From Bacillota bacterium (GTDB taxonomy: Bacteria > Bacillota > DTU014), in assembly GCA_012719595.1 (NCBI GenBank), contig JAAYAB010000034.1, positions 32,902-96,901 on the forward strand: a DNA stretch of 64,000 bases. The letters are read 5' to 3'. A model generated the notes under the pieces. The model was given only the letters and a program-made list of their open reading frames with translations. It was not told the origin of the DNA and did no database searches. A program made the position numbers and the translations under genes. Positions 1-64,000 of this stretch are shown here, in pieces. How positions within the stretch are numbered: position 1 is the first letter of the stretch; each line of letters starts with the position of its first letter.

Positions 1-876
1 ATGCTGACAGTGGCATCCTGAGGGCCTGTCAGCGCTTCCACGCCTGCTATCTGTGTAAACGAAGCCGTGCACGACTCGCAGTTCGTCTCAAGCCTGGCAA
101 CATCCCTGGCAAGCGCCTCGTTCATTGCCCCCCATCCCATTCTCCAGCCGGTCATCGCATATGTCTTCGAAAATCCGTCGATGACGATCGTGCGCTCCTT
201 CATGCCGGGAATCGATGCGATGCTGAAGAACTCGCCATCGTAGACGATGCGGGAGTACACCTCGTCCGACATCACCCAGAGGTCATGCTCGATGGCCATC
301 TCTGCGATGGCCTCCAGATCCTGCTTGCTGAGCATTCCGCCTGTCGGATTCTGTGGCGAGTTGATGATGATCATCTTCGTTCTTGGACTTATCCTGCGGC
401 GAAGATCATCCACATCGAGGCTGAAATCCTTCTCCTCGAGGAGAGGGATAGGCACCGGCCGCGCTCCAATGAAGTTGATCACCGACTCGTATATGGGAAA
501 CCCCGGGTTCGGATAGAGCACCTCATCGCCGGGATCGACTGTAGCGAGAATTCCGTGGAAAATTATGGGCTTGGCTCCCGGAGTCACCACAATTTCGTCA
601 GGCGAGTACCCGATGCCTCGGGTCTTGGTCATGTAGTCCGCAATCGTCTCTCTGAGAACGTCAAGACCTGCAGACGGGCCGTAGTGCGTATAGTTGTTCT
701 CGATGGCCTTCATCCCCGCCGACTTGACGTTGCCCGGAGTGTCGAAGTCGGGTTCGCCTATACAGAAACTCACTATGCTTCTGCCCTGCCGCACCAGCTT
801 GTTCACTTCCGCTAGGACTTCGAAGGCTGTCTCTGTTCCCAGCCTCGACATACGCTCTGCTCTCTTCAACTTCACC
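1..876 (-). CDS. Class I/II pyridoxal-phosphate aminotransferase (aspartate/aromatic type). C-terminus lies beyond the window start.
   Basis: Reverse translation gives NSPQNPTG and GFSKTYAMTGWRMGW (PLP-lysine region). GTG start at 876 is preceded by AGGAGA. Not in the ORF track because it is truncated at the window edge. Confidence 0.8.
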
Positions 877-924
877 GCCACCTCTCCTTGCATGGACAAG
901 CATGGAAATACGAGGTTCTGATCT

Positions 925-954
925 ATTCTTGCATTGCGGGGGGGCGATTGTCAA
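925..954 (-). promoter_or_regulatory. Putative sigma-A promoter for the aminotransferase gene
   Basis: Minus strand reads TTGACA, an 18-nt spacer, then AAGAAT, about 50 nt upstream of the GTG start. Confidence 0.3.
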
Positions 955-1085
955 CAAACGCAGGACGGCGCACCTCTCAGGCTTTCGCCAGGAAGTCCGC
1001 CGCCTTGGTGGGTGGGTTCCCCATATCGGTCGAGTGGGTTCTCAGCACACTCTCGCTCCATCATACACAGATCCTCGCGGATGTG

Positions 1086-2570
1086 TTACTCCATCCTAGA
1101 GGTCTCGGCATAGGCTGCAAGAGCGGCCTCTAGCCGCATCTTCGTAATGCCGCAGGCCACTTCGTCGACGCCGTCGATCCGCCCGGACGCCTTGTATGCT
1201 GCGGCGTGGCAGCCGCCTGAGCAAAGGTAGCGCGCCCAGCACCTCCTGCACCGAGGCTTCTCGAGCACCCCGACTCCTCGGAAACGGTCAGCCACATCCA
1301 GCCGCGTGACGCCAGACCACACGTCGCCCAGACGCAAGCCGGTGTCGCCGACGAATTGATGACAGGGATACAGGTCTCCTGAAGGCGTCACCGCCAGATA
1401 CTGGTTCCCTGCACCGCACCCCATGAGGCGCCTCTCATGGCACTGACCCGTGAGCGCTCCAAGGTTGAAGTGGAAGAACTCAAACGGGCGGCCTGCACGC
1501 CGAGCACTGCGATACTCGGTCACCAGCAATTCGTACTCCCGGCGCACGGCCGGGAGATCGTGCGTCCCGATTCCATACTCGGATTCAGGCGATCCCACTA
1601 CCGGCTCCATCGAGATGCGGTCGATTCCAAGTCCCAAGAGGTAAGCGACATCCTTGGCGAAGTCAAGGTTGGCTCTTGTATACGTGCCGCGGACGTAGTA
1701 ATCCCTGACGCCTGTACGTTCAAGATACTCAGAGATGCCGGCCGCTACCCGCGCGTGACTGCTCGTTCCGTCAGGGAACCTTCTCCATCTGTCATGCGTC
1801 TCCGGGCGCCCGTCGATGCTGAGTATGACGCTGAAGTGCATCCGGTCCATGTATTCGACGATCTCCGGGGTGATGCCGACCGCGTTTGTCGTGAGGCTGA
1901 AGTGGACGCTCTTGTTTGCTCTCGCGGCCGCCTCGAGCGCGTAGTCGGCGATCTGGACCACCGAGTCGAAGTTCAGAAGCGGCTCTCCGCCGAAGAAATC
2001 GACCTCCAGCTGCTTGACTGCTCCCGACTCGCGAATCATGAGATCGACGGCCGCCTTCCCCACCTCTGGCGGCATCAGGGCCGCATCGCCAAACGGCGGC
2101 TGCGAGCCGCCCTGCCTTCGCCGCCACGCGTCTGCGACGAAGCAGTACGAGCACGCGAGATTGCAGGCGTGGGCTGCATGCAGGCAGACGGCCTTCAGAG
2201 GACGGTCATTCGATCGAGCGCGGGGAGTTGTGGACTCAGTGTCAGGCGCGCCGACGAGAGACTCGCTGTCCGCGACGCCGGCATCTCGCGGAATCGGCGT
2301 GAGCAACCCTTGCTCCAGCATAGTCTCCAGGTCTCGATGGGCGCTCACAACCAGTTCTGCGTCATATCGGCCTCTCATCGAACCAACGATGCTCGCAAGC
2401 GGGTACACACCAAAAAGGTCGACGATCTCGGACAACACATCGTCGACCCGGTGCAGCGCTCCAGATTCAACGTCATACAGATACCGAGTGCCCAGGAATG
2501 TGAACACATGCCAGAACGGGTCTCTAGCCTCTCTCAGAGGCGCCCCGCCTTTTGAAAGGCTTGGATACAC
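1086..2570 (-). CDS. scfB: Radical SAM/SPASM-domain SCIFF peptide maturase (thioether-forming, TIGR03974-like)
   Basis: CNLACSYCF CxxxCxxC motif. N-terminal FWHVFTFLGTRYLYDVESGALHRVDD is typical of SCIFF maturases. C-terminus is Cys-rich SPASM. GTG start sits 9 nt after the stop of the SCIFF gene. Confidence 0.85.
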   Translation of the reverse strand: MYPSLSKGGAPLREARDPFWHVFTFLGTRYLYDVESGALHRVDDVLSEIVDLFGVYPLASIVGSMRGRYDAELVVSAHRDLETMLEQGLLTPIPRDAGVADSESLVGAPDTESTTPRARSNDRPLKAVCLHAAHACNLACSYCFVADAWRRRQGGSQPPFGDAALMPPEVGKAAVDLMIRESGAVKQLEVDFFGGEPLLNFDSVVQIADYALEAAARANKSVHFSLTTNAVGITPEIVEYMDRMHFSVILSIDGRPETHDRWRRFPDGTSSHARVAAGISEYLERTGVRDYYVRGTYTRANLDFAKDVAYLLGLGIDRISMEPVVGSPESEYGIGTHDLPAVRREYELLVTEYRSARRAGRPFEFFHFNLGALTGQCHERRLMGCGAGNQYLAVTPSGDLYPCHQFVGDTGLRLGDVWSGVTRLDVADRFRGVGVLEKPRCRRCWARYLCSGGCHAAAYKASGRIDGVDEVACGITKMRLEAALAAYAETSRME

Positions 2571-2579
2571 TTGTGATCC

Positions 2580-2747
2580 CTACTGCGTGCGAGCACAGGG
2601 CTGGTTGCCCACAGTGCAGGACGTCTTGCATGCCGACTGGCACGAAGTCTTGCACTCGTGGCACGCGGCGCGATTAAAGCTCTCACTCGTTCGAGGCGGA
2701 ATTATGTTAGTGGCGTGGCTCAGTCTTGTCTCAGCGGTTGTTGCCAA
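2580..2747 (-). CDS. scfA: SCIFF (six cysteines in forty-five residues) ranthipeptide precursor
   Basis: C-terminal core CHECKTSCQSACKTSCTVGNQPC has six Cys and matches the SCIFF signature (CGECQTSCQSACKTSCTVxNQ). TTG start with GGAGGA SD 7 nt upstream gives 55 aa. In-frame upstream ATGs (to 2852) lack an SD, so a longer 90-aa leader cannot be excluded. Confidence 0.7.
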   Translation of the reverse strand: MATTAETRLSHATNIIPPRTSESFNRAACHECKTSCQSACKTSCTVGNQPCARTQ

Positions 2748-2814
2748 TTGGGTCTCCTCCAGTTCAAAGTAAGCAGTTCGGCGTGTGAAGGGTGGTTGTC
2801 CAACGGGAAAGCGC

Positions 2815-3024
2815 CTACTTGCGGACGCACGGCTTCCCGCCATAGAACGCATTCCACTTGTTGCAGCGCTTGATATTGATCACCAGCTCACCGTTGTTAT
2901 GGCTACACGTGCCATCTGCGCCGTAAGCAGAACACGCTTTGCATATGCGGTTGATCTCTTCATCTGTCAGGTGGAAAATCACACTGCTCACCCCGCCCCG
3001 CACATTCTCATGCATATTATACAC
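2815..3024 (-). CDS. Questionable small Cys-rich ORF (59-69 aa, 5 Cys) inside the SCIFF operon leader
   Basis: Six-frame ORF only. The first start codons coincide with or lie upstream of the predicted -10/TSS. An in-frame GTG at 2991 follows a G-rich stretch. Has a CxxC...C...C...C pattern with loose resemblance to DUF1540-type small proteins. Confidence 0.2.
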   Translation of the reverse strand: MYNMHENVRGGVSSVIFHLTDEEINRICKACSAYGADGTCSHNNGELVINIKRCNKWNAFYGGKPCVRK

Positions 3025-3044
3025 GATTAGCTAGCAGTTGCCAA
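3016..3044 (-). promoter_or_regulatory. Strong sigma-A promoter of the SCIFF operon
   Basis: Minus strand reads TTGGCA (3039-3044), a 17-nt spacer, then extended -10 TGTATAAT (3016-3023). This predicts a roughly 260-nt leader before scfA. Confidence 0.55.
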
Positions 3045-3100
3045 CGAACAGGAAGGCGTCAGGTACTTTGTGCTCTAGTCCCTCCTCGCTTGTCTCACCG

Positions 3101-3131
3101 CACTGGTGTCAATCTGCTCCACTAGTGTCAA
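3101..3131 (-). repeat. Two 12-nt direct repeats TTGACAC[CT]AGTG, 19 bp apart, upstream of the SCIFF promoter
   Basis: Plus-strand CACTGGTGTCAA at 3101-3112 and CACTAGTGTCAA at 3120-3131, about 60-90 nt upstream of the -35. Confidence 0.4.
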
Positions 3132-3151
3132 CCTATCTCACTCGTGCTTCG

Positions 3152-4150
3152 CTACTGCAGAGCCTCTGATATGTCAGCCGACATCACGAGGCTCACCAGC
3201 TTCACAGACGCCTCGACGTCGATCATGTCGACCATCTCCGACGGACAGTGGATGTACCTCGAGGGAATCGAGATGACCCCCGATCGAACACCGTCCCGCG
3301 TGAGGTGAATCGCACCTGAATCCGTGCCGCCGGCTGTCAGAACCTCCAGCTGGTAAGGTACTCCGTTCCGCTCTGCGAGATCGACCAAGAGCTGTTTAAC
3401 CTTCGGATGTGCGATCACCGACTGGTCCTTCACCTTTATGGCAGTGCCTTTCCCGAGAGAAACGGCCATTCTGCGCGACTCGGGAGTGTCGCCTGTCCCC
3501 GTCACGTCGATGGCTATCCCCAGATCCGGGTCTATCCCGAATGCCGAGGTCGCAGCGCCCCTCAGCCCCACTTCTTCCTGAACGGTGAACGTGCAATAGA
3601 CCTCGCTTTGGCACTGTTCTGTGCGGCGCATGGCCTCTATCAAGACTGCGCATCCTATACGGTCGTCCATCGCCTTGGCCACGATTCTCTGGCCAAGATC
3701 GTCGAAGCCGTGAAGGTATGTCGCACAATCCCCTATTGAGATCAGTTCCTGTGCGGATTCCCTGCTGGTCGCGCCGATATCTATGAACAGCTTGTCGAGG
3801 TTCAGTTCCTTGATGTCATCGAGCTTCTCCATCCCGATAGTGCCGACGACTCCATTGGTGAACCTGACCCGCTGGCCGAAGAGTCTGTGCGGCGAAACCC
3901 CTCCTACGTTGCTGAACCGCACGAAGCCCTTCTCGTCTATGTCTGTGGCGATCATCCCGATTTCGTCCATATGCGCGGCGAACTGGATCTTCGGGCCAGT
4001 TCCCCGGCGGACGGCGATGAGATTGCCCAGAGCATCGACTCGGATCTCATCACAGTAGTCTTTGACCTCGCTCTTGATCGCTTCCCGGATCTCATCTTCG
4101 AAGCCGGAAGGCGAGCTAATGGAAGTGAGTCTTTTCACCAGGTCTTTCAT
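3152..4150 (-). CDS. M42 family metallo-aminopeptidase (TET/FrvX/YsdC-like), paralog 1
   Basis: FAAHMDEIGMIATD and C-terminal metal-binding motifs. ATG at 4150 (MKDLVKRL) follows a GAGGGGG SD. The ORF-track N-terminal extension was rejected. Confidence 0.8.
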   Translation of the reverse strand: MKDLVKRLTSISSPSGFEDEIREAIKSEVKDYCDEIRVDALGNLIAVRRGTGPKIQFAAHMDEIGMIATDIDEKGFVRFSNVGGVSPHRLFGQRVRFTNGVVGTIGMEKLDDIKELNLDKLFIDIGATSRESAQELISIGDCATYLHGFDDLGQRIVAKAMDDRIGCAVLIEAMRRTEQCQSEVYCTFTVQEEVGLRGAATSAFGIDPDLGIAIDVTGTGDTPESRRMAVSLGKGTAIKVKDQSVIAHPKVKQLLVDLAERNGVPYQLEVLTAGGTDSGAIHLTRDGVRSGVISIPSRYIHCPSEMVDMIDVEASVKLVSLVMSADISEALQ

Positions 4151-5175
4151 TGACTGGGCAACCCCCTCGTAGCAATACTTCGCAAAACAGCTGAAGCCAG
4201 CTTGACTGTGTTCTCGAAGTCGGTCAGATTGAGCACGGATACAGGTGAATGTATGTACCGGCACGGCACAGAAATGACTCCGGCAGGGACTCCGGTTCGA
4301 GATAGGGATATGGGTCCGGCGTCAGTTCCTCCGGTGGTCATCTGCCGCAGCTGATGAGGTATTCCCTCGGACTCGGCTACCTCTATCAACCGTGTGAAGA
4401 GCGGCCTGTTCACCACGACCGAGCGGTCCATGAAGGTGATCGCGGGTCCCTTCCCTAGCTTTGTGGACTGCTTGTGCTCCTTTGCGTCGGCCACGTCGCC
4501 CGCAGACGTGCCCTCGAACACGAGCGCAAGCGATGGCTTGATCGAGTACGCGGCCGTGCGCGCTCCTCTGGCTCCGATCTCCTCCTGTGTCGTAAAGGCG
4601 AAGTACACAGGGAGGTCGAAGTCCATCTCCAACAGCCTGAGGAGCACCGAACATCCCGCTCTGTCGTCCAAAGCTTTTCCCTTGAAGCACCCCTGGCCGA
4701 AGACGCCCGCTTTCGTGTCAAACGCTGCCACGTCTCCACGCGAGACAACCTTCTCAGCGTCATCCTTGTCCTTGGCACCTATATCGACATACAACGACTT
4801 GGCCTTCAGCGGTTTTTTCTGCTCATCAGGTTCCTGCAGGTGAATCGGTTTTGCGCCGATGACTCCCGGCACTTTGTCTTTGCCTACCCTGACAGTCTTT
4901 GATACGAGCACTCTGTGGTCGATCGAGCCGATTGTGTCGATCTTCAGCAGACCGGATTTGTCGATGCTCGTCACCATCAGTCCGACCTCATCCATATGAG
5001 CGGCCATCATGACGGCGGGACCCCTCTTGTCGCGTCCCTTCACAGCGATGAGGCTGCCCATAGCATCGAAGTACACATCGTCAGCCAGTGCCGAGGCCTT
5101 CCTATAGATGTAGGACCTGACTTCGTCCTCACGGCCGGAAACGCCATCGAGGTTGCTCAGCTCTTGAAGCAGCAC
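4147..5175 (-). CDS. M42 family metallo-aminopeptidase, paralog 2
   Basis: MMAAHMDEVGLMVTSID, ALDDRAGC. GTG start after a GGAGGG SD. Overlaps paralog 1 by 4 nt. Confidence 0.8.
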   Translation of the reverse strand: MLLQELSNLDGVSGREDEVRSYIYRKASALADDVYFDAMGSLIAVKGRDKRGPAVMMAAHMDEVGLMVTSIDKSGLLKIDTIGSIDHRVLVSKTVRVGKDKVPGVIGAKPIHLQEPDEQKKPLKAKSLYVDIGAKDKDDAEKVVSRGDVAAFDTKAGVFGQGCFKGKALDDRAGCSVLLRLLEMDFDLPVYFAFTTQEEIGARGARTAAYSIKPSLALVFEGTSAGDVADAKEHKQSTKLGKGPAITFMDRSVVVNRPLFTRLIEVAESEGIPHQLRQMTTGGTDAGPISLSRTGVPAGVISVPCRYIHSPVSVLNLTDFENTVKLASAVLRSIATRGLPSQ

Positions 5176-6230
5176 TTCAATCCCTCCACGAAATCAGAAT
5201 CCAGGCTGATGACGAACTGTGCGAGCAGACGTCCAGTCTCCTGTATGTCTTTCAAGCACACGGTCTCGACCGAGGTGTGCATGTACTTCAGCGGTATCGA
5301 TACGAGCCCGGTCGGCACGCCGTCTCTGACCATCTGTATCGCATAGGTATCCGTTCCTCTCGGGTTCGGGCTCGGCTCAGTCTGATACCTCACGCCGGCC
5401 TCATCGGCTGCAGCTTTGAGCCTTTCCAGAACTCGGGGATGAACCTGGGGCCCAATCGCCAGCACAGGACCCTTCCCAAGCTCATACGCCTCGCTGTCGT
5501 CGAGACCGGGCATGCTTCCGTGGGTGACATCGATGGCAATCCCCACATCTGGATCAATGCCGAATGCACTCACAAGGGCTCCGCGGAGACCCACCTCTTC
5601 CTGCACCGTCGCGACGCAGTAGACGTCAGCGGCATGCGAATAACCCTCCAACCTGCGGAGGCACTCGATCAGCGCAGCTACACCCGCTCGATCGTCCAGA
5701 GCCTTTCCGCTCCAGTGCGAGTTCCTCAGGGCGGTCAAATCCCGCTTTATGCTAATGAAGTCACCCACACTCACCTGCGCTGCCAGTTCGTCTGCCGGCA
5801 GCCCTGTGTCGATCGCCATGTCTTCGATCTTGACGGAGCTGTTGCGCTCATTCTCGTCCTGAATGTGGGGTGGCTTGGCACCAATGATGCCGGGTACATC
5901 ACGCCTGCCATGGACTACGACCTCCTGGCCGAGGAGAACCCGCACGTCTATCCCTCCGACCGAGTCGAATCGCACGAACTGGTCCTTGACCTCGGTCACA
6001 ATCAGGCCGATTTCGTCCATGTGAGCCGCGAACATGACCTTCGGCGCCGAAGGAGAGCTTCCGGCCTTACGTATCACGAGGTTCCCAAGGGCATCGCTCC
6101 GTATCTCCGTCGCCCAGCCTCTTGCTTCGCCGGACGTAAACAAGTCTGACACAACAGACGAGACTAGATGCTCTCTTCCTGATACCCCGGACGAAGTACA
6201 GAGCCTCTCCAGGAATTGGTCTAGCTTCAT
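5157..6230 (-). CDS. M42 family metallo-aminopeptidase, paralog 3
   Basis: MFAAHMDEIGLIVTEV, ALDDRAGVAAL. ATG follows GGAGGAGAAGGGAGAG. Confidence 0.8.
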   Translation of the reverse strand: MKLDQFLERLCTSSGVSGREHLVSSVVSDLFTSGEARGWATEIRSDALGNLVIRKAGSSPSAPKVMFAAHMDEIGLIVTEVKDQFVRFDSVGGIDVRVLLGQEVVVHGRRDVPGIIGAKPPHIQDENERNSSVKIEDMAIDTGLPADELAAQVSVGDFISIKRDLTALRNSHWSGKALDDRAGVAALIECLRRLEGYSHAADVYCVATVQEEVGLRGALVSAFGIDPDVGIAIDVTHGSMPGLDDSEAYELGKGPVLAIGPQVHPRVLERLKAAADEAGVRYQTEPSPNPRGTDTYAIQMVRDGVPTGLVSIPLKYMHTSVETVCLKDIQETGRLLAQFVISLDSDFVEGLKCCFKS

Positions 6231-6329
6231 GTCGTCTCTCCCTTCTCCTCCGGAATCGAGATCATTACCTCTCTATTGATTCTCTGGCCGCCATGTGTTT
6301 CCTCTATCGCCACCCGAAAGACCGCCGTG

Positions 6330-6338
6330 TGCTATAAT
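6330..6338 (+). promoter_or_regulatory. Extended -10 element (TGCTATAAT) upstream of the methyltransferase gene
   Basis: Perfect TGnTATAAT with no good -35. Followed by a roughly 70-nt GC-rich hairpin-prone leader ending in a GGAGGGGG SD. Confidence 0.3.
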
Positions 6339-6416
6339 ACCCATGGAGGGACAACCCTGATCCGCCCGGGCCGGTCCCGAATCGGCCTGGCTTCAGCGCA
6401 CGGAGGGGGCACGCAG

Positions 6417-7328
6417 ATGAGTGATTCGTTCAGGGAACAGTGCTTCATGTGCGACGATGGGGCAACCCGCATTCGGCTGGTGCTCCAGGACTGTATGGAA
6501 GGCATGATGTCTCTGGTCGAACCCGAGAGCGTCGATGTCGTCGTCACGTCACCTCCGTACAACATAGGTGTGTCCTACAGCACCTATGATGATACGATCG
6601 ACAGACCGACCTATCTGGATTGGCTTCGCTCATGGGGAAAAGCCGTGCACAGCCGCCTGTCCGCCGACGGGTCGCTCTTCCTCAACATGGGAGGCAAACC
6701 CACCGATCCATGGATCCCATGGGAGGTCGCCTTTACGCTGCGAGACACCTTCAGCCTGCAGAATGTCATCCATTGGATAAAGGCGATATCGATCGACAGG
6801 GACTCGGTCGGACAGCAAGTAGAGCTGAGCAACGACATATCCGTAGGTCACTACAAGCCCATCACCAGCGAGCGGTTTCTGAACGACTGTCACGAGTACG
6901 TGTTCCACTTCACGAAGCATGGCAAGACGCCCATTGACAGACTGGCGGTAGGTGTGCCGTATCAGGACAAATCGAACATCGGACGATGGGAGTCAGCCAC
7001 CCAGGATCTTCGGTGCAGAGGCAATACGTGGTTCATCCCGTACAAGACTATCCAGAACCGGCAAAAGGAGCGCCCCCACCCGGCTACGTTTCCGCCCAGG
7101 CTGCCGGAGATGTGCATCAAGCTGCACGGACTCGAGCGCTGCCGGCTCGTGATGGACCCATTCCTGGGCATAGGCAATACGGCTATGGCCTGCTTGAGCC
7201 TGAGGAAGGCATTCATAGGCTTCGAGCTGGACGAGAACTACTTCGACGACGCGGTGGCCAGGGTGTCATTGGCGTTGTCTGCAGGCCGGGAAGGCCATCC
7301 TTCACTGTTTGACGATATCGAGCCCTGA
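6417..7328 (+). CDS. Beta-class DNA amino-methyltransferase (SPPY motif IV, N4-cytosine or N6-adenine). Apparently an orphan.
   Basis: VVTSPPYNIG (motif IV) precedes DPFLGIGNT (FxGxG motif I), and HPATFP is present. ATG at 6417 follows GGAGGGGG. No endonuclease-like ORF flanks it. Confidence 0.8.
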   Translation: MSDSFREQCFMCDDGATRIRLVLQDCMEGMMSLVEPESVDVVVTSPPYNIGVSYSTYDDTIDRPTYLDWLRSWGKAVHSRLSADGSLFLNMGGKPTDPWIPWEVAFTLRDTFSLQNVIHWIKAISIDRDSVGQQVELSNDISVGHYKPITSERFLNDCHEYVFHFTKHGKTPIDRLAVGVPYQDKSNIGRWESATQDLRCRGNTWFIPYKTIQNRQKERPHPATFPPRLPEMCIKLHGLERCRLVMDPFLGIGNTAMACLSLRKAFIGFELDENYFDDAVARVSLALSAGREGHPSLFDDIEP

Positions 7329-7384
7329 CGCTGATTTGACCTGCGACGGAGCCACCGAACCAGCTTTCGCCAAGATGCAGGAAC

Positions 7385-7404
7385 GCCGAGCCTGACGGCT
7401 CGGC
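7385..7404. terminator. Hairpin between the convergent MTase and abrB genes (possible bidirectional terminator)
   Basis: GCCGAGCC-TGAC-GGCTCGGC perfect stem. Flanks are only weakly T-rich. Confidence 0.3.
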
Positions 7405-7431
7405 GCTCATTGTGATGCCCATCTGGTGCTC

Positions 7432-7683
7432 TTACCTCTTCGCCTGCGCCGCGATCTCCTGCAGGCATGCTGCACATACGTTCTTGCCCTTGATCTGCTT
7501 GATGTCACTCGCGTTGCCGCAGAAGACGCAATCCGGAGCGTACTTCTTGAGGATCACCTCTTCGCCGTTGACGTATATCTCCATGGGATCTTTTTCGGCG
7601 ATCCCCAGGGTTCTTCGCAACTCAATCGGCAGCACGACTCGGCCTAGTTCATCCACTTTTCTGACTATTCCTGTTGACTTCAT
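7432..7683 (-). CDS. abrB: AbrB-family transition-state regulator
   Basis: MKSTGIVRKVDELGRVVLPIELRRTLGIAEKD is near-identical to the AbrB N-domain. SD GGAGAGGGG. The C-terminus carries four Cys. Confidence 0.9.
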   Translation of the reverse strand: MKSTGIVRKVDELGRVVLPIELRRTLGIAEKDPMEIYVNGEEVILKKYAPDCVFCGNASDIKQIKGKNVCAACLQEIAAQAKR

Positions 7684-7955
7684 CCGATATTCCCCTCTCC
7701 CTAAGGTATACTATACAGAAGCATTATAGCACAGCTGGTATCATGAGGACACGCAGCCGCGTTCCTCATATATCTCCCATCATTGTCACCTGCATACATC
7801 AGTCATGATTACCAACTTCTCTCTACAACAAGCTCTGAATTTCGACGTAATCTGTTCTAGTTTGACATAATTCGACACAGACTGGATATTGCAAGCCCAT
7901 GGTCTGCAGCGGCACTAAAGAAACCCATGCTAAAGAGCCCGTTCCGCCGGTCTCG

Positions 7956-7984
7956 TTGACAGGGCATGTCCACAGTGCTAGAAT
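7956..7984 (+). promoter_or_regulatory. Near-consensus sigma-A promoter for the UPF0016 gene
   Basis: TTGACA (7956-7961), a 17-nt spacer, then TAGAAT (7979-7984), in an AT-richer intergenic region. Confidence 0.55.
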
Positions 7985-8015
7985 GCGGCTGTTCGGCATG
8001 TTGGGGGGCTCGTGC

Positions 8016-8585
8016 ATGGAAGCATTCACCTCAGCTCTACTGATGATAACCCTCGCGGAAATGGGAGACAAAACGCAGCTGATGGCTCTGGCGCTTGCCA
8101 GCAGATATCCTGTGGTGCAAGTGATCCTGGGAGTGTGCCTTGGCATCTTGACGACTAATCTCGTGGCCGTGGCAGGTGGAACGATCATTGGCGAGGCGCT
8201 CCCTGTGACGCTGGTGCGGCTTGTGTCAGGCGTGGCCTTTCTTGGTTTCGCAGCGTGGACTCTGCGTGACCGGTGCAAGGACGAAGCATGCACCGTCAAC
8301 GACAGGCTCCCCTGCTTCCTGGCAGTCGGGAGTGCGTTCTTCCTGGCAGAGCTCGGCGACAAGACTCAACTCACTGCCCTCGCACTCGCAGCCGACTCAG
8401 GTGAGTTCCTCTCCGTATGGGCTGGGTCGAGTCTGGGCATGGGGCTCGCGGCCGCGCTGGCAATCGCCATAGGGACGCTCGCACATCGGCGTCTGCCTGA
8501 GCGGGCAGTCAAATGGGTGTCAGCGGGTGTCTTCGCCCTGTTCGGAGTACTGGCCATCGCCGATGGTCTGACCGATCTGCTCTGA
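8016..8585 (+). CDS. UPF0016 (GDT1/TMEM165/MneA-like) putative Mn2+/Ca2+ cation transporter
   Basis: Two E-x-G-D-K-T motifs (AEMGDKTQL, AELGDKTQL) in a membrane protein. ATG at 8016 follows TGGGGGG. Upstream ORF-track residues lie before the promoter. Confidence 0.8.
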   Translation: MEAFTSALLMITLAEMGDKTQLMALALASRYPVVQVILGVCLGILTTNLVAVAGGTIIGEALPVTLVRLVSGVAFLGFAAWTLRDRCKDEACTVNDRLPCFLAVGSAFFLAELGDKTQLTALALAADSGEFLSVWAGSSLGMGLAAALAIAIGTLAHRRLPERAVKWVSAGVFALFGVLAIADGLTDLL

Positions 8586-8834
8586 CTCCTCTGATGGTTC
8601 GCAGCCTGCGGGCTCACGCCGGATGTCCGCCAGGATCTCAAGGATTTCCTCCTTGTAGTCTGCCGGAGCGTACACTGCGCCCCAGCCCTTCTGGACCTGG
8701 TATATCCCATCATAGGCTGAATCACGGTAAGACCTGAGCGTGTGAGGGATTGACCTCTCAACCAACACCGAACCGAGCAGCCCTGCCTCGATCTCGTTCT
8801 CGATGGTTGCCACCTTCACTGTCTCGCCCGACAT
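8520..8834 (-). CDS. DUF2007-like small protein (putative signal-transducing protein)
   Basis: The pattern VKVATIENEIEAGLLGSVLVERSIP...DGIYQV...AVYAPADYKEEILEILADIRR fits the DUF2007 fold. ATG lies 9 nt after AAGGAGG. The C-terminal tail overlaps the convergent UPF0016 gene by 65 nt. Confidence 0.5.
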   Translation of the reverse strand: MSGETVKVATIENEIEAGLLGSVLVERSIPHTLRSYRDSAYDGIYQVQKGWGAVYAPADYKEEILEILADIRREPAGCEPSEESEQIGQTIGDGQYSEQGEDTR

Positions 8835-8950
8835 CGGCTTCACCCTCCTTGAGCAGTCCGAGAACTCCTAACGCACTTAGTATCTGGTACGGAGCACGGT
8901 GTATCTGCCACTCCTCGTGTCGCCGGAGACTATACCAGTTACACACTTGC

Positions 8951-8988
8951 GAAAGACAAAGGGCCCGGCCTTCGTAAAGCCGGGCCTC
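8951..8988 (-). terminator. Rho-independent terminator downstream of the toxin gene
   Basis: Minus strand reads GGCCCGGC-UUUACGAAG-GCCGGGCC followed by UUUGUCUUUC. Confidence 0.6.
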
Positions 8989-9007
8989 AAATAGTTGCCC
9001 GTTTCTC

Positions 9008-9442
9008 TCAGTCATCTGATGCCCCGAAGATCTCCAGGATTGCTTGCATGATCTCTGCTTGCTTGGAGTCGGACAGCACTCCTAGGTAGTCGCCGAGGTC
9101 AGCGCGTAGAATCGGTTGCATCAGTTTGAGTCGAATAAGTACAGGCTTGCTTATGGCTTTTTCTTCTTCGGGAAAGAGCTCAATGTCATGACGACGCTTG
9201 ACATCAGTCCGACTAGTTAACGGAGCAACCAAGACTGTAGGGAACGTCGTGTAGTTCGTACGATCATTTTGCACAATCACGACCCGCCTGTGATCATGAT
9301 AAGTCCTTGTGCCCCTAACCCTATCGGCATCTGGTATGCTGATCAGGCGGTCGCTGACCAAATACACCTGTCCAAACTCAACTTCCCTATTGACGAAGAT
9401 AGCTGCCGGAAACGGATACGGTTCTAGTTCTGGAGAAGGCAT
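9008..9442 (-). CDS. MazF/PemK-family type II toxin (endoribonuclease-like)
   Basis: GQVYLVS...RRVVIVQND...TVLVAPLTS pattern of PemK/MazF. ATG follows GGAGGG. Its start overlaps the stop of the upstream antitoxin gene by 19 nt. Confidence 0.65.
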   Translation of the reverse strand: MPSPELEPYPFPAAIFVNREVEFGQVYLVSDRLISIPDADRVRGTRTYHDHRRVVIVQNDRTNYTTFPTVLVAPLTSRTDVKRRHDIELFPEEEKAISKPVLIRLKLMQPILRADLGDYLGVLSDSKQAEIMQAILEIFGASDD

Positions 9443-10068
9443 TCTGTAGCCCTCCGCCGAAGGTCTTCGAACTCTCTGTAGGTCTCAAGGAGTGCCGCGA
9501 AATACTCCTCATCAGAGCCTCGATCTGGGCTGGCATCCAAGCGGCACTTAGCAGCGGCAAGTTCGCCTCTGGTAAACTTCTTCGGGGTCTTGCCCTTTTC
9601 CATATTGATCCTCCTGGGAAGAACAGTGTATCCTAATTCTGCCTCTTCAGCAAGGATCTCATCCATGGGGGGAGTAGAATACGCAAGTTCTTTTATCTGC
9701 TTCAGGCTCAGTCTTGACGTGGCGTCTACTAGAGCAAGAGCCGTCCTCTTTTCCCACTCGGGCAAATCATACTGAGCTGCTCGGGAGGAATCTGAAATGA
9801 CATACTCGTACAGTATGCAATCTGAGTCGATATCATGACGAGTGCAGCTAATCACACCAGTCGAACAAAGGAATTCGGCTTCCTCAAGGATGGACGGAGA
9901 AAAAGGGCCGTATTTGTCGCGAACGAAGCTCACTTCGCTGTACTGGCGCCCCCGGATTTGGACTTGCTGATACTCAAACAGGTATATCAACTTGACGAGT
10001 TCGGTTCGGGTTACGAATCGTGGGAAGTGACGGATGAAGAATACGATAAGATTCCTCAGCTTCTCCAT
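9424..10068 (-). CDS. Panacea (SocA/DUF4065)-domain antitoxin
   Basis: N-terminal TRTELVKLIYLFEYQ...GRQYSEVSFVRDKYGPFSPSI matches the Panacea-domain consensus (KLQKLLY...G.P...Y.AW.YGPV). SD GGAGAAG. Local GC (about 50%) is lower than its neighbours. Confidence 0.6.
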   Translation of the reverse strand: MEKLRNLIVFFIRHFPRFVTRTELVKLIYLFEYQQVQIRGRQYSEVSFVRDKYGPFSPSILEEAEFLCSTGVISCTRHDIDSDCILYEYVISDSSRAAQYDLPEWEKRTALALVDATSRLSLKQIKELAYSTPPMDEILAEEAELGYTVLPRRINMEKGKTPKKFTRGELAAAKCRLDASPDRGSDEEYFAALLETYREFEDLRRRATECLLQN

Positions 10069-10295
10069 ACCAATCGTCTTCTCCAGTGTTTTCTAGTGGA
10101 GCATTCTACACCATGTTCCAGGAATCCTCCCTTGTCTAGAGTGATTCAGCCCAAGAGGATCCCGTCAGCTCATCGCATGTGCAGAAGCGGCTGACACCTC
10201 AAAATCACCGCAGCCCCACAAAAAAAGAGCTACGAAACCTTGTCCAGCGTTTTCTACCTTGCCGGACGTGCCGTAGCATTAGTCTGTCAATAAGA

Positions 10296-10380
10296 TGGTG
10301 CCCGGGACCGGACTTGAACCGGTACGGGTTGCCCCACACGCCCCTCAAACGTGCGCGTCTGCCAATTCCGCCACCCGGGC
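10296..10380 (-). tRNA. tRNA-Leu (anticodon GAG)
   Basis: 85-nt type II tRNA with acceptor stem GCCCGGG/CCCGGGC, anticodon loop UUGAGGG, long variable arm, T-loop GGUUCAAGUCC, and an encoded CCA. Confidence 0.9.
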
Positions 10381-10459
10381 TAGTCAAGCTATTCAAGCAT
10401 TTGTCAGTCGGCGGACTGACAGATACCATTATAGCTACAGGTATGTGGGTTGTCAACGG

Positions 10460-11425
10460 CTATAGGTCGATGCTCTCCATGGCTTGTCTGATCACGGCGG
10501 CGCTCGCGTGGAAGGCTTCCATCTCGGCGTCAGAGAGCTTGATTTCAAAGGTGCGCAGTATTCCCTCACGCCCGACCAGCGCAGGCACGCTCAGACACAC
10601 TCCGCTGACACCGAGGTAGTCATCGAGCAGAGTAGATACGGTCATCACCGAGCGTTCATCCCGCACCACAGCTTTGACGATCGACTCCATCGCCAGCCCG
10701 ATCGCCCAATGCGTTGCGCCTTTCTTGCCGATCACATGGTAGGCTGCGTTCTTGACTTCGTCGAAAATCGCCTCCTTGACGTGATTAGGGCAAGTTCTGG
10801 GGCAGGCAGGACAGTACTCCGTCAGTCTCATCCCCGCGATATTTGCAAGACTCCATACTGGGACTTCGCTGTCGCCGTGCTCACCGATGATGTACGCATG
10901 GACGTTCCTTGGATCGATCTCACAGTGGCGGCTCAACTGATATCTGAACCTCGCACTGTCGAGTAGCGTACCTGTGCCGATGACCCTGTGGCTGTCGAAA
11001 CCCGAGAGCTTGATGGCTATATGTGTCATCACGTCTACGGGATTGGTCACAATAATCAGGATACAGTGCGGCGCAGCCTCGGCTATTCTCGGGATGATGT
11101 CCTTGAACACGTCTACATTCCTCTTGATAAGGTCCAACCTGGTCTCGCCTGGCTTCTGCGCTGATCCTGCTGTGACGACCACAATATCAGACCCTGCGAG
11201 GTCGTCATAGGATCCGGCGATCACTTCTACCTCCCGCACGAACGGCACTCCGTGACTGAGGTCCATCGCGTGGCCCTCCGCCAGAGACCGATTGGCGTCC
11301 ACCAGGACGATATCCGTTGCGAGTCCAGTGATGATCAAGGCGTACGCAAACGATGACCCCACCATGCCTGAACCGACGACGCCCACCTTTAGACCCTTCT
11401 GAAACACGCCGAATCCCCCCATCAT
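10460..11425 (-). CDS. ldh: L-lactate dehydrogenase
   Basis: GSGMVGSS NAD-binding motif, IGEHGDS catalytic His motif, TNPVDV. An alternative GTG start about 8 codons in. Confidence 0.85.
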   Translation of the reverse strand: MMGGFGVFQKGLKVGVVGSGMVGSSFAYALIITGLATDIVLVDANRSLAEGHAMDLSHGVPFVREVEVIAGSYDDLAGSDIVVVTAGSAQKPGETRLDLIKRNVDVFKDIIPRIAEAAPHCILIIVTNPVDVMTHIAIKLSGFDSHRVIGTGTLLDSARFRYQLSRHCEIDPRNVHAYIIGEHGDSEVPVWSLANIAGMRLTEYCPACPRTCPNHVKEAIFDEVKNAAYHVIGKKGATHWAIGLAMESIVKAVVRDERSVMTVSTLLDDYLGVSGVCLSVPALVGREGILRTFEIKLSDAEMEAFHASAAVIRQAMESIDL

Positions 11426-11545
11426 ATCACCATGGAAGTTGCAACAGTGCGAGTCTGGTGCTATTGTTGTTCCAGGGCGGTCATTGTCCGAGGCGGCCAG
11501 GACCGGCCCATCGGCTGCTGACCGTGCCGAACTCCGCTGGGAACA

Positions 11546-12292
11546 GTGAGCATGTCAATGATGGATCGAGCGACTCAGTACCTCAGGAAGCACTTCTGGC
11601 AACCGATCACCAAAGCAATCAAGCGGTTCAACCTGATTCAGGACGGCGACCGGATAGGCGTGGGTCTGTCCGGAGGCGTAGACAGCGCTGCTCTGCTGTT
11701 CGCCCTTTCCTCGCTGCGCAAGCGCGCACCCGTTTCCTTCGAGGTGGTCGGCCTCCACGTTGACGCCGGCTACGGCGTTGACGCCCGAATGCTGGAGACC
11801 CTGTGCAGCCTGGCGGAAGTGGAACTCCATGTCGCGCAGGCGCCGATCGCAAAGGTGCTTGAGGCGCGCTCTGCGGATACGAGTCCATGCTCGCTGTGCG
11901 CGAATCTACGCCGCGGCGCGCTCAATACCCTCGCCAAATCCAAGGGGTGCAACAAAACCGCTCTCGGCCACCATTCAGACGACGCTCTAGAGACGCTCCT
12001 GCTCTGCATGATGTACGAATGCAGAATTGCGACATTGAAGCCCTTGTCGTACCTGGACCGGACGGGCATCACTCTTATCCGGCCGCTCATTCTGGTGCGC
12101 AAGGAGGCGATCCAGAGAGCCGCCAGTCACTATGGGCTCCCGTGGGTCGCCAACCAGTGCCCCTACGAGGGCAAATCCAAACGCGCCACTGTCAGAGGGC
12201 TTATCAATCACATCGACACGATCGAGCCCGGTGCAAAGGCAAGGCTGATGGCGTCTCTGCTCAACGTCGACGTGGACAGCCTATGGACGTGA
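11546..12292 (+). CDS. ttcA: PP-loop ATPase, tRNA 2-thiocytidine synthetase TtcA-like
   Basis: GLSGGVDS PP-loop, CSLCANLRRG, and C-terminal CPYEGKSKR. Confidence 0.7.
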   Translation: MSMSMMDRATQYLRKHFWQPITKAIKRFNLIQDGDRIGVGLSGGVDSAALLFALSSLRKRAPVSFEVVGLHVDAGYGVDARMLETLCSLAEVELHVAQAPIAKVLEARSADTSPCSLCANLRRGALNTLAKSKGCNKTALGHHSDDALETLLLCMMYECRIATLKPLSYLDRTGITLIRPLILVRKEAIQRAASHYGLPWVANQCPYEGKSKRATVRGLINHIDTIEPGAKARLMASLLNVDVDSLWT

Positions 12293-12319
12293 CGTGGATG
12301 CCACAGATATCGGCAGCGA

Positions 12320-12511
12320 CTAGTCCTGAACGCTTATGGCATCAGTCGGGCACCCGTCTGCCGCTTCCTGGACGTCCGCCTCGAGTTCCTCGGGAACCTC
12401 GTCATCGATGGCCTCTGCCTTGTCATCATCGTCCCAGCTGAAGACGTCAGGACATGTCTGAACGCACAGGCCGCAGCTGATGCACAGGTCCTTATCGACA
12501 AATGCCTTCAT
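12320..12511 (-). CDS. 4Fe-4S ferredoxin (single cluster, acidic C-terminal tail)
   Basis: MKAFVDKDLCISCGLCVQTCP...CPTDAI. ATG at 12511 follows GAGGAGG. The ORF-track extension was rejected. Confidence 0.8.
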   Translation of the reverse strand: MKAFVDKDLCISCGLCVQTCPDVFSWDDDDKAEAIDDEVPEELEADVQEAADGCPTDAISVQD

Positions 12512-12551
12512 AGGATCAACCTCCTCTGGGTCCGTTAGGTTATTCTCTCCT

Positions 12552-12585
12552 GACCGCCCAGGCGTATTCTTGGCGGTCAGGGAGT
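12552..12585. repeat. Perfect 9-bp inverted repeat CTGACCGCC-N12-GGCGGTCAG in the ferredoxin/polX divergent region
   Basis: Seen directly in sequence. Could be a hairpin or a palindromic operator. Confidence 0.4.
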
Positions 12586-12709
12586 CTGTTTCTCCCTCGC
12601 CTCGCCGATGTCCTGCACGCCACAAATGATTCACCCGTCGGGCAGTGGCAGGTGTTAGGTCTCATGTGCCGAAAGAAACCGTGACTCACTCTCATACAGG
12701 AGCGGACCG

Positions 12710-14503
12710 TTGAGCATCAGTAACAGAGACATAGCAGATATTCTCGAGAGCATAGCTGTAGCACTGGAGCTTCTGAGCGACAATCCGTTCAGAGCGAGGG
12801 CGTACTCCTCAGCCGCTCGCGTTGTGTCGTCGTACAAGGATCCGGTTGACCAGCTGGCTCGCGAGGGCAGGCTCGCAGAGATCAAGGGCGTAGGCTCGTC
12901 GGTGGCGGCGTCGATCAGTGACATCGTTGAGACAGGCACTTCTGCTCTCCTCAGCGAGCTGCTAAACGAGATACCGCCTGACGTGTGGCGGATGCTGTCA
13001 ATCCCGGGGCTGGGCCCGAAGCGCGTGAAGAAGCTCTGGCGTGAGCTCGGGGTAGACACACTCGACGAGCTTGGCGACGCTTGCAAACAGGGCCGGCTGC
13101 TGTCGCTAGAGGGGTTCGGCGAGAAGCTGCAGTCGAGCATCAGGAACGGCATAGAGACGCTGCGCAGGAACGAAGGCCGTCTGCTGCTCAGTGCAGCTCT
13201 GCAGATCGCAGATGAGTTCATTGAAAACCTTGCCGCCAATCTGTCCAGTCACGGTCCAGGCCTCGCGCGCACAGACTCAGCGCACACAGACTCCCCCGAC
13301 ATATCGCTAGAAATTGTCGGAGCGGTCCGCCGCAGGTGTGAGACCGTCGACGCAATCGAGATCCTGGCCGGTGCCGCTGACCCAGACAGAGCGGCCGACA
13401 TCGCCCGGGCATTCGAGAAGGTCGCCGACGGCCCGGTCCAACCTGCTGATATGCCTGACTGCGAACGGATAGGCTGTGCCGGCCGCAGCGATTTGACCTA
13501 CAGCGCTTCGGCGGGATTCAAGGGTGCGCGGGTCGTCATCCACGTTCGGCCTCCCAGCATTTCTGCACAGAGTCTGTTTCTTCTGACCGGCAGTCAGGGT
13601 CATGTAGATGCTTGCCTCAGGCTCTCGCCTGAAGCGCTCTCCGCTGATCGTGAGTTCGCCGGTGAAGAGGAGATCTACTCTGCACTGGGCCTCACCTATG
13701 TCCCGCCAGAGATGCGGGAGGACAGGGGTGAAATCGAACTTGCAGCGCAAGGCAAGCTTCCCCGGCTTCTGGAGGAATCGGACATCAAAGGCATCCTGCA
13801 CATTCACACGAACTACAGCGATGGCAGCAATACCATAGAGGATATTGCGAGATACTGCCTCGAGCAAGGATACGAGTACGTGGGTATAGCCGATCACAGC
13901 CGCAGCGCGTTCTACGCCGACGGCCTGTCCGAGTCGGACCTTCGAAAACAGCATGACGAGATATTGGAGGTCCAGTCAAGGCTCACGGGCATCAAGATAC
14001 TGCACGGGATTGAATCTGACATCCTGGCGGACGGAAACCTCGACTACGATGACGATACGTTGGCCATACTCGATTTCGTAATCGGCTCTGTTCACAGCAG
14101 ATTTTCCATGTCTCGTGACGACATGACGGCCAGGGTGATCAGTGCAATACGAAACCCGTATCTGTCGATACTCGGCCACCCGACCGGACGCCTGCTCCTA
14201 AGCAGAGAACCCTATCAGATAGATCTCGCGGCAGTGCTGGAAGCGCTGGCCGAAGAGGGCAAGGCTGTCGAGCTGAACGCAGACCCGCACAGACTGGACC
14301 TCGACTGGCGCAACTGCATTGTTGCCAAGCGCTTGGGAATCCCGGTTTCGATCAACCCTGACGCACACGATACCAGGGGCATAGAGAACTTTCGGTACGG
14401 AGTGGCGATCGGACGAAAGGGCTGGCTGTCGACGGCCGATGTCCTAAACTGCCTGACGGCTTGTGATATCATCGAAAAGCTCAGATCAATGCGAAGCTCA
14501 TAG
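12710..14503 (+). CDS. polX: PolX-family DNA polymerase/3'-5' exonuclease (Pol-beta-like N-terminus, PHP domain C-terminus)
   Basis: HhH IPGLGPKRVKKLW, GAVRRRCE Pol-beta thumb motif, PHP HIHTNYSDGS...GIADHS. TTG start after CAGGAGCGG. Confidence 0.85.
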   Translation: MSISNRDIADILESIAVALELLSDNPFRARAYSSAARVVSSYKDPVDQLAREGRLAEIKGVGSSVAASISDIVETGTSALLSELLNEIPPDVWRMLSIPGLGPKRVKKLWRELGVDTLDELGDACKQGRLLSLEGFGEKLQSSIRNGIETLRRNEGRLLLSAALQIADEFIENLAANLSSHGPGLARTDSAHTDSPDISLEIVGAVRRRCETVDAIEILAGAADPDRAADIARAFEKVADGPVQPADMPDCERIGCAGRSDLTYSASAGFKGARVVIHVRPPSISAQSLFLLTGSQGHVDACLRLSPEALSADREFAGEEEIYSALGLTYVPPEMREDRGEIELAAQGKLPRLLEESDIKGILHIHTNYSDGSNTIEDIARYCLEQGYEYVGIADHSRSAFYADGLSESDLRKQHDEILEVQSRLTGIKILHGIESDILADGNLDYDDDTLAILDFVIGSVHSRFSMSRDDMTARVISAIRNPYLSILGHPTGRLLLSREPYQIDLAAVLEALAEEGKAVELNADPHRLDLDWRNCIVAKRLGIPVSINPDAHDTRGIENFRYGVAIGRKGWLSTADVLNCLTACDIIEKLRSMRSS

Positions 14504-14543
14504 CTTCAACAGTGCACTCGACCATGAGGAGGCGGCTAGCACG

Positions 14544-15206
14544 ATGTCAGACAAGACTGGCCTGAGGAAGTCTCAAAGCAGACAAGCACTTGAGATATAC
14601 AGGCGGCTGAAGGACGAATACCCCAACACGAGGATTGCGCTGGACTTCAGGACGCCGTTTGAGATACTCGTTGCGACCATACTCTCAGCTCAGTGTACGG
14701 ACAAGCGGGTGAATCAGATAACTCCCGCGCTCTTTCGCAGGTTCCGCACCCCCGATGAAATGGCGGAGGCTGACATCGACGAGATTGAGAACATGATCAA
14801 ATCCGCGGGCATGTACCGGACCAAGGCGAGAAACCTGAAGAACGCAGCTGCTCAGCTTCGCGACAGGTTCGGTTCGAAGGTCCCCGAGGACCTCGAGTCG
14901 CTTCAGTCGCTGCCGGGCGTAGGCCGGAAGACGGCAAATGTGATTCTGAACAACGCGTTCGGCATCCCTTCAGGAATCGCCGTGGATACACACGTAAAGC
15001 GCCTTTCGGCCAGGCTGGGATTGACGTCGAACAAAGATCCTCTGAAGATAGAGGCAGACCTGAAGCAGCTGCTGCCCAAAGATGCCTGGATCGAGATCTC
15101 TCTCATGCTGATAAGGCATGGCCGGACGATCTGCACTGCCCGCAAGCCGAAGTGCCAAGCGTGCATCCTTCTTGATATCTGCGAATACGGGAAATCCCAG
15201 GTGTAG
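14544..15206 (+). CDS. nth: Endonuclease III
   Basis: HhH-GPD LPGVGRKTANVILN and C-x6-C-x2-C-x5-C Fe-S cluster. ATG at 14544 follows GAGGAGG. Confidence 0.85.
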   Translation: MSDKTGLRKSQSRQALEIYRRLKDEYPNTRIALDFRTPFEILVATILSAQCTDKRVNQITPALFRRFRTPDEMAEADIDEIENMIKSAGMYRTKARNLKNAAAQLRDRFGSKVPEDLESLQSLPGVGRKTANVILNNAFGIPSGIAVDTHVKRLSARLGLTSNKDPLKIEADLKQLLPKDAWIEISLMLIRHGRTICTARKPKCQACILLDICEYGKSQV

Positions 15207-15213
15207 GCCTAAG

Positions 15214-17202
15214 TCATGAGCATTCGTTGAGGTATCGAACTCTCTCCTCCATCTCCTGCACTTCGGACTCCAGTCTCTCGAGTTCCTGGTAGAGGGACTC
15301 CCACTCCTGAATAAGGCGTTCCAGCTCTCGCTGCGCCTCCGACAGACGTTCGGTCGTCTCGAGAGAGCGCTCGGGATCGCCGTATACGGAGGGTTGCGAG
15401 AGTTCTTCCGTCAGGTGTTCGACCTCCCGCTCCTGCTGAGAGACTGCGCTCTCGGCGTTGACGAGACGCTCCCGGGCTCTGGACAGCTCCGCCCGCTTTG
15501 ATCGAAGCGCCTTCTGCGCTTCGTATGGACTGTCGGCCGATTTCGTGTCTCTCGTTTCTTCGATTGGTCGCCGGTCAGTGGCAGCGCCGGGTTCAACCCT
15601 TGAAGCTCTTTTCTCCAGGTAGTAGCTGTATCCGCCGTGGTAATCAACCAGTTCTCCGTCAACCAGCTCGATGATTCGCCCAGCCATCTTCTCCACGAAG
15701 TACCGGTCGTGTGTGACGAACAGCAGTGTCCCGTCGAAGTCGCTCAGCGCAGCCTCGAGAGCTTCGATCGCAGGTATGTCCAGGTGATTGGTCGGCTCAT
15801 CAAGCAGGATCAGATTGGGGTTTCGAGCCAGCACTATTGCCAGCCTAAGCCTGCTCCGCTCTCCGCCGGACAAATCGCTCGCCAGCTTGTAGACGTCATC
15901 GCCTCTGAATAGAAACGCCGCAAGCAGGTTTCTCGCCTCACCGGGCGTCATGCCTGTGGAGTCTATGAAGTTCGTCAGCACATCACGGTCAGGTCTCAGA
16001 TCCCGGGGTTCCTGATCATAGTAACCAAGCTCCACACCCGTTCCGTACCTAACAGAGCCGCTGTCGGGCTTCATCCTGCCGGCGAGTATTCGCAGGAACG
16101 TCGACTTCCCTGAGCCGTTCGGACCGAGCACAGCGACTCGATCGCCCCTCATCAGCCGCAGTCCCGCGTTGCGAAGGACGGTCCTGGCCCCAAACGACTT
16201 GCATATGCCCTCGGCCAGCAGCACCTGTTCTCCACTTCTGCGGCCCGCCACCCTCACGTGCATTGAGTCCTGTATTTCGGGCTTTTCTACTCGCTCGATC
16301 TTCTCGAGCAGTTTGGCCTTGCTCTTGGCCTTCTTGTGGAAGTTGAGGCCGTACTGCATGAACCGGTCGATGATCTCCTGGCGCCTCTCGATCTCGCGCT
16401 GCTGGAGTTCCCATTCCTTCAGCTGGCGGGACAGCAGTTCGCTCTTAAGCTGCACATACTTGGTGTAATTGCCGGGGAAGGAGTTTGCCACGCCTCTGTC
16501 TATTTCCACGATCTTGCTGACGACCCGATCGAGGAAGTAGCGATCGTGTGAGACGAGTAAGACAGACCCCTTGTACCTGGCCAGAAACGACTCAAGCCAC
16601 TCAACAGAGGAGACATCGAGGTGGTTGGTGGGTTCGTCGAGGAGGAGCAAGTCGGGCTCAGTGAGCAGGAGCTTGGCCAGGCTCAGGCGCGCCTTCTCTC
16701 CGCCGCTCAGGCTGGAGACATGCTGAGTCAGTCTGCTCTCGCCCAACCCAAGGCCTGAGAGCACCGCCTTGGTCTGGCTGCGAAAACGGTACCCCCCGGC
16801 AGACTCAAACCGCTCTTCGAGCGACGCGAGCCGCCGGGCGAGGTCATGCGTGTCCTGAGACTCGCTTCCTTTGGAAGAACCGGAGATGGCCTCGGCCAGC
16901 TCGGCGATCTCGCGTTCCATGTCAATAAGGTGGGCAAAGACGGAGAGAGCCTCTTCGTAGACGGTAACGCGTTCGGTCAGCAACAGGCCTTGACTCAGAT
17001 ACCCTATGGACAGCCCCCTGCTGCAGATCACAGTGCCCGAGTCTGTCTGAGTTACACCTGATACGATATTGAGCACCGTCGTCTTCCCGGATCCGTTTCT
17101 CCCGATCAGGCCGACCTTCTCGCCGTCGGCGACCTGAAAACTCACATCTCTCAGCACTACCTGCGTGCCACAGGTCTTCTGAAGGTGCTGAACGTCGAGC
17201 AC
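15214..17202 (-). CDS. ABC-F family ATPase (tandem ABC domains plus C-terminal coiled coil, Uup/EttA-like translation factor)
   Basis: Two Walker A motifs (GRNGSGKTT, GPNGSGKST), two LSGGE signatures, and a long coiled-coil tail. Confidence 0.85.
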   Translation of the reverse strand: MLDVQHLQKTCGTQVVLRDVSFQVADGEKVGLIGRNGSGKTTVLNIVSGVTQTDSGTVICSRGLSIGYLSQGLLLTERVTVYEEALSVFAHLIDMEREIAELAEAISGSSKGSESQDTHDLARRLASLEERFESAGGYRFRSQTKAVLSGLGLGESRLTQHVSSLSGGEKARLSLAKLLLTEPDLLLLDEPTNHLDVSSVEWLESFLARYKGSVLLVSHDRYFLDRVVSKIVEIDRGVANSFPGNYTKYVQLKSELLSRQLKEWELQQREIERRQEIIDRFMQYGLNFHKKAKSKAKLLEKIERVEKPEIQDSMHVRVAGRRSGEQVLLAEGICKSFGARTVLRNAGLRLMRGDRVAVLGPNGSGKSTFLRILAGRMKPDSGSVRYGTGVELGYYDQEPRDLRPDRDVLTNFIDSTGMTPGEARNLLAAFLFRGDDVYKLASDLSGGERSRLRLAIVLARNPNLILLDEPTNHLDIPAIEALEAALSDFDGTLLFVTHDRYFVEKMAGRIIELVDGELVDYHGGYSYYLEKRASRVEPGAATDRRPIEETRDTKSADSPYEAQKALRSKRAELSRARERLVNAESAVSQQEREVEHLTEELSQPSVYGDPERSLETTERLSEAQRELERLIQEWESLYQELERLESEVQEMEERVRYLNECS

Positions 17203-17229
17203 TGCTGCATGTCTCCTCGGAGCGCAACG

Positions 17230-18507
17230 TCAGTTCTGCTTCTCGAAAGCTCGGTGCCCTATGTCGGTCCGGTAGTGGGCCCGCTCAAACTGTATGGCAT
17301 GCACAGCCTCGTAAGCGCGCTCGGCCGCCTCCCGCAAGGTCGTCCCCAACGCGGTAACGGCCAACACCCGGCCACCCGCGGTCACAACACGTTCATCACG
17401 GGCTGCAGTGCCGGCATGGAACACAATGACGTCGTCGAGCTCTTTGACTCGCTCCAAGCCAGAGATCTCACGGCCTGTCTGGTACGCTCCAGGGTACCCT
17501 CCTGACGCCATCACGACGCACAACGCGCTCTCGTCGCGCCACTCGAGAGTGACCCGATCGAGCTCGCCGTCAATGCACGCCTCCATCACATCCACAAGGT
17601 CTGTTCGAAGCCTCGGAAGGACAACTTGCGCCTCAGGATCGCCGAACCTGGAGTTGAACTCTATCACCTTCGGGCCGTCCGGCCCGATCATCAAGCCGGC
17701 ATACAGAACCCCTACGAATGGAGTGCCCAGCTCGGCCAATGCCTCGACAGCCGGAACCAGAATGTCTTCATACACGCGGCGCTGCATGTCTTCATCGACG
17801 ATCGGCACGGGCGAATACGCGCCCATGCCTCCGGTATTCGGTCCGGTGTCTCCATCATACGCAGCCTTGTGGTCCTGTGAAGGCACCATTGGCACCACCC
17901 GCTTGCCGTCACAGAACGCCAACACAGTCGCTTCCTCTCCTGTCAGGTACTCCTCCACAATCACCCGGCTTCCCGCGTCTCCAAACGCGCGGGCCCCCAT
18001 GACGAGATCGACTGCCTGCTCGGCCTCTTTGAGCGACCCGGCTACCGTGACACCTTTGCCTGCGGTGAGTCCAATGGGCTTTATCACCATCGGGGGGCTG
18101 AGTGATCTCAGGTATGCCTTGGCGTCCTCAGGATTGTCAAACTCCCTGTAGGAACCTGTGGGAATGCCCTTGGCCTCCATCAGCCTCTTTGCGAATGCCT
18201 TGTCCGTCTCTATCCTCGCACTGGCTTGCGTGGGTCCGAACGCCCTGATGCCTCTCTCCATGAGTTCGTCTACGACTCCAGCCTCGAGATAGGCCTCAGG
18301 ACCGATGACCACCAGATCGACCTGTCTAGACTCGGCGAGCTCGGCGATCGCAGCCGGACTCCCACCCGCCGCCTGGACACATTCAGCCAGCTCAGCTATA
18401 CCAGGATTCCCAGGTGTACAGAGCACCTGGTCAACCCTGGGGCTGCGGCTGATCGACCATACGATGGCATGCTCCCTTCCGCCTCCGCCGACGACAAGAA
18501 CCTTCAC
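17230..18507 (-). CDS. purD: Phosphoribosylamine--glycine ligase
   Basis: MKVLVVGGGGREHAI and ATP-grasp motifs. Confidence 0.9.
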   Translation of the reverse strand: MKVLVVGGGGREHAIVWSISRSPRVDQVLCTPGNPGIAELAECVQAAGGSPAAIAELAESRQVDLVVIGPEAYLEAGVVDELMERGIRAFGPTQASARIETDKAFAKRLMEAKGIPTGSYREFDNPEDAKAYLRSLSPPMVIKPIGLTAGKGVTVAGSLKEAEQAVDLVMGARAFGDAGSRVIVEEYLTGEEATVLAFCDGKRVVPMVPSQDHKAAYDGDTGPNTGGMGAYSPVPIVDEDMQRRVYEDILVPAVEALAELGTPFVGVLYAGLMIGPDGPKVIEFNSRFGDPEAQVVLPRLRTDLVDVMEACIDGELDRVTLEWRDESALCVVMASGGYPGAYQTGREISGLERVKELDDVIVFHAGTAARDERVVTAGGRVLAVTALGTTLREAAERAYEAVHAIQFERAHYRTDIGHRAFEKQN

Positions 18508-18525
18508 AGAACGTCAACTCCCATC

Positions 18526-19425
18526 TCAACAGAGTTCCCTGCCAACGATCCGCCTGTAGGCCTCCAGATAACGGGTCCTGGTGCTGCTGATCACATGCTC
18601 CGGGAGCACCGGAGGAGGCGGCGTCTTGTCCCACCCAAGACTCTCAAGGTAATCCCTCAGATACTGCTTGTCGAAGCTGTCCTGGCTTCTGCCCGCCTCA
18701 TAGGTATCCGCGGCCCAGAACCTGGACGAATCAGGCGTGAGGATCTCGTCCACAACGTGCAGTATCCCGTCGATCATTGCGAACTCGAACTTGGTGTCTG
18801 CGATTATGATGCCGCGCTCCTCAGCCCTTCGGCTCGCAGCTGCGTAAAGCTGCAAGCTCTTTGCGATGATCTCATCGGTCAGGTCTTTGCCGATGAGGTC
18901 CGCCATCTGACTGACGGTGATCGGCAAGTCGTGACCCGCATCAGCTTTAGTCGTCGGAGTGAAAATGGGTTCAGGCAGGCGCGATGAGTTCAGGAGCCCT
19001 GCAGGCAGCCGGACACCGGACACTGCCCCGCTCTCCTTATACTGCGCCCATCCGCCGCCGGCCAGGTAGCCCCTGACTATGCACTCTACCGGCAGCACCT
19101 TGCCCTTCTTGACTAGCATGAAGCGGCCTTCCAGTTCATCTCTATACCTCGCGAGGTCAGTAGGAAGGTCGGAGACGTCTGCGGACAGGAAATGGTTTCG
19201 AACAATGTCTTTGGTGTAGTCAAACCAGAACGCAGAAAGCCCGGTCAGGACCTTCCCCTTGTCAGGGATCGGCTGGTTGAAGACGACGTCAAACGCCGAG
19301 ACTCTGTCGGTAGCGACAAACAACAGTTCCTCGCCGAGATCATAGATGTCGCGGACCTTCCCGCGGGACATCAATGGGACTTCCTTCACAGTGGTCTCCA
19401 TCAGACCTGAACTCATCGAACTCAC
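18526..19425 (-). CDS. purC: SAICAR synthetase (long form)
   Basis: LLFVATDRVSAFD and downstream motifs. GTG start after AGGAGG overlaps the purN stop (GTGA). Confidence 0.85.
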   Translation of the reverse strand: MSSMSSGLMETTVKEVPLMSRGKVRDIYDLGEELLFVATDRVSAFDVVFNQPIPDKGKVLTGLSAFWFDYTKDIVRNHFLSADVSDLPTDLARYRDELEGRFMLVKKGKVLPVECIVRGYLAGGGWAQYKESGAVSGVRLPAGLLNSSRLPEPIFTPTTKADAGHDLPITVSQMADLIGKDLTDEIIAKSLQLYAAASRRAEERGIIIADTKFEFAMIDGILHVVDEILTPDSSRFWAADTYEAGRSQDSFDKQYLRDYLESLGWDKTPPPPVLPEHVISSTRTRYLEAYRRIVGRELC

Positions 19426-20060
19426 TGTCCGCTCCTCCTACGCACGCGCATTCCGTCGACCGTCAGCAGTCCGGCGCAATACAGCTCGACAGCCTTCGGG
19501 TAGATTCTGTGCTCCACTTGCAGGACCTTTGCCGCCAGTGATTCGGGCGTATCGTCATCCTCGATGCGCACGATGTCCTGCAGGATGATAGGCCCCACAT
19601 CGCATTCCTCTGTGACAAAGTGCACGGTAGCCCCGGAGAACTGAGTTCCTGACGCTATCACCGCTTCATGCACGAGATGACCGTACATCCCCTTGCCGCC
19701 GAACGCGGGAAGCAGCGCCGGATGGATGTTCATCGCGTCGCCGTGGTACCGCTCGAAAAAGACGCGGTCGAGTATGCGCATGAAACCTGCCAGGCAAACC
19801 AGATCTACGCGATACTCAGTCAGCACATGGGCTATTTGCTCCGAGAACTCACGCCTGCTGCTGAAGTCCTCGTACCGCACCACCTCAGTGGCGATCCCGT
19901 GCTGGCGGGCACGCTCCAGCGCGTATGCCCGGTCATTGCTCGAAACCACTACAACGAGGCCGCCCTTGATCTGTCCTGACTCCACAGCGTCTATGATCGC
20001 CTGCAAGTTGCTTCCCGACCCCGAAACCAGAGCACCAATACGAACCGGTCCGCCAATCAC
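19422..20060 (-). CDS. purN: Phosphoribosylglycinamide formyltransferase
   Basis: IGALVSGSGSNLQAI and HGDAMNIHPALLPAF. GTG at 20060 follows GGAGGTG. The longer ORF-track N-terminus was rejected. Confidence 0.85.
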   Translation of the reverse strand: MIGGPVRIGALVSGSGSNLQAIIDAVESGQIKGGLVVVVSSNDRAYALERARQHGIATEVVRYEDFSSRREFSEQIAHVLTEYRVDLVCLAGFMRILDRVFFERYHGDAMNIHPALLPAFGGKGMYGHLVHEAVIASGTQFSGATVHFVTEECDVGPIILQDIVRIEDDDTPESLAAKVLQVEHRIYPKAVELYCAGLLTVDGMRVRRRSGQ

Positions 20061-20086
20061 TCGAGCACCTCCATCTCCTAACACAG

Positions 20087-21502
20087 TCACACGCCACTGG
20101 CATCCGTTGCAGGGTAATCGCCGGTGAAGCAAGCCACGCAGATCTCGTCAGCCGGCCTGCCTATCGCCGCGTACAGGCCGTCGAGCGACAGGTAGTGAAG
20201 CGAGTCAGCGTTGATGAATCTGCGGATCTCCTCTATGGAGTGAGAGGAGGCAACGAGCTCCTTCGCGGCCGGCACATCGATGCCGTAGTAGCATGCATAC
20301 CTCCACGGCGGAGAACTGATCAGCATGTGCACCTCTGAAGCGCCCGCCTCTCTCAACAAGCTTACGAGCACGCTGCTGGTAGTGCCCCGCACTATCGAGT
20401 CGTCGATTATGGCTATCCGCTTGCCTCTGATCACTGCGTCTATGGGCGTCAGCTTGAGGGTGACTCCCCTGTTGCGCAGCTCCTGCTTTGGCTGGATGAA
20501 AGTCCTTCCGACGTACCTGTTCACGTTCAACCCGATGTCAATGGGGATTCCGGATGCCTCGGCAAAGCCGAGCGCTGTGGACCATCCTGAGTCCGGAACG
20601 GGTATTACCAGGTCTGCCTCGATCTTGCTCTCCCTTGCGAGCTGTCTTCCCATCTCTTTTCGGACGAGATGCATGACCTTGCCGTCGATCTGAGAGTCAG
20701 GCCTGGCGAAGTAGATGTACTCCATGGCGCACACTGCCCGCTTCTTCGACTCCAGAAGCTTGACAGAGTGCAGTCCGTCCGCATCTATGGTCACCAGCTC
20801 ACCTGGTTCTATGTCTCTCAGGAACTTCGCCCCTACCGTACTCAAGGCGCAGCTCTCGGAGGCTATCATATACGCGCCGGCCATTCGTCCAAGGCACAGA
20901 GGCCTGTTGCCCATCGGGTCTCTTATGGCTGAGACAGAGTTGGGAGTCAGCAGTACAAGAGAGTAGCTGCCGGTCATCTTTAGGCACGCCTCACGCAGCG
21001 CCTCGGCGATACTGGGCCTGCCTGCACGGGCAAGGAGGTTGACGATGATCTCTGTGTCCGAGGTCGATTGGAACACAGCCCCGGCTGAGGTCAACTCGCT
21101 GATCAGCTCAGCCGCGTTTGCGATGTTGCCGTTGTGGGCGAGAGCAATCGGGCCAAGGGAGCACCTTGCGTGGATAGGCTGGGCGTTGACGAGCAGACTC
21201 TCTCCCGCTGTCGAGTACCTGACGTGGCCGATCGCCAGATGTCCATTCAGGCTCCGGATGTCCTCTTCTGTGAATACTTGCCTCACGAGGCCCATTCCCT
21301 TGTGCACGGAAATCGTCTCTCCATCCGATACAACGATCCCTGCACTCTCCTGGCCCCTGTGCTGAAGGCTGAACAGCGCGTTGTGCGTGACCGCCGCAGC
21401 ATCGAAGGATTCAGACTCACCATACACCGCAAACACGCCGCACTCTTCACGCGGCACATCGATCATGTCCATATCATCGGCTACTAGCCTGTGAGTTGTC
21501 AT
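20087..21502 (-). CDS. purF: Amidophosphoribosyltransferase
   Basis: N-terminal CGVFAVYG Ntn motif and a PRTase domain. Confidence 0.9.
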   Translation of the reverse strand: MTTHRLVADDMDMIDVPREECGVFAVYGESESFDAAAVTHNALFSLQHRGQESAGIVVSDGETISVHKGMGLVRQVFTEEDIRSLNGHLAIGHVRYSTAGESLLVNAQPIHARCSLGPIALAHNGNIANAAELISELTSAGAVFQSTSDTEIIVNLLARAGRPSIAEALREACLKMTGSYSLVLLTPNSVSAIRDPMGNRPLCLGRMAGAYMIASESCALSTVGAKFLRDIEPGELVTIDADGLHSVKLLESKKRAVCAMEYIYFARPDSQIDGKVMHLVRKEMGRQLARESKIEADLVIPVPDSGWSTALGFAEASGIPIDIGLNVNRYVGRTFIQPKQELRNRGVTLKLTPIDAVIRGKRIAIIDDSIVRGTTSSVLVSLLREAGASEVHMLISSPPWRYACYYGIDVPAAKELVASSHSIEEIRRFINADSLHYLSLDGLYAAIGRPADEICVACFTGDYPATDASGV

Positions 21503-22950
21503 GGCGTGACATCTTCCCTTTCCTGTCGCGAAGTCGCCGAACGGTCGGCGGCGAGCCTTTTCTCATCTATCACTCTCTGCCAGCGCCTGCAGATCTCTTC
21601 GGTCCTCTCCACAGAGCGGCCGATGTATGTTTCAGGGGAGTCGAGGATCCGTCTCTGGGCCGAAGTCAAGCGGCGAAGGAATTCAGAGTACTCCGGCTTC
21701 CGGTCTATCAGCTGCCTAATCGAAACCCGCTGCGACCTCGCCTCCATCGCAAGAAGCCTGACAGCCTCGTGTGCATCTGGATGCCCCGATGCGGCGAGGA
21801 GAATGTACAGCGGTTCGGCTATCACATCGTTCTTGGTTGCATCGACATTCGCAGCCATGCGCTCGTAGTCGATGACGATTCTGCTCATGACTGTGTTGAG
21901 CCTGCGAAGGGCCAAAACAAGACCTGCCAGCACTTCTGGCACGAATCTGCCTGATGCAGAGTTGGTCAGGTCACGCTGGTGCTCGGAAATCTGATCCATG
22001 TAGACGGTCATCATGCGCGGCATGAAGACCTTCCACAGGCTCTTGACGTGTTCGAAATTCCACGGGTTTCTCTTGTGCGGCATCGTCGATGATCCTACCT
22101 GCGTCTGCTCGAATCGCTCGGCGACTTCGGAGATCTCGGATCGCTGGAGATGCCTGATATCGTCTGCGAGGTTCGCCAGCACTCCGAGGGCGGACACTGC
22201 TGCGTGCAGGAAGTCTGCCACGTACTCGGGCATCACGATCTGCGTCGAGTACTCTGAAGGCAGCATGCCCAGCTCTGCCAGTACCTCGCGCTCGAACGCG
22301 TCCGCATCGTCGAACAGTATCGTGCCGGCGTTATACGCACCTACTGCCCCGGCGATCTTACCCCTGAGGTTGCCTGCAGTCTGTTCGATGGCTGCCAGGC
22401 GGTTTCCAAGCCTTGCGACGTATTCCGCCATCGCGAAACCGAACGTGATCGGCACGGCATGCTGGCCGTGAGTTCGCCCCATCTGCACGGTTGCCTTCTC
22501 TCTAAGTGCGAGGTCTATGAGAGTCTGGAGCAGGGCGAATCCCTCTGGAAGCAGCACATTCTTTGAGAAGTCCCGGTAGCGAAGCGCGGTGGCCGTGTCC
22601 ATTATGTCTACAGACGTCGCTGTGAAATGCACGTAAGGGCGTGCCGCCTGGCTGACCCTCCGCTGAATGCAGTTGACCAGGGCTCTTATGTTGTGCCTGG
22701 TCTTCTGCTCCTCGGCGTACACCTCCTCGGGACTGATGACTCGACAGGCCGTCTCTACTTCGTCTGCGACCTCCGGCGGGCAAATACCCCTTCTGCTGAG
22801 TGCGCGAGTGAGTGCGCTCTCCACCTTCAGTTCATACCTGATGAATGCAGCCTCCGACAGGTAATCGGACAGCTCTGCGTGAAGCTTCGGGTCGCTGACG
22901 AGGTATCTGTGATCCAGTGGACTGATATTGGAGAAGACATCAGACTCCAT
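21499..22950 (-). CDS. purB: Adenylosuccinate lyase
   Basis: NISPLDHRYL N-terminus and fumarate-lyase signature region. SD GGAGG. Confidence 0.9.
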   Translation of the reverse strand: MESDVFSNISPLDHRYLVSDPKLHAELSDYLSEAAFIRYELKVESALTRALSRRGICPPEVADEVETACRVISPEEVYAEEQKTRHNIRALVNCIQRRVSQAARPYVHFTATSVDIMDTATALRYRDFSKNVLLPEGFALLQTLIDLALREKATVQMGRTHGQHAVPITFGFAMAEYVARLGNRLAAIEQTAGNLRGKIAGAVGAYNAGTILFDDADAFEREVLAELGMLPSEYSTQIVMPEYVADFLHAAVSALGVLANLADDIRHLQRSEISEVAERFEQTQVGSSTMPHKRNPWNFEHVKSLWKVFMPRMMTVYMDQISEHQRDLTNSASGRFVPEVLAGLVLALRRLNTVMSRIVIDYERMAANVDATKNDVIAEPLYILLAASGHPDAHEAVRLLAMEARSQRVSIRQLIDRKPEYSEFLRRLTSAQRRILDSPETYIGRSVERTEEICRRWQRVIDEKRLAADRSATSRQEREDVTP

Positions 22951-22974
22951 AGCTGCATCAACCTCCGGAAAACG

Positions 22975-23020
22975 AAAGCCCGCGGCGTCAGGTCACCTGA
23001 AACCTGTCCGCCGGGGCTTT
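22975..23020 (-). terminator. Intrinsic terminator (riboswitch expression platform) 25 nt upstream of the purB start
   Basis: Minus strand reads AAGCCCCGGCGG-loop-CGCCGCGGGCUU followed by UCGUUUUCC. Its 5' arm overlaps the 3' end of the candidate aptamer. Confidence 0.6.
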
Positions 23021-23135
23021 TGTCCCTCTACGGTGTAGCCTCCCCCTTGAGAGGCTCGCATCACTCGGACCAGTCCACAGCCCTGCTCATCGCAGCGCTG
23101 ATGCGGAACCCTAGATGCGCTTTCCAGACCGGGCA
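23015..23135 (-). ncRNA. ykkC-family riboswitch aptamer candidate (subtype 2-like, inferred PRPP-type ON switch) in the purB leader
   Basis: Minus strand contains UCUAGGGUUCCGC, GGUCCGAGUG, ACCG and GGGACAAAAGCCCC in the order and spacing of the ykkC consensus (CUAGGGUUCCG, GGUCCGAGAG, ACGR, GGGAnAAAG), between a promoter and an intrinsic terminator. Confidence 0.55.
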
Positions 23136-23239
23136 CTCACTATGCCGAAACACTACGCCATAGCCGACACCCAAATCAACCGCCACTGCGGAGACGCACT
23201 CGGCACCGTGGCGGCCGCACAACGTTTCTTCCCGCTTCG

Positions 23240-23269
23240 ATTATAGCACACCGGTGCGGACAAACGCAA
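23240..23269 (-). promoter_or_regulatory. Internal sigma-A promoter driving the purB leader
   Basis: Minus strand reads TTGCGT, an 18-nt spacer, then extended -10 TGCTATAAT (perfect TATAAT). Confidence 0.5.
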
Positions 23270-23321
23270 ACGACAGCTGCAGCGCGGGGAGGCTCGGCGC
23301 TTGTCCACATGTTCGCCGGCA

Positions 23322-23840
23322 CTAGGCCCTATCAGGCAATGCCGGACCTGAGCCGGCTTCGGTGAGATTCCGGTTCTTTCTCTCCACCTCAGCAGCGAGG
23401 CTCTCTCTGTGTTCGCGAAGTCTCCGTCTCAGTTCTTGATCAGCCAGCGCAAGGATCTCGACCGCTAGAAGCGCGGCGTTCTTCGCCGCGTTCACCCCAA
23501 CCGTCGCGACCGGCACGCCGCTCGGCATCTGCACGGTCGAGTAAAGCGAATCTACTCCTTGCAGTTGCGACATCAACGGCACGCCGATGACTGGAATGGT
23601 CGTCAAGGACGCCATCACGCCGGCCAGGTGTGCGGCCCCGCCTGCACCCGCAATGATGACCTTTAGCCCTCTCTCTTCTGCAGTGCTTGCATAGGATGCA
23701 GCCCGGTGCGGTGTCCGATGAGCCGATATCACGCTCATCTCAAACGGAACGCCGAACTGCCGCAGAACGTCTGCAGCACCTTGCATCACGGGCAGGTCGG
23801 AGTCCGATCCCATGACTATGCCCACATGTGCTTTGCTCAT
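23322..23840 (-). CDS. purE: N5-carboxyaminoimidazole ribonucleotide mutase
   Basis: [14 protein letters not shown] and [14 protein letters not shown] motifs. Confidence 0.9.
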
Positions 23841-23933
23841 TGAAATCTGGCACTCCTCTCACGCCAGTACCTGTTGATACTCACGCAAATATCCGCTCAG
23901 GCTCATGTCAGCCCGGGAGATTTCCTCGATCGG

Positions 23934-24518
23934 TCAGCTCTGCCCAAGCCCCCGGCTCCCTCTCTGCGTGAGGGGGATGCCTGCCGAACACAGCGGACAG
24001 GCGTCAGGGCTGTAGGTCGGAATATCGAGAGCGGCAAGGACCTCCGTCCTGGCTTTGAAGGACACGCGGCCGCCGCTTCGATCGACAAGGAGACCGATGC
24101 CGACGAGCGCGCCCGGAGACGATTCGACCAGTTCGATCACTTCAAGGACCGATCCGCCGGTCGTGACGATGTCTTCTACCACCAGCACCCGCTCTCCTGC
24201 ACCGATCTCGAATCCCCTCCGAAGGCACAGCCGGCCGCCTTCGCGCTCGGCGAACATCGCCCTGCATCCTAGCACTCTCGCTACTTCGTATGCAATGATG
24301 ATCCCGCCGACGGCAGGGCCGAGAACGACATCGACACGGTCCTGTTCAAACCTGCGAGCGAGCTCCTTGCAGAGCAGACCCGCGAACTCGGGGCGCTCCA
24401 GCACCCTGAACTTCTCGATGTAATGCGGCGAGTGCAGGCCGGAAGTCAGACGGAAATGCCCGTCAAGGTACGCGCCGCACTCTCTCAGGATATCTAGGAC
24501 TGCCGACTGGCCTAGCAT
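23934..24518 (-). CDS. pyrE: Orotate phosphoribosyltransferase
   Basis: VLVVEDIVTTGGS PRPP-binding motif. Confidence 0.9.
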   Translation of the reverse strand: MLGQSAVLDILRECGAYLDGHFRLTSGLHSPHYIEKFRVLERPEFAGLLCKELARRFEQDRVDVVLGPAVGGIIIAYEVARVLGCRAMFAEREGGRLCLRRGFEIGAGERVLVVEDIVTTGGSVLEVIELVESSPGALVGIGLLVDRSGGRVSFKARTEVLAALDIPTYSPDACPLCSAGIPLTQRGSRGLGQS

Positions 24519-25276
24519 TCACATTCCCCCAACTCCGCCTCTATGTCCGTCAGCACTCTGGCTGCAGCAGACCGCGGATCTTTGTCGCGGGTAACAGCTC
24601 TGCCCACGACAACGTAGTCTGCGCCGCTGCGTATCGCCTCTCCCGGCGTCGTGACTCTGCGTTGGTCGTCCACCCCTGCCCAGCGAGGACGGACGCCAGG
24701 CGTCACAATGGCAAATCCGTCTCCACACGCCTTCCTGATCGACGACACTTCCCACGGTGAAGCAACGACTCCATCGAGGCCTGCCTTCTTCGCGTTGAGC
24801 GCAAGTGCCGTCACCTGATCCACGAGCGGCCTCTCGATTCCCAGCTCGGAAGTGACTTCATCCTGGCTCAGGCTTGTCAAGACGGTCACGCCAATGACCT
24901 TCGCGTGCCGAGCACTCCCATCCTGAAGGCTGCCTACCGCGTCGGCGGCAGCCTTCATCATGCGCAGGCCGCCCAGGCAATGCACGTTGAGCATCGCCAC
25001 ACCGGTGGCGGCCAGGACACGCGAAGCTCTCTCGACGGTGGTGGGTATGTCGTGCAGCTTGAGGTCAAGGAAAACAGAAACGCCTTCGCTCATGACCGCC
25101 CTGAGACCCGGGATTCCTACCGAGTAGAACAGCTCCATGCCTACCTTGTACATGCCCACCGACTCCCTTGTTGCCTTGACTAAGCTCAAGGCGTCGGCGA
25201 GGGATGAGACGTCCAGCGCGAGTATAATCCTGTCCCGTGTTGTCGCAGAACCTGCGGCACGGTTTCCCAAAGCCAT
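24512..25276 (-). CDS. pyrF: Orotidine 5'-phosphate decarboxylase
   Basis: RIILALDV...VGMYKVGMELF. Confidence 0.85.
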   Translation of the reverse strand: MALGNRAAGSATTRDRIILALDVSSLADALSLVKATRESVGMYKVGMELFYSVGIPGLRAVMSEGVSVFLDLKLHDIPTTVERASRVLAATGVAMLNVHCLGGLRMMKAAADAVGSLQDGSARHAKVIGVTVLTSLSQDEVTSELGIERPLVDQVTALALNAKKAGLDGVVASPWEVSSIRKACGDGFAIVTPGVRPRWAGVDDQRRVTTPGEAIRSGADYVVVGRAVTRDKDPRSAAARVLTDIEAELGECEC

Positions 25277-25306
25277 AAGTCTTCCTCCAATAGCCCAGGT
25301 CTTCCC

Positions 25307-26278
25307 CTATTCTCGCCGGTGGGCCAGGCCGACCATCTCCGAGACAGTACGGAACCCGTTTCGGATCATGTAGTCCCTTATCTCGTCTATCACGCGAAGA
25401 GTGCACGCCGGGTCCACGAAGTTGCCGGTGCCAACAGCCACTGCGCGTGCGCCGGCCAGGATGAACTCGACCGCATCTCTTCCCTTGGTGATTCCGCCCA
25501 TGCCGATCAGCGGCAGATCGACGGCTTCGTAGACCTGCCATACCATTCTCACAGCCACAGGTCGTACAGCGGGTCCTGAAAGGCCGCCGAACAGGTTCCC
25601 CAACGCCGGACGCTTCCTGTCCACGTCAATGGCCATTCCGAGCAGAGTGTTGATCAGCGACAGTGCGTCGGCTCCGGCCTCCTTGCAGGCTGCAGCAATA
25701 TGAACGACGTCGGTGACGTTCGGCGACAGCTTCGCTATCACAGGCAGGGACGTCGCGTCCTTTACTGCCGCCACGACCGCGGCAGCGCTCGAAGCATCCA
25801 CTCCGAAGGCCAGCCCGCCGCGCTTCACGTTGGGGCAGGAGATGTTGATCTCAAGCGCATCGGCACCTCCATGGCGCTCGAGCTCCGATGCCAACTTCGC
25901 GTACTCCTCCACCGTATCGCCGGCGATGTTCGCTATAACTGGAATACCGTACGATCTCAGTGCTGGAAGGTGATCTCTCAGATAGCCGTCGAGGCCGGGG
26001 TTTTGCAGGCCGATGCAGTTGAGCATTCCGGAAGGCGTCTCCCAGACACGGGGCGGAGGGTTTCCGTCACGCGGCCGCAGCGTGAGCCCTTTCGTGACGA
26101 TCGCTCCGAGCTTCGAAACATCAACGTACGGTTCGTACTCGGCTCCAAACCCGAATGTCCCCGAGGCCACCACCACTGGGTTGCTCAAGACGATGCCTGC
26201 CAAACGAACTGACAGATCGACGTCGATGACATCGTTAACATGGCGGAGCGTTACTGAGTTGCCTCCTTCGCAGACCAC
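25307..26278 (-). CDS. pyrD: Dihydroorotate dehydrogenase catalytic subunit (class 1B)
   Basis: NPVVVASGTFGFG and GGI...G TIM-barrel motifs. Confidence 0.85.
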   Translation of the reverse strand: MVCEGGNSVTLRHVNDVIDVDLSVRLAGIVLSNPVVVASGTFGFGAEYEPYVDVSKLGAIVTKGLTLRPRDGNPPPRVWETPSGMLNCIGLQNPGLDGYLRDHLPALRSYGIPVIANIAGDTVEEYAKLASELERHGGADALEINISCPNVKRGGLAFGVDASSAAAVVAAVKDATSLPVIAKLSPNVTDVVHIAAACKEAGADALSLINTLLGMAIDVDRKRPALGNLFGGLSGPAVRPVAVRMVWQVYEAVDLPLIGMGGITKGRDAVEFILAGARAVAVGTGNFVDPACTLRVIDEIRDYMIRNGFRTVSEMVGLAHRRE

Positions 26279-26355
26279 AAGTGCACCTCCGGACTATCCC
26301 GATCGCGTGCCTGAACCCACTGTCTCAGCCCATTCGTGCAGGTCGACCCGCGCAC

Positions 26356-27177
26356 TCAATCGCTGGGAAAGATGACCCTTCGGACGTCGAACACCGGTCC
26401 TTCACGGCATACCCGCTCGTAGCGCTTCTCGCCTCCAGGATCCACCACCAGCTGCGCACATCCCAGGCATGCGCCCGTCCCACAAGCCATTCTCGACTCG
26501 AGAGACACCTGTCCGGGCACACCAGACCTCAGACACCATTCCTGAACAGCTCGAAGCATAGGCATCGGGCCGCAGGCATACACCTCTATCTCATTGCCAG
26601 GTTTGCGCCGCGCCATCTCCTGAGCAGCCCAGTCCATGTAATCTGTCACTCTGCCTGTCATTCCCTCGGTCCCGTCTTCAGTGACAACATGCACTTCTGC
26701 ACCGTAGCCGCGGAAATCGTCTATCAGGATGACGTCGCGGCTGCGGGCGAACCCTGCAAGCACCAGCGGCACCGACCCGGCAGCCCGGAGCGACTTCGAA
26801 AGGAAAAGAAGGGGCGCAATCCCCATCCCCCCGGCAACCAACAGCGGCTGCCTGACCTGCATTCCGAGCTCAAATCCGTGACCGATCGGGCCCATCAGAG
26901 AGACTGTCTCTCCCTCTCGCCTCTGTGCCAACTCTCTGGTGCCTCTCCCAACGACTCGGAACACAAGGGTGACTCCGCCCTGGAAAACGTCGACGTCACA
27001 GACGCTCATCGGCCTTCTGAGCAATGGGTCTGTGGAGTCTGCACCTGAGACGGCCACGTGAACGAACTGCCCGGGGCTCGCCTCTGAAGCTATGGGCGGG
27101 CAGTCGAGAACTATCCGAAACACGCCGCTGATGATCTGACGGATTGTCTTCACCGCCGCATTTGCACTAACAGGCAT
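26356..27177 (-). CDS. pyrK: Dihydroorotate dehydrogenase electron-transfer subunit
   Basis: FAD/NAD-binding ferredoxin-reductase fold with a C-terminal CxxxxCxxC...C. Confidence 0.8.
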   Translation of the reverse strand: MPVSANAAVKTIRQIISGVFRIVLDCPPIASEASPGQFVHVAVSGADSTDPLLRRPMSVCDVDVFQGGVTLVFRVVGRGTRELAQRREGETVSLMGPIGHGFELGMQVRQPLLVAGGMGIAPLLFLSKSLRAAGSVPLVLAGFARSRDVILIDDFRGYGAEVHVVTEDGTEGMTGRVTDYMDWAAQEMARRKPGNEIEVYACGPMPMLRAVQEWCLRSGVPGQVSLESRMACGTGACLGCAQLVVDPGGEKRYERVCREGPVFDVRRVIFPSD

Positions 27178-28492
27178 ACTGCTCCCTCTGCGTCCTGTCG
27201 ACTATCGCTCCGCCGTCATAGACCACACGGCCCGACGCGATGACCGAAATGACCTTGCCCCGGCCGCGGGACCCCTCGAATGGAGTGTTCCTGGCCTTGG
27301 ACTCGAACAACCGGCTCTCGATCACTCTTTCGGCATCGACATCCACCAGAGTCAGATCCGCGACACTGCCGCGAGACAGCGAGCCGCGACCTGACAACCC
27401 GAGTATGCGGGCCGGGTTGGCACTCAGCTTCTGAGCCAGCTGTGAGAGCGAAAGCGCGCCGCTGCACACAAGATTGGTCAGACTCACGGTCAAGGTTGTC
27501 TCCAGGCCGATCACTCCGTCAGGAGCGTAGTCCAGCTCGACGTCTTTCTCCTCTTCCGTGTGCGGGGCATGATCGGATGCTATCGCGTCTATCGTGCCGT
27601 CTTGCAGGCCTTCAATGAGTGCTTGAATATCGTCGGGCGTCCGCAGCGGAGGCCTCATCTTGTAGTTGGCGTCGTATTTCTCCATCTCGTCGTCTGTCAG
27701 CGAGAAATGATGGGGTGTCACCTCGCACGTCACACGAACGCCTCTGGCCTTCGCCCGGCGGACCATGTCTACGGCGTCTCGCGTGCTGATATGAGCCACA
27801 TGAATCCTCGCTCCGAGCTTCTCAGCCATCATGACGTCTCTCGCCACGATGATCTCTTCTGCAAGGCGCGATATGCCTTTTAAGCCGAGCCGAGTGGAAT
27901 TGTAGCCCTCGTTCATCACTCCGTCCGCCGCCAGCGTCTCATCCTCACAGTGCACGATCATGGGGATATCATACATCCTCAGGTATTCCATGGCCCGCCT
28001 CATGATCTCTGAGTTCATCACCGTGTTGCCGTCGTCGGATATCGCGACCGCTCCGGCGTCCACCAGATCGCCGATCTCCGCAAGCTCCGCTCCCTGCCGC
28101 CCTTTTGTGATCGCTCCGACTACGACGACGTTGCAGTAGCCGAACCGCTCGGCTTTGCTTCTCACGAACTCGACGTGGGCTCTGTTGTCTATCGCCGGAT
28201 CCGTGTTCGGCATGGCCGCGACGGTCGTGAAGCCTCCTGCGGCAGCACTGCGCGTGCCGGTCTCAATCGTCTCCTTGTCCTCGAAGCCGGGCTCGCGCAA
28301 ATGAACGTGCATGTCGATGAGTCCAGGGAAAACCACGAGCCCGCTCGCATCGATCACGCGGTCAAACGCCGTCTCAGGCACTTCTCCCGACTCGACTGCC
28401 TCCACTCGGCCCCGGTCTATCACGACGTTGCGCACATCGTCGACTCCGCCGGCCGGATCCACTACTCGACCGCCCTTAACCAGCAGCTTCAT
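27167..28492 (-). CDS. pyrC: Dihydroorotase
   Basis: [14 protein letters not shown] and amidohydrolase His/Asp motifs. Confidence 0.9.
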
Positions 28493-29417
28493 GTTGCCTT
28501 CCTCCTCCCGAGATCAAGTACAGGAGCGCCATCCTCACTGCTACGCCGTTGGTAACCTGTTCGGCTATAGCCGAGCGGTCGCAGGTTGCCACCTCCTGCG
28601 TGATCTCAATCCCGAGATTGGCTGGGCCCGGATGCAGCACCAGCACATCCTCCCTGGCCTTGGCCAGGCGGTGCCGGTTGAGCCCGTAGAGATTGATGTA
28701 CTCCCGCGTTGACGGGAACAAGCCCTTCTTCTGCCTCTCGAGCTGGATTCTCAACACGTTTATGGCATCCACATCGCGGATGGCTTCATCGAGGTTGTAT
28801 GACACCTTCACCCCGGTTTTCTCGATTTCGGGCGGGATCAACGTCGGCGGGCCGACCACAGTGACGCTGGCTCCCATCTTGGTGAGCCCCCAGATGTTCG
28901 ACTTCGCCACGCGGCTGTGCAGGATGTCGCCGACGATCAACACCTTGAGTCCCTCAATCCTGCCTTTCTTCTCTCTGATAGTGTATAGGTCCAGCAGAGC
29001 TTGAGTAGGGTGCTCGTGAGCCCCGTCACCTGCATTGACCACTGCTGCGTCGACTGATCTTGCCAGGAAATGAGGTGCACCTGCGGCCCTGTGTCTCATC
29101 ACGATGATATTGGCACCAAGCGACTCAAGCGTTCTCACAGTGTCTTTCAGGCTTTCGCCCTTCACCACCGAGCTCGAGGATGCGGCGATGTTGATGACGT
29201 CCGCACTCATCCATTTCCCAGCCAGCTCGAATGATGTTCGAGTGCGGGTGCTGGGTTCGTAAAAGAGGTTCACCATTGTCTTTCCACGCAGCGTGGGAAG
29301 CTTGCGTATGTCTCTGGTGAAGATCTGCTTGCACGGCTCCGCCGTATCGAGGATCAGCTCTATCTCCTCTCTCGTCAGATCCTCGAGTCCAAGCAAATCC
29401 TTTCGTCTGAGGGCCAT
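28476..29417 (-). CDS. pyrB: Aspartate carbamoyltransferase catalytic subunit
   Basis: STRTR and HPTQ motifs. Confidence 0.9.
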
Positions 29418-29498
29418 CAGTTCACCATCCCTTCTTCGGCTGCGGGGCGCGCCGGACCCCTCGAAGCAATGCGAGAAGCCCGGCGCGCTTGGATCACG

Positions 29499-30824
29499 TT
29501 ACTCTGCTGAAGCAGCAGCCTGCCCGAGCTTGTCCTGCTTGTCTTTGGAAGCCCCGTTGACCTCGATGTCTCTGGGAAGAACGAGGTTGAGTATTATGCC
29601 GACCAAAGTCGCGAGGGCGACTCCCTCAAGTTTGAACTCAAGAGCTTCGCTTATTGGGAAGAGCAGCTTGCCTCCGCCGATGCCTATTACCAGGATCACG
29701 GACGAGATGATGAGGTTCCGCTTGCGGCTGTAGTCTATGCCACTCTCCACGAGCGTCCGGATGCCGCTGGCTGCTATTACCCCAAACAGCATCATCGAGA
29801 TCCCGCCCATGACTGGTGTCGGAATGGTCTGGAGCAGGGCTCCGAACTTCTGTATCAGCGACAGCACTACCGCCATCACGGCAGCGCCGCCGATGACCCA
29901 GACGCTGTATACTCTTGAGATGGCCATGACGCCGATGTTCTCTCCGTAGGTGGTATTCGGAGGGCCTCCGAACAGCGCAGCCAGTGAAGTGGCGATCCCA
30001 TCTCCTGCAAGCGTCCTGTGCAGTCCCGGATCCTTGTAGAAGTCGCGGCCGACCACTCTGCTGGTCACCAGGGTGTCGCCCAGGTGTTCAGCTATCGTGG
30101 CGAACGACACCAGTGCAAATGTGGCGATCGGGACCAGTGCGAACTTCGGCAATGCAAACTTCGCGAAGCCAAACCAGTTTGCCGAAGACACGACACCGAA
30201 ATCGATCAGCGCATGGCTCGGCCAGATCCATCCCACGACCAGCGTGAAGACGTATCCCCCGATTATCCCGAGCAGGACCGGTATTACCGTGAAGAACCCC
30301 TTCAGCAACACAGCGCATATGATCGCGATCGCAAGAGTCACCACCGCAACCAGCACGTAGTATCCGTTGTAGCCGGTTGCGTCATTCATTGCCATATCCA
30401 TCGCGACCGGCGCGAGGTTCAGACCTATGGTCACGATGACGGAACCGATGACCACGGGCGGCAAGAACCTGTCCATCCAACCCAGTCCGAACGCCCTGAT
30501 GATCCCGCCGATGAGCAAGTACACGAAACCGACGGCGAAAGCTCCGCCCAGGGCATACTCAATGCCGTAGTTCGCCGAAATTGCGATGAGCGGAGGAATG
30601 AACGCGAACGACGAGCCGAGATAGGCGGGAACCTTGCCCTGCGTGATCAAGATGTACACCAGGGTCCCAAAGCCGGAAGTGAACAGGGCTGCCGAAGGAC
30701 TCATGTGCGTCAGCAGGGGCACCAGCACAGTGGCTCCGAACATTGCAAAGACGTGCTGAATACTGAGAGGAACCCACTGGCCAATTGGGGGCTTGTCATG
30801 GACATCGAATCTTACGTTACTCAT
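29499..30824 (-). CDS. pyrP: Uracil permease (NCS2 family)
   Basis: Twelve-TM NCS2 permease. ATG follows AGGAGGG. Confidence 0.85.
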   Translation of the reverse strand: MSNVRFDVHDKPPIGQWVPLSIQHVFAMFGATVLVPLLTHMSPSAALFTSGFGTLVYILITQGKVPAYLGSSFAFIPPLIAISANYGIEYALGGAFAVGFVYLLIGGIIRAFGLGWMDRFLPPVVIGSVIVTIGLNLAPVAMDMAMNDATGYNGYYVLVAVVTLAIAIICAVLLKGFFTVIPVLLGIIGGYVFTLVVGWIWPSHALIDFGVVSSANWFGFAKFALPKFALVPIATFALVSFATIAEHLGDTLVTSRVVGRDFYKDPGLHRTLAGDGIATSLAALFGGPPNTTYGENIGVMAISRVYSVWVIGGAAVMAVVLSLIQKFGALLQTIPTPVMGGISMMLFGVIAASGIRTLVESGIDYSRKRNLIISSVILVIGIGGGKLLFPISEALEFKLEGVALATLVGIILNLVLPRDIEVNGASKDKQDKLGQAAASAE

Positions 30825-30872
30825 CAATATCCCTCCTAATTGAGTGCTATCGGGCTTGCCGACTTGATATAT

Positions 30873-30913
30873 GAAAACCTCCTCACCAACCCACGCGGGC
30901 CAGCAAGGAGGTC
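30873..30913 (-). terminator. Attenuator terminator of the pyrR-pyrP intercistronic PyrR switch
   Basis: Minus strand ACCUCCU...AGGAGGU stem followed by UUUUCAU, downstream of binding loop 2. Confidence 0.5.
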
Positions 30914-30936
30914 CCTTCAGCTTCTCTTCCCTTGCC

Positions 30937-30950
30937 AGCCTCTCTGGACT
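30937..30950 (-). promoter_or_regulatory. PyrR binding loop (AGUCCAGAGAGGCU), attenuator 2
   Basis: Exact match to the conserved PyrR RNA-binding motif (UCCAGAGAGGCU) on the transcribed strand between pyrR and pyrP. Confidence 0.75.
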
Positions 30951-30981
30951 GATTTAAAGGGGGGTTGTGGACTGCTCTTCT

Positions 30982-31632
<651 letters not shown>

Positions 31633-31692
31633 CTAGTGCCACCCGGACACCATCGACGAGGGTTGACCGGGATTCGGATCGGATTCCTTTCC

Positions 31693-31706
31693 AGCCTCTC
31701 TGGACT
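31693..31706 (-). promoter_or_regulatory. PyrR binding loop (AGUCCAGAGAGGCU), leader attenuator 1
   Basis: UUUAAGCCAGUCCAGAGAGGCUGGAAAGG matches the B. subtilis BL1 consensus. Confidence 0.75.
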
Positions 31707-31739
31707 GGCTTAAAGGTGCGCATCGATCTTTTGATGTTT

Positions 31740-31768
31740 ATTATATCAATGCGCCGCCTCCGGGTCAA
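31740..31768 (-). promoter_or_regulatory. pyr operon sigma-A promoter
   Basis: Minus strand reads TTGACC, a 17-nt spacer, then TGATATAAT (extended -10). Overlaps the 3' end of rluD. Confidence 0.55.
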
Positions 31769-32781
31769 CGAGCATCATGGTTGATGAGGCTCGTTCTGCT
31801 CGTCCAATTCAAGCGGGACAGGATTTCGCGCATATCCACGGGCATGTCCGCGTCAAATGACATTCGTTCTCCCGACCGAGGGTGATTGAACTCCAGATGG
31901 CTCGAGTGCAGCGCCTGCCCGCGGATGTCGAAAGTGTGCTTGCGCTTGGAGTAGACCGGATCGCCCACTATCGGATGCCCTATGTAGGACATATGAACGC
32001 GTATCTGGTGCGTGCGGCCGGTGTCCAGTCTGCATCTGACCAGCGTATATCCGTCGGCGCGGCCCAGCACTTCGAAGTGGGTAATCGCCGGCCTTCCGCC
32101 CCTGTCAACCACAGCCATCCGCTTGCGATGAACAGGATGCCTCCCTATCGGAGCTTCGATTCGGCCTGAGTCGGTTGCGACAGTCCCGTGCACAATGGCG
32201 ATGTACTCGCGTCTGGCCGTGCGCGACCGTATCTGGTCTGCGAGCGAGGCATATGATTCGTCATCCTTGGCCACGACCATCAGGCCTGAGGTGTCTTTGT
32301 CCAGCCTATGCACGATCCCGGGCCTCTGGACTCCTCCTATGCCTGCGAGATCGGTACAGTGGTTGAGCAACGCGTTCACCAGCGTCCCGCTGCGATTGCC
32401 CGGCGCCGGGTGAACCACAAGGCCCCGAGGCTTGTTGACCACGATCACGCTCGAGTCCTCGTAGACGATATCCAGGGGAATCTCCTCAGGAGAGACTCCG
32501 GCAGGTTCAGGAGGGGGTATTCGAATCTCGATGACATCGCCGGCACGGACTTCGTACGACGGCTTGGGGGACCGGACGGAGCCGCCTGACATCACTCGGA
32601 CATGGCCGCGCTCGATCAACCGCCTTGCCTGGGACCGGCTCATCTCGCGCACATTGCCAGATATGTACGAATCGATCCTCAATCCCGCATCCGGTGCCGC
32701 CGCACACAGCCGGACTAGCTCAGCCGACGTGTCGTTCGCAGCCGCCGAGGCCTCATTGTCCTTACGACGCCCTGCTGCCAA
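31765..32781 (-). CDS. rluD: 23S rRNA pseudouridine synthase (RluA family, S4 domain)
   Basis: HRLDKDTSGLMVVAKD catalytic motif and S4 domain. Synteny lspA-rluD-pyrR. Confidence 0.85.
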   Translation of the reverse strand: MAAGRRKDNEASAAANDTSAELVRLCAAAPDAGLRIDSYISGNVREMSRSQARRLIERGHVRVMSGGSVRSPKPSYEVRAGDVIEIRIPPPEPAGVSPEEIPLDIVYEDSSVIVVNKPRGLVVHPAPGNRSGTLVNALLNHCTDLAGIGGVQRPGIVHRLDKDTSGLMVVAKDDESYASLADQIRSRTARREYIAIVHGTVATDSGRIEAPIGRHPVHRKRMAVVDRGGRPAITHFEVLGRADGYTLVRCRLDTGRTHQIRVHMSYIGHPIVGDPVYSKRKHTFDIRGQALHSSHLEFNHPRSGERMSFDADMPVDMREILSRLNWTSRTSLINHDAR

Positions 32782-33535
32782 TTTGAGCTCCTCCTACCTC
32801 GCGAAAACGCCTTGAAAGGACCGCTATTAGTATGAACGTGACCGCTCCGACCCCGAGAGACACAAACTGCGCAAGAGTCAATCCGAGGGCCAGGCGTTCC
32901 CCGTCACGAACGAACTCTACAAGGAACCTCATTATGGAGTAGAGTGCGACGTACTGGAACATCAGCATGCCTTTGAACCCCGTATGGTTCCTTCGCGAGA
33001 GCAGGTAAAGGAACAGAAGCAGGCTGAGTGCGAACGAGTAAAGCTGAGTTGGGTGCCTGGGGATGTCATCAAACTCGGACACGGGAAAAGCCCAAGGCAG
33101 GCCAGAAGGGACACCGTAGCAGCATCCTCTGAGAAAGCACCCGATCCGCACGATTGCGTAGCCGAGCGCAACGTATGGCGCTACTATGTCCGCCATCTGC
33201 CAGCGGTCGATGCCCCGGATTCGGCAATAGACTATCCCAGACAGGATTCCTGCGGCTAGTCCTCCATGGAATGACAGGCCTCCATCAGTCAGGCGAAGGA
33301 TCTGCTCAGGCGCGTTCATGTACCAGGAGGCGTTCAACAGAACGAATACCAGGCGAGACCCGACTACAGACGATACGCACGCCAGTATGCCCAAATCCAA
33401 CACATAGCCAGGATCAATGGAGTATCGGCGGACTTCGCGAGTGACTGCGAGCGTGGCGACGGCGAATGCCACTGCCAGCGCAAAGCCATATGAGTACACA
33501 CTTACTCCGAAAATGTTGAACAACTCTGGTCGCAT
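32762..33535 (-). CDS. lgt: Prolipoprotein diacylglyceryl transferase
   Basis: HPTQLY Lgt signature in a polytopic membrane protein. Confidence 0.85.
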   Translation of the reverse strand: MRPELFNIFGVSVYSYGFALAVAFAVATLAVTREVRRYSIDPGYVLDLGILACVSSVVGSRLVFVLLNASWYMNAPEQILRLTDGGLSFHGGLAAGILSGIVYCRIRGIDRWQMADIVAPYVALGYAIVRIGCFLRGCCYGVPSGLPWAFPVSEFDDIPRHPTQLYSFALSLLLFLYLLSRRNHTGFKGMLMFQYVALYSIMRFLVEFVRDGERLALGLTLAQFVSLGVGAVTFILIAVLSRRFREVGGAQIGSRAS

Positions 33536-33663
33536 GAGCAGCCTCCTCTGCCGATCCGCGGGATCCCAGCCCCAACCCGTCGGCTCACAGCTCCCACCTT
33601 GCGCTTCCGCAGTTCACAATCCATGGTCATTGCAGTTCGCAGCCCATATTGCTATCGAGGCCC

Positions 33664-34170
33664 TTAATCCGTATGGCCGTCACAGACTCCTGTTGAGCTG
33701 TCTGTCTGCCTCATGCCGGACACTGCCGTCCACGCCAGCAGGACTACGCCCGCCAGTATGAACGAATCCGCAGCGTTGAACACCGGCCAGAACCCCACGT
33801 CGATGAAGTCCACTACGGCTCTTCTGGCGAGCCGATCGATGAGATTTCCGAAGCTGCCCGATCCAAGAAAGACCAGTCCCCAAGGAGACCTGACCGCCGA
33901 CGAGTCGCACCGCCACCACAGGGCAACCGCGCAGAGAAGGCCGATGCCGAGCAGGCCAAGCCCCACCGGTGAACCCTGGAATATCCCAAACGCGCCGCCT
34001 TCGTTTCTCACGTGGGTGATGACGAGAGGGCCGATCACCTTGATGCGGCTGCCTACAGGCACGAGCCTCTCCACAAGGTACTTCGTGATCTGATCCAGTA
34101 AGATACACGAGGCCAGCGTCACAAGATAGCATACATGGCGAATCGGCCTGGCGGATCTGCTAGATACCAT
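33664..34170 (-). CDS. lspA: Lipoprotein signal peptidase II
   Basis: LLDQITKYLV, FNAADSFI motifs. ATG at 34170 follows GAGGAG. Confidence 0.85.
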   Translation of the reverse strand: MVSSRSARPIRHVCYLVTLASCILLDQITKYLVERLVPVGSRIKVIGPLVITHVRNEGGAFGIFQGSPVGLGLLGIGLLCAVALWWRCDSSAVRSPWGLVFLGSGSFGNLIDRLARRAVVDFIDVGFWPVFNAADSFILAGVVLLAWTAVSGMRQTDSSTGVCDGHTD

Positions 34171-34768
34171 CGTACTCCTCATCTGCCGCACTATCAGTTC
34201 CCTCGACCGCCCGTGTGTCCTCCTCGGAATCGACAGCGACTATGCCTGGCATGTCCTGACGAGTTCCTGACGTGCCGTACTCGGCGACGTCCTGCCACAC
34301 GTCCTCTCCGTCTGTCCCTACGGAGTCGCCCTCGCTGAACAGCCTGGCGAACAGATCGCGTATCAGGCCCTCCTCGGGCGGGCGCGGATGACTGACCATT
34401 TCTGCCTCCTGGGCTTCGCGACATTCCTTACAGAGAAGTGTGAAAGGAATTGCTTCCAGTCTCTCCGCGGGAATCTCACGCCCGCACTTCTCGCACAGCC
34501 CGTACGTCCCGTCGTCCATCTTGGCGATCACGCCGTCGATCATCGACAGGATCCTCCGCCGACTGTCGATCAGGCCGACTTGCTGCTCTCTGTGATAGGT
34601 CTCCGAGGCCGAGTCGGCAGGATGGTTGTCGTAGGCAGACAGTTCCCCAGACCATTCCGACTGAGAGCTGCCCATCATCCCCGCTTCCATCTCAGCCAGC
34701 TGGCTCCTCACGCGATGCCTGAGAGCCGTCAGCTTGCGCCTGAGCATTCTCACAAGACGTTCGTCCAA
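34160..34768 (-). CDS. TraR/DksA-family C4 zinc-finger protein (YlyA/YteA-like)
   Basis: CEKCGREIPAERLEAIPFTLLCKEC. Sits at the ylyA position relative to lspA. Confidence 0.7.
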   Translation of the reverse strand: MDERLVRMLRRKLTALRHRVRSQLAEMEAGMMGSSQSEWSGELSAYDNHPADSASETYHREQQVGLIDSRRRILSMIDGVIAKMDDGTYGLCEKCGREIPAERLEAIPFTLLCKECREAQEAEMVSHPRPPEEGLIRDLFARLFSEGDSVGTDGEDVWQDVAEYGTSGTRQDMPGIVAVDSEEDTRAVEGTDSAADEEYDGI

Positions 34769-34868
34769 GGTACCACTTCCCTCCGTGGTCTCTTAGGCTT
34801 ACACTGCACCGGCCGTCGAGCCTTGACAGACTGACCGCTCTCTAGGCTTCTGCGAGCGGTTCTGCCTC

Positions 34869-35198
34869 TTACCTGAGTGTCTCGAGCGTCTTGAGATTCC
34901 GCTGCACTAGATCTACGACTTCGGCAATCACTCGGCTGATGAGAGGAAGATTGAGCCTGACCACCAAGGTGAGCAGGTAGAACACCAGGGCGAAGAGAAG
35001 CGTCGTGCCAATCGCTATCCCCAGCCCTCTGGCCAGTCCTCCTATGAAGCTGACGTAGATCACTCTGCTCGGTCGCTTGTAGAACTCAACAAACTCAGCT
35101 ATGTCAGCCCTCTCTAGCCGCTCGGCGAGGGTCGCGATCTTGTCTGAGAGCCTGCAAGCTCCCTCTTCTTTCTCCCGATGATTCACTGAGCAATACAC
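34869..35198 (-). CDS. Hypothetical small membrane protein
   Basis: ORF with a C-terminal hydrophobic segment (IGTTLLFALVFYLLTLVV). No recognisable family. Confidence 0.4.
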   Translation of the reverse strand: MYCSVNHREKEEGACRLSDKIATLAERLERADIAEFVEFYKRPSRVIYVSFIGGLARGLGIAIGTTLLFALVFYLLTLVVRLNLPLISRVIAEVVDLVQRNLKTLETLR

Positions 35199-35262
35199 CT
35201 TTGCCGTGCAGTATCACGAGCCCAGGTGTAGTGTTCCCACAAAGCCGCAGCAGTACCGACTC

Positions 35263-36105
35263 TCAAACCAGTTTTTTCAGACGGATGCGGAAACGTCCCT
35301 TCTTGGTCTCGCCGATAACCTCCTCCAGCACCACTCGTCCTCGCCCGCGCATCGAAATGACGTCGCCGCAAGAGACCTGGAGATCGGGCTTCTCGACCTC
35401 GTCCCAGTTGAGCTTGACCTGGCGGGCCCTAATCTGTTCCGCCATCCTCGTCCTGGATGTCGCGTAACCCGCGGCCGCCACGGAATCGAGCCGCAGCGAT
35501 GCCACGGTGCGCTCGATCTCATGCACCTGCTCAGGAACCACATCCACCCTGTCAGGGTCTATCGATCGAGCAGCCGCCCGATACCTTCCGACTCTGGTCA
35601 ACGCCTTCTCGACAAACTCCTGGACTTCGGCGTCCACAAAGACCTGGCCGCGGTCATCGAGCGCGACGATGTCGCCGAACCTGTCTCGATCGAGCCCCAG
35701 GGAGAGAACGGCTCTTAGGTAGTCCTCTTGCGACAGTGGCTCGCCGTCTGACTGGGGAATGATCTCCACGGCCCCTATCCGGAAGTCCAAATACTCGTTG
35801 ATGAAGTACGACGGCATGATGATAGCGCGTTTGCGCTCAGCGCCTCTGTAGCCGCCAGACATGACATATCTCACGTCAGGAGTGCAGTGCAGCACCTGAC
35901 GCAGCACTTCCTGCTGCGCAGGATCAAGGAATCCAGTGATCTGAGGATCGGCAGTCTGCAAGGTCTGGCGGACCAGTTCAGCGACTCTGGACGCCATCAT
36001 CCGGTCTGCGTCGGCTGAGAACAGCTCTTCTATCCTCACTCCACTCAAGATGTCGACCAAACCCATTCCTCCAGTGTGACAAAGATGCCCAATGAAAGCT
36101 CGCAT
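35263..36105 (-). CDS. ylmH: YlmH-like RNA-binding S4-domain protein
   Basis: C-terminal S4 domain. Sits at the ylmH position. Confidence 0.7.
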   Translation of the reverse strand: MRAFIGHLCHTGGMGLVDILSGVRIEELFSADADRMMASRVAELVRQTLQTADPQITGFLDPAQQEVLRQVLHCTPDVRYVMSGGYRGAERKRAIIMPSYFINEYLDFRIGAVEIIPQSDGEPLSQEDYLRAVLSLGLDRDRFGDIVALDDRGQVFVDAEVQEFVEKALTRVGRYRAAARSIDPDRVDVVPEQVHEIERTVASLRLDSVAAAGYATSRTRMAEQIRARQVKLNWDEVEKPDLQVSCGDVISMRGRGRVVLEEVIGETKKGRFRIRLKKLV

Positions 36106-36109
36106 CTAG

Positions 36110-36376
36110 CTAGAGCCCGAACAGTATTCTGTAGAGGAGAGTCTCCACCAGCCTAATGAGCAGGAATGCGATCAGCGGCGAGAAATCGATCGGACCCATG
36201 AGTGCGGGTATAAGCTCCCGGATCCGCCTCAGAACAGGCTCGGTGGCCCTGTATATGAAGTCTGTCAGGGCATTGCGGTCCATGCTCACCCACGACAGCA
36301 CGACCCTTGCCAACAGGAGTATTTCGTATACTTTAAGTGCGAGGCTGATGACTCGCCACAGTTCATACCTAATCAT
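36110..36376 (-). CDS. ylmG: YggT-family membrane protein
   Basis: 88-aa two-TM YggT-like protein downstream of proC/sepF. Confidence 0.7.
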   Translation of the reverse strand: MIRYELWRVISLALKVYEILLLARVVLSWVSMDRNALTDFIYRATEPVLRRIRELIPALMGPIDFSPLIAFLLIRLVETLLYRILFGL

Positions 36377-36393
36377 CCAGTTGACTCCCCCAC

Positions 36394-37209
36394 CTATTGA
36401 TCTGTCCCCGACAGCTCCTTGCTGCGGCGGACTGCGGCCGAGACTGCGTCCAACACTGCCGAGCGGAACCCCGCTTTCTCGAGTACTGACAGACCTGCTG
36501 CGGTAGTTCCGGCCGGCGATGTCACTGCGGCTTTGAGAACCGACGGGTGCTCACCCGTCTCCTTCACCATCATCCCAGAACCGAGCGTAGTCAGATAGGC
36601 CAGTTTCAAGGCTGTTTCTCTCGGCAGACCGTTGAGAACACCGGCCTCAGCCAACGACTCGATGAACAGGTAGCAGTACGCGGGCCCGCTGCCGCTCAGC
36701 CCGGTCACCGCATCCATCGCAGACTCGTCGACGTTGATGACTTCTCCCAAGGAGCCGAACAATATACCGGCCAACTCGATGTCCTCACTCGTCGCATGCC
36801 TGCCTCTGCACACTGCTGTGACGCCTGCGCCTATCAGCCCGGGCGTATTCGGCATGGCCCTCACGACACGAGCGGCAAACGGCAGCCAGGATTCTATCGC
36901 CCGAGTGGAAACACCTGCAGCAACCGACACCACCAGCTGGTCATTGCGCAGGACACTCCTGAGATCGTCGATCACGGTGCGCAGTATCTGAGGCTTCACA
37001 GCGAACAGCACCACCGACGAGTTCGAGACCACTTCGCGGTTCGACTCAGTCGTATGCACGCACAGAGAGCTTCGGATTGGTTCGAGCTTGCGGGAGTCCG
37101 CGTCGCTGACGTGCAGTCTTTCAGCATGACAAATACCGCGATTGACAAGAGCGGACGCAATCGCCCCACCCATCGCGCCTGCACCGATGATCCCCACGTG
37201 GACGTCCAT
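36394..37209 (-). CDS. proC: Pyrroline-5-carboxylate reductase
   Basis: GIIGAGAMGGAI Rossmann motif and ProC C-terminal domain. Confidence 0.85.
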   Translation of the reverse strand: MDVHVGIIGAGAMGGAIASALVNRGICHAERLHVSDADSRKLEPIRSSLCVHTTESNREVVSNSSVVLFAVKPQILRTVIDDLRSVLRNDQLVVSVAAGVSTRAIESWLPFAARVVRAMPNTPGLIGAGVTAVCRGRHATSEDIELAGILFGSLGEVINVDESAMDAVTGLSGSGPAYCYLFIESLAEAGVLNGLPRETALKLAYLTTLGSGMMVKETGEHPSVLKAAVTSPAGTTAAGLSVLEKAGFRSAVLDAVSAAVRRSKELSGTDQ

Positions 37210-37307
37210 TCATCGCACCCCCATCGCGCACCGCGTTTCAGCGGTGTCCTCCACTCTACAGCCCTCCGGCGCTGTCCCGTACGTCGCCTTTTTGCAATGC
37301 CTTCGTC

Positions 37308-37724
37308 CTACCGCCCCTTGACGGCCTCCTCGCCGACGATCTCGTAGTTGTCCGGCGTGAACAGGAATACGCCGTCAGTGATCTTCTGCATGTGACCGGA
37401 CATCGCATACGTGCTTCCCATGGCGAAGTCAAGTATCCTCCGAGCTATCGACGGGTCGCACTCTTTGACATTCACTATGACCGGCCGTCTCCGCCTCAGG
37501 TGGTCGCATATGCGCCGCACTTCGCCGAAGCCCTTTGGTTCGACGATCATGAGTCTTGCGTTGCTCGAAGAGCGCAGGGTGACGACCTTGTCGCCGAACT
37601 GAGCTTCGACGGTCTCCATCGCCCGGATGTCGCGTTCGACCATTTCCTCCTCGGGATCCATGCCGATATCGAGTCCCATAAGTGCTAATATGCGGTCGAT
37701 TACACTCCGCCTCACCGCAAGCAC
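37308..37724 (-). CDS. sepF: Cell division protein SepF
   Basis: 138-aa SepF domain (MIVEPKGFGEVRRICDHLRRRRPVIVNV). Confidence 0.85.
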   Translation of the reverse strand: MLAVRRSVIDRILALMGLDIGMDPEEEMVERDIRAMETVEAQFGDKVVTLRSSSNARLMIVEPKGFGEVRRICDHLRRRRPVIVNVKECDPSIARRILDFAMGSTYAMSGHMQKITDGVFLFTPDNYEIVGEEAVKGR

Positions 37725-38416
37725 TACCCCCTCTGGCCGAACAGAGCAGAGCCGATCCTCACCATCGTGGCGCCCTCCTCGATTGCGACCTCGAAGTCCC
37801 CGCTCATTCCCATCGACAAGACGTCCATACTCACTCTAGGCAAGCCGAGCTCGCTAACCCTGTCAGCCAGTTCCCGAAGCTTGCGGAAGATCGGTCGTAC
37901 GCTTTCAGGGTCACTTGTGTACGGCGCGATGGTCATCAGCCCTCGGATCTCCAGACAGCTGTGTTCTGCTATTTCACGGATATCCGACACAGCAGACTCG
38001 AATGTGATGCCGTGCTTGGTCTCCTCGCCGGAGACGTTCACCTGAATCAGGCACGGTACCACGATTCCCTCTCTCTCAGCGCGACACTGAACGGCTGCCG
38101 CCAGGCGCTTGCTGTCAATCGAGTGGATCAGGCTGAAGAGTCGAAGAGCCTTGTTTATCTTGTTCGTCTGCAGGGAACCTATGAGATGCCAGGTCGCTGC
38201 ACATGGTCCGAGCGCGGCGATCTTCTGTTCAGCTTCCTGCACTCTGTTTTCTCCGACCTGGCTGATGCCGAGCTCGATGGCCTCACGAATGCGATCGACG
38301 GGGACGTTCTTTGTGACAGCGACCAGCGTGATGTCCTGTGGAGTCCTGCCTGCCGACTCGGCGGCACGCTCGATCCTCTTCCTCACAGCCTCGACGCGCT
38401 CAGACAGTGACGGCAA
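37724..38416 (-). CDS. ylmE: YggS-family PLP homeostasis protein
   Basis: TIM-barrel PLP-binding YggS family (LIGSLQTNK). Confidence 0.85.
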   Translation of the reverse strand: MPSLSERVEAVRKRIERAAESAGRTPQDITLVAVTKNVPVDRIREAIELGISQVGENRVQEAEQKIAALGPCAATWHLIGSLQTNKINKALRLFSLIHSIDSKRLAAAVQCRAEREGIVVPCLIQVNVSGEETKHGITFESAVSDIREIAEHSCLEIRGLMTIAPYTSDPESVRPIFRKLRELADRVSELGLPRVSMDVLSMGMSGDFEVAIEEGATMVRIGSALFGQRG

Positions 38417-38442
38417 ATCCTATCACCTCGTCTTCAGTCCTA

Positions 38443-39411
38443 TTATAAGCGTGGACAGGGGATGTAGGCAAATGCCGCAAAACGGCCTGTTCGACCTCCA
38501 TCGGCTCTGTGCGAGAAGAACAGATCGCGGCGACAGGATGTGCAGATGTTCACGTGGGTAATATTGGAATCAGGCACACCGGCCCTAATCAGCTGCGCGA
38601 TGTTCTGGGCCGGAAGATCGAGGCTGACACGCGCCTTGCCTGCGGCTGTGTCTCCGCCGGCAGTGTCTATGCTCGCAGTGCCTGTCCTGGCAGTCTCTAC
38701 GCAAGGAGTGTGTGCGCCGGCAACATCTGTGGAGGCGGCTTTCTCTTGACCGAACGGTCGTGAACAGCCGGATCCCGCCTCCACTTCAGAAGCCACCTCG
38801 GCTGTCACCTCATAGCAGCATGGACCTATCGACGGGCCGATCACAGCGTAGATGCTCGATCTGTCGACTCCGTACGTTGTCGACAGAAGCACGACCGACG
38901 AAGCTGCGATCGACGCAGCGGTGCCTCGCCATCCCGCATGAACCACTGCAATGGCGGGAACCGAAGGTGCGAACAGGATGATTGGAACGCAGTCTGCGAA
39001 AGTCAGCGCGAGTGCCACGCCCCTGGCACGAGTCATCAGACCATCGGTGGCTGCGATTGCGCTGTCGGTGCAGCAGGCCCCTCTTCCGCGGTCGGCAGTG
39101 CCGACCTCAGCTATTGTTGCTGAATGGACCTGGTTGGCAAAGACCATAGTGTCGAGATCGAGCCCGATCGCCCGGGCAAGCCTCTTCCTGTTCTCGAGCA
39201 CGTCCTCCGGCTTGTCGCCGACATGCAGGCCGATATTCAAGGCGTCAAACGGCCGGGCGCTCACCCCGCCTAGACGCGTCGAAAAACCTGCTCCGATTCC
39301 AAAAGCGTCGTGCAGCTCAGCAAGGGACACGAGGGTAGTCCCGTCGGTTTGCACGATGCGCCACACGCGCCATGCAACCTCCTTGCACCTAATACGGCCT
39401 GGAGCAAACAC
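38443..39411 (-). CDS. pgeF: YfiH/PgeF-family purine nucleoside phosphorylase / peptidoglycan editing factor (laccase domain, DUF152)
   Basis: RLGGVS...NIGLHVGD...NQVHS motifs. Confidence 0.8.
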   Translation of the reverse strand: MFAPGRIRCKEVAWRVWRIVQTDGTTLVSLAELHDAFGIGAGFSTRLGGVSARPFDALNIGLHVGDKPEDVLENRKRLARAIGLDLDTMVFANQVHSATIAEVGTADRGRGACCTDSAIAATDGLMTRARGVALALTFADCVPIILFAPSVPAIAVVHAGWRGTAASIAASSVVLLSTTYGVDRSSIYAVIGPSIGPCCYEVTAEVASEVEAGSGCSRPFGQEKAASTDVAGAHTPCVETARTGTASIDTAGGDTAAGKARVSLDLPAQNIAQLIRAGVPDSNITHVNICTSCRRDLFFSHRADGGRTGRFAAFAYIPCPRL

Positions 39412-39420
39412 AGAAGCTCG

Positions 39421-39876
39421 TCACTGTTCGTCAAGGAGCCTCTCCAGCTCCTGTTTAAACCTTGTAATGTCTTTAAACTGCCTGTACACAGAGGCGAAGC
39501 GGACATATGCAACTTCATCGATGGCTCTGAGCTTCTCCATGACCAGCTCGCCTATGTCCCTGCTGGTAACCTCGGGCTCGAGCCTGTTGCGAAGAGCCCT
39601 CTCAATGTCAGATACCGCCGCTTCGAGATCGGCAACAGCCACCGGACGCTTCTCGCACGCCTTCATGATGCCGGCCAGGATCTTGTTCCGGTCGAACTCC
39701 TCTCTGCTGCCGTCCTTCTTTATGACGAGAAGCGGCGTCCGGTCGACGACCTCATATGTGGTGAACCTGCGGCCGCAGACCGTGCACTCTCGCCGCCTGC
39801 GCACAGAGCAGCCGTCATCCGCCGCTCTGGAATCCGTCACCTTCGTCTCTTGCTCGCCGCAGAACGGACACCTCAT
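39421..39876 (-). CDS. nrdR: Transcriptional repressor NrdR
   Basis: MRCPFCG...TKVTDSR...[16 protein letters not shown] zinc ribbon plus ATP-cone. Start at the internal Met. Confidence 0.9.
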
Positions 39877-39974
39877 CTGCGTCACACTCCCACACCCATT
39901 ATAAAAGGAAAGGGCAGCAATCACAATGTGCGATCGCTGCCCAGAGCCTGAGGGGACACAGTTGATCCGGTCCA

Positions 39975-40226
39975 CTACTCGTCGTCGAGGTCGTCGACGT
40001 CGACCAGTATTGCGTCCTCGCCGAACTTCCTTATCCGGTGCCAGGGGATCACGACATCTTGGCGCCTGCCGAACAACCCCAAGAGCCTGCCTTCTCCCGG
40101 CACAACCAGTGCCTGAACTGAACCTTTCTCCATGTCAAACTCGACATCGCTGACAACACCAAGATTACGCCCATCTCTGATGTTTATGACTTCTCTGACT
40201 CTCAGATCTGATATGCGTATAAGCAT
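39975..40226 (-). CDS. ylmC: YlmC/YmxH-family sporulation protein (PRC barrel)
   Basis: [34 protein letters not shown] follows GGGGGGT. Confidence 0.8.
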
Positions 40227-40343
40227 CGCCGATACCCCCCGGCCTTCCTCATACACACTATGCGTGAGGCACACCAAAGGTGCAAACCGGGGCGGCGGCA
40301 GTCGGAGAAGCGCGGCCGGACTCGTAACAGTACCGGATCCGGC

Positions 40344-41255
40344 CTAGAATATCCGGAACCACTGCTGGATCGCGAACCTGGGGAGAGGGAAATGCCTTGC
40401 GAGCTTTCCGATCTCGCCTTCGAGGCGTGCCATCAGGCCTCCTCGCCCGCTTCCACGGTCAGCATCTCCTTCGCCTTGAACATCAGAGACCGGTTCGCCG
40501 TCGAGCCGGCTGGCTTCAGGTTCATTCGCCTGCACGTACGCTTGAAGATAGGCTTGCAGCCTTTCTCTCTCGTCAGCTGCGCTCGAAACCGCTTCTTCGA
40601 TGCCTGTCCAGTCCTCCGGCGCAGTCTCCACCGGGAGTGCAGGCAAGGACTGAGCCTGCGATCTGTCCGCGATTGGCTCCGCTCCTGACATATCTATGAA
40701 ACACAACGGCGGAAATATGACACACCACCAGTTGGACCCTCTTCCTGCGCCGATCGTCACTCTGACCGCGTCGTATTCACCGGCCGGCACCTTGAGCACT
40801 CCGTACACTCTATCCGGAAACGCAAACCGCCCGACGGACACCGACACCTCGTAATCGTAGCCCTCGGCTTTCACCGCCTCAATCGACACGGCGGACAGCT
40901 GGTCAAGGTGCTCCTCTATGAGTCTCGCAGCGTCCTCCTTGCTCGTCACTCCCTCGAGGATCTGCGAAGCCCTGGCTAGGACCGCATCTCTGACCTTGAG
41001 CTTCAGAGCCTGGTCCTCAAAGGTGTCACTGTTGGGTATCACATGAAGTCGGATCAGAGACTCGGTCAACGGCGAGGACCCGGTCGCCAGGGTCGAGGAC
41101 ACGCCGAGGCAGAGTCCGGCTAGACACCCTGTCACCAGTGCGATTACTAAAGCTGTAAGAATCCTCCGTCGAATCCAGACCACCCACGAGCTCCCACAGG
41201 CATTCCTCGAATGCCGATACGATGGGATAGAACGCATTTTTCCCTCTCTCCTCAC
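40344..41255 (-). CDS. spoIIR: Stage II sporulation protein R
   Basis: LIRLHVIPNSD SpoIIR signature. Confidence 0.8.
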   Translation of the reverse strand: MRREGKMRSIPSYRHSRNACGSSWVVWIRRRILTALVIALVTGCLAGLCLGVSSTLATGSSPLTESLIRLHVIPNSDTFEDQALKLKVRDAVLARASQILEGVTSKEDAARLIEEHLDQLSAVSIEAVKAEGYDYEVSVSVGRFAFPDRVYGVLKVPAGEYDAVRVTIGAGRGSNWWCVIFPPLCFIDMSGAEPIADRSQAQSLPALPVETAPEDWTGIEEAVSSAADERERLQAYLQAYVQANEPEASRLDGEPVSDVQGEGDADRGSGRGGLMARLEGEIGKLARHFPLPRFAIQQWFRIF

Positions 41256-42019
41256 ACGAACCTGCGCATGTGCTTGAGCGCGGCCTTCTCGAGCCTGGAC
41301 ACCTGGGCCTGTGAGATGCCGATTTCTTCAGCTACCTCCATCTGGGTCCTTCCCTCGAAGAACCTCAGTTTCAGGATCCGCCTTTCCCTCTCGCTGAGCT
41401 TCTCGATCGCCTCGCGGATGGCGATTCCCTCAAGCCAGTTGACATCCTCGTTTTTCTCGTCTCCCACCTGATCCATGACATAAATGGGATCGCCTCCGTC
41501 ATGGTAGATGGGCTCGAATAGAGAGACCGGCTCCTGAATGGCGTCGAGCGCGTAGACTACCTCCTCTCGAGGCAGTCCAAGCTCCTCTGCGAGTTCAGAT
41601 ATAGTGGGCTCCTTCGAGTGCCTATTGATCAAGCGGTCTCGCACCTGCAGAGCCTTGTACGCGATGTCGCGCAGAGACCGGCTGACCCGGATCGGGTTGT
41701 TGTCTCTGAGGTACCTGCGGATTTCGCCGATGATCATCGGGACTGCGTAGGTGGAGAACTTCACGTTTTGGCTGAGATCGAAGTTGTCGATCGCCTTTAT
41801 GAGTCCGATACAGCCCACCTGAAAGAGATCATCCACGTACTCTCCTCTGTTGTTGAACCGCTGGATCACACTGAGGACCAGTCTGAGGTTCCCCTGGATG
41901 AGCTCTTGTCTCGCTTCTTCGTCGCCCTGCCTGACTCGCTGCAGCAGCTCTCTCATATGCGCGCTCTTGAGCACGGGCAGCTTCGACGTATTGACTCCAC
42001 AGATCTCGACCTTGTTCAC
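41252..42019 (-). CDS. sigG: Sporulation sigma factor SigG
   Basis: NKVEICGVNTSKLPVLK and near-identity to B. subtilis SigG through regions 2-4. GTG start follows GGGGGGAAG. Confidence 0.9.
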   Translation of the reverse strand: MNKVEICGVNTSKLPVLKSAHMRELLQRVRQGDEEARQELIQGNLRLVLSVIQRFNNRGEYVDDLFQVGCIGLIKAIDNFDLSQNVKFSTYAVPMIIGEIRRYLRDNNPIRVSRSLRDIAYKALQVRDRLINRHSKEPTISELAEELGLPREEVVYALDAIQEPVSLFEPIYHDGGDPIYVMDQVGDEKNEDVNWLEGIAIREAIEKLSERERRILKLRFFEGRTQMEVAEEIGISQAQVSRLEKAALKHMRRFV

Positions 42020-42292
42020 CTTCGGCTTCCCCCCAAAAGCGGCAGGAGAACCATGCTCGGAAACCTGGCCAGCCTGGTACCACCAGTGTCTCGGAGACGT
42101 CGTCTCCCGACCCAACAGCACGCGGTTTCGCCACAGAAACCGCTCAATGCAGCAGAGTAGTCACGTTTTCCATATTCCGTCAAGCACAGTACCATTATTG
42201 ACATGCCCCGAGTCTTTTATACCCAACAAAAAAAGCGCTGCTTGCCAGCGCTTTCAATCAATGCCGGGTGTGCGGCTGCGCCACGCGCGCCC

Positions 42293-43027
42293 TTATTCGA
42301 TTCTCTGGATTTCCCGTTTGAGCTTCTTGATGATCCGCTTCTCGAGGCGCGATATGTACGACTGAGATATCCCGAGGAGGTCGGCCACTTCTTTCTGAGT
42401 CTTCTCCACTCCGTCCGACAGGCCGAAGCGCAGTTCCATGATCTTCTTCTCTCGCCTGTTGAGGCTTCCGAGAGCCGACGCCAGCAACGACTTGTCGACT
42501 TCATCCTCGATGTACTTGTAGATAATGTCGTTTTCGGTGCCGAGCACGTCTGACAAGAGCAACTCGTTCCCGTCCCAGTCGATGTTCAGCGGTTCGTCGA
42601 ACGACACCTCCGATCTCGACTTGCTGCTCCTGCGCAGGTACATCAGTATCTCATTCTCAATGCATCTCGACGCATAGGTGGCGAGTTTGATCTTTCTCTG
42701 AGGGTTGAAGGTGTTGACCGCTTTGATCAGCCCGATTGTGCCGATCGATACGAGATCCTCAATGAAGATGCCGGTATTCTCGAACCGTTTGGCTATGTAG
42801 ACCACGAGGCGCAGATTTCGCTCTATGAGCTCGCCCCTGACCCTGAAGTCGCCCTTCTCCAAGCGCGCAAGCAGGATCGCCTCTTCCTCTGAACTCAGCG
42901 GAGGAGGAAGCGCCTCGCCGCTTCCGACGTAGTAGATGACCAGCTCCGGGAATATCCCAAGCCGTGCGAAGATGCGCAGCAAGACTATTCGCAGACGCCA
43001 TCTCAGACCTCTAAAGGCCGCATACAT
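42293..43027 (-). CDS. sigE: Sporulation sigma factor SigE (pro-sigma-E)
   Basis: [14 protein letters not shown] pro-sequence junction and high identity to SigE. Confidence 0.9.
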
Positions 43028-43072
43028 CTAGATCTGCTCCCTATTCGCACTGCCGCAGGCGCACAAGCAGGG

Positions 43073-43987
43073 TCACACTGTAGCAAGGAGTTCAGGATGG
43101 AGCAGTGCTTGGTACTCATGCGAAGATGACAGGTGCCTGGGATGCACCCCTAATATGACGTTCGTGATGGAGAGGCCGACTTGCCCCTCGAGTATCTCCA
43201 GGCAGTCCGGTCTGATCCCGATCAGCATTCCTTTTTCCTTGCCCAGCGAGGTGAATGGAATCAGTCGGACTCGTCTTGCCCAATCGGGCGATGAGGACAG
43301 AGAGGCCAGCAGCTCATACGGAGACTCCGTGCCGTTCTCAAACGCAGCCAGAGCCTCGCCTGGAATTGCCTTTTTGATGAGCTCATATTCCACTATGACG
43401 ACGGGTGCGCCGGTCAGCGGGTCCCTAAGCTGATTGCCGGTGTCTATCAGGGCGTTCGTCTCGATTCTCTCGCTGCCGAGCAGTATTCTTATGGGTACGA
43501 AGTACAGGGTTTCCCTCATGCGCTTGTGGACTATTCCCCACCCCAATTCCGCCACAAGCAGGACAGAGCCGACAGCTATGATGAGACTGGTTATCATGTC
43601 CCATCCTGTGCCGATCATCCATCCACCGGTGTAGATGTTCACCGCGACCGTCACGCCTGCGGCCAGCCAGGTGAAGAACAGCGCGAGGACCGACAGCCTT
43701 ACGAGATCGCCCGGCTTAAGCGGGGAGAACGATACGCAAACCGATGCCGGGATCGAGGCCAGAGCGATCAAGATAGTGGGGACTGACAGAAACTCGATGA
43801 AACCGTATCCGACTAGCAGAAGAATCACGGCAACAAATGCCGTAGCCGTAGCCGCGCCGAGCGCGAGCCGATGCCGTGTCCTCCGGCGCCCCATCACCTC
43901 TGCAGAGGCCCAGAGCATCACGAAGGTCATGACGAAATTGATAACCAGCCCTGCAGCGATGAGCGAGACACCAGAGGATGCTTCCAT
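43073..43987 (-). CDS. spoIIGA: Sigma-E processing peptidase SpoIIGA
   Basis: Multi-TM N-terminus plus C-terminal aspartic protease domain (IDTGNQLRDPLTG). Sits immediately upstream of sigE. Confidence 0.85.
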   Translation of the reverse strand: MEASSGVSLIAAGLVINFVMTFVMLWASAEVMGRRRTRHRLALGAATATAFVAVILLLVGYGFIEFLSVPTILIALASIPASVCVSFSPLKPGDLVRLSVLALFFTWLAAGVTVAVNIYTGGWMIGTGWDMITSLIIAVGSVLLVAELGWGIVHKRMRETLYFVPIRILLGSERIETNALIDTGNQLRDPLTGAPVVIVEYELIKKAIPGEALAAFENGTESPYELLASLSSSPDWARRVRLIPFTSLGKEKGMLIGIRPDCLEILEGQVGLSITNVILGVHPRHLSSSHEYQALLHPELLATV

Positions 43988-44065
43988 GACAAACCAGCCC
44001 TCCGAAACCGATCATCGTGGGCAACCACCTGTACTATACTAGCCGACCCGCGCGTCCATTCCTCC

Positions 44066-45136
44066 CTACGCGCCCTGTCTCTTCGATTTGCGGAGGAACG
44101 CAGGAATGTCAAGGTCGTCGCTGACGAACGGCCTTATATCGACGTCTCCAAATCCCTGCTTCCGGCGTTTCTTCTCTCCGAAACCCGTGCCGATGACTGT
44201 CACTCTGATACAGTCTCCCAGCTTCTCATCGATCACCGCACCGAATATGATATTCGCGTCCGGGTCGGCGGCCTCCGATATCACGGCTGCAGCTTCGTTG
44301 ACTTCGAACAGCCCAAGGTCAGGCCCGCCCGTTATGCTCATGAGCACGCCCTTGGCTCCCTCAATCGACGTTTCGAGCAGCGGGCTCGAAATGGCAGCCT
44401 TGGCCGCCTCGATCGCGCGGTCGTCTCCGGAGGCTTGACCGATCCCCATCAGCGCCGAGCCTGCATCGGTCATGATCGTGCGGACGTCTGCGAAGTCGAG
44501 GTTGATCAAGCCCGGGATCATGATGAGGTCAGCAATGCCCTGAACTCCCTGGCGCAGAATGTCGTCAGCCATGCGGAAGGCCTCCAGGATGGAAGTGCGT
44601 TTCTCCACCACTTGCAGAAGCCTGTCGTTCGGAATCGTGATCAGAGTGTCCACCGTTTCCCTGAGGTTCTTCACGCCGGTCTCCGCCTGGCTGCTCCTCG
44701 GCTTCCCTTCAAATGTGAATGGACGGGTGACTACTCCGACCGTCAAAGCTCCCATCTCTTTCGCCACTTGAGCCACAACAGGAGCTCCGCCCGTTCCGGT
44801 GCCCCCTCCCATGCCGGCGGTTATGAAGACCATGTCTGCACCTTGGAGGCTCTCCCTGATGTCATCTATGTTTTCTTCTGCAGCTTTTCTCCCGATCTCC
44901 GGGTCGGCGCCCGCACCCAAGCCCTTGGTCAGGTTATATCCCACCTGAATTTTGGTCGGCGCGAGCGAGCTTCTCAACGCCTGCGCATCCGTATTCACAG
45001 CGATGAACTCAACGCCGGCAAGGCCGCTCTCGATCATCCTGTTGACAGCATTGCATCCACCGCCGCCGATCCCTATCACCTTGAGGTGAGCGTAGCTCTG
45101 CTCCTGTACTGGTTCTATGAGGTTGCGGTCCAACAC
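44066..45136 (-). CDS. ftsZ: Cell division GTPase FtsZ
   Basis: GGGTGTG tubulin signature and NAVNRM. Confidence 0.95.
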
Positions 45137-45203
45137 TCAGATCTCCTCCGTTCTTTTGTGTTCGCATATACGCAGCGCCGGCAGTCTGGCTCGCCATGTG
45201 CGG

Positions 45204-46430
45204 TCAGCCCAGCAGCCCTCTCACCAGTCTCCGTGCCCTCCGGCGCCATCCGCGCTCGTCGATGTTGTCCACTCTTCTGACGATTTCCGACGCGTCTTCG
45301 CGAAATGCCATTCTCACAAGTCCGGCTGCACATGCGTATTCCGGCTTGGCGGAGACGTCAATACTCCTCAGCACTCTTCGTGCGGTTGCGCAATGACATC
45401 TGTACCCGGTAATCTCCGACGCGAACTCACTGAACCCCACCAGATTCGCCGTCCCGCCGGTGAGGGCCAGCCCTGCCGGTATGTACCTGTGGACGCCCGC
45501 CGTCCGCAGGTCCGACGCTATCAGCTCACAGATCTCAGCCAGCCGCGCCCTCACGATTCCGCCCGTCTGAGACAGGTCCGCTTCGTTCAGAAACTTGCTC
45601 AGGTCGACATCAGGGATTCGCTCGTCTTGTGCATTGTCGAGGCGGCTGAGATCGGAGAGAGCGACCTTGAGGCGCTCGGCTACGCTGAACGGAACGCCAA
45701 GGCCCAGGGCAAGATCGTTCGTGATGTTGGAGCCGCCGATCGCAAGCGTCGAGCTGTAGACGATCCCGGAACCCTTGTACACCACGATGTTGGTCGTGCC
45801 CGCACCTACGTCGACGAGGCAGACGCCCAGATCACGTTCATCGGCTCCGAGCACGCCCTCCGCAGACGCGACCCCGTGAGTGACCAGGCCCACGGTCCGA
45901 AGCCCGGTCCCGCTCAAGGCGCTGACCCTGCTGCTCACCGCAGATTGTGATCCGACTATGATGTGCGTCTCCACCGAAAGACGGCTTCCGGTCATACCCA
46001 GGGGTGACTCGATTCCCGAGCAATCGTCGACAGTGAACGACTTGGGAATTAGATGCAGAATCGCCTCGCTCGACTTGAGGGAGATCGTGCCTGATGCGTC
46101 GAGTGCGCGCCGAACGTCAGACTCAGTTACAGGCCCAGATCTCTCGATCGCAACGGAACCGGAGCTGTTGACCGACGCAATGCTTGTCCCGTCAATGGAC
46201 GTCAGACACACACTCGGCCTGATGTCGCCTGCGGACCGCAGCTTGTCCCATTGCTCGGCAATGCAGTGGGCAAGAGAGTCCAAATTGGCTATGGATCCCT
46301 TCTTGACTCCTTCTGAAGGACCGGACGTGGAAGCAACGACATGCAGCGTGTCGCTGGAGTCGACATATCCGGCGACCATCTTTATCCGACTGGTCCCGAT
46401 ATCAACACCAAGGGCAATCTCCTGAGCCAC
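45204..46430 (-). CDS. ftsA: Cell division protein FtsA
   Basis: LGVDIGTSRIKMVAG actin fold. GTG at 46430 follows AGGAGG. The 77-aa ORF-track N-terminal extension overlapping ftsQ was rejected. Confidence 0.8.
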   Translation of the reverse strand: MAQEIALGVDIGTSRIKMVAGYVDSSDTLHVVASTSGPSEGVKKGSIANLDSLAHCIAEQWDKLRSAGDIRPSVCLTSIDGTSIASVNSSGSVAIERSGPVTESDVRRALDASGTISLKSSEAILHLIPKSFTVDDCSGIESPLGMTGSRLSVETHIIVGSQSAVSSRVSALSGTGLRTVGLVTHGVASAEGVLGADERDLGVCLVDVGAGTTNIVVYKGSGIVYSSTLAIGGSNITNDLALGLGVPFSVAERLKVALSDLSRLDNAQDERIPDVDLSKFLNEADLSQTGGIVRARLAEICELIASDLRTAGVHRYIPAGLALTGGTANLVGFSEFASEITGYRCHCATARRVLRSIDVSAKPEYACAAGLVRMAFREDASEIVRRVDNIDERGWRRRARRLVRGLLG

Positions 46431-46626
46431 GCGAGCCGCTCCTCCTGACTGCAGACCAGTGAGCTGTCTGAGGCGATGCAGACACTTTGTATTTCCACAC
46501 AGTTCGTGCTTCTCCTCTAGCGTCTGAGGCATTGAGTGGATCGACCGCGTCTGGCCGTGCGCTGACCGGGCGGTCGATGCCTGCCTGGATGCGCTCAGTG
46601 AGCGGTTGAGACCCAGTCTGGCTGGC

Positions 46627-47349
46627 TCAGCGGGCGATGGAGGCTTCAGGCGTGCTGACATCTATGTATGTGAGTGTCTTGCCTCTTCGCTCTGAATCGC
46701 TCAGGATTGACAGGAGGACGCTGCTCTTCATCGGAATGCCCTGGGAATCCCCAAAGACGACCATGGCTCCCGAGACCAGGTGGCCCACGAGATTCGCTGT
46801 GTCGGCTACGTTCAGCTCGCGCAGCAAACGCAGCACATTGGGATCGAACTGCCCCACGACTCGCACGGCGTCGACGATTCGGGCAGGCTGGGCTCTCTCG
46901 CCGCTGGCCAGATAGGTAGGAACCAGACCGGTCAGCACCGGGAGTGCGACCCGGCTCGGGTCCTCAATATCCGTGATCACGACTCCGTTCGCGTCGATCT
47001 CGCAGAGCACCCCGTTGTAGGGGAGCAGACCGACGCCTCTTCTTTCAGCAATCTCTATGACCAGGCTGTTCGGCAGCTGCTTCCGGACGGCTGCACGCTC
47101 GATCTTGCTAGACTTCTCGAGGCTCTCCTCGGACTTCCTCACGTTCAGTCGGAATATATTCCCAGGATCGGACAGCCCTGCCATAGCCACGATCTCGCCG
47201 TCGGTGAAGTATGAGTTGCCTCGAACCTCTATGTCTTCGATCGTAAACGTCGATGAATGCATGAGAGCTAGTGCCGCGCTGCACATCAATATTACTGTGA
47301 CTGCGGCTGTGAACAGTCTGTCGCCCAAACCAAGGTCACTTCCATTCAT
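46627..47349 (-). CDS. divIB: Cell division protein FtsQ/DivIB (POTRA domain)
   Basis: TM helix plus POTRA/FtsQ domain. Sits in the dcw position between murA and ftsA. Confidence 0.75.
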   Translation of the reverse strand: MNGSDLGLGDRLFTAAVTVILMCSAALALMHSSTFTIEDIEVRGNSYFTDGEIVAMAGLSDPGNIFRLNVRKSEESLEKSSKIERAAVRKQLPNSLVIEIAERRGVGLLPYNGVLCEIDANGVVITDIEDPSRVALPVLTGLVPTYLASGERAQPARIVDAVRVVGQFDPNVLRLLRELNVADTANLVGHLVSGAMVVFGDSQGIPMKSSVLLSILSDSERRGKTLTYIDVSTPEASIAR

Positions 47350-48593
47350 TCGATTCGTGTAATCCTTGCTCCCAATCCGCTGAGCTTGCGTTCAAACTCC
47401 TCATACCCGCGATCTATGAGCTCGACACCGTCGACGATCGAATTCCCATCTGCCGCCATGGCACAGAGGACAAGCGCCGCGCCCCCTCTCAGGTCAGGAG
47501 CAGTCACACTTGCGCCGGTCAGCTTCTCGACTCCTTTGATCACCGCGGTCGATTGCTCGATTATGACTTTCGCACCCATCTTCCTCATTTCCTCCAAGTA
47601 ATGGAACCTGTTGGAGTAGATTGTCTCGATGAGAACGCTACACCCAACTGCGGTCGATGCGAGTGCGGCGATATTCGGCTGAAGATCAGTGGCAAAGCCG
47701 GGATACGGCATGGACCGGACTGTCGTCCCGGTTATCGGCTGATCGGCGAAGCAGTCGATTCGGTTGTGCGAGACTTCGACGCCCGCTCCCATCTCTCTGA
47801 GCTTTGCAATGAGGAATCCCAGGTGCTCCGGCTCGACATCCTGAACGGTTACATGACCTCCGGTAATGACTGCTGCAACCATCATCGTCCCTGCCTCTAT
47901 TCGATCGGGAATGACAGTATAGTCTGCACCGCCGAGCTCTTTGACTCCCTCGACGATGACCTGGCCTGTGCCCGCGCCTCGGACCTTGGCACCCATCAGG
48001 TTCAGGAAGTTCTGCTGATCGACGATCTCAGGCTCGCGGGCTGCGTTGCATATCACGGTGGTTCCTTCTGCGAGGGCGCCGGCCGCCATCAGGTTCTCAG
48101 TCGCTCCGACGCTCGGAAAATCGAGGTAGATCGTGGCACCCTTGAGCCGGTTCGCCCTCGCCCTGACGTAGCCATACCGCTCCTCGACCTCGGCTCCCAT
48201 GGCCCTGAAGCCCTTCAGATGAAAGTCAATGGGACGATGACCTATGCTGCAGCCTCCCGGCTGAACTATGTGGACTTCGCCGACCTTGGCGAGCAGCGGA
48301 CCCATTACTTGAATCGATGCACGCATGCCGCGCACCAGTTCCTCCGGCGCCTCCGTGCCCAGGCGCTCGGGCGGAGTGACCATCATGGTGTCTCCGCTCC
48401 AGTTGACAGTTGCACCTAGCTCCTCGATCACACCTTTCATCGTCTCGACGTCTGATATCCTTGGCACGTTTCGGATGACGCATTGGTCGTTTGCCATCAG
48501 AGACATGGCCATCAGTTTCAGGACGGAGTTTTTGGCACCACTCACCCTGACAGTGCCGGACAGCCTCGTGCCGCCGGCAATCGAAAACCTCAT
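47346..48593 (-). CDS. murA: UDP-N-acetylglucosamine 1-carboxyvinyltransferase
   Basis: MRFSIAGGTRLSGTVRVSGAKNS and an EPSP-synthase-like fold. Confidence 0.9.
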   Translation of the reverse strand: MRFSIAGGTRLSGTVRVSGAKNSVLKLMAMSLMANDQCVIRNVPRISDVETMKGVIEELGATVNWSGDTMMVTPPERLGTEAPEELVRGMRASIQVMGPLLAKVGEVHIVQPGGCSIGHRPIDFHLKGFRAMGAEVEERYGYVRARANRLKGATIYLDFPSVGATENLMAAGALAEGTTVICNAAREPEIVDQQNFLNLMGAKVRGAGTGQVIVEGVKELGGADYTVIPDRIEAGTMMVAAVITGGHVTVQDVEPEHLGFLIAKLREMGAGVEVSHNRIDCFADQPITGTTVRSMPYPGFATDLQPNIAALASTAVGCSVLIETIYSNRFHYLEEMRKMGAKVIIEQSTAVIKGVEKLTGASVTAPDLRGGAALVLCAMAADGNSIVDGVELIDRGYEEFERKLSGLGARITRIE

Positions 48594-48606
48594 CGTTGAT
48601 GCCTCC

Positions 48607-49527
48607 TCAAGATGCTGGCCGCCTCCCGATGAAACGGATTTCGGGTTCCAGCCTGACTCCCACCTTAGAAGCCACCAATTCCACGACCTGGTCCATCAGC
48701 TGCATCACGTCCGCTGCAGTGGCGCAGCCCAGGTTCACGATGAAATTGGCGTGCAAACGGGAAACCTCTGCGTCACCCACCCTGAGTCCTTTGCATCCAG
48801 CCTGATCGATGTACCGTCCTGCACCCTCTCCTTTGGGGTTTCTGAAGGCGCACCCCGCGCTAGGTTGATTCAGCGGCTGCTTGGCACTCCTTTCCCGAAC
48901 GAATCGCTCTCTGGCCTCCCTTATCTCGCACGGGTCACCAATCTTGAGGCCGAGAACCACCGCCAAGACGACATGCTGTCCATCAAGGAAAATGCTTGAT
49001 TTCTCTCCGAAGCGGCAGTCATCTGCACTGAAGATCACATCGTGTCCGTCGAGCGTGCAAGCCCTGACCGAAGTCACCACGTCACTCATGCGCCGGCCGA
49101 AGGCCGCCGAGTTCATGGCCACGGCGCCGGCAATGGTTCCGGGAATGCCGGCGGCGAACTCGAGCCCCGACAGTGAGTGCATGGCCGCAGTAGATGACAC
49201 CTGGCCCAGCAGGGCGCCGGCGCCGACAGTGATCGAGGTTCCCTGGACTGACACCGCATTGAGCCGCCCGGCCAGAGATATGACTACACCCTCAATGCCC
49301 AGATCAGAAACCAGCAGGTTGGTCCCTCCGCCAATGACCGTTACAGGCGCCTGATGCTGTCTGCATACAGCCAAGGCAGTCTTGAAGTCATCTTCGTTCT
49401 CGGGAGTGAAAAACACGTCCGCGGGCCCGCCTATTCGAAAGCTGGTGTGCCTGCACATCGGCTCGTTCAGCAGCAGCTCGCCTTTAGTACTGGCTCTGAG
49501 CTCGCGAGTCAAAGAATCCAGGTTCAT
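48607..49527 (-). CDS. murB: UDP-N-acetylenolpyruvoylglucosamine reductase
   Basis: FAD-binding RIGGPADVF and MurB C-terminal domain. ATG at 49527 forms an ATGA overlap with the murC stop. Confidence 0.85.
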   Translation of the reverse strand: MNLDSLTRELRASTKGELLLNEPMCRHTSFRIGGPADVFFTPENEDDFKTALAVCRQHQAPVTVIGGGTNLLVSDLGIEGVVISLAGRLNAVSVQGTSITVGAGALLGQVSSTAAMHSLSGLEFAAGIPGTIAGAVAMNSAAFGRRMSDVVTSVRACTLDGHDVIFSADDCRFGEKSSIFLDGQHVVLAVVLGLKIGDPCEIREARERFVRERSAKQPLNQPSAGCAFRNPKGEGAGRYIDQAGCKGLRVGDAEVSRLHANFIVNLGCATAADVMQLMDQVVELVASKVGVRLEPEIRFIGRRPAS

Positions 49528-50900
49528 GCGGTCCTGCCTCCAAAGGTCTCCACCAACCGCACTGCGCATTCTCGAATGTCACCAGCTCCCATCGTTATGA
49601 TGAGATCTCCGCTTTCCGCATGCTCCGACAGGAACCGCACAATCTCTTCCTTGCCTGATATGTAGAGCGCCGGTTTCCCTGAATTGGCTCCTATCAGCTC
49701 AACCAAACGGCGCGAGTTCACGCCGTCCAAGGGCGCTTCGCCCGTTCCCTTATAGAATATGTCATCTACCACGACGAGGTCCGCATCTGAGAATGCTCCC
49801 GCAAAACGATTCATCAACAGCCTAGTCCTCGAAAACCTCTGCGGCTGAAAGACAACCACCAGCCGCCCGGGGTGCCTCGCACGGAACGCCTTCAAGGTAG
49901 CCTGAATCTCCGATGGATGGTGAGCGTAGTCGTCGTAGACCGCAATCCCGCCGACTGTGCCTATCAGCTCGCTGCGCCGGCGGGCGCCGCTGAACTCCGC
50001 CAAAACCTCGGATACGCTGCTGCAATCCACTCCCAGCCATTCGCACGCTGCAAGTGCCGCGGTCGCATTCAGTGCGTTATGTACTCCCGGAACCCTCAGA
50101 GACATCTCGACTGTGTCTCCCTTGCGCCTCACTCTGAACCTCCAGCTCCTGTCCTCGACGCGCAGGTCCTCGACTATGTAGTCACCGTTCTTCTCTCCAT
50201 AGAAGGCGGCCCGCCCCCTGTAACCATCTGTCGCTGCCATCACATTTGGGTCGTCTCCGCAGGCAACCAGATATCCATCGGGCTGCGTCTGCCCTATGAA
50301 ACGCCGAAAGCCCTCGACTACGCCCTCAAACGACCCGTAATGGTCGAGGTGGTCGTCGTCGATGCTCGTCACGACGCTCACGAAGGGTTTGAGCTCGAAG
50401 AACGACTTGTACGCCTCGTCCGCCTCGGCCACGAAGTACCGGCCTCGCCCCAGTTTGCCGCCGAAGCCCAAGTCAAGGATCTCTCCGCCCACCGCGATGG
50501 TCGGGTCTTGGCCCGTTCTCTCGAGAACGTATGCGATCATCGATGCAGTCGTGGTCTTTCCGTGCGTTCCGCCGACTGCGACGCCCTTCTTCTCGTTGAA
50601 GAGCGAGCCAAGGAGCTGCGCCCTCGTAAGGACCGGAATACCAAGGCGCTCTGCCTCGATCACCTCGGGATTCTCGCCGTTCACTGCGAGAGAGACTACG
50701 ACCAGATCGGGCTGATCGAGGTTCGAAGCGGAGTGGCCCAGTGACACTCTGGCCCCAGCCTGCCTCAGCTTATTGAGCGTCGGGGAGTCCTTGCAGTCAG
50801 ACCCTGATACCTCGGTACCCGACTGCAGGAGAATGGTAGCCAATGGGGCCATGCCGGTCCCGCCGATCCCGACGAAATGCACTCGTCTTGAGTTGATCAA
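49524..50900 (-). CDS. murC: UDP-N-acetylmuramate--L-alanine ligase
   Basis: HFVGIGGTGMAPLA and Mur ligase central/C-terminal domains. TTG start follows GGGAGGA. The 124-codon ORF-track extension overlapping ftsW was rejected. Confidence 0.8.
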   Translation of the reverse strand: MINSRRVHFVGIGGTGMAPLATILLQSGTEVSGSDCKDSPTLNKLRQAGARVSLGHSASNLDQPDLVVVSLAVNGENPEVIEAERLGIPVLTRAQLLGSLFNEKKGVAVGGTHGKTTTASMIAYVLERTGQDPTIAVGGEILDLGFGGKLGRGRYFVAEADEAYKSFFELKPFVSVVTSIDDDHLDHYGSFEGVVEGFRRFIGQTQPDGYLVACGDDPNVMAATDGYRGRAAFYGEKNGDYIVEDLRVEDRSWRFRVRRKGDTVEMSLRVPGVHNALNATAALAACEWLGVDCSSVSEVLAEFSGARRRSELIGTVGGIAVYDDYAHHPSEIQATLKAFRARHPGRLVVVFQPQRFSRTRLLMNRFAGAFSDADLVVVDDIFYKGTGEAPLDGVNSRRLVELIGANSGKPALYISGKEEIVRFLSEHAESGDLIITMGAGDIRECAVRLVETFGGRTA

Positions 50901-51037
50901 GTCCTGTTTCCTCCCATTGCAACAGCCTGGATGATCTGGATGCGGAGGCCCATGGTCAGTGATATAGTATGCCTTCGTCCTTGTGGATGTGCTGAGGCAA
51001 TCTAGAGATAGGCTTGTCCACTGTACCTGCAGCCTGC

Positions 51038-52222
51038 TCATACCACCGACTGTCTGGATACGTTGAGTATAATCCCGATCGAAGCCATAGTGACTGTAAG
51101 CGATGACCCTCCTGAGCTGATCAGCGGCAGCGATATGCCGGTGATCGGAATCGAGGATGTCACCACACCGATGTTCATGAGCGCCTGAAAGGTTATGGCG
51201 CAGGTCAGCCCTGCGCACAGCAGCCTGCCGAACCGGTCGGGGGCTTTCAGCGCGGCCCTCATTCCCCTCCACGCAAACACGAAGAACAGAGCAATGACCA
51301 GGGTGCAGCCGACAAAGCCCAGCTCCTCGCCGAGTATAGAGAACACGAAGTCGGTATGCGTCTCAGGAAGGTAGTGATATTTCTGTCTGCTCATCCCGAG
51401 TCCCAATCCGAATATCCCGCCAGAACCGAGCGCGAGAAGGGACTGGATCACATGATAGCCTGTGTCAAGTGGATCGCTCCACGGGTCGATGAAAGCCATG
51501 TACCGCCGGAACCGGTACTCCTCAGCCACGATCAGCCAGACCAGCATGGCCGCAGCAGGCGGCACCAGGAGCAGAAGGTGCGCGATCTTGGCTGCGCCCA
51601 GGAAGAGCATGATCAGGGACACTGCGAGCAGGGCGACACCCGTGCCGAGGTCCGGCTCGAGGACGATCAGTCCGACTGGCAGCGCCGCGAGCGCCAGCGG
51701 GACTGCGACGCCCCATGTGAACGTCTCGACTCCGGTGCGGATCCGGCTCAGGTAGTATGCGAGCACTATCACCAAGGCGATCTTTGCAACCTCGGACGGC
51801 TGTATCCGGATGGGGCCGTAGATCACGATCCAGCGCCTGGCGCCTCCAGCTACCGAGCCCACTCCGGGAATGAGGACGAGTGCCAGCCCGGCCAAGGCAG
51901 CCAGGTATATCGCCACCGGGAAGCGCTGATAGACATGGTAATCCACGTTCATCGTGACTATCATCGCCACGGCGCCGAGAAGCGACCAGAACAGCTGCCG
52001 CTTCAGGAAGTACAGCGAGTCTCCATACTCGTGAAAGGCCATAGGCGCGCTGGCACTGAACACCATCACCAGCCCTACCGTCAGAAGGGCCAGCGCGGAC
52101 GTGAATATGAGCAGGTCCGGACCGTCATGCTTTGGCACTGCAAGTCTGCGCACGCTATCACCTCTCAGGCACACACGGCTCTCCACTTGCGTATCGGGCT
52201 CACCGGGCGCCACTGCTATCAC
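51038..52222 (-). CDS. ftsW: FtsW/SpoVE (SEDS family) peptidoglycan glycosyltransferase
   Basis: Ten-TM SEDS protein in the dcw cluster. Confidence 0.85.
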   Translation of the reverse strand: MIAVAPGEPDTQVESRVCLRGDSVRRLAVPKHDGPDLLIFTSALALLTVGLVMVFSASAPMAFHEYGDSLYFLKRQLFWSLLGAVAMIVTMNVDYHVYQRFPVAIYLAALAGLALVLIPGVGSVAGGARRWIVIYGPIRIQPSEVAKIALVIVLAYYLSRIRTGVETFTWGVAVPLALAALPVGLIVLEPDLGTGVALLAVSLIMLFLGAAKIAHLLLLVPPAAAMLVWLIVAEEYRFRRYMAFIDPWSDPLDTGYHVIQSLLALGSGGIFGLGLGMSRQKYHYLPETHTDFVFSILGEELGFVGCTLVIALFFVFAWRGMRAALKAPDRFGRLLCAGLTCAITFQALMNIGVVTSSIPITGISLPLISSGGSSLTVTMASIGIILNVSRQSVV

Positions 52223-53616
52223 TATAGGGCCAGGAGACCCTGGACCACTTCATCCATGTGTGCTCCCCTAGATCCTTTGACCAGCACCGTGTCACCGGGC
52301 TGAAGCAGCGACCGAAGCCTGTCGATCGCTTCAGCATTCGTCGAGAAGTGCTCTGCAACTCTGCTTGAATCCATGCAGCGTATCTGCTCGCTGATCAGCC
52401 TGGCACGATCTCCGACCGTCAGAGTCACGTCCGGCCCCTCACTGGCGATGAGACTGCCTACGTCTCTATGGGCCGCCTCGCTCAAATGCCCGAGTTCCAG
52501 CATATCGCCGAGGACCGCAATGGTCCTGCCGCCAGACCCAATATCCATGAGCGTCTTGAGGGCAGCGTGCATCGATGCAGGCGAAGCGTTGTATGAATCG
52601 TCGATGATCGTAACCTGAGACGCGGTAGTCTTGATGCTCATTCTCATCTTGGAGCCGGAGAATGTTTCAAATCTTCTCGCCGCAGATTCGGCGGAGTACC
52701 CGATCAGATGGCACACACCGATCGCATACAGCGCGTTGTAGACGTTGTGCGTACCGGGCAGCGAAACCCGGATATCATCTATATGTTCCCGCCCTCGCAC
52801 GCTGAACTGGATCCCGTCCGCGCCGCGGCTCTGCAAATCGCAGGCTATCAGATCGCATTGCTCGTCGAGTCCGACTGTCAGAACGCGTCCTCTGCACCGG
52901 TCGGCCATCGGCGCGACCAGGGGATCGTCGCCGTTGAGGACCGCGCCGCCATCAGGCGGTATGGCAGTAACGAGTTCCGACTTGGCCATCGCGATGCGCT
53001 CTCTGCTGCCCAGCAGCTCTATGTGAGTGTCGTTTACATTCGTGACCACTCCAATGTCAGGCCGAGCGATGTTGCACAGCAGCTCAATCTGGCCGAGGCC
53101 TCTCATAGCCATCTCGACTACCAGGATCTCAGCGGTCTCGGGACATCTCAGGATTGTCAAAGGCAGCCCGATCTCGGTGTTGAGATTGCCCTCTGTTGCG
53201 AACGTGCGGGCGGAGCCCGATAGCGCAGTGCTGATCATGTCCTTCGCAGTGGTCTTTCCGGTACTGCCTGTTACCGCCACACAGGTGACATTGAGGCTCG
53301 ACCTGTAGGCGGTGGCCAGGCGCTGCAGCGCGAGAAGCGTATCGTCGACCTGCACTGCGAATCGCCCCTGCTGCGCAATGACTTCGAGCTGGTCGGAAGT
53401 GAACCGCTCCCCCATCACTCCTGCGGCACCGGCAGCCAGACTCTGAACCATGAAGTCATGTCCATCGTGCCGCTCGCCCCTGATTGCTATGAAGAGCTCA
53501 CTGGGCGCCACTCGCCTCGAGTCGATCCCGACTGCGCTGATGACAGCTTCGGGGCTGCCTGCGACCAACCGGCCTCCTACCGTCTTCGCTAGAACCTCTG
53601 CTTCAACTGGCCTCAC
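52222..53616 (-). CDS. murF: UDP-N-acetylmuramoyl-tripeptide--D-alanyl-D-alanine ligase
   Basis: 464 aa, GSTGKTTAKDM P-loop, IIDDSYNASPASM MurF-type C-terminus. Confidence 0.8.
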   Translation of the reverse strand: MRPVEAEVLAKTVGGRLVAGSPEAVISAVGIDSRRVAPSELFIAIRGERHDGHDFMVQSLAAGAAGVMGERFTSDQLEVIAQQGRFAVQVDDTLLALQRLATAYRSSLNVTCVAVTGSTGKTTAKDMISTALSGSARTFATEGNLNTEIGLPLTILRCPETAEILVVEMAMRGLGQIELLCNIARPDIGVVTNVNDTHIELLGSRERIAMAKSELVTAIPPDGGAVLNGDDPLVAPMADRCRGRVLTVGLDEQCDLIACDLQSRGADGIQFSVRGREHIDDIRVSLPGTHNVYNALYAIGVCHLIGYSAESAARRFETFSGSKMRMSIKTTASQVTIIDDSYNASPASMHAALKTLMDIGSGGRTIAVLGDMLELGHLSEAAHRDVGSLIASEGPDVTLTVGDRARLISEQIRCMDSSRVAEHFSTNAEAIDRLRSLLQPGDTVLVKGSRGAHMDEVVQGLLAL

Positions 53617-55532
53617 TGCTCCGGGTCATCTCCTACTACCACATTGACTACAGTGTTTGCTTGGACCCTTGCGCCCGGCGCAGGGTTCTGGGACAGCACG
53701 ATGTTCCCCTGTCCTCCGACTATGCGCAACCCGAGCCGTGACCCCTTTGCGATTGCCTCCGCCTCGACGACCGGGTAGTTGCGGATGTCTGGGACGATCG
53801 TCTGCCCCGGACTGGCCGTCGGCTGAGCGATCGGCTGGTTCGGAGGCACGTTGAGGAGCCTCAAGGCATCGCCCACGACCTCCTTGAAGACAGGGGCGGC
53901 CAGGACTCCTCCGTACGTCGTGTACGTATTCGGTTCATCTATGATTACCAGCGCTGCGATTTCCGGGTCGTCCGCAGGAGCATAGCCTCCAAACGAAGCC
54001 ACACGCTTGTCGCCGTACCCTCCAGTGGGACTCACCTTCTGTGCAGTTCCGGTCTTGCCTGCCACCAGATACCCGGGAATCTGCGCCCTCGTGCCGGACC
54101 CGTTCTCGACAACGGATATCAGGACTTCGTTGAGCGTTCGGGCAGTGGTCGGCGAAATGACCTGCCTGACGCTCTCGGGCGGGAATCTCTCAATGACCTG
54201 CATTCGCTCGTCGACTACGGATTCAACCAGCCTGGGCTTCATCAATGTCCCGCCGTTGGCGATCGCCGCGATCGCCTGCAGCAGTTGCAGAGGAGTCACA
54301 GCAATCCCCTGCCCAAAGCCTATGTTCGCGATCTCCACTTCACCGACGCCCTTCTCCGGCTGCAGCACTCCCTTTGAGGCGCTGTCACCGGGGAAATCGA
54401 GCCCAGTCGGCGAACCGAACCCGAACGCGCGGATGTAGCGGTAGAAGGTCGGCACACCCATCTCTCTGGCGTACGTCGCAAACGCCGGGTTGCACGAGTT
54501 CTCGACAGTCTCGGTGAAGGTCTGGAACCCGTGGCCGCCCGCTCTCCAGCATCTCACCCGCCTGTCCTCGACGATGACGAACCCGGGATCGTTGAACGTC
54601 GAGTTGACCGACCGCACGCCTGAATCCAGCACAGACGCAGCAGTGACGACCTTGAACGTCGATCCCGGCTCGTAGGCGTCGAGCACAGCCCAGTTTCGCC
54701 GCTCCTCGGCGGTAGCGTCGCGCCAGTTGCCCGGATCGTATGTAGGATAGAGCGCCATTGCGAGGATCGCACCGGTCTTCGGGTTCATCACGATGACCGC
54801 ACCGCGGCGGGCGTTGGCCTCGACCACGGCCTTGGCGATCTCTCGCTCCGCGACCATCTGTATGCGTTCATCTATAGTGAGCATTATGCCATAGCCGTCC
54901 TCGGGAGGCGTGTACTCCTTCTCGCCCAGGGGAATGTCCTGTCCTCTGGCGTCGACCTCTGCCCTGCGGCTGCCCCTCTTGCCGGAAAGATACCGGTCGT
55001 ACTCGAGTTCAAGGCCTTCCAGACCCTGATTGTCTATGCCGACTATCCCGAGAACATGGCTGGCAATCGAACCTGACGGGTAGAACCGTTCCCCCTTCTC
55101 TGTGAATGCTATGCCCGGCAGCCTAAGCTCCTTGACCGCCTGAGCCGTGTCCGCGTCGACTTTTCTCTTTATGTACACGCTCGACAAAGGCTGTGTGAGT
55201 CTCTCGTACACAGTCTGGTAATCCATGTCGAGTATCTCTGCCAACTGCCTGGCCGTGCTCTGTGGGTCCCGAACCTGGGCAGGCGACGCCACTATGGATT
55301 CAGCGCTCATGCTGACCGCGAGCTTCCTGCCTCGGGAGTCGTAGATGGGTCCGCGTCGAGAATCCTCGTAGAGAGTCCAGAACCTCTGGTTGAGAGCTCT
55401 CTCGCTGAACCACGCGTTGCGTATCACCTGCAGGTAGAAGAGCCGCACCAGCAGACCAGCCATGGCAAGCGACAGGATCAGCAAGGCGACTACGATCCGC
55501 TTGCGGACAACTACACCGGTCTCGTCAGGCAA
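53613..55532 (-). CDS. Class B penicillin-binding protein (SpoVD/FtsI-like) with C-terminal PASTA domain
   Basis: N-terminal TM and dimerisation domain, transpeptidase STFK, SxN and KTG motifs, then a PASTA domain. Confidence 0.9.
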   Translation of the reverse strand: MPDETGVVVRKRIVVALLILSLAMAGLLVRLFYLQVIRNAWFSERALNQRFWTLYEDSRRGPIYDSRGRKLAVSMSAESIVASPAQVRDPQSTARQLAEILDMDYQTVYERLTQPLSSVYIKRKVDADTAQAVKELRLPGIAFTEKGERFYPSGSIASHVLGIVGIDNQGLEGLELEYDRYLSGKRGSRRAEVDARGQDIPLGEKEYTPPEDGYGIMLTIDERIQMVAEREIAKAVVEANARRGAVIVMNPKTGAILAMALYPTYDPGNWRDATAEERRNWAVLDAYEPGSTFKVVTAASVLDSGVRSVNSTFNDPGFVIVEDRRVRCWRAGGHGFQTFTETVENSCNPAFATYAREMGVPTFYRYIRAFGFGSPTGLDFPGDSASKGVLQPEKGVGEVEIANIGFGQGIAVTPLQLLQAIAAIANGGTLMKPRLVESVVDERMQVIERFPPESVRQVISPTTARTLNEVLISVVENGSGTRAQIPGYLVAGKTGTAQKVSPTGGYGDKRVASFGGYAPADDPEIAALVIIDEPNTYTTYGGVLAAPVFKEVVGDALRLLNVPPNQPIAQPTASPGQTIVPDIRNYPVVEAEAIAKGSRLGLRIVGGQGNIVLSQNPAPGARVQANTVVNVVVGDDPEQ

Positions 55533-55559
55533 AGTCCGACCTCCCAGAAGAACTGCGGG

Positions 55560-55913
55560 CTACTGAGAAAATGGATTTACGAATATGACCTGGCTGGGCT
55601 CAGTCATGCCAAGCCTCTCAACAGCCTCCTGCTCGATTCTGCTCGATGACTGCAGCGCTGACAGCTGAAACTGCAGGGACTCGTGCTCGTCGATAGTTCT
55701 CCGCAGTGTTCTCTGCCAGCTCCGACGTTCAGCTGCGGCTTCGTTGATCTCAGCTTGCACCCAGACGTAAGACAGGAAGACCGTAAGGCATGTGGCTGCG
55801 ATCAGTGCCGCTACCAGCATTTTCTGCGCCCAGACCGGAACGAGGAAATCCTGGAGAGTCAAAGTGCTGCGACGCTTGCTGATAGCTCTGCGGCTGCGTC
55901 CGGCCAGTACCAT
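55560..55913 (-). CDS. ftsL: Cell division protein FtsL
   Basis: Small bitopic protein with a coiled coil between rsmH and the PBP. Confidence 0.75.
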   Translation of the reverse strand: MVLAGRSRRAISKRRSTLTLQDFLVPVWAQKMLVAALIAATCLTVFLSYVWVQAEINEAAAERRSWQRTLRRTIDEHESLQFQLSALQSSSRIEQEAVERLGMTEPSQVIFVNPFSQ

Positions 55914-56878
55914 CAGTATTCACCCCCGGGCGTGTGTAGAACTTTGCGAACAGCTCTGAGCCTGGCGCTTCTAGCTCTCGGATTGGCGGCAATCTCCTGT
56001 TCCGACGGAACTATCCCGCCTCTCGACAGGAGTTCGGCCCTGGCCTTTCCTCCGCAGGTGCACACAGGCGCTTCTCTTGGGCAGATACACGATCTCGCCC
56101 ACTCGCGGAACTTGGTCTTCACAATGCGATCCTCGAGCGAATGAAAAGTGATCGCCGCGAGGACCCCTTTCTCCGCCAGCAGGTCAAAGGCGGATTCCAA
56201 TCCCGCCTCGACTGCCTCGAGCTCTCGATTCACTGCGATTCTCAGAGCCTGAAACGTCCGCCGCGCCGGATGGCCTCCCGTTCTGCGGAACCGCGCAGGG
56301 ATAGCCGCTTTGACGATCTCCACCAGATCGCCGACAGAGCTGATGGGAGCCGACTTGCGCCTGGCCACTATGAGTTCAGCGATTCTGCCTGCAAACGGCT
56401 CTTCCCCGAACCTCCGTATTATCGAGGTCAGTTCCTCCAGCGGTGCGTCGTTCACCAGGTCTGCGGCAGTCAGCGCCTGAGACCTGTCCATCCTCATATC
56501 AAGGGGCGCCTCATCCGCCCAGTAACTGAAGCCGCGCTCCGGGTCGTCAAACTGCACAGAAGACGCTCCGAAGTCGAACAGCACCTTGTCAACCGTATGT
56601 ACCCCAAGTTCAGAGACAATGGTGGCCAGATTGCGGAAATCGCCGTGAACCACACTGACCCGCTCACCGTAGTCCCTGAGCCTCAGACGGGCAGCCTCGA
56701 CCGCCTCCTCATCCCTGTCTATGCCGATCAGCAGCCCGTCAGGCATGATCCGCTTGGCGATCTCAGCACTGTGACCCGCTCCGCCGATCGTTGCATCCAG
56801 CACAGTGTCTCCTCTGCGGCACTCCAGAAGGTCGAGTGTCTCCTTGAGGAGCACTGGGATGTGATGATACAAAGCCAT
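55913..56878 (-). CDS. rsmH: 16S rRNA (cytosine1402-N4)-methyltransferase
   Basis: MALYHHIPVLLKETL...DATIGGAGHS. Confidence 0.9.
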   Translation of the reverse strand: MALYHHIPVLLKETLDLLECRRGDTVLDATIGGAGHSAEIAKRIMPDGLLIGIDRDEEAVEAARLRLRDYGERVSVVHGDFRNLATIVSELGVHTVDKVLFDFGASSVQFDDPERGFSYWADEAPLDMRMDRSQALTAADLVNDAPLEELTSIIRRFGEEPFAGRIAELIVARRKSAPISSVGDLVEIVKAAIPARFRRTGGHPARRTFQALRIAVNRELEAVEAGLESAFDLLAEKGVLAAITFHSLEDRIVKTKFREWARSCICPREAPVCTCGGKARAELLSRGGIVPSEQEIAANPRARSARLRAVRKVLHTPGGEY

Positions 56879-56891
56879 GGCTCGAACCGCC

Positions 56892-57323
56892 TCATATGCC
56901 TAGGTCCACGAGTTCGCCGGCGATCTCGGTGAACGAACTGCCCGCAGAGGACACGTATTCTTCCCACCGCTGCAGACTCCACACCTCGAGACGGTTTCCC
57001 ACTCCGCATATCACCGATTCACGGTCTAGGGAGGCGTACTCGCGGAGACTCGAAGGTATGAGAAACCTCCCCTGTCTGTCGAGCTCTGACTCGGAGGCGC
57101 CCGCCATGAAGAGCCGGACAAACGCCCGGGCAGACGGGTTAGTCAGCGGGAGCTGCTGTATCGAACTCGTCAACAACTGCCACTCCTGCGTAGGGTACAC
57201 AAAAAGGCAGCCGTCCAATCCTTTGGTGAGAACGAACCTCGGGCCAAGCTGCTCTCTGTACTTCCGTGGCATAGTCAGCCTGCCTTTGTCGTCGATTCCG
57301 TGTCGATATTCCCCCATGAACAT
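56892..57323 (-). CDS. mraZ: Transcriptional regulator MraZ
   Basis: MFMGEYRHGIDDKGRL and two SpoVT/AbrB-like repeats. Start at the internal ATG. Confidence 0.85.
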   Translation of the reverse strand: MFMGEYRHGIDDKGRLTMPRKYREQLGPRFVLTKGLDGCLFVYPTQEWQLLTSSIQQLPLTNPSARAFVRLFMAGASESELDRQGRFLIPSSLREYASLDRESVICGVGNRLEVWSLQRWEEYVSSAGSSFTEIAGELVDLGI

Positions 57324-57340
57324 GGACCTTCGACAACCCT

Positions 57341-57395
57341 CCACTGCGCGCCACTATGCTCCACTTGGCTCCACAACACCCGCATACTTCGCCAC
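57341..57395 (-). promoter_or_regulatory. Putative MraZ operator: four GTGG (plus-strand CCAC) direct repeats at exact 10-bp period, plus a fifth two turns away
   Basis: CCAC at 57341, 57351, 57361 and 57371, then 57392, immediately upstream of mraZ. Confidence 0.6.
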
Positions 57396-57451
57396 GATTG
57401 CGCAATCTCCTTCACACAAATCCCTATCTATAGCAAAAAACAGGGAACGGC

Positions 57452-57500
57452 TCCGGCTGCGGACGCCGGCCGTCCCCTGTCGACTCTGTCAATCAAGCGA
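57452..57500 (-). terminator. Rho-independent terminator downstream of the GNAT gene
   Basis: Minus strand GC-rich imperfect hairpin (GGGGACGGCCGGCG...CGCAGCCGGAGCCGUUCCC) followed by UGUUUUUUGCU. Confidence 0.55.
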
Positions 57501-57535
57501 TATACAGGGCTTCTCCGTCAGGCGACATCGGCGCT

Positions 57536-58177
57536 TCACCCTGCGGCAACTGCTTCCGCAGTCGGAGCCAAGGCCCTCATCAGGACGATCTGAACCTCGC
57601 CGTGGGGCAGGCGCCTGGTGATCATGCCTTCCTTTCGAAACCCGCACTTCTCATAGCAGCGCACTGCTCGTGCGTTTGACCTGTAGACCCTGAGGTAGAC
57701 GCTCTTGAGCCCGAGAAGGGAGAAAGCCACTCTCAAGAGCACGTTCACTGCGTCTGTGCCGTAGCCTTTGCCCCAGTACTCTCTCCTGCCGATGCGGATC
57801 ACCATCTCGGCTTCTCTCGGGCGCCAGTGTATCCTGATGAGATCGACGTTGCCGATCACTGTTCCGCCCTTTGTCTGAATGATCAGCCTCATGCTGTTGC
57901 GGGTTCCATCCGTCAGGTAGTGATCCTGAAGGTCAACCAGAACATCGGTTCCCATCAGGGCGTTGAGTTCCGTGTCGCTGTCCCATTCCTGGAGGAGTGG
58001 TTCATCCATGGCCAAGACCGGACGTAGTACGACAGACTCCCCTTCGTACATTGCCATCGGCTCCTTGTCGGTTGTTAGCCACCCCTCAATCCCACCTATA
58101 CAATTCACTGAGCAGCGCATATGACCTGCCAGCAACATTATCCATGCTTGCCGGCCATGGCCTGCAAAGCCGGGCAT
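57536..58177 (-). CDS. GNAT-family N-acetyltransferase
   Basis: Acetyl-CoA-binding region (RIGRREYWGKGYGTDAV) and GNAT fold. Confidence 0.75.
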   Translation of the reverse strand: MPGFAGHGRQAWIMLLAGHMRCSVNCIGGIEGWLTTDKEPMAMYEGESVVLRPVLAMDEPLLQEWDSDTELNALMGTDVLVDLQDHYLTDGTRNSMRLIIQTKGGTVIGNVDLIRIHWRPREAEMVIRIGRREYWGKGYGTDAVNVLLRVAFSLLGLKSVYLRVYRSNARAVRCYEKCGFRKEGMITRRLPHGEVQIVLMRALAPTAEAVAAG

Positions 58178-58201
58178 CTTCGGTGTCTTGTCCGCCTGAC
58201 A

Positions 58202-58228
58202 CGAAAAACCCCGCCCACAGGGGCGGGG
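58202..58228 (-). terminator. Rho-independent terminator of spoVS
   Basis: Minus strand CCCCGCCC-CUGU-GGGCGGGG followed by UUUUUCGU. Confidence 0.75.
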
Positions 58229-58267
58229 CCGATCTCGTTCTCCTAACGCCGCGAAGTCCAGAGGAGA

Positions 58268-58528
58268 CTACCGCGGCTGGACTATCAGCTTGATTGCAGT
58301 TCTTTCCTCTCCGTCGATCATAATGTCAGTGAACGCCGGTATGCAGATCAGGTCGACGCCGCTCGGAGCGACGAAGCCGCGAGCGATTGCCACTGCCTTG
58401 ACAGCCTGATTCAGAGCGCCGGCTCCGATCGCCTGAATCTCCGCGCCACCGCGCTCGCGAAGCACCCCGGCAAGAGCGCCTGCTACAGAGTTGGGGTTCG
58501 ACTTTGCGGACACCCTGAGTACTTCCAT
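58268..58528 (-). CDS. spoVS: Stage V sporulation protein S
   Basis: 86 aa, MEVLRVSAKSNPNSVAGALAGVLRERG, highly conserved SpoVS. SD GAGGAGG. Confidence 0.95.
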   Translation of the reverse strand: MEVLRVSAKSNPNSVAGALAGVLRERGGAEIQAIGAGALNQAVKAVAIARGFVAPSGVDLICIPAFTDIMIDGEERTAIKLIVQPR

Positions 58529-58671
58529 GTTGCGGCTACCTCCTCGCTGTCTCCATGACTCGCCGAGGTTTATCTGCCATCACTATATATATTACTCGCG
58601 GCGAAGATAATTCCTCTTTTCGGAACTCACCTCTATGCCAGCTAGAGGCTTAGTAAGCCTTCAGTTCCCGC

Positions 58672-59460
58672 TCAGCTGTCAGTCACTCTGCTTATTCTTG
58701 TGACGCTCCGGGCGGTGCCGTCATCGTTGCAGTCAATCAGGAGCCCGGAAAACACGCTGCGCCCATCTGCGGCCGTCAGCCTGATCGGAAGCTGTGTCCT
58801 GAATCTCTGCAGCACGGGGTCGGTATCCACGCCGAGCACCGAATCGATCGGCCCGCACATCCCGAGATCAGTGATATATGCAGTGCCTCCGTCGAGGATC
58901 CGCTCGTCGGCCGTCTGCACGTGCGTGTGCGTGCCTACCACAGCTGTCACGCGGCCGTTGAGGTGCCAGCCCATGGCGACCTTCTCAGAAGTCGCCTCTG
59001 CATGGAAATCCACCAGTATGATGCGGACGCGGCTGTCAAGATGGCTCAGGATCTCGTCCGCCATGCGAAACGGGCAGTCCACTGCATTCATGTACGTTCG
59101 GCCGATGAGGTTTATCACGGCGATCTGTGGGTTGATCTCGTCCGGGAAACACACGACACCTTTCCCAGGCACTCCAGGCGGGTAGTTGGCAGGCCGAACT
59201 AGGCGCGGGTTCGAGTCGAGCTCAGCGTATAGCTCGCGATAGCGGAAGGTGTGATTGCCTCCTGTGAGGACATGAGCGCCAAGATCAAGCAGCTCGTTTG
59301 CTTCCTTGGGCGCGAGCCCAGTCCCCCCGCTGGCGTTTTCTCCATTCGCGAGCACGAATTCCACGCTATACTCCCGAACTACGCCGGGTAGAATCTGGCG
59401 CACCGCCCTGCGCCCCGCAGTGCCCACTATATCGCCTATTGCCAGAACCCTCACCGCCAT
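58672..59460 (-). CDS. ymdB: YmdB-family metallophosphoesterase (2',3'-cyclic-nucleotide phosphodiesterase, TIGR00282)
   Basis: VLAIGDIVG...NGEN...GNHTF motifs. Synteny rny-ymdB-spoVS. Confidence 0.85.
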   Translation of the reverse strand: MAVRVLAIGDIVGTAGRRAVRQILPGVVREYSVEFVLANGENASGGTGLAPKEANELLDLGAHVLTGGNHTFRYRELYAELDSNPRLVRPANYPPGVPGKGVVCFPDEINPQIAVINLIGRTYMNAVDCPFRMADEILSHLDSRVRIILVDFHAEATSEKVAMGWHLNGRVTAVVGTHTHVQTADERILDGGTAYITDLGMCGPIDSVLGVDTDPVLQRFRTQLPIRLTAADGRSVFSGLLIDCNDDGTARSVTRISRVTDS

Positions 59461-59610
59461 CGCCTCTCCATCCTATCCGTGCCTCGACGACAGTGCCCTA
59501 TGCAAGTCAGGGACGCTGATAGCGTCCCTGATACCTACAACGGTCGAGTCATCTCAGGCAGACCACCATTCGCGCAGAGTCTGGGCTATGCTCCGGAGAG
59601 CCAAGCTGAT

Positions 59611-61131
59611 CTACTTCGCATACTCGACAGCGCGGGTCTCCCTGATTACGGTCACCTTGATCTGTCCCGGGTATTCCAACTCATCCTCAATGCGCTTGAC
59701 AATGTCTCTGGACACTCTGATGGCTGCAGCGTCGTCAATCTTCTCCGGCTTCACCATCACCCTGATCTCTCGTCCCGCCTGCATCGCGTACACTTTGTCG
59801 ACGCCGTCCAGCGATCCGGCGATCTCCTCGAGCTTCTCCAGGCGCTTGATGTAGGCCTCCAGCGTCTCTCTTCGGGCGCCCGGCCGAGCGGCTGAAATCG
59901 CATCCGCCGCCTGGACGAGACACGCCTCCACTGTCTTGGCCTCGACTTCGCTGTGATGCGCAACCACAGCGTGAACCACCTGCGGCGATTCGTGGAACCT
60001 CTTGAGTATGTCGCCGCCGATCTTTGCGTGCGGCCCTTCGACTTCGTGGTCTACTGCTTTGCCGATGTCATGTAGCAATCCGGCTCTCCTGGCCAGATTC
60101 TCGTCCGCACCGAGTTCCGCAGCCATAATGGCAGCGAGATACGAGACTTCGATTGAGTGCTGCAAGACGTTCTGTCCGTAGCTGGTGCGATACCTCAGCC
60201 TTCCCAGGTACTTGACGACCTCAGGATGCAGCCCATGTACTCCCGTGTCAAACGCGGCCTTCTCGCCCTCTTCGCGGATGATGGTGTCAACCTCTTTGCG
60301 GGCTTTCTCCACCATCTCCTCGATTCTGGCGGGATGGATCCTTCCATCGGTTATCAGGCGCTCCAACGCTATGCGGGCGATCTCGCGCCTGACCGGGTCG
60401 AAGCCGGACAGGATCACTGCTTCCGGCGTGTCGTCTATTATCAGGTCTATTCCGGTCAGGGTCTCCAAAGCCCTAATATTGCGTCCCTCTCTGCCGATGA
60501 TCCTTCCTTTCATCTCGTCATTCGGCAATGGGACAACCGACACGGTCGTGTCCACCACATGGTCGGCGGAGCACCGCTGAATGGCAAGGGACAAGATCTC
60601 TCTAGCCTTCTTGTCGGCTTCGTCTCTCGCACGTATCTCTGCGTTCTTGATGAGCGCCGCCGCCTCAAGCTCGGTTTCGCGGCGGACCTCGTCCAGGAGA
60701 AGCTGTCTGGCCTCTTCGGACCGGAGACTTGCCAACTCCTCAAGCTTCTTGCGCTGTTCGTCTCTCAGAGCCTCGACCTCCTTGCGAATCCGGTCGAGCT
60801 CAGCCTCACGGTGGGCCACACGTTCTTCACGCTTCTCAACCGCTGCGAGCTTGCGGTCAAGAGCTTCTTCCTTCTGGATATTCCGATTTTCGGCTCTCTG
60901 CAGTTCAAGTCGTCGTTCGCGACTCTCCCTGTCGAGGTCTGCTCGGAGTTTGTGGATGTCCTCCTTGACCTCAAGCAGCATTTCCCGCTGCCTTGCTTCG
61001 GCCAGTTCCTCTGCTCTCTTGATGATAGTCCTGGCCTGCTGCTCGGCACTCCCCTTCTTCAGTTCGCCAAGAAATCTCCTGGCAAGATACCCGACACCAA
61101 GGGATGCCAGAGCAATCACAACATATATCAA
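59611..61131 (-). CDS. rny: Ribonuclease Y
   Basis: N-terminal TM helix, coiled coil, KH domain, then HD domain ([17 protein letters not shown]...LHDIGK). TTG start after GAGGG. Upstream ORF-track residues were rejected. Confidence 0.85.
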
Positions 61132-61423
61132 TGTTTGACCCTCGATAGGTGTACACCTCCCCAGCGCATCACGCGCCCAACGCCGGCACTGACGCCGGCG
61201 GCGCAATAACCATGGACCAGGCCAGTCTTGGAGGGCTGTCGCGCCTCAGGATCAAGGCAACGAAGCCTGCCCCCGCCCTCCCCCGTCTGGCGAAGCAGGT
61301 CCGTCATATTCGCCAATATCCTGCTCTAGGGCCTAAAATTGTCGTAAGGCACGCGATTATTTTATACCTTTTGAATATGAGTGTCAACAAACGCCCTGCC
61401 GAGCGCCAAGACGCCTCTAGCGG

Positions 61424-62467
<1,044 letters not shown>

Positions 62468-62579
62468 AAGCGAACACCTCACACTTATCAACTCTTGCTA
62501 GACTTCGACAGCCGTCGGGCGCTTCCTTCAGCTACCAGCGAAGATCGCCCGATCCGGCCGTGCCTCTCACAGCTCCGGC

Positions 62580-63830
62580 TCACGGCAACGCGGTCAGCAC
62601 CCTCCGAAGGAGGTTCAAAATCGCGACGCAAGCCCTGGTCCGGACCTGATCTCTATTGCCGTTCAGCAGGAGCCTGGCTATCGACAGCGAGCCGCCGCAC
62701 ACAACCGCTGCATACACCAGGCCGACCGGTTTCGTTGCGGTCCCGCCGTCGGGACCGGCCAGCCCAGTCACAGAAACCGATACCGACGATTCAAACAGTC
62801 TCTTCACGCCCAGCGCCATAGCTGCCGCGCACTGCCTGCTCACCGCACCGTGCCGCTCGAGGATCTCGGGCTGCACTCCCAAGAGCTTCGTCTTCGACTC
62901 ATTGCTGTAAGTCACTGTGCCGCCCAGGAAATACCGCGAGCTGCCCGGCACATCTGTGATCAGCTTCCCGAGGAGGCCTCCGGTGCAGGATTCGGCCAGG
63001 GCGATGGTCTCGCCTTTGGTCAGAAGCAGCCTCCCGACGACTTCCGCGAGCGTCTCATTGTCCTCGCCGTAGATGAGGCCGCCGAGCCGGCTGCGGATGC
63101 TCTCAGCGACTCTGTCAATCATCTGTCGCGCGGTCTCGTCGTCCTGGGCCTTTGCTGTGATCCTGAGGTCGACGAGGCCATCCGATGCATAGGGAGCGAT
63201 CGTTGGATTTGTCTGACTTGAGAGTATGTCTTCGATCTGAACGACCAGTGCAGACTCTCCCATCCCCACCGTGCGAAGGATGCGCGACCTGATGACTGCG
63301 CCTCCGACAGATTGTATCTTCTGTTTGAGGTAGGGAATCACGGTGTTCTCCATCATCCAGGTCATCTCTCGAGGCACGCCAGGCACGAGCACTATGATCT
63401 TGCCTGCGTCCTCTATGATCTGCCCGGGTGCAGTCCCTACCTGGTTGCGGATGAGCGTGCATCCCCCGATCACCATCGCCTGCTTCCGATTGTTGTCGCT
63501 CGGCTGCCTGCCGGTCTTCCGGAAGTACTCGACGATGTCCGAGTCGACCTGGGCCGAATAGACGAGCTTCCGGCCTATTACGTCCGCAACCGCAGCGACA
63601 GTGACGTCGTCATCAGTGGGGCCGAGGCCGCCAGTGACAACCACCAAATCCGATCGCGACAATGCGAGCTGAAGGGTCGACTCCACCCTGCGGACGTTGT
63701 CGCCGACGCAGGACTTGAAGTACACGTCAACGCCGAGCTCCGCCAGCCTCCTGCTGAGATACGCAGAGTTCGTGTCGACAATCTGCCCCAACAGCAGCTC
63801 TGTTCCAACAGCCAGGATCTCTCCGACCAA
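62580..63830 (-). CDS. cinA: Competence/damage-inducible protein CinA (MoeA-like N-domain plus CinA C-domain)
   Basis: MVGEILAVGTELLLGQIVDTNSAYL. Synteny cinA-recA. Confidence 0.85.
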   Translation of the reverse strand: MVGEILAVGTELLLGQIVDTNSAYLSRRLAELGVDVYFKSCVGDNVRRVESTLQLALSRSDLVVVTGGLGPTDDDVTVAAVADVIGRKLVYSAQVDSDIVEYFRKTGRQPSDNNRKQAMVIGGCTLIRNQVGTAPGQIIEDAGKIIVLVPGVPREMTWMMENTVIPYLKQKIQSVGGAVIRSRILRTVGMGESALVVQIEDILSSQTNPTIAPYASDGLVDLRITAKAQDDETARQMIDRVAESIRSRLGGLIYGEDNETLAEVVGRLLLTKGETIALAESCTGGLLGKLITDVPGSSRYFLGGTVTYSNESKTKLLGVQPEILERHGAVSRQCAAAMALGVKRLFESSVSVSVTGLAGPDGGTATKPVGLVYAAVVCGGSLSIARLLLNGNRDQVRTRACVAILNLLRRVLTALP

Positions 63831-64000
63831 CCGGCCACCACCTCACCGATACTCTTAGCTTCGCCAGGTGGTGCCCATGTCCTTCAGGCCGTATCGCGAG
63901 CGGCCTTGAGACTCCGTGGACTGCGGGAAACGCTCGATGTGCGGCCTGCAGAGAGTAGGCGCCTCAACTCATCTCCTGAAATCCTCTCCCGGCGGACCAG

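Follow-up and report, generated by a model that had tools for sequence, protein, structure and literature searches.

The window, i.e., the whole analysed stretch of 64,000 nucleotides, carries near one end a group of genes and signals read from the minus strand. In the order of reading these are:

3016..3044, minus strand: predicted sigma-70-type promoter, TTGGCA-17 nt-TATAAT, 11/12 consensus matches
2815..2982, minus strand: orfX, 55 aa with five Cys, GTG start, RBS GGGGTGAGCAGT; protein MIFHLTDEEINRICKACSAYGADGTCSHNNGELVINIKRCNKWNAFYGGKPCVRK
2748..2814, minus strand: orfX-scfA spacer, 67 nt, with the scfA RBS GGAGGAG at its end (alignment, promoter/terminator scan, folding)
2580..2747, minus strand: scfA, predicted SCIFF ranthipeptide precursor, 55 aa, TTG start (TIGR03973 and PF13165)
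1086..2570, minus strand: scfB, predicted radical-SAM/SPASM SCIFF maturase, 494 aa, GTG start (TIGR03974 and CteB alignment)
963..1004, minus strand: possible operon end, a GC-rich hairpin followed by UGCGUUUGUUG (folding; weak evidence)

We consider it highly probable that the locus is a three-gene minus-strand unit running from the promoter (3044-3016) through orfX (2982-2815) and scfA (2747-2580) to scfB (2570-1086), in which scfA and scfB make up a SCIFF ranthipeptide system and orfX encodes a real five-Cys protein, most probably co-transcribed with them.

Promoter, spacer and flanks

The consensus promoter scan returned three sites, against 0.5 expected in shuffled sequences, and a single promoter-like site was located 5' of orfX in the window. 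The predicted transcription start lies near 3009, about 27 nt 5' of the orfX start. The promoter is identical at every base in the related loci L034 and L035 and almost identical in L001, the nearest relative, whereas the DNA 5' of the -35 element can no longer be aligned. An identical TTGGCA-17-TATAAT stands 5' of orfX in Hydrogenispora ethanolica (L049), and the hexamers were also seen in L037 and L040. This conservation suggests that 3016..3044 functions as a promoter. The initial annotation had described a near-consensus promoter with an extended -10. The hexamers bear out the first part of this description, but the TG directly abuts TATAAT (cGTGTATAAT) without a spacer base, and the scan scored no extended -10.

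From the promoter to scfA there are about 262 nt, made up of a 5' UTR of about 27 nt, the 168-nt orfX and the 67-nt spacer. The scan found neither promoter-like nor terminator-like sites in the spacer, and its predicted folding (MFE -7.1 kcal/mol) was weaker than that of shuffled sequences (z = +1.48), with no stable hairpin; in the alignment with L001, the RBS was its sole conserved part. Since the spacer contains no promoter, terminator or stable hairpin, orfX and scfA are predicted to be co-transcribed, and orfX, scfA and scfB most probably lie on one transcript from the near-consensus promoter. At the other end of the unit, the hairpin at 963..1004 is predicted in the MFE fold of 940-1085 as well as in the centroid fold and was not called by the terminator scan because its T-run is weak. 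Just after it, a TTGACA-18-AAGAAT promoter-like site (954-925) belongs to the downstream aminotransferase gene.

The precursor and its maturase

Both profile searches placed the pair within the SCIFF class, as the initial annotation had proposed, with scores well outside what chance would give. ScfA scored 60.6 bits with TIGR03973 (cutoff 50, E 1e-16) and 60.4 bits with PF13165 (cutoff 27). It can be divided into a leader (residues 1-28) and a core (residues 29-55), and its C-terminal end, ...CHECKTSCQSACKTSCTVGNQPCARTQ, has Cys residues at positions 29, 32, 36, 40, 44 and 51, i.e., the six-Cys spacing C-x2-C-x3-C-x3-C-x3-C-x6-C. The core motif SCQSACKTSCTV.NQ.C was invariant in nine diverse ScfA sequences, and the core of the window's ScfA is identical to it. 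In comparison with L001, pN was 0.376 for the leader and 0.095 for the core. The scfA stop is separated from the scfB GTG (2570) by 9 nt, which places the gene well within the 500 bp of a ScfB radical-SAM gene that Haft and Haft set as a rule for SCIFF precursors (PMC5300114). The ORF coordinates and Cys positions thus agree with the six-Cys small gene that had been noticed 9 nt 5' of a CxxxCxxC/SPASM enzyme.

The precursor start had been regarded as ambiguous between TTG 2747 and an in-frame ATG at 2852. The TTG is preceded at a distance of 6 nt by the RBS GGAGGAG and is conserved in L001, L034 and L035, and in L001 a TGA stop directly before it closes the upstream frame. For these reasons we assign the scfA start to TTG 2747; the ATG at 2852, which falls inside orfX in a different reading frame, is an implausible start.

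The ScfA leader differs from the canonical Clostridial form, as had been pointed out before. The canonical precursor has about 45 residues and a leader of the M-K-H-I-K-T...GG type, whereas ScfA has 55, and its TIGR03973 alignment does not begin until profile position 9. The leader residues are for the most part different, with AA in place of GG, though the spacing from H to the first Cys (19 residues) is retained. The leader is not usually counted as a defining part of SCIFF peptides.

The assignment of ScfB is closer to the edge. TIGR03974 gave 428 bits (E 4e-128), a borderline score only 3 bits above the cutoff of 425, while the L001 orthologue reached 449 and the other orfX-linked ScfB proteins reached 526-597. 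The SPASM model TIGR04085 scored 62.9 (cutoff 27). A phmmer comparison with CteB (5WGG/5WHY) gave a full-length alignment with E 2e-106 over residues 20-487, and all ten Cys residues given as Fe-S cluster ligands of CteB (PMC10177961) map onto Cys in ScfB. Thus, the CxxxCxxC of the RS cluster (C136/C140/C143) corresponds to CteB C104/C108/C111, AC1 (C385/C403/C454) to C344/C362/C413, and AC2 (C441/C444/C450/C473) to C400/C403/C409/C432. The RRE-like N-terminal domain of CteB (chain residues 7-79) aligns with ScfB residues 20-92, and by analogy this part of ScfB would bind the leader.

It could be argued that the radical-SAM gene product is no genuine ScfB but a 'not_ScfB' orphan, a PapB-type enzyme or QhpD. 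The 3-bit margin over the TIGR03974 cutoff and the linker insertion and N-terminal tail relative to CteB speak in this direction. However, the corresponding models stayed far under their cutoffs (NF040492 not_ScfB, 358.8 against 855; PapB-family NF047865, 229.7 bits against 340; QhpD TIGR03906, 232.6 bits against 453), a bona fide ScfA is encoded 9 nt away, and the orfX-linked orthologues score higher (449 in L001, 526-597 in the others), so that we regard such a reading as very improbable. Based on the two profile scores above cutoff, the CteB alignment, the ten ligand Cys and the invariant core, scfA and scfB are assigned as a SCIFF precursor and its ScfB maturase. The class is a known one, and the pair is a divergent representative of it that lies close to the limits of the HMM definitions.

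The closest structurally characterised system is CteA/CteB from Clostridium (Acetivibrio) thermocellum (PDB 5WGG/5WHY). ScfB shares with CteB the RRE-like N-terminus, the radical-SAM core and SPASM at about 40% identity, and differs from it in an N-terminal tail of about 19 residues and a linker insertion of about 15-25 residues. The CteA core SCQSACKTSCTVGNQxC is identical in ScfA, including the donor (fourth Cys) and the acceptor (Thr after the fifth Cys). In contrast, CteA has about 45 residues and ScfA has an N-terminal extension of about 9, and the leaders read KHIKT...GG in CteA and SHATNIIPPR...RAA in ScfA. The window locus also has an extra conserved gene, orfX, before the precursor. 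Tte1186a/Tte1186 from Caldanaerobacter subterraneus, the first members of the SCIFF family to be characterised in vitro, have been demonstrated to form a single Cys32-Thr37 thioether and to carry three [4Fe-4S] clusters. They differ from the window pair in the same ways as CteA/CteB, and no orfX-like gene has been reported for them in the literature.

orfX and its linkage to the SCIFF genes

The ORF between the promoter and scfA is, on the evidence of its evolution, a genuine protein-coding gene under strong purifying selection. Its dN/dS was 0.072/1.30 (about 0.055) against L001, whose flanking non-coding DNA can no longer be aligned with that of the window, and 0.023/0.32 against L035. Changes in the orfX frame were 21 synonymous and 9 non-synonymous, while the two other frames, taken as wrong-frame controls, showed the reversed substitution pattern. 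Conservation extends to the start and the RBS, all homologues retain the N-terminus M[IV][FY]xL, and an identical 55-aa protein is annotated in GenBank as hypothetical (NLU40926.1). The low dN/dS, the reversed pattern in the wrong frames, the conserved start, RBS and N-terminus, and the GenBank annotation together identify orfX as a gene.

The stretch from the promoter to scfA had been described initially as an unusually long 5' leader of about 260 nt, and it might be proposed that this stretch has a regulatory, non-coding function as a riboswitch or an attenuator and that its ORF is spurious. The promoter-to-scfA distance is indeed about 262 nt. However, the substitutions follow the orfX frame and not the others, protein homologues at 35-43% identity occur in other clades, an Rfam search of 2500-3200 for riboswitches and leader RNAs gave no match even at E <= 1, and no stable fold was found in the 5' UTR or the spacer. 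This makes a spurious ORF hardly credible, and the description as a long leader does not hold; a "long leader" called from raw sequence can conceal a short gene.

orfX belongs to a small unnamed, uncharacterised family. Its invariant residues are M1, L5, C14, C17, C26, R39, C40, W43 and C52; D stands four residues after the invariant C40 (in the window clade, N), giving a nearly invariant C40-x3-D/N44. The window protein had no match in Pfam-A, where the best value for any of eight family members was E 0.02; the best NCBIfam match, for the single protein and the family, was E 0.027 (13 bits), and the best match among PDB chains was E 0.5. For hypothetical proteins of the family, e.g., TCL63733.1 (UniRef A0A4R1RD26) of Hydrogenispora ethanolica, we found no name, domain assignment or study; they resemble the window protein in length (53-60 aa), five Cys, R39 and W43, and TCL63733.1 is likewise encoded directly upstream of scfA-scfB. 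The possibility that orfX is a degenerate duplicate of the SCIFF precursor was ruled out (hhalign against ScfA, probability 0.1%). AlphaFold2 gave a mean pLDDT of 54.4 with an 8-sequence alignment and 51.8 with a 14-sequence alignment, and the two low-confidence models have nothing in common beyond helices at about residues 7-16 and 40-46. They therefore lend no support to a particular fold or metal site.

An exhaustive search of 1.84 billion representatives with an orfX profile (HMM) returned its own cluster, five convincing homologue clusters and three low-complexity repeat matches. The family thus comprises about six clusters at 50% identity, found in Bacillota MAGs and in Hydrogenispora ethanolica, a cultured organism. 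Wherever the gene context could be read, in eight of eight lineages (L001, L035, L036, L037, L041, L045 and L049 among them), orfX stands directly 5' of scfA-scfB, and no homologue was found in any other gene context. ScfB identity between the orfX-bearing clades is only 37-41%. The upstream neighbours vary by clade, being M42 peptidases, a non-orthologous DNA methyltransferase or purD, and the downstream neighbours vary too. In these comparisons, orfX has been kept 5' of scfA across three deeply diverged clades. It should be noted that the hosts are poorly classified Bacillota, possibly interrelated, and that the adjacency could partly reflect shared descent.

Two further relations suggested by the flanking genes were considered. 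That the window and Hydrogenispora are syntenic, as the neighbouring DNA methyltransferase might suggest, was ruled out; the similarity of the two enzymes is at motif level only, with two shared motifs in opposite order. A role of the upstream M42 aminopeptidases as SCIFF leader peptidases received no support; these genes adjoin the locus in the window clade only.

An orfX-like gene was not found in 26 other SCIFF loci (L002-L027), which were searched with hmmsearch --max on six-frame ORFs and scanned for Cys-rich ORFs of any kind in the 800 nt preceding scfA. Because it is missing from these loci, orfX is not generally needed by the SCIFF system. The arrangement also varies among the orfX-bearing loci. 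In Hydrogenispora-type loci, orfX and scfA are separated by a tRNA-Ala(CGC) gene, and Hydrogenispora has a terminator-like hairpin after scfA. The purD-linked clade shows a terminator-like hairpin behind orfX, and a conserved promoter-like block also separates its orfX from scfA. With these elements between them, the two genes need not share one transcript everywhere.

Proposed pathway and possible role of orfX

Based on the analogy with CteA/CteB, we suggest the following pathway. ScfB would bind the ScfA leader via its N-terminal RRE-like domain, cleave SAM at the CxxxCxxC [4Fe-4S] cluster and take a hydrogen atom from a core residue. It would then use the two SPASM auxiliary clusters in making one or more Cys-to-side-chain (non-alpha-carbon) thioethers. 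If the link from Cys32 to Thr37 in CteA is taken as a guide, the link in ScfA would join Cys40 to Thr45; residues matching the donor (Cys40) and the acceptor (Thr45, or Thr42) are present. Both the chemistry and the crosslink positions are thus transferred from the characterised systems.

Our best guess for orfX, drawn from its conserved adjacency only, is that it works together with the SCIFF system as a functional partner and may bind a metal or an Fe-S cluster. More broadly, we tentatively propose, at somewhat less than even chance, that it is an unrecognised third component in a subset of SCIFF systems, where it might be a partner that binds a metal or an Fe-S cluster, act as a chaperone, or be a further ScfB substrate comparable to QhpC. 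The homologous radical-SAM/SPASM maturases of the PapA/PapB (freyrasin) and QhpC/QhpD systems also form Cys-to-side-chain thioethers, and QhpD acts on a small Cys-rich protein instead of a peptide with a leader, which gives a precedent for orfX as a substrate. No similarity of orfX to QhpC was detected, and the comparison is a lead, not a test.

The alternative is a plain two-gene SCIFF system, in which orfX is real but functionally unrelated, kept in place by shared descent or by sharing a strong promoter. Its absence from 26 diverse SCIFF loci, the tRNA-Ala gene in Hydrogenispora-type loci and the terminator-like hairpin after orfX in the purD-linked clade all agree with an unrelated neighbour, as does the lack of any sequence or structural feature linking orfX to radical-SAM chemistry. 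Nevertheless, a chance neighbour would hardly be expected in eight of eight lineages with completely different flanks and ScfB proteins this diverged, nor would its homologues be confined to this context, and we therefore hold this alternative to be possible but rather doubtful. A more specific proposal makes orfX a second ScfB substrate, cross-linked as QhpC is by QhpD, e.g., at C40-x3-D/N44. PapB joins Cys to the C-beta of Asp in CX3D motifs (PMC10177961), and the invariant Cys of orfX has D/N at +4; QhpD and PapB models were among the top matches of ScfB, and the N-terminus M[IV][FY]xL[ST] is conserved in the manner of a recognition sequence. ScfA itself is without the CX3D repeats of the PapA type, and orfX has a single C-x3-D/N motif. 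This one short motif may be due to chance, orfX is conserved over its whole length, unlike leader-plus-core precursors, and it has no detectable relation to ScfA, which together make the proposal improbable.

[quoted passage not shown] The scfA-scfB pair itself is ordinary, and the linked orfX is a modest novelty. If orfX is a functional partner, it could show the role of the five unmodified SCIFF cysteines, such as metal binding or protein-protein thioethers, or reveal how ScfB is supplied or regulated. Should the third-component reading be true, the cultured Hydrogenispora ethanolica would provide an experimental handle on the cellular role of SCIFF.

The host setting, which the initial annotation had described as a high-GC non-Clostridium-like genome, is not unusual: the host is a Bacillota (Firmicutes) MAG, and scanning also recovered SCIFF loci in genomes of Moorellaceae, Peptococcaceae, Thermincola, Sporomusaceae, Selenomonadales and Oscillospiraceae.

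The precursor and maturase genes

The SCIFF pair of the window comprises a ranthipeptide precursor gene and the gene for its radical-SAM/SPASM maturase:

2580–2747, minus strand: scfA, 55-aa ORF with a TTG start and the C-terminal end CHECKTSCQSACKTSCTVGNQPCARTQ
1086–2570, minus strand: scfB, 494-aa ORF with a GTG start at 2570

The scfB GTG lies 9 nt past the scfA stop, and the ScfA cysteines are found at positions 29, 32, 36, 40, 44 and 51. In the HMM searches that the initial annotation had proposed, ScfA scored 60.6 bits against TIGR03973 (cutoff 50, E = 1e-16) and 60.4 bits against PF13165 (cutoff 27), and ScfB scored 428 bits against TIGR03974 (cutoff 425, E = 4e-128). Competing maturase models remained well under their cutoffs for ScfB (not_ScfB, 358.8 vs. 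855; QhpD, 232.6 vs. 453; PapB, 229.7 vs. 340). Since the family cutoffs were reached and the rival models fell far below theirs, the SCIFF pair is real. ScfB, 3 bits above the TIGR03974 line, is among the more divergent family members, and the pair as a whole adds a divergent new member to a class already known. The call of precursor and maturase thus held, but the accompanying details of the long 5′ leader, the open start codon and the extended −10 element did not.

ScfB residues 20–487 align with CteB (5WGG/5WHY, E = 2e-106), a SCIFF maturase with a crystal structure, whose cluster ligands are C104/C108/C111 (RS), C344/C362/C413 (AC1) and C400/C403/C409/C432 (AC2) (PMC10177961). After allowing for a shift of 3 in the PDB chain numbering, all equivalent positions in ScfB are Cys: C136/C140/C143 (RS), C385/C403/C454 (AC1) and C441/C444/C450/C473 (AC2). 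The N-terminal RRE-like region is also alignable; compared with CteB, ScfB has an extra N-terminal tail of ~19 residues and a linker enlarged by ~15–25 inserted residues ahead of the radical-SAM core. The related loci L035 and L001 keep the GTG at 2570 as a start, and the sole in-frame alternative, GTG 2507, is GTT in L035.

The start of scfA, left open by the initial annotation between TTG 2747 and ATG 2852, is TTG 2747. A GGAGGAG ribosome-binding site (RBS) is located 6 nt upstream, and the TTG is conserved in three related loci (L001, L034, L035). In L001, the nearest species-level relative (ScfB 62% identical), a TGA stop immediately precedes this TTG, so the frame cannot run further upstream. 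ATG 2852 falls within a different gene, read in another frame. The divergence of the ScfA leader noticed earlier was confirmed: the TIGR03973 alignment begins only at profile position 9, the canonical GG before the first Cys is AA, and there is an N-terminal extension of ~9 residues, whereas the conserved His and the first Cys are as far apart as in canonical SCIFFs. Comparison of the window with L001 gave a pN of 0.38 for the leader and 0.095 for the core; a fast-evolving leader and a slow-evolving core are the pattern expected of a RiPP precursor gene.

A five-cysteine gene in the supposed leader

3044–3016, minus strand: predicted promoter TTGGCA-17-TATAAT, 11 of 12 consensus matches
2815–2982, minus strand: orfX, 55-aa five-Cys gene with a GTG start, preceded by GGGGTGAGCAGT; product MIFHLTDEEINRICKACSAYGADGTCSHNNGELVINIKRCNKWNAFYGGKPCVRK

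The −10 region reads GTGTATAAT; its TG abuts the TATAAT hexamer and the scan tool gives no extended −10 score, so the extended −10 was not borne out. The ~262 nt between the promoter site and scfA had been read as an unusually long 5′ leader, and they contain orfX. In an alignment of the window with L034, L035 and L001, the promoter, a ~27-nt 5′ UTR, the RBS and orfX are all conserved; the DNA upstream of the −35 box and that between orfX and the scfA RBS are unalignable with L001. By the Nei–Gojobori method, dN and dS of orfX were 0.072 and 1.30 against L001 (ratio ~0.055) and 0.023 and 0.32 against L035, and the same DNA read in the two other frames, as a control, gave dN > dS. No Rfam family matched positions 2500–3200 even at E ≤ 1, and the 5′ UTR and the 67-nt orfX–scfA spacer folded no better than shuffled controls. 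Because of the conservation of orfX, its purifying dN/dS and the absence of an Rfam match or stable fold, the long-leader reading is rejected.

Two copies of TTGACAC(T/C)AGTG, 19 nt apart, lie at 3101–3131 (minus strand), ~60–90 nt upstream of the −35 box. The first is partly matched in L034 and L035, where the second is absent, and neither is alignable in L001. These copies may serve as alternative −35 boxes or as a binding site.

An identical 55-aa product is deposited in GenBank as hypothetical protein GXX08_01825 (NLU40926.1) from a "Firmicutes bacterium" MAG. Neither the single protein nor eight family members matched Pfam, NCBIfam or the PDB, and a profile–profile comparison showed no kinship with ScfA. 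A profile search reading all 1.84 billion 50%-identity representatives gave nine matches: its own cluster, five convincing homologues (53–60 aa) and three repeat-protein artefacts. TCL63733.1 of Hydrogenispora ethanolica came from a further, word-indexed search that used the family alignment. Every member is annotated as a hypothetical protein. M1, L5, C14, C17, C26, R39, C40, W43 and C52 are invariant; position 44 (D or N) and position 47 (aromatic) are nearly so. One homologue (P0006) is annotated with a false 56-residue N-terminal extension (113 aa), and scfA was missed by gene callers in several public assemblies (L029, L034, L045–L048, L050); both small genes are easily lost during annotation.

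Linkage of orfX to SCIFF loci

The genomic context was fetched for every orfX cluster. The gene lies directly 5′ of scfA–scfB in each of the eight lineages for which enough DNA was available; the ninth (L040), whose sequence stops ~100 nt beyond a tRNA gene, is outside this count. The flanks differ among three clades.

Clades with orfX–scfA–scfB and their flanks
Window clade (window, L035, L001, with L028–L033): upstream, three M42 peptidase genes; downstream, aminotransferase
Hydrogenispora clade (L037, with L038; L049, H. ethanolica): upstream, DNA methyltransferase; downstream, TRAM methyltransferase region
Third clade (L036, L041, L045): upstream, purD; downstream, unannotated 320-aa gene

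The Hydrogenispora-clade DNA methyltransferase proved non-orthologous to one near the window locus. ScfB identity between the clades is 37–41%, not above that to ScfBs of other Bacillota. Neither an orfX homologue nor any Cys-rich ORF was found upstream of scfA in 26 other SCIFF loci (0/26), from Moorellaceae, Peptococcaceae, Thermincola, Sporomusaceae, Selenomonadales, Oscillospiraceae and others. Given this adjacency and its absence elsewhere, orfX is a lineage-restricted gene known from a single genomic setting, the 5′ side of scfA.

The source is a Bacillota MAG (window G+C ~58–60%), and of the genomes in the GTDB species set, the one closest to it bears the label "uncultured Clostridia bacterium". 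SCIFF is present across many anaerobic Bacillota families and is reportedly widespread in Clostridia (PMC8326336), so its occurrence in this host, initially flagged as a non-Clostridium-like setting, is no surprise. It is orfX, not the SCIFF pair, that gives the locus its value: the conserved partner, not described in the open-access full-text SCIFF literature searched, makes it a modest variant beyond known SCIFF pairs.

Transcription units and possible functions

In the window clade, the orfX–scfA spacer contains no promoter-like site, terminator-like site or stable hairpin, and one transcript from the 3044–3016 promoter over both genes is the simplest reading. A GC-rich hairpin with a weak U-run at 963–1004 may end the orfX–scfA–scfB unit. 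In L037 (5184–5259), L049 (6182–6257) and L040 (826–901), a tRNA-Ala(CGC) gene begins 5–31 nt past the orfX stop, before scfA, and L049 has a terminator-like hairpin 3′ of scfA. The apparent unit in Hydrogenispora-type loci is promoter–orfX–tRNA–scfA–hairpin–scfB; a tRNA inside a RiPP locus is unusual. In the third clade, orfX is followed by a hairpin, and between this hairpin and the scfA RBS lies the conserved block GGGCAGGATAT-N13-GGAATAA...GGTGAATGGGTG (L041, ~5225–5290). The block resembles a forespore sigma (SigF/SigG-type) promoter and is a candidate for one. The orfX–scfA adjacency is conserved; strict co-transcription may not be.

For scfA and scfB we adopt the SCIFF/ranthipeptide model (PMC8326336, review; PMC10177961). 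The RRE-like domain of ScfB would bind the ScfA leader, SAM would be reductively cleaved at the RS cluster to yield a radical for hydrogen-atom abstraction at a side-chain carbon, and the auxiliary clusters would help the thioether form with Cys. The link mapped in CteA and Tte1186a joins the fourth Cys (Cys32) to Thr37, or to C-gamma of Thr34 according to one study (PMC8326336). The ScfA equivalents, Cys40 and Thr45 (or Thr42), are all conserved, and by homology a Cys40–Thr45 (or Thr42) crosslink is predicted.

The five invariant cysteines of orfX, with a CxxC at a predicted helix end, suggest metal or Fe–S binding; both AlphaFold models had low confidence (pLDDT 54 and 52). A role as a second ScfB substrate is entertained because the nearly invariant C40-x3-D/N44 is similar to the CX3D motifs at which PapB, a homologue of ScfB, forms crosslinks, and another homologue, QhpD, cross-links the small protein QhpC. 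We consider this role improbable.

Three tandem M42 (TET/FrvX-type) aminopeptidase paralogues lie at 3152–6230 (minus strand), immediately upstream of the orfX promoter. As such genes adjoin SCIFF in the window clade only, their participation in ScfA leader removal is pure speculation. The sole Rfam and ARAGORN matches in the 64-kb window are a PyrR-binding attenuator (RF00515; 31590–31720, minus strand; 56.7 bits vs. a gathering score of 54) and tRNA-Leu(GAG) (10296–10380, minus strand). An 83-aa AbrB/MazE-type (SpoVT-AbrB) protein with a C-terminal CxxC...CxxC extension is encoded at 7432–7683 (minus strand), and its gene is conserved beside a methyltransferase gene in L028–L032.

Follow-up and report, generated by a model that had tools for sequence, protein, structure and literature searches.

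Panacea-domain antitoxins are known to be encoded next to toxins of the PemK/MazF type. PemK/MazF-like proteins are found among the partners of these antitoxins in the survey of Kurata et al. (2022, PNAS), in clusters such as T5 and T6, and two distant pairs, from P. moraviensis and B. ruminantium, were validated in the same study, the validated toxins being inhibitors of translation. A further precedent for Panacea antitoxins is provided by Ernits et al. (2023), in which the accessory domains named so far are PAD1, Phd-C, ZBD/MqsA and HTH. The combination of a Panacea antitoxin with a MazF-like toxin is not new, and the two genes considered here are already correctly named in GenBank: the toxin product, NLU40933.1, appears under the NCBI name 'PemK/MazF family toxin' and the antitoxin product as 'SocA family protein'. 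These genes lie in a 64-kb stretch of bacterial DNA, hereafter called the window. The locus is best explained as a horizontally acquired, bicistronic type II toxin-antitoxin (TA) operon of the PanA/PanT class, a reading to which we assign a probability of about 0.75. Judged by its sequence features, the cassette is real and probably functional.

Organization and composition of the locus

The operon consists of two minus-strand genes, panA (9424-10068) and panT (9008-9442), which share 19 nt (9424-9442) and are located downstream of the 3' end of a tRNA-Leu(GAG) gene (10296-10380, minus strand; ARAGORN; Rfam RF00005, 47.8 bits) in the same orientation, an arrangement described correctly in the original prediction. 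No other genes stand between the tRNA gene and the core genes. The tRNA gene is preceded by a sigma-70 consensus promoter (10456-10428, 12 of 12 positions matching) and is followed directly on its 3' side by a flank of 37 nt (10259-10295, minus strand), recognized by blastn and alignments. This flank is kept in L011, a relative that carries the same pair, and in the sister species L105, and is unalignable with L108 and L115, two relatives that have no cassette; in blastn, window positions 10380 to 10259 match L011 at 91%. The flank may be element-derived. A terminator-like hairpin (10208-10235, minus strand; dG -18.0 kcal/mol, z -4.9) lies between the tRNA gene and the cassette.

The transferable cassette occupies positions 8883-10130 of the minus strand, about 1.25 kb, its limits being set by homology with L011 (blastn and alignments), and it comprises the promoter region, panA, panT, a terminator, and a tail of about 80 nt. 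The clean intrinsic terminator that had been foreseen for the pair is present at 8951-8986 (minus strand) and is conserved in L011; an 11-bp stem with 8 GC pairs (8986-8962) precedes the T-rich tail CTTTGTCTTT, and the structure folds with a dG of -21.1 kcal/mol (z = -3.7), a value equalled by none of 200 shuffles. The part of the cassette past the terminator (8883-8950, minus strand) is about 68% identical to that of L011 and shows no significant structure in the two sequences compared (fold z-scores -0.05 and -0.99). A structured RNA or riboswitch in this tail was considered and is unsupported by these scores, and the two sequences match no Rfam family.

The low GC content noticed at the outset is confirmed. 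Across panA and panT the GC fraction is 0.501; segments of 1061 nt in the window average 0.587 (sd 0.020), and only 0.4% of them are equally low, every one overlapping the locus; the pair is the lowest-GC kilobase in the window. At third codon positions GC reaches 0.52-0.56 in the two genes vs 0.67-0.76 in the adjoining ones.

The predicted antitoxin gene

PanA (214 aa) matches the Pfam profile SocA_Panacea (PF13274) at 26.6 bits (E 1.2e-5), a score that is 0.9 bits above the cut-off of 25.7 and marginal when taken alone. The same profile is matched by 12 of the 13 members of the PanA family, with a best E-value of 1e-10, and the predicted Panacea identity of this ORF is upheld. The protein is composed of a Panacea core (residues ~1-145) and, beyond it, a C-terminal extension of about 70 aa that is helical and conserved. 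The AF2 model of PanA has a pLDDT of 86.9, with lower values (60-80) in the C-terminal 55 residues, and places a helix at residues 21-39, followed by strands at 49-51 and 54-56; the Panacea architecture, in which a central helix is followed by a small sheet with a GPV-type motif, is present in this model. G54 and P55 are invariant in the family and fall in the short strand after the central helix, and the third position of the motif is F, Y or M, not V. Among the fold matches of PanA in BFVD there is a phage Panacea protein, and the nearest solved structure is the C-terminal toxin-binding domain of DarG (PDB 7yk3), at a sequence identity of about 11%.

The C-terminal extension carries the motif (D/R)RG(S/T)DEEY...R(R/E)RA..C, which is retained even in a phage copy only 38% identical to PanA and which reads DRGSDEEY...LRRRA..CLL, within residues ~146-214, in the window protein. 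In a Pfam search the isolated extension returned no match, and PanA has no MazE, PemI or AbrB match. Upstream of the gene, a -10-like hexamer TAGAAT (10103-10108, minus strand) is identical in L011; a consensus -35 was not found there and a consensus scan called no sigma-70 promoter upstream of panA; the panA promoter is provisionally placed at this hexamer.

The predicted toxin gene and its probable coupling to panA

PanT (144 aa) is a putative MazF/PemK-like endoribonuclease toxin, and its score against PemK_toxin (PF02452), 46.3 bits with a cut-off of 23.1, bears out the family proposed for it. The PanT family profile matches S. aureus MazF structures (4mzm) with an E-value of 2e-8, and also MazF6, PemK and EndoA. 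An AF2 model built from an alignment of seven sequences reaches a pLDDT of 36, too low for use, and the MazF-like fold of PanT, an SH3-like barrel, is a prediction from the sequence profiles. R52, invariant in 21 sequences, aligns with the catalytic Arg of MazF; the counterpart of the MazF Thr is T76, in a column that holds T or S in most relatives and A in one. We take R25 and T48 of B. subtilis MazF to be the equivalents of these two residues. Relative to canonical MazF, PanT is extended at its N terminus by about 18 aa, a segment that gave no match when searched in isolation against Pfam, and its beta1-beta2 loop is longer by about 9 aa; the predicted N-terminal insertion corresponds to these two features together.

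The Shine-Dalgarno sequence of panT (GGAGGG, 9450-9455, minus strand) is found 7 nt before the ATG, inside the panA codons for the conserved residues RRRA; translational coupling of the two genes is therefore implied. Overlaps of 13-22 nt are observed at the panA/panT junctions of six loci. Both genes are under purifying selection, with dN/dS values against L011 of 0.13 for panA and 0.09 for panT.

Distribution, loss and decay in relatives

The PanA-PanT pair was found in at least seven contexts, the window and six further loci (L009, L011, L013, L016, L018 and L118), with unrelated flanks, and constitutes a two-gene neighbourhood of antitoxin and putative toxin that is conserved across unrelated genomes; at every locus the GC content of the pair is below that of its host locus. 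In L011 the cassette again follows a tRNA-Leu(GAG) gene, with other flanking genes, and in L013 the pair is downstream of a tRNA-Arg gene and beside a repressor gene whose product is 39% identical to the CI-like repressor of L118. The pair of L009 adjoins a Vsr/Dcm/DUF4928 restriction-modification-like cluster, that of L018 lies within a primase-bearing element, and that of L016 has an in-frame deletion in the toxin core next to an intact antitoxin gene, an order of decay that, read from the sequence, is the one expected of an active toxin. The family is small, its toxins forming 8 clusters and its antitoxins 13 in a set of 5.8 billion proteins.

Within the species of the window, at least 21 contigs, drawn from many samples, carry both ORFs in intact and identical form, and no contig seen lacks the locus. 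L108 and L115 are fully syntenic and have no cassette, and the sister species L105 retains of it only a 51-nt scar of panA (90% identity), the missing span (8887-10155) being nearly equal to the cassette itself. Because the pair recurs in unrelated contexts, syntenic relatives are without it and L105 retains a scar, the cassette is acquired and losable. A single lineage contains the intact cassette, the scar, and a site that was apparently never occupied. The comparison with relatives free of the insertion, which the original prediction had suggested, supports the mobility proposed there; conserved synteny with host-like GC, the pattern named as speaking against it, is contradicted by the empty sites of L108 and L115 and by the low GC of the pair.

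PanA had no match in a plasmid collection; the phage GenBank collection yielded only canonical MazF-like matches, none with a Panacea neighbour; and the viral contigs gave no match in a toxin search, L118 being found among them by an antitoxin alignment search. The conserved tRNA-flank pattern had only 4 matches in metagenomes, due to chance and in unrelated AT-rich contigs, and an Ldh search of genome contigs returned homologues at 51% identity or less among the matches listed.

The probable phage link and the tRNA gene

L118 is a viral contig of a temperate phage with the gene order amidase, holin, panA, panT, tRNA-like element, integrase and CI-like repressor. Since a related pair lies in this contig next to a tRNA-like site and an integrase, the copy in the window is most likely what is left of a prophage once integrated at a tRNA gene; atypical composition and absence from the same site in relatives both hold for the cassette. 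No integrase or other site-specific recombinase is encoded in the window cassette, an integrase being present only in the phage relative, and neither the window nor L011 nor L013 has a repeat of 10 nt or more of the tRNA on its downstream side. The direct repeat of the tRNA 3' end that had been anticipated was accordingly not found. A repeat or fragment of this end was sought in the ~80-nt tail, on the basis of the motifs TGGCAGA and CCGTACC, and was rejected: local alignment of the tail with the tRNA was no better than that of shuffles, and no tRNA-like Rfam match was obtained at E <= 10. As the window contains no integrase, no att repeat and no distal tRNA-like fragment, the prophage-remnant history rests on the relatives and not on the locus itself.

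The suggestion of a tRNA integration hotspot is supported only indirectly. It agrees with the second copy linked to tRNA-Leu(GAG), in L011, and with the position of the L118 pair by a tRNA-like site and integrase; for the window it finds no support in the form of an integrase or att repeat. The tRNA-Leu linkage shared by the window and L011 could also reflect common descent with rearranged flanks, and not site-specific integration. The 5' half of the tRNA-Leu(GAG) gene is identical to that of L108, and its variable arm resembles that of L011. This mosaic would fit integration at the anticodon loop and would be explained equally well by divergence of the clades, the sequence being GGGGCAACCC in clade A and CCCGCAAGGGG in clade B.

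Proposed mechanism and alternative explanations

In the mechanism that we favour, panA and panT would be transcribed from their own shared promoter and translated in a coupled manner through the 19-nt overlap and the panT Shine-Dalgarno sequence within panA codons. PanT would be a ribosome-independent endoribonuclease of the MazF/PemK fold, most likely cleaving single-stranded RNA by means of Arg52 and Thr76 and arresting translation as a result. PanA would bind PanT directly and hold it inactive, the contact being made by the globular Panacea domain or, more likely, by the partly flexible C-terminal helical extension of some 70 residues; the latter would be a case of what Ernits et al. (2023) call 'linear neutralisation'. 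Once PanA is depleted, whether the element is lost, host shut-off sets in or a phage attacks, the freed PanT would halt growth. The cassette was probably gained by the common ancestor of the window species and its sister species, most likely as an accessory ('moron') gene pair close to the att site of a tRNA-integrating temperate phage; the remaining prophage would have been deleted later, and the sister species would have shed nearly all of the TA pair too.

The forces that maintain the pair can be viewed in several ways. Selection for defence, by abortive infection or superinfection exclusion in which a Panacea sensor frees the RNase upon infection, would refine the reading as a type II operon without excluding it, and we consider it possible but less likely than not, an anti-phage function of the pair being a conjecture. 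The relatives occupy accessory positions in prophages and mobile elements (between lysis genes and integrase in L118, in the primase element of L018, beside Vsr/Dcm/DUF4928 in L009), and Ernits et al. (2023) propose a sensor role for Panacea and validate defence for some TAs of their network. The PADLOC search gave a weak candidate-system match for panA (PDC-M19A, 25.4 bits) and none for panT, so that the toxin is without a defence-system HMM match, and the window copy is located outside any defence island, its neighbours being core genes conserved in relatives. It is unlikely that the pair is an inert relic, a decaying leftover of a mobile element. Such a state would be in keeping with the disappearance of the rest of the presumed element, the loss of the pair in the sister species, the broken toxin of L016 and the tiny family; against it stand the intact and identical ORFs in at least 21 contigs, the dN/dS of 0.09-0.13 against L011, and the conservation of catalytic residues, Shine-Dalgarno sequence, overlap and terminator.

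A mode of action of the SocAB kind (type VI), with PanA as a proteolytic adaptor through which ClpXP or a similar protease would receive the toxin and no block of the active site, is improbable for this locus. All PanAT pairs tested by Kurata et al. and Ernits et al. acted as direct-binding type II systems, the partner toxin is MazF-like and not SocB-like, and the solved structure nearest to PanA is that of a toxin-binding domain. In favour of such a mode are the first characterisation of Panacea in SocA and the NCBI name given to PanA, and Kurata et al. (2022) note that direct-binding and adaptor modes need not exclude each other. Fixation in every contig seen of the species could be read as the mark of a vertically inherited core regulator, a native housekeeping stress module like MazEF, yet this is extremely improbable, given that L108 and L115 have no cassette in the same syntenic slot and L105 shows a deletion there, that GC and GC3 are far below those of the neighbours, and that homologues, one of them in a phage, occur in unrelated contexts.

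Within the preferred reading of a horizontally acquired type II operon, a bolder proposal can be formulated, which we regard as speculative and rather doubtful: the conserved, partly disordered extension of PanA (~146-214) would be a previously undescribed MazF-neutralising module on Panacea, functionally analogous to the C-terminal tail of MazE, and its partner would belong to a 'long-loop' MazF subfamily, of which about 70 clusters (50% identity) match at E <= 1e-10. The cassette would then be a prophage att-site moron that switches on abortive infection, the phage being sensed by Panacea.

Comparison with known systems

The locus extends the PanA/PanT catalogue by a natural case with clear boundaries and leaves the general view of TA systems unchanged. 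It presents one lineage with empty (apparently never occupied), intact and scar states, together with a phage relative that shows where cassettes of this kind travel, and could aid the study of TA modules that outlive the elements that carried them. Whether RNases of the MazF type are neutralised by Panacea antitoxins via an appended C-terminal peptide could likewise be tested with this locus.

With SocAB of Caulobacter the locus shares the antitoxin domain family PF13274; in that system SocB binds DnaN and SocA is a ClpXP adaptor, whereas the toxin here is MazF-like and no SocB-type partner is present. DarTG of M. tuberculosis (PDB 7yk3) differs in having a macrodomain and DarT, both of which are lacking here, and the likeness of PanA is to the C-terminal domain of DarG. 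Prophage 'moron' TA or exclusion genes placed by attP/int are resembled by the L118 pair, which stands between holin and tRNA-like site plus integrase, whereas the window retains the TA pair alone, with no integrase, repressor or att repeat. MazEF, PemIK and Kis-Kid have in common with the locus the PemK/MazF domain with its Arg and Thr equivalents and a bicistronic, antitoxin-first, overlapping organization. The upstream gene encodes a Panacea protein without a MazE, PemI or AbrB match, and the locus is therefore not a canonical MazEF: the antitoxin is neither of the AbrB/SpoVT type nor of the RHH type, and the toxin exceeds canonical MazF in length by about 27 residues.

The closest likeness is to the PanAT systems of Kurata et al. 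(2022), in which a Panacea antitoxin likewise stands beside an EndoA/PemK/MazF-like toxin, with antitoxin-toxin order, a small overlap and an association with mobile elements; this comparison is by description and not by sequence. In contrast to those systems, the family of the window is known only from metagenomes (Bacillota of anaerobic digesters), its PanA bears a C-terminal extension of about 70 aa outside the accessory domains named so far, and its toxin, which matches the Pfam PemK family directly, is distinguished by its own N-terminal extension and long beta1-beta2 loop.

Organization and composition of the locus

The tRNA-Leu(GAG) gene lies on the minus strand at 10296-10380 (ARAGORN and Rfam), with a perfect match to the sigma-70 consensus promoter upstream and a hairpin downstream. 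Downstream of it on the same strand are the two predicted genes, panA (ORF 1, 9424-10068, 214 aa) and panT (ORF 2, 9008-9442, 144 aa), which overlap by 19 nt, and the operon ends, as originally described, in a strong intrinsic terminator (minus strand, stem 8986-8962, dG -21.1 kcal/mol; 0/200 shuffles folded as well). The lower GC reported for the pair is borne out, being 0.501 against a mean of 0.587 (sd 0.020) over 1-kb windows of the 64 kb scanned; all 1-kb windows with GC this low overlap the panA-panT locus, and GC3 is 0.52-0.56 versus 0.67-0.76 in all adjacent genes. The Shine-Dalgarno sequence of panT (GGAGGG, minus strand, 9455-9450) is located 7 nt ahead of the ATG, within the conserved RRRA codons of panA, and this layout is also present in six other loci, with overlaps of 13-22 nt. 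Upstream of panA is a -10-like hexamer, TAGAAT (minus strand, 10108-10103), which the closest relative, locus L011, has unchanged; a consensus promoter scan gave no consensus -35 for panA. An 18-nt direct repeat (TAGAAAACRCTGGASAAG, minus strand; 16/18 identical) occurs at 10239-10256, just past the tRNA flank, and at 10078-10095, immediately before the start codon of panA; its proximal copy is partly kept in L011. As PanA has a winged-helix-like N-terminal part, the repeat may serve as an operator; alternatively, it may be a chance match.

Features of the antitoxin and the toxin

ORF 1 had been read as a Panacea protein, and PanA does match the Pfam SocA_Panacea model just above the cut-off (26.6 versus 25.7 bits), as do 12 of its 13 database relatives (best E 1e-10). 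Its AlphaFold model, built on these relatives, is confident (pLDDT 86.9) and has the published Panacea layout, in which a short sheet comes after a central helix; the sheet carries an invariant Gly54-Pro55, equivalent to the 'GPV' signature described by Kurata et al. In a viral fold search, the top matches of this model include a phage protein named as Panacea-containing. The C-terminal extension of about 70 residues is modelled at lower confidence as two helices (pLDDT 60-80), and its motif, DRGSDEEY...LRRRA..CLL, is kept even in a 38%-identical phage copy.

The assignment of ORF 2 to PemK/MazF-like toxins also stands: PanT scores 46.3 bits against Pfam PemK_toxin, and its family profile matches Staphylococcus aureus MazF structures (E 2e-8). 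The catalytic Arg of MazF corresponds in the alignment to Arg52, which does not vary among 21 relatives, and the catalytic Thr to Thr76, where most relatives have T or S. Since the predicted-structure model of PanT has a pLDDT of 36, we infer its MazF/PemK fold from the sequence. The N-terminal insertion that had been noticed amounts to about 18 extra residues relative to canonical MazF, and the beta1-beta2 loop is about 9 residues longer. The long loop is common to a wider 'long-loop' subfamily (71 clusters reach E <= 1e-10 in a set of 1.84 billion representatives), and the N-terminal PYPFP motif is restricted to the close family.

Gain and loss of the cassette

Syntenic loci in relatives were reached through Ldh homologues, which are 92% identical to that of the window in the sister species L105 (GCA_025563055.1), 76% in L108 (GCA_049651925.1) and 79% in L115. 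In L105 and L108 the gene order is PolX, ferredoxin, TilS-like, Ldh, tRNA-Leu(GAG), small ORF, GDT1, AbrB-like, methyltransferase and three M42 peptidases, with no TA genes at the tRNA-Leu(GAG) site; L115 has the same order, again with no TA genes, up to the small ORF, where the contig ends. About 85 nt separate the tRNA from the small ORF in L108 and L115, and alignment detected no trace of the cassette after the tRNA. Homology of L105 to the window stops at 10156 and restarts at 8886, leaving a 51-nt panA remnant (L105:7255-7305) that is 90% identical to mid-panA (window 9561-9511), so the common ancestor of both species had the cassette, and L105 has since lost it through two successive deletions. 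This scar, together with the absence in L108 and L115, upholds the predicted islet and is the strongest new result. Both deletion junctions are flanked by short microhomologies. What L105 has lost (8887-10155) is nearly the stretch that the window shares with L011 in an unrelated context (8883-10130); the outer ends, 10155 and 8887, lie no more than 25 nt and 4 nt from the limits set independently by L011, and a unit of about 1.25 kb is thereby defined.

Of the surrounding genes, an 83-aa AbrB/SpoVT-type protein (7432-7683, minus strand; Pfam MazE_antitoxin 46.6 bits) has a Cys-rich, zinc-ribbon-like C-terminal tail and no adjacent toxin; since the syntenic relatives have it too, it probably serves as a regulator and not as an orphan antitoxin. 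Likewise, an N4/N6 DNA methyltransferase (6276-7328, plus strand; PADLOC type II MTase model, 342 bits) has no restriction enzyme gene alongside and is kept in L105 and L108, and so is apparently a core orphan methylase. A 104/107-aa ORF with no assigned function (8520-8843, minus strand) and the GDT1-family transporter gene (7899-8585, plus strand) converge with a 66-nt overlap (8520-8585), and are called likewise in relatives. The TilS-like ATP_bind_3 gene (11546-12292, 244 aa) is split in the gene calls of L105 (5135-5850) into two ORFs, 94 and 144 aa long, without a Pfam match; a pseudogene or an error in the assembly may explain this.

Recurrence and the link to phages

The pair is found again with unrelated flanks in six loci, and its GC is 5-14 points under that of the host locus in every one. 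It adjoins a Vsr/Dcm/DUF4928 cluster in L009, directly follows another tRNA-Leu(GAG) in L011, with QRPTase and M78 peptidase genes on either side, occurs some 2 kb downstream of the tRNA-Arg gene in L013, adjoining an S24/HTH repressor, and sits within a primase-bearing element in L018. In L013 the island with the pair also contains, directly after the tRNA-Arg (2252-2630), an untranslated DNA methylase remnant (...HLVVTSPPY, then a stop), which again points to a mobile element in decay. The family is rare: clustering at 90% identity gives 8 clusters of the toxin and 13 of the antitoxin among 5.8 billion proteins. It is known only from metagenomes, mostly of anaerobic digesters. Comparison of the window with L011 gives dN/dS values of 0.13 (panA) and 0.09 (panT); therefore, selection maintains both genes. 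In L016 the antitoxin is intact (227 aa) and the toxin (L016:5816-6097; also L017:1326-1607) is cut in frame to 93 aa, lacking the catalytic core (about residues 75-127); such toxin-first loss is the order of decay that would be expected if the toxin were active.

The most informative recurrence is L118, a temperate-phage contig (IMGVR_UViG_3300033145_001682) with the order amidase, holin, panA, panT, tRNA-like element, tyrosine integrase, CI-like S24 repressor and Cro-like gene, whose repressor is 39% identical to that adjoining the pair in L013. The tRNA-like element (7275-7367) has a T arm, an acceptor 3' strand and CCA, matches the Rfam tRNA clan under the gathering score (tRNA-Sec model, 29 bits, E 0.001), and is probably the attP core. 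Entry of such a phage into a tRNA gene would give tRNA-int-...-lysis-panA-panT-attR, and interior deletion of the prophage would leave the tRNA followed by the TA pair, matching the window. We infer a prophage-remnant history for the window cassette. The proposed tRNA integration hotspot is supported indirectly, by L118 and by the second tRNA-Leu(GAG)-linked copy in L011; against it, the window has no integrase, repeat search, local alignment and Rfam found no att repeat and no tRNA-like fragment at the distal boundary of the cassette, and common descent could instead account for the tRNA-Leu linkage that the window shares with L011. Among related species, six independent short-read assemblies (L106, L107, L112, L113, L114 and L116) have contigs ending inside the tRNA-Leu gene (window 10336-10350), in or shortly before the anticodon loop/variable arm region, one of them in the anticodon stem, and two variable-arm alleles exist among relatives, GGGGCAACCC in the cassette-bearing and CCCGCAAGGGG in the cassette-free clade; these observations could reflect co-occurring species or an integration crossover point.

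Proposed mechanism and relation to known systems

The evidence best supports a type II PanA-PanT system, in which PanT would act as a MazF-type endoribonuclease causing translation arrest, and PanA would keep it inactive through direct binding. Ernits et al. (2023) showed that PanA proteins neutralize toxins either by the Panacea core or by N- or C-terminal additions, e.g. the two-helix Phd-C; given the conserved two-helix extension of PanA, 'linear' neutralization by this extension is therefore favoured. PanA might instead work as an adaptor in the manner of SocA, and the pair may have a role in defence (abortive infection); these possibilities are not mutually exclusive.

The original observation is confirmed and its interpretation supported; the present analysis adds precise cassette limits, a history of gain and loss, and the phage context of relatives. 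NCBI already names both proteins, PanT (NLU40933.1) as 'type II toxin-antitoxin system PemK/MazF family toxin' and PanA (NLU40934.1) as 'SocA family protein'. Kurata et al. (2022) name PemK among the toxin domains paired with Panacea; two pairs whose toxins are distant EndoA/PemK/MazF-like proteins were validated in that study, and its dataset has these clusters in antitoxin-first order. The pair differs from canonical MazEF in that its antitoxin is not of the MazE type, agrees with PanAT in the features of that class that can be tested, and is a further instance of this already described class.

Follow-up and report, generated by a model that had tools for sequence, protein, structure and literature searches.

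The window analysed here, a 64-kb stretch of DNA from a Bacillota metagenome-assembled genome (MAG) with about 59% GC, carries on its minus strand the genes pyrD, pyrF, pyrE and purE (23840-23322), then a gap of 371 nt, and then purB (22950-21499), purF, purN, purC and purD. According to NCBIfam assignments and ORF coordinates, the last five of these genes, purB-purF-purN-purC-purD (17230-22950, minus strand), overlap or are closely packed, and the same gene order is repeated on independent metagenome contigs that carry the purB protein. This operon is putatively controlled from the gap, which separates the stop codon of purE from the start codon of purB (23321-22951, minus strand) and is thus immediately followed by genes of de novo purine biosynthesis. 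The Shine-Dalgarno sequence of purB, GGAGG (22962-22966, minus strand), is 11 nt away from the purB ATG at 22950 and is conserved in a related locus, L125, that serves for comparison throughout. On the 3' side of purE there is no clear terminator, and read-through from upstream may therefore supplement the promoter that the gap itself contains. All sequence blocks that a preliminary description had quoted from the purE-purB gap are indeed found there, on the minus strand and in the places described, namely UCUAGGGUUCCGC at 23115-23103, GGUCCGAGUG at 23071-23062, ACACCG at 23036-23031, and GGGACAAAAGCCCC at 23026-23013. The gap sequence is identical among the near-identical contigs L001-L004, which were checked for informative variation. 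Altogether, 80 loci with related purB genes were compared, the closest of which are L125-L127, L129-L131, L147 and L173. In all eight of these closest relatives, a match to the aptamer model R1 (described below) lies 33-200 nt upstream of purB, and in all eight it is accompanied by its own promoter and by a terminator that overlaps the aptamer.

In the window, the promoter consists of the -35 hexamer TTGCGT (23264-23269, minus strand), which has 3 of 6 matches to TTGACA, and of the extended -10 element TGCTATAAT (23240-23248, minus strand) at a spacing of 18 nt, and transcription probably starts at about 23233-23237. Both elements were recognized from the sequence and by comparison with L125, the purB of which is 75% identical: TTGCGT and TGTGCTATAAT are the same there as in the window and likewise 18 nt apart, with a spacer that has diverged at many positions. 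Seven other purB-linked relatives have a TTGACA-17-TGnTAnAAT promoter 15-118 nt upstream of the aptamer. The preliminary description had proposed that the RNA has its own promoter with an extended -10, and the footprint kept in L125, together with the equivalents in the seven relatives, bears this out. A strict consensus scan of positions 22800-23500, with at least 4 of 6 matches per hexamer, a spacer of 16-18 nt and short ungapped stems, called neither a promoter nor a terminator, because the -35 element has only three matches and the stem of the terminator is bulged.

The promoter is followed by a 5' leader with two predicted hairpins (23142-23233, minus strand), which is not conserved and cannot be aligned with that of L125. 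The leader spans about 110 nt here, and among the relatives the distance between promoter and aptamer varies between about 15 and 118 nt. In its predicted fold, the leader does not exceed shuffled sequences in stability (z=-1.49, 12/200), and a permissive Rfam scan gave no match in it. Also a purine (guanine) aptamer (RF00167) was searched for, and none was found at E<=10 in 22850-24000, which includes the leader and the region upstream of purE, in full agreement with what had been claimed for these two regions in the preliminary description. As no guanine aptamer is found on the 5' side of the PRPP aptamer, the arrangement is that of a singlet and not that of a tandem guanine-PRPP riboswitch. 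Between leader and aptamer, the block AGUGAGUGCCCGGUCU (23126-23141, minus strand) abuts helix P0 on its 5' side and is identical to L125 in 15 of 16 positions. This block may extend P0 by pairing of its GGUC with GACC at 22994-22991, and the extended P0 is the minimum free energy (MFE) prediction for the window RNA. The explanation of the block as a P0 extension was not adopted, however, since the predicted pairing differs between the window and L125.

The adjoining RNA (22999-23125, minus strand) was recognized by its matches to RF00442 and R1 as a ykkC aptamer, probably of the PRPP type (subtype 2b), which extends from G1 to C109 in the numbering of the T. mathranii aptamer. An Rfam scan of the 64-kb window at gathering thresholds gave no ykkC match and only a PyrR binding site elsewhere, and a permissive scan of the gap was needed to recover a match to RF00442 at 23125-23007 with 60.6 bits (E=2.4e-10), which covers model positions 1-107 from end to end and lies below the gathering cut-off of 63 bits. 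The Rfam scans brought up no match to a family dedicated to PRPP. A covariance model, R1, was built from 60 distinct purine-context aptamers, with the window sequence left out, and it gives this RNA 89.8 bits over model positions 1-112, P0 covered (E about 4e-23), as the sole match in 64 kb. For the numbering, the published PRPP alignment was used, in which the window RNA was placed against the row of T. mathranii, as no H. modesticaldum row was found there under NC_010337.

The ykkC scaffold with P1, P1a, P1b, P2 and P3 and with the blocks CUAGGGUUCC, GGUCCGAG and GGGANAAAAGCCC is present in this RNA, all parts of which lie on the minus strand. P1 pairs the 5' strand CGCAUC (23114-23119) with GAUGCG (23062-23057), as found with RF00442, R1 and folding. 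P2 is the hairpin AGCCUCUC-AAGG-GGGAGGCU (23037-23056; folding and R1), and upper P3 is the hairpin GGG-ACAAAAG-CCC (23014-23026; RF00442, R1 and folding), which by family precedent would be the antiterminator element. The 3' strand of lower P3, C98-G99-G100, is directly followed by A101, C102, A103, G104 and G105 (all eight at 23003-23010, mapped on the T. mathranii row). C98 pairs with G79 (23031), and as T. mathranii has U79-A98 instead of G79-C98, this pair of lower P3 has changed in a compensatory manner. The tails finally pair as P0, with G2-A5 (GAAA, 23121-23124, mapped on the T. mathranii row) on the 5' side and U106-C109 (UUUC, 22999-23002; R1, folding and covariation) on the 3' side. 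In the 60 purine-context relatives, 94.8% of the positions that should pair do so (P0 included), and in 19 of 30 pairs both partners have changed, which was equalled by none of 500 shuffles. As to the individual helices of these relatives, P1 is paired in 99.2% with covariation in 5 of 6 pairs, P2 covaries in 6 of 6 pairs, and P0 is paired in 95.8% and shows compensatory changes.

Among ykkC RNAs, guanidine-I riboswitches are subtype 1, ppGpp riboswitches 2a, and PRPP riboswitches 2b (PMC5912903), while 2c responds to nucleoside diphosphates and is associated with NUDIX/HAD hydrolase genes, and the orphan 2d is associated with EamA/TauE transporter genes (PMC7266159). The preliminary description had labelled the PRPP subtype as 2a, which has to be corrected to 2b. 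Subtypes 2c and 2d are ruled out by the purine context and the sequence, the gene associations just named being absent. Guanidine-I riboswitches have an A at position 49, and 2a and 2b have a pyrimidine there (PMC6031431); in the window G48-U49 is read at 23063-23064 (minus strand), with the U at 23063. C75-A76-C77-C78 line the binding pocket, and C77 and C78 contact PRPP (PMC6031431); the window has CACC at 23035-23032 (minus strand) in place of the ACGR of guanidine-I, and ACACC is invariant in relatives. The pairing partner of C75 is G96, which also touches the ribose of PRPP; it is absent or not a G in ppGpp aptamers, and a G96A exchange swings the specificity for PRPP versus ppGpp by about 40,000-fold (PMC6031431). 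Aligned with T. mathranii, the window has a G at position 96 (23012, minus strand), which in the ppGpp class is absent or A, C or U. The tail nucleotides A5, G6, A101, A103, G104 and G105 are ligand contacts, and the two tails of the aptamer form the added helix P0 with each other (PMC6031431). All six contact nucleotides are present here, with A5 and G6 mapping to 23121 and 23120 (minus strand), and the GAAA and UUUC of P0 can pair. PRPP riboswitches have been reported from Firmicutes only (PMC5912903), and the host taxon, Bacillota, agrees with this distribution.

It is thus most likely that the RNA in the gap belongs to the PRPP riboswitch class, ykkC subtype 2b, with a ligand that is assigned on the basis of the family. 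The preliminary description had argued from ACCG and the gene context that the RNA is of subtype 2 and not guanidine-I, which is in line with U49, ACCG, the RF00442 score below cut-off and the purine genes. Its suggestion of PRPP sensing also fits, as every PRPP-specific nucleotide and P0 are present and the RNA groups with the purine-context aptamers. A cmsearch with RF00442 and a subtype model had been envisaged there as a check, with a score below threshold as refutation. For RF00442 this formally applies, at 60.6 bits with a cut-off of 63, and the subtype model R1 recognizes the RNA clearly. As RF00442 is now a guanidine-I model, the low score is an argument against guanidine-I that leaves subtype 2 untouched.

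An independent sample of subtype-2 RNAs, for which one genome per species was used, was collected with the pattern CTAGGGTTCC ... GGWCCRAGYG ... ACACC, which leaves the tails and the gene context free. It comprises at least 120 loci, the first downstream ORFs of which were clustered and annotated for gene context. Among the 120 matches listed, roughly 70 are in a purine-gene context (purine permeases 20, purE 18, purL 7, purC 7, purB 4, phosphoribosyltransferase 4, and also purK and purF), 22 precede genes of acetolactate synthase (ilvB), class IV aminotransferase (ilvE), glutamate synthase or ABC/binding-protein genes, and a third group is found upstream of EamA or unknown membrane proteins. 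All of the about 70 purine-context RNAs among the matches listed have N-G-N-N-GG after P3, a 5' GAAAG (rarely GGAAG) and a 3' AGGUUUC, and position 96 is a G in every one of them. The 22 aptamers of the branched-chain amino acid (BCAA)/glutamate set among these matches have the tails GGGAG/GGAAG, the ends GGUCCC/GGUUCC and another junction, and none of the 22 shows the tail and junction pattern of the purine group. The window reads GGAAAG ... CCC-CGGC-GG-ACAGGUUUC, which is the purine pattern. The EamA-linked RNAs among the matches listed have other tails and another P3, and they reach 40-53 bits on R1 as well as on R2, a second model that was built from the BCAA set aligned to R1 (alignment A4), again without the window. 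When the BCAA set was aligned with MAFFT (A3), its 3' tails were ragged and P2 was missed by RNAalifold, which is why A4 was used instead.

R1 alone is not specific for the subtype, as ppGpp-context aptamers reach 60-95 bits with this model, and the assignment therefore rests on the difference between R1 and R2 and on a few diagnostic positions. The window scores 89.8 bits with R1 and 79.7 bits with R2, and this difference of +10.1 falls into the range of the purine set (+4.8 to +20.1) and not into that of the BCAA set (-13.3 to -30.8). In loci that were not used for training, the difference is +5.8 to +17.8 with PRPP-type tails and -10.2 to -18.4 with ppGpp-type tails. Position 95 is a C in the window and an A or G in most published rows, and C95 is also found in the purE- or purB-linked relatives L027, L050, L051, L061 and L068. 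The linker at 79-82 is longer in the purB-linked subgroup, with GUAGA as 5 nt between C78 and P3.

Between aptamer and purB, folding predicts an intrinsic terminator (22969-23020, minus strand) that is conserved in L125. Its stem (23020-22975) is an interrupted helix of 18 bp with the 5' arm at 23020-23001, a loop of 6 nt and the 3' arm at 22994-22975, and it leads into an interrupted U tract, UUUCGUUUU, at 22977-22969. In its 5' arm, the stem combines the P3 loop and the 3' strand of P3 with G96, lower P3 and the 3' strand of P0. In L125 this arm is unchanged, and changes in the 3' arm preserve the hairpin. The terminator alone has an MFE of -29.9 kcal/mol, and P3 alone one of -8.6 kcal/mol. 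When the transcript is cut before the 3' arm of the terminator, the MFE structure is the full aptamer including P0 (-52.4 kcal/mol), and in the MFE structure of the full leader the terminator forms and P3 is displaced. In the predicted folds, terminator and P3/P0 are thus mutually exclusive, and the relatives have the same design. The intrinsic terminator before purB that had been proposed in the preliminary description is therefore found, as a hairpin followed by UUUCGUUUU that competes with P3/P0 as in the purB riboswitch of H. modesticaldum, but two details have to be revised. The 5' arm overlaps lower P3 and the 3' strands of P3 and P0, and not the 3' strand of P1, which lies at 23062-23057. 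The distance to the purB Shine-Dalgarno sequence GGAGG (22966-22962) is not 25 nt but about 11 nt from the end of the stem and about 3 nt from the end of the U tract.

The best-studied counterpart is the singlet PRPP riboswitch upstream of purB in H. modesticaldum, which is an ON switch with P3 as the antiterminator (Sherlock et al. 2018, eLife, PMC5912903). There, PRPP raises the amount of full-length transcripts and switches on a reporter in cells with a deleted purF (PMC5912903). This riboswitch and the window RNA have in common that purB is located downstream, that they are singlets, the P0 fold, the diagnostic nucleotides, the phylum (Firmicutes/Bacillota), and that the 5' arm of the terminator is formed by P3 and the 3' tail of the aptamer. 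In contrast to H. modesticaldum, the window is from the MAG of an uncultured member of the Bacillota. It also differs by C95 and the 5-nt linker GUAGA, which are common to other purB- or purE-linked relatives, and by the long non-conserved leader of about 110 nt from promoter to aptamer. In comparison with the PRPP aptamer of T. mathranii (Knappenberger et al. 2018, eLife, PMC6031431), the ligand-contact positions are identical or equivalent in the window (A5, G6, G48, pyrimidine 49, C75, A76, C77, C78, G96, A101, A103, G104 and G105), and P0 is GAAA/UUUC in both RNAs. In T. mathranii the aptamer forms the 3' half of a guanine-PRPP tandem, whereas the window RNA is a singlet, and C49, G95 and U79-A98 of T. 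mathranii correspond to U49, C95 and G79-C98 in the window, with unrelated sequences of P1b and P2.

The window RNA is an ordinary, well-formed further PRPP riboswitch that closely resembles the validated purB switch of H. modesticaldum. Fold and covariation, diagnostic nucleotides and gene context are in evidence at this locus, promoter and terminator are conserved, and the predicted structures exclude each other. By analogy with the family, the RNA is very likely a singlet PRPP riboswitch that functions as a transcriptional ON switch for purB-purF-purN-purC-purD. Transcription would start about 110 nt before the aptamer, from the promoter with the extended -10, and the emerging RNA (23125-22999) would adopt the ykkC architecture (P1, P1a, P1b, P2, P3) together with P0 (GAAA/UUUC). 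If PRPP is abundant, it would bind to the pocket formed by G48/U49, C75-C78, G96, A101-G105 and A5/G6, and thereby stabilize P3, lower P3 and P0. As the strands of these helices are also the 5' arm of the terminator, the terminator could not form as long as the ligand holds them, and the polymerase could enter purB. If PRPP is low, the far more stable terminator (23020-22975, followed by UUUCGUUUU) would supplant P3/P0, and transcription would end about 10 nt before the ribosome-binding site of purB.

Several other explanations have to be weighed against a PRPP-responsive ON switch. The operon could be activated by the stringent-response alarmone ppGpp instead of PRPP, since ppGpp riboswitches (2a) share with the window the overall fold, a pyrimidine at position 49, ACACC, a P0-type helix and terminator-based ON switches, and the ppGpp-context model R2 still gives the window 79.7 bits. 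This is, however, about 10 bits less than with R1, and the resulting difference of +10.1 is at least 20 bits away from that of every ppGpp-type locus. Moreover, the G at 23012 is G96, which ppGpp aptamers lack or replace, and their junction after P3 has no equivalent of it. The GAAAG/AGGUUUC tails with N-G-N-N-GG are those of the purine-context RNAs and occur in none of the 22 BCAA/glutamate aptamers among the matches listed, which have GGGAG/GGAAG and GGUCCC/GGUUCC. Finally, ppGpp riboswitches precede branched-chain amino acid, glutamate synthase and ABC transporter genes, and the genes downstream here are purine genes and not ilv, leu, glt or natA, so that a ppGpp riboswitch is highly improbable. 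A guanidine-I riboswitch, or a decayed copy of one, might be suspected because guanidine-I (RF00442) is the sole Rfam family matched, in full length and with 60.6 bits, and because the P1-P1a-P1b-P2-P3 scaffold and most nucleotides of the tertiary contacts (CUAGGGUUCC, GGUCCGAG, GGGANAAAAGCCC) are shared. But that score stays under the curated cut-off of 63, the conserved A49 is a U and ACGR is replaced by ACCG. Conserved tails that form a P0 are not a guanidine-I feature, and the context is purine biosynthesis and not guanidine detoxification with its carboxylase and exporter genes, which makes this origin extremely unlikely.

Closer to the PRPP riboswitch is the idea that the fold is real but serves a different, related ligand, or that PRPP is sensed together with a second input in the leader or the block adjacent to P0, which would replace the guanine aptamer of the tandem systems. 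About half of the published PRPP aptamers are in tandem with a guanine aptamer (PMC5912903), and here the aptamer is preceded by the leader of about 110 nt, the 16-nt block on the 5' side of P0 is kept in L125 while the remaining leader is not, this block can pair with the start of the 3' arm of the terminator, and C95 and the longer 79-82 linker (GUAGA) mark a purB-linked subgroup. The leader, on the other hand, is without an Rfam match, and its predicted structure is not significant (z=-1.49). Its sequence is not conserved, and its length varies (15-118 nt in the relatives). The conservation of the block comes from two sequences, in each of which its pairing is predicted differently, and the ligand-contact positions are all of the PRPP type. 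Such a different or additional ligand is therefore hardly to be expected, and it is only marginally less improbable that the leader or AGUGAGUGCCCGGUCU is a functional second element in the purB-linked subgroup, as a P0 extension or as a site for a second signal in place of the guanine aptamer. If this were the case, the unit would be a new PRPP riboswitch variant, either reinforced or with two inputs, and not a plain singlet. The terminator might also be constitutive, as an attenuator or as the end of the purE transcript, with an aptamer-like sequence that no longer switches, and the large difference between the terminator (-29.9 kcal/mol) and P3 (-8.6 kcal/mol) would be compatible with this. 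However, five essential purine genes behind a conserved promoter would then be silenced, and the aptamer, P0 and the overlap with the terminator are kept in eight relatives. As a strong terminator and a weak antiterminator that is stabilized by the ligand are the validated design of H. modesticaldum (PMC5912903), there is next to no probability for a constitutive terminator.

As a PRPP riboswitch, the RNA in the gap would explain how purB-purF-purN-purC-purD is controlled in this organism, namely by feed-forward activation through PRPP, and purE, which is here joined to the pyr operon, lies outside of this control. The current understanding of the PRPP riboswitch class is not challenged by the window RNA. 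For annotation, the locus is instructive, as the ykkC-I model of Rfam is tuned to guanidine-I and PRPP riboswitches of this kind fall just below its cut-off and stay unannotated, or might be taken for sensors of guanidine. The sample of at least 120 subtype-2 RNAs, sorted by gene context, independently reproduces the published rule that G96 and the tails track with purine genes.

In the riboswitch leader, which lies between the promoter and the PRPP-type aptamer, conservation is confined to a 16-nt block, AGUGAGUGCCCGGUCU (window 23126-23141, minus strand), that abuts the additional aptamer helix P0 on its 5' side. The block is near-identical in L125, the nearest purB-linked relative (approximately 1814-1829), and the remaining leader cannot be aligned between the two. 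In the window, the GGUC of this block could pair with GACC (22994-22991) and thereby lengthen P0, and the pairing predicted for the block in L125 is a different one. The non-conserved part downstream of the promoter contains a GC-rich hairpin, GCGGCCGCCAC ... GUGGCGGUUG, which is followed by AUUUGGG (window 23177-23217, minus strand), is missing from L125, and as part of the leader fold is not significant in comparison with shuffled sequences.

The purE gene is not part of the riboswitch-controlled purB operon but stands last in the string of pyr genes. The pyrimidine operon has a PyrR binding site upstream (RF00515, window 31590-31720, minus strand; 56.7 bits and thus above the cut-off of 54) and runs on into pyrD-pyrF-pyrE and then purE, which a 93-nt gap separates from pyrE (gene and gap together window 23322-23933); upstream of purE no RNA family match was found. 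Among the listed matches of the genome sample, a PRPP aptamer is followed immediately by purE more often than by any other gene (18 cases of about 70), which is why the separation of purE from the riboswitch is unusual here.

Other Bacillota MAGs have purB-linked aptamers (purB 59-64% identical) at L027 (1830-1960, minus), L074 (1993-2108, minus) and L059 (2181-2308, plus), with the 5' tails AUUAUCG and UUUUUUAUG and the 3' tails ACAGUCUUC and AUAGGUUAC, from which the canonical GAAA/UUUC P0 cannot form. These aptamers may be P0-less or P0-altered variants; on R1, the model built from purine-context aptamers, L027 and L074 reach about 77 bits, the lowest scores in that set.

Another group of subtype-2 cores, mostly from Alphaproteobacteria, is positioned upstream of EamA-type transporters (L007, L012, L016, L023, L024, L030, L037, L044, L069, L117) or associated with the gene of a 251-aa protein without Pfam hit (L077, L081, L110, L114). 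These cores have the 5' tail CCAUGUG and a different P3 hairpin, and reach only 40-53 bits on both R1 and R2, the model from branched-chain amino acid/glutamate contexts. Their position upstream of EamA-type transporters matches the still-orphan ykkC subtype 2d. In Negativicutes and Veillonellaceae MAGs, ppGpp-type aptamers (L018, L038, L039, L097, L105) lie in front of the gene for a conserved protein (about 368 aa) to which no Pfam family matches at E<=1e-5; this uncharacterised gene is apparently under ppGpp-riboswitch control.

At some loci of the genome sample, two subtype-2 aptamers occur within a few kb, as in L087 (2854-2962 and 5093-5201, one in front of a purine permease and the other in front of purE), L071 (945-1060 and 6503-6618) and L054 (1-89 and 2217-2333), which suggests that such regulons comprise several units, each switched on its own.
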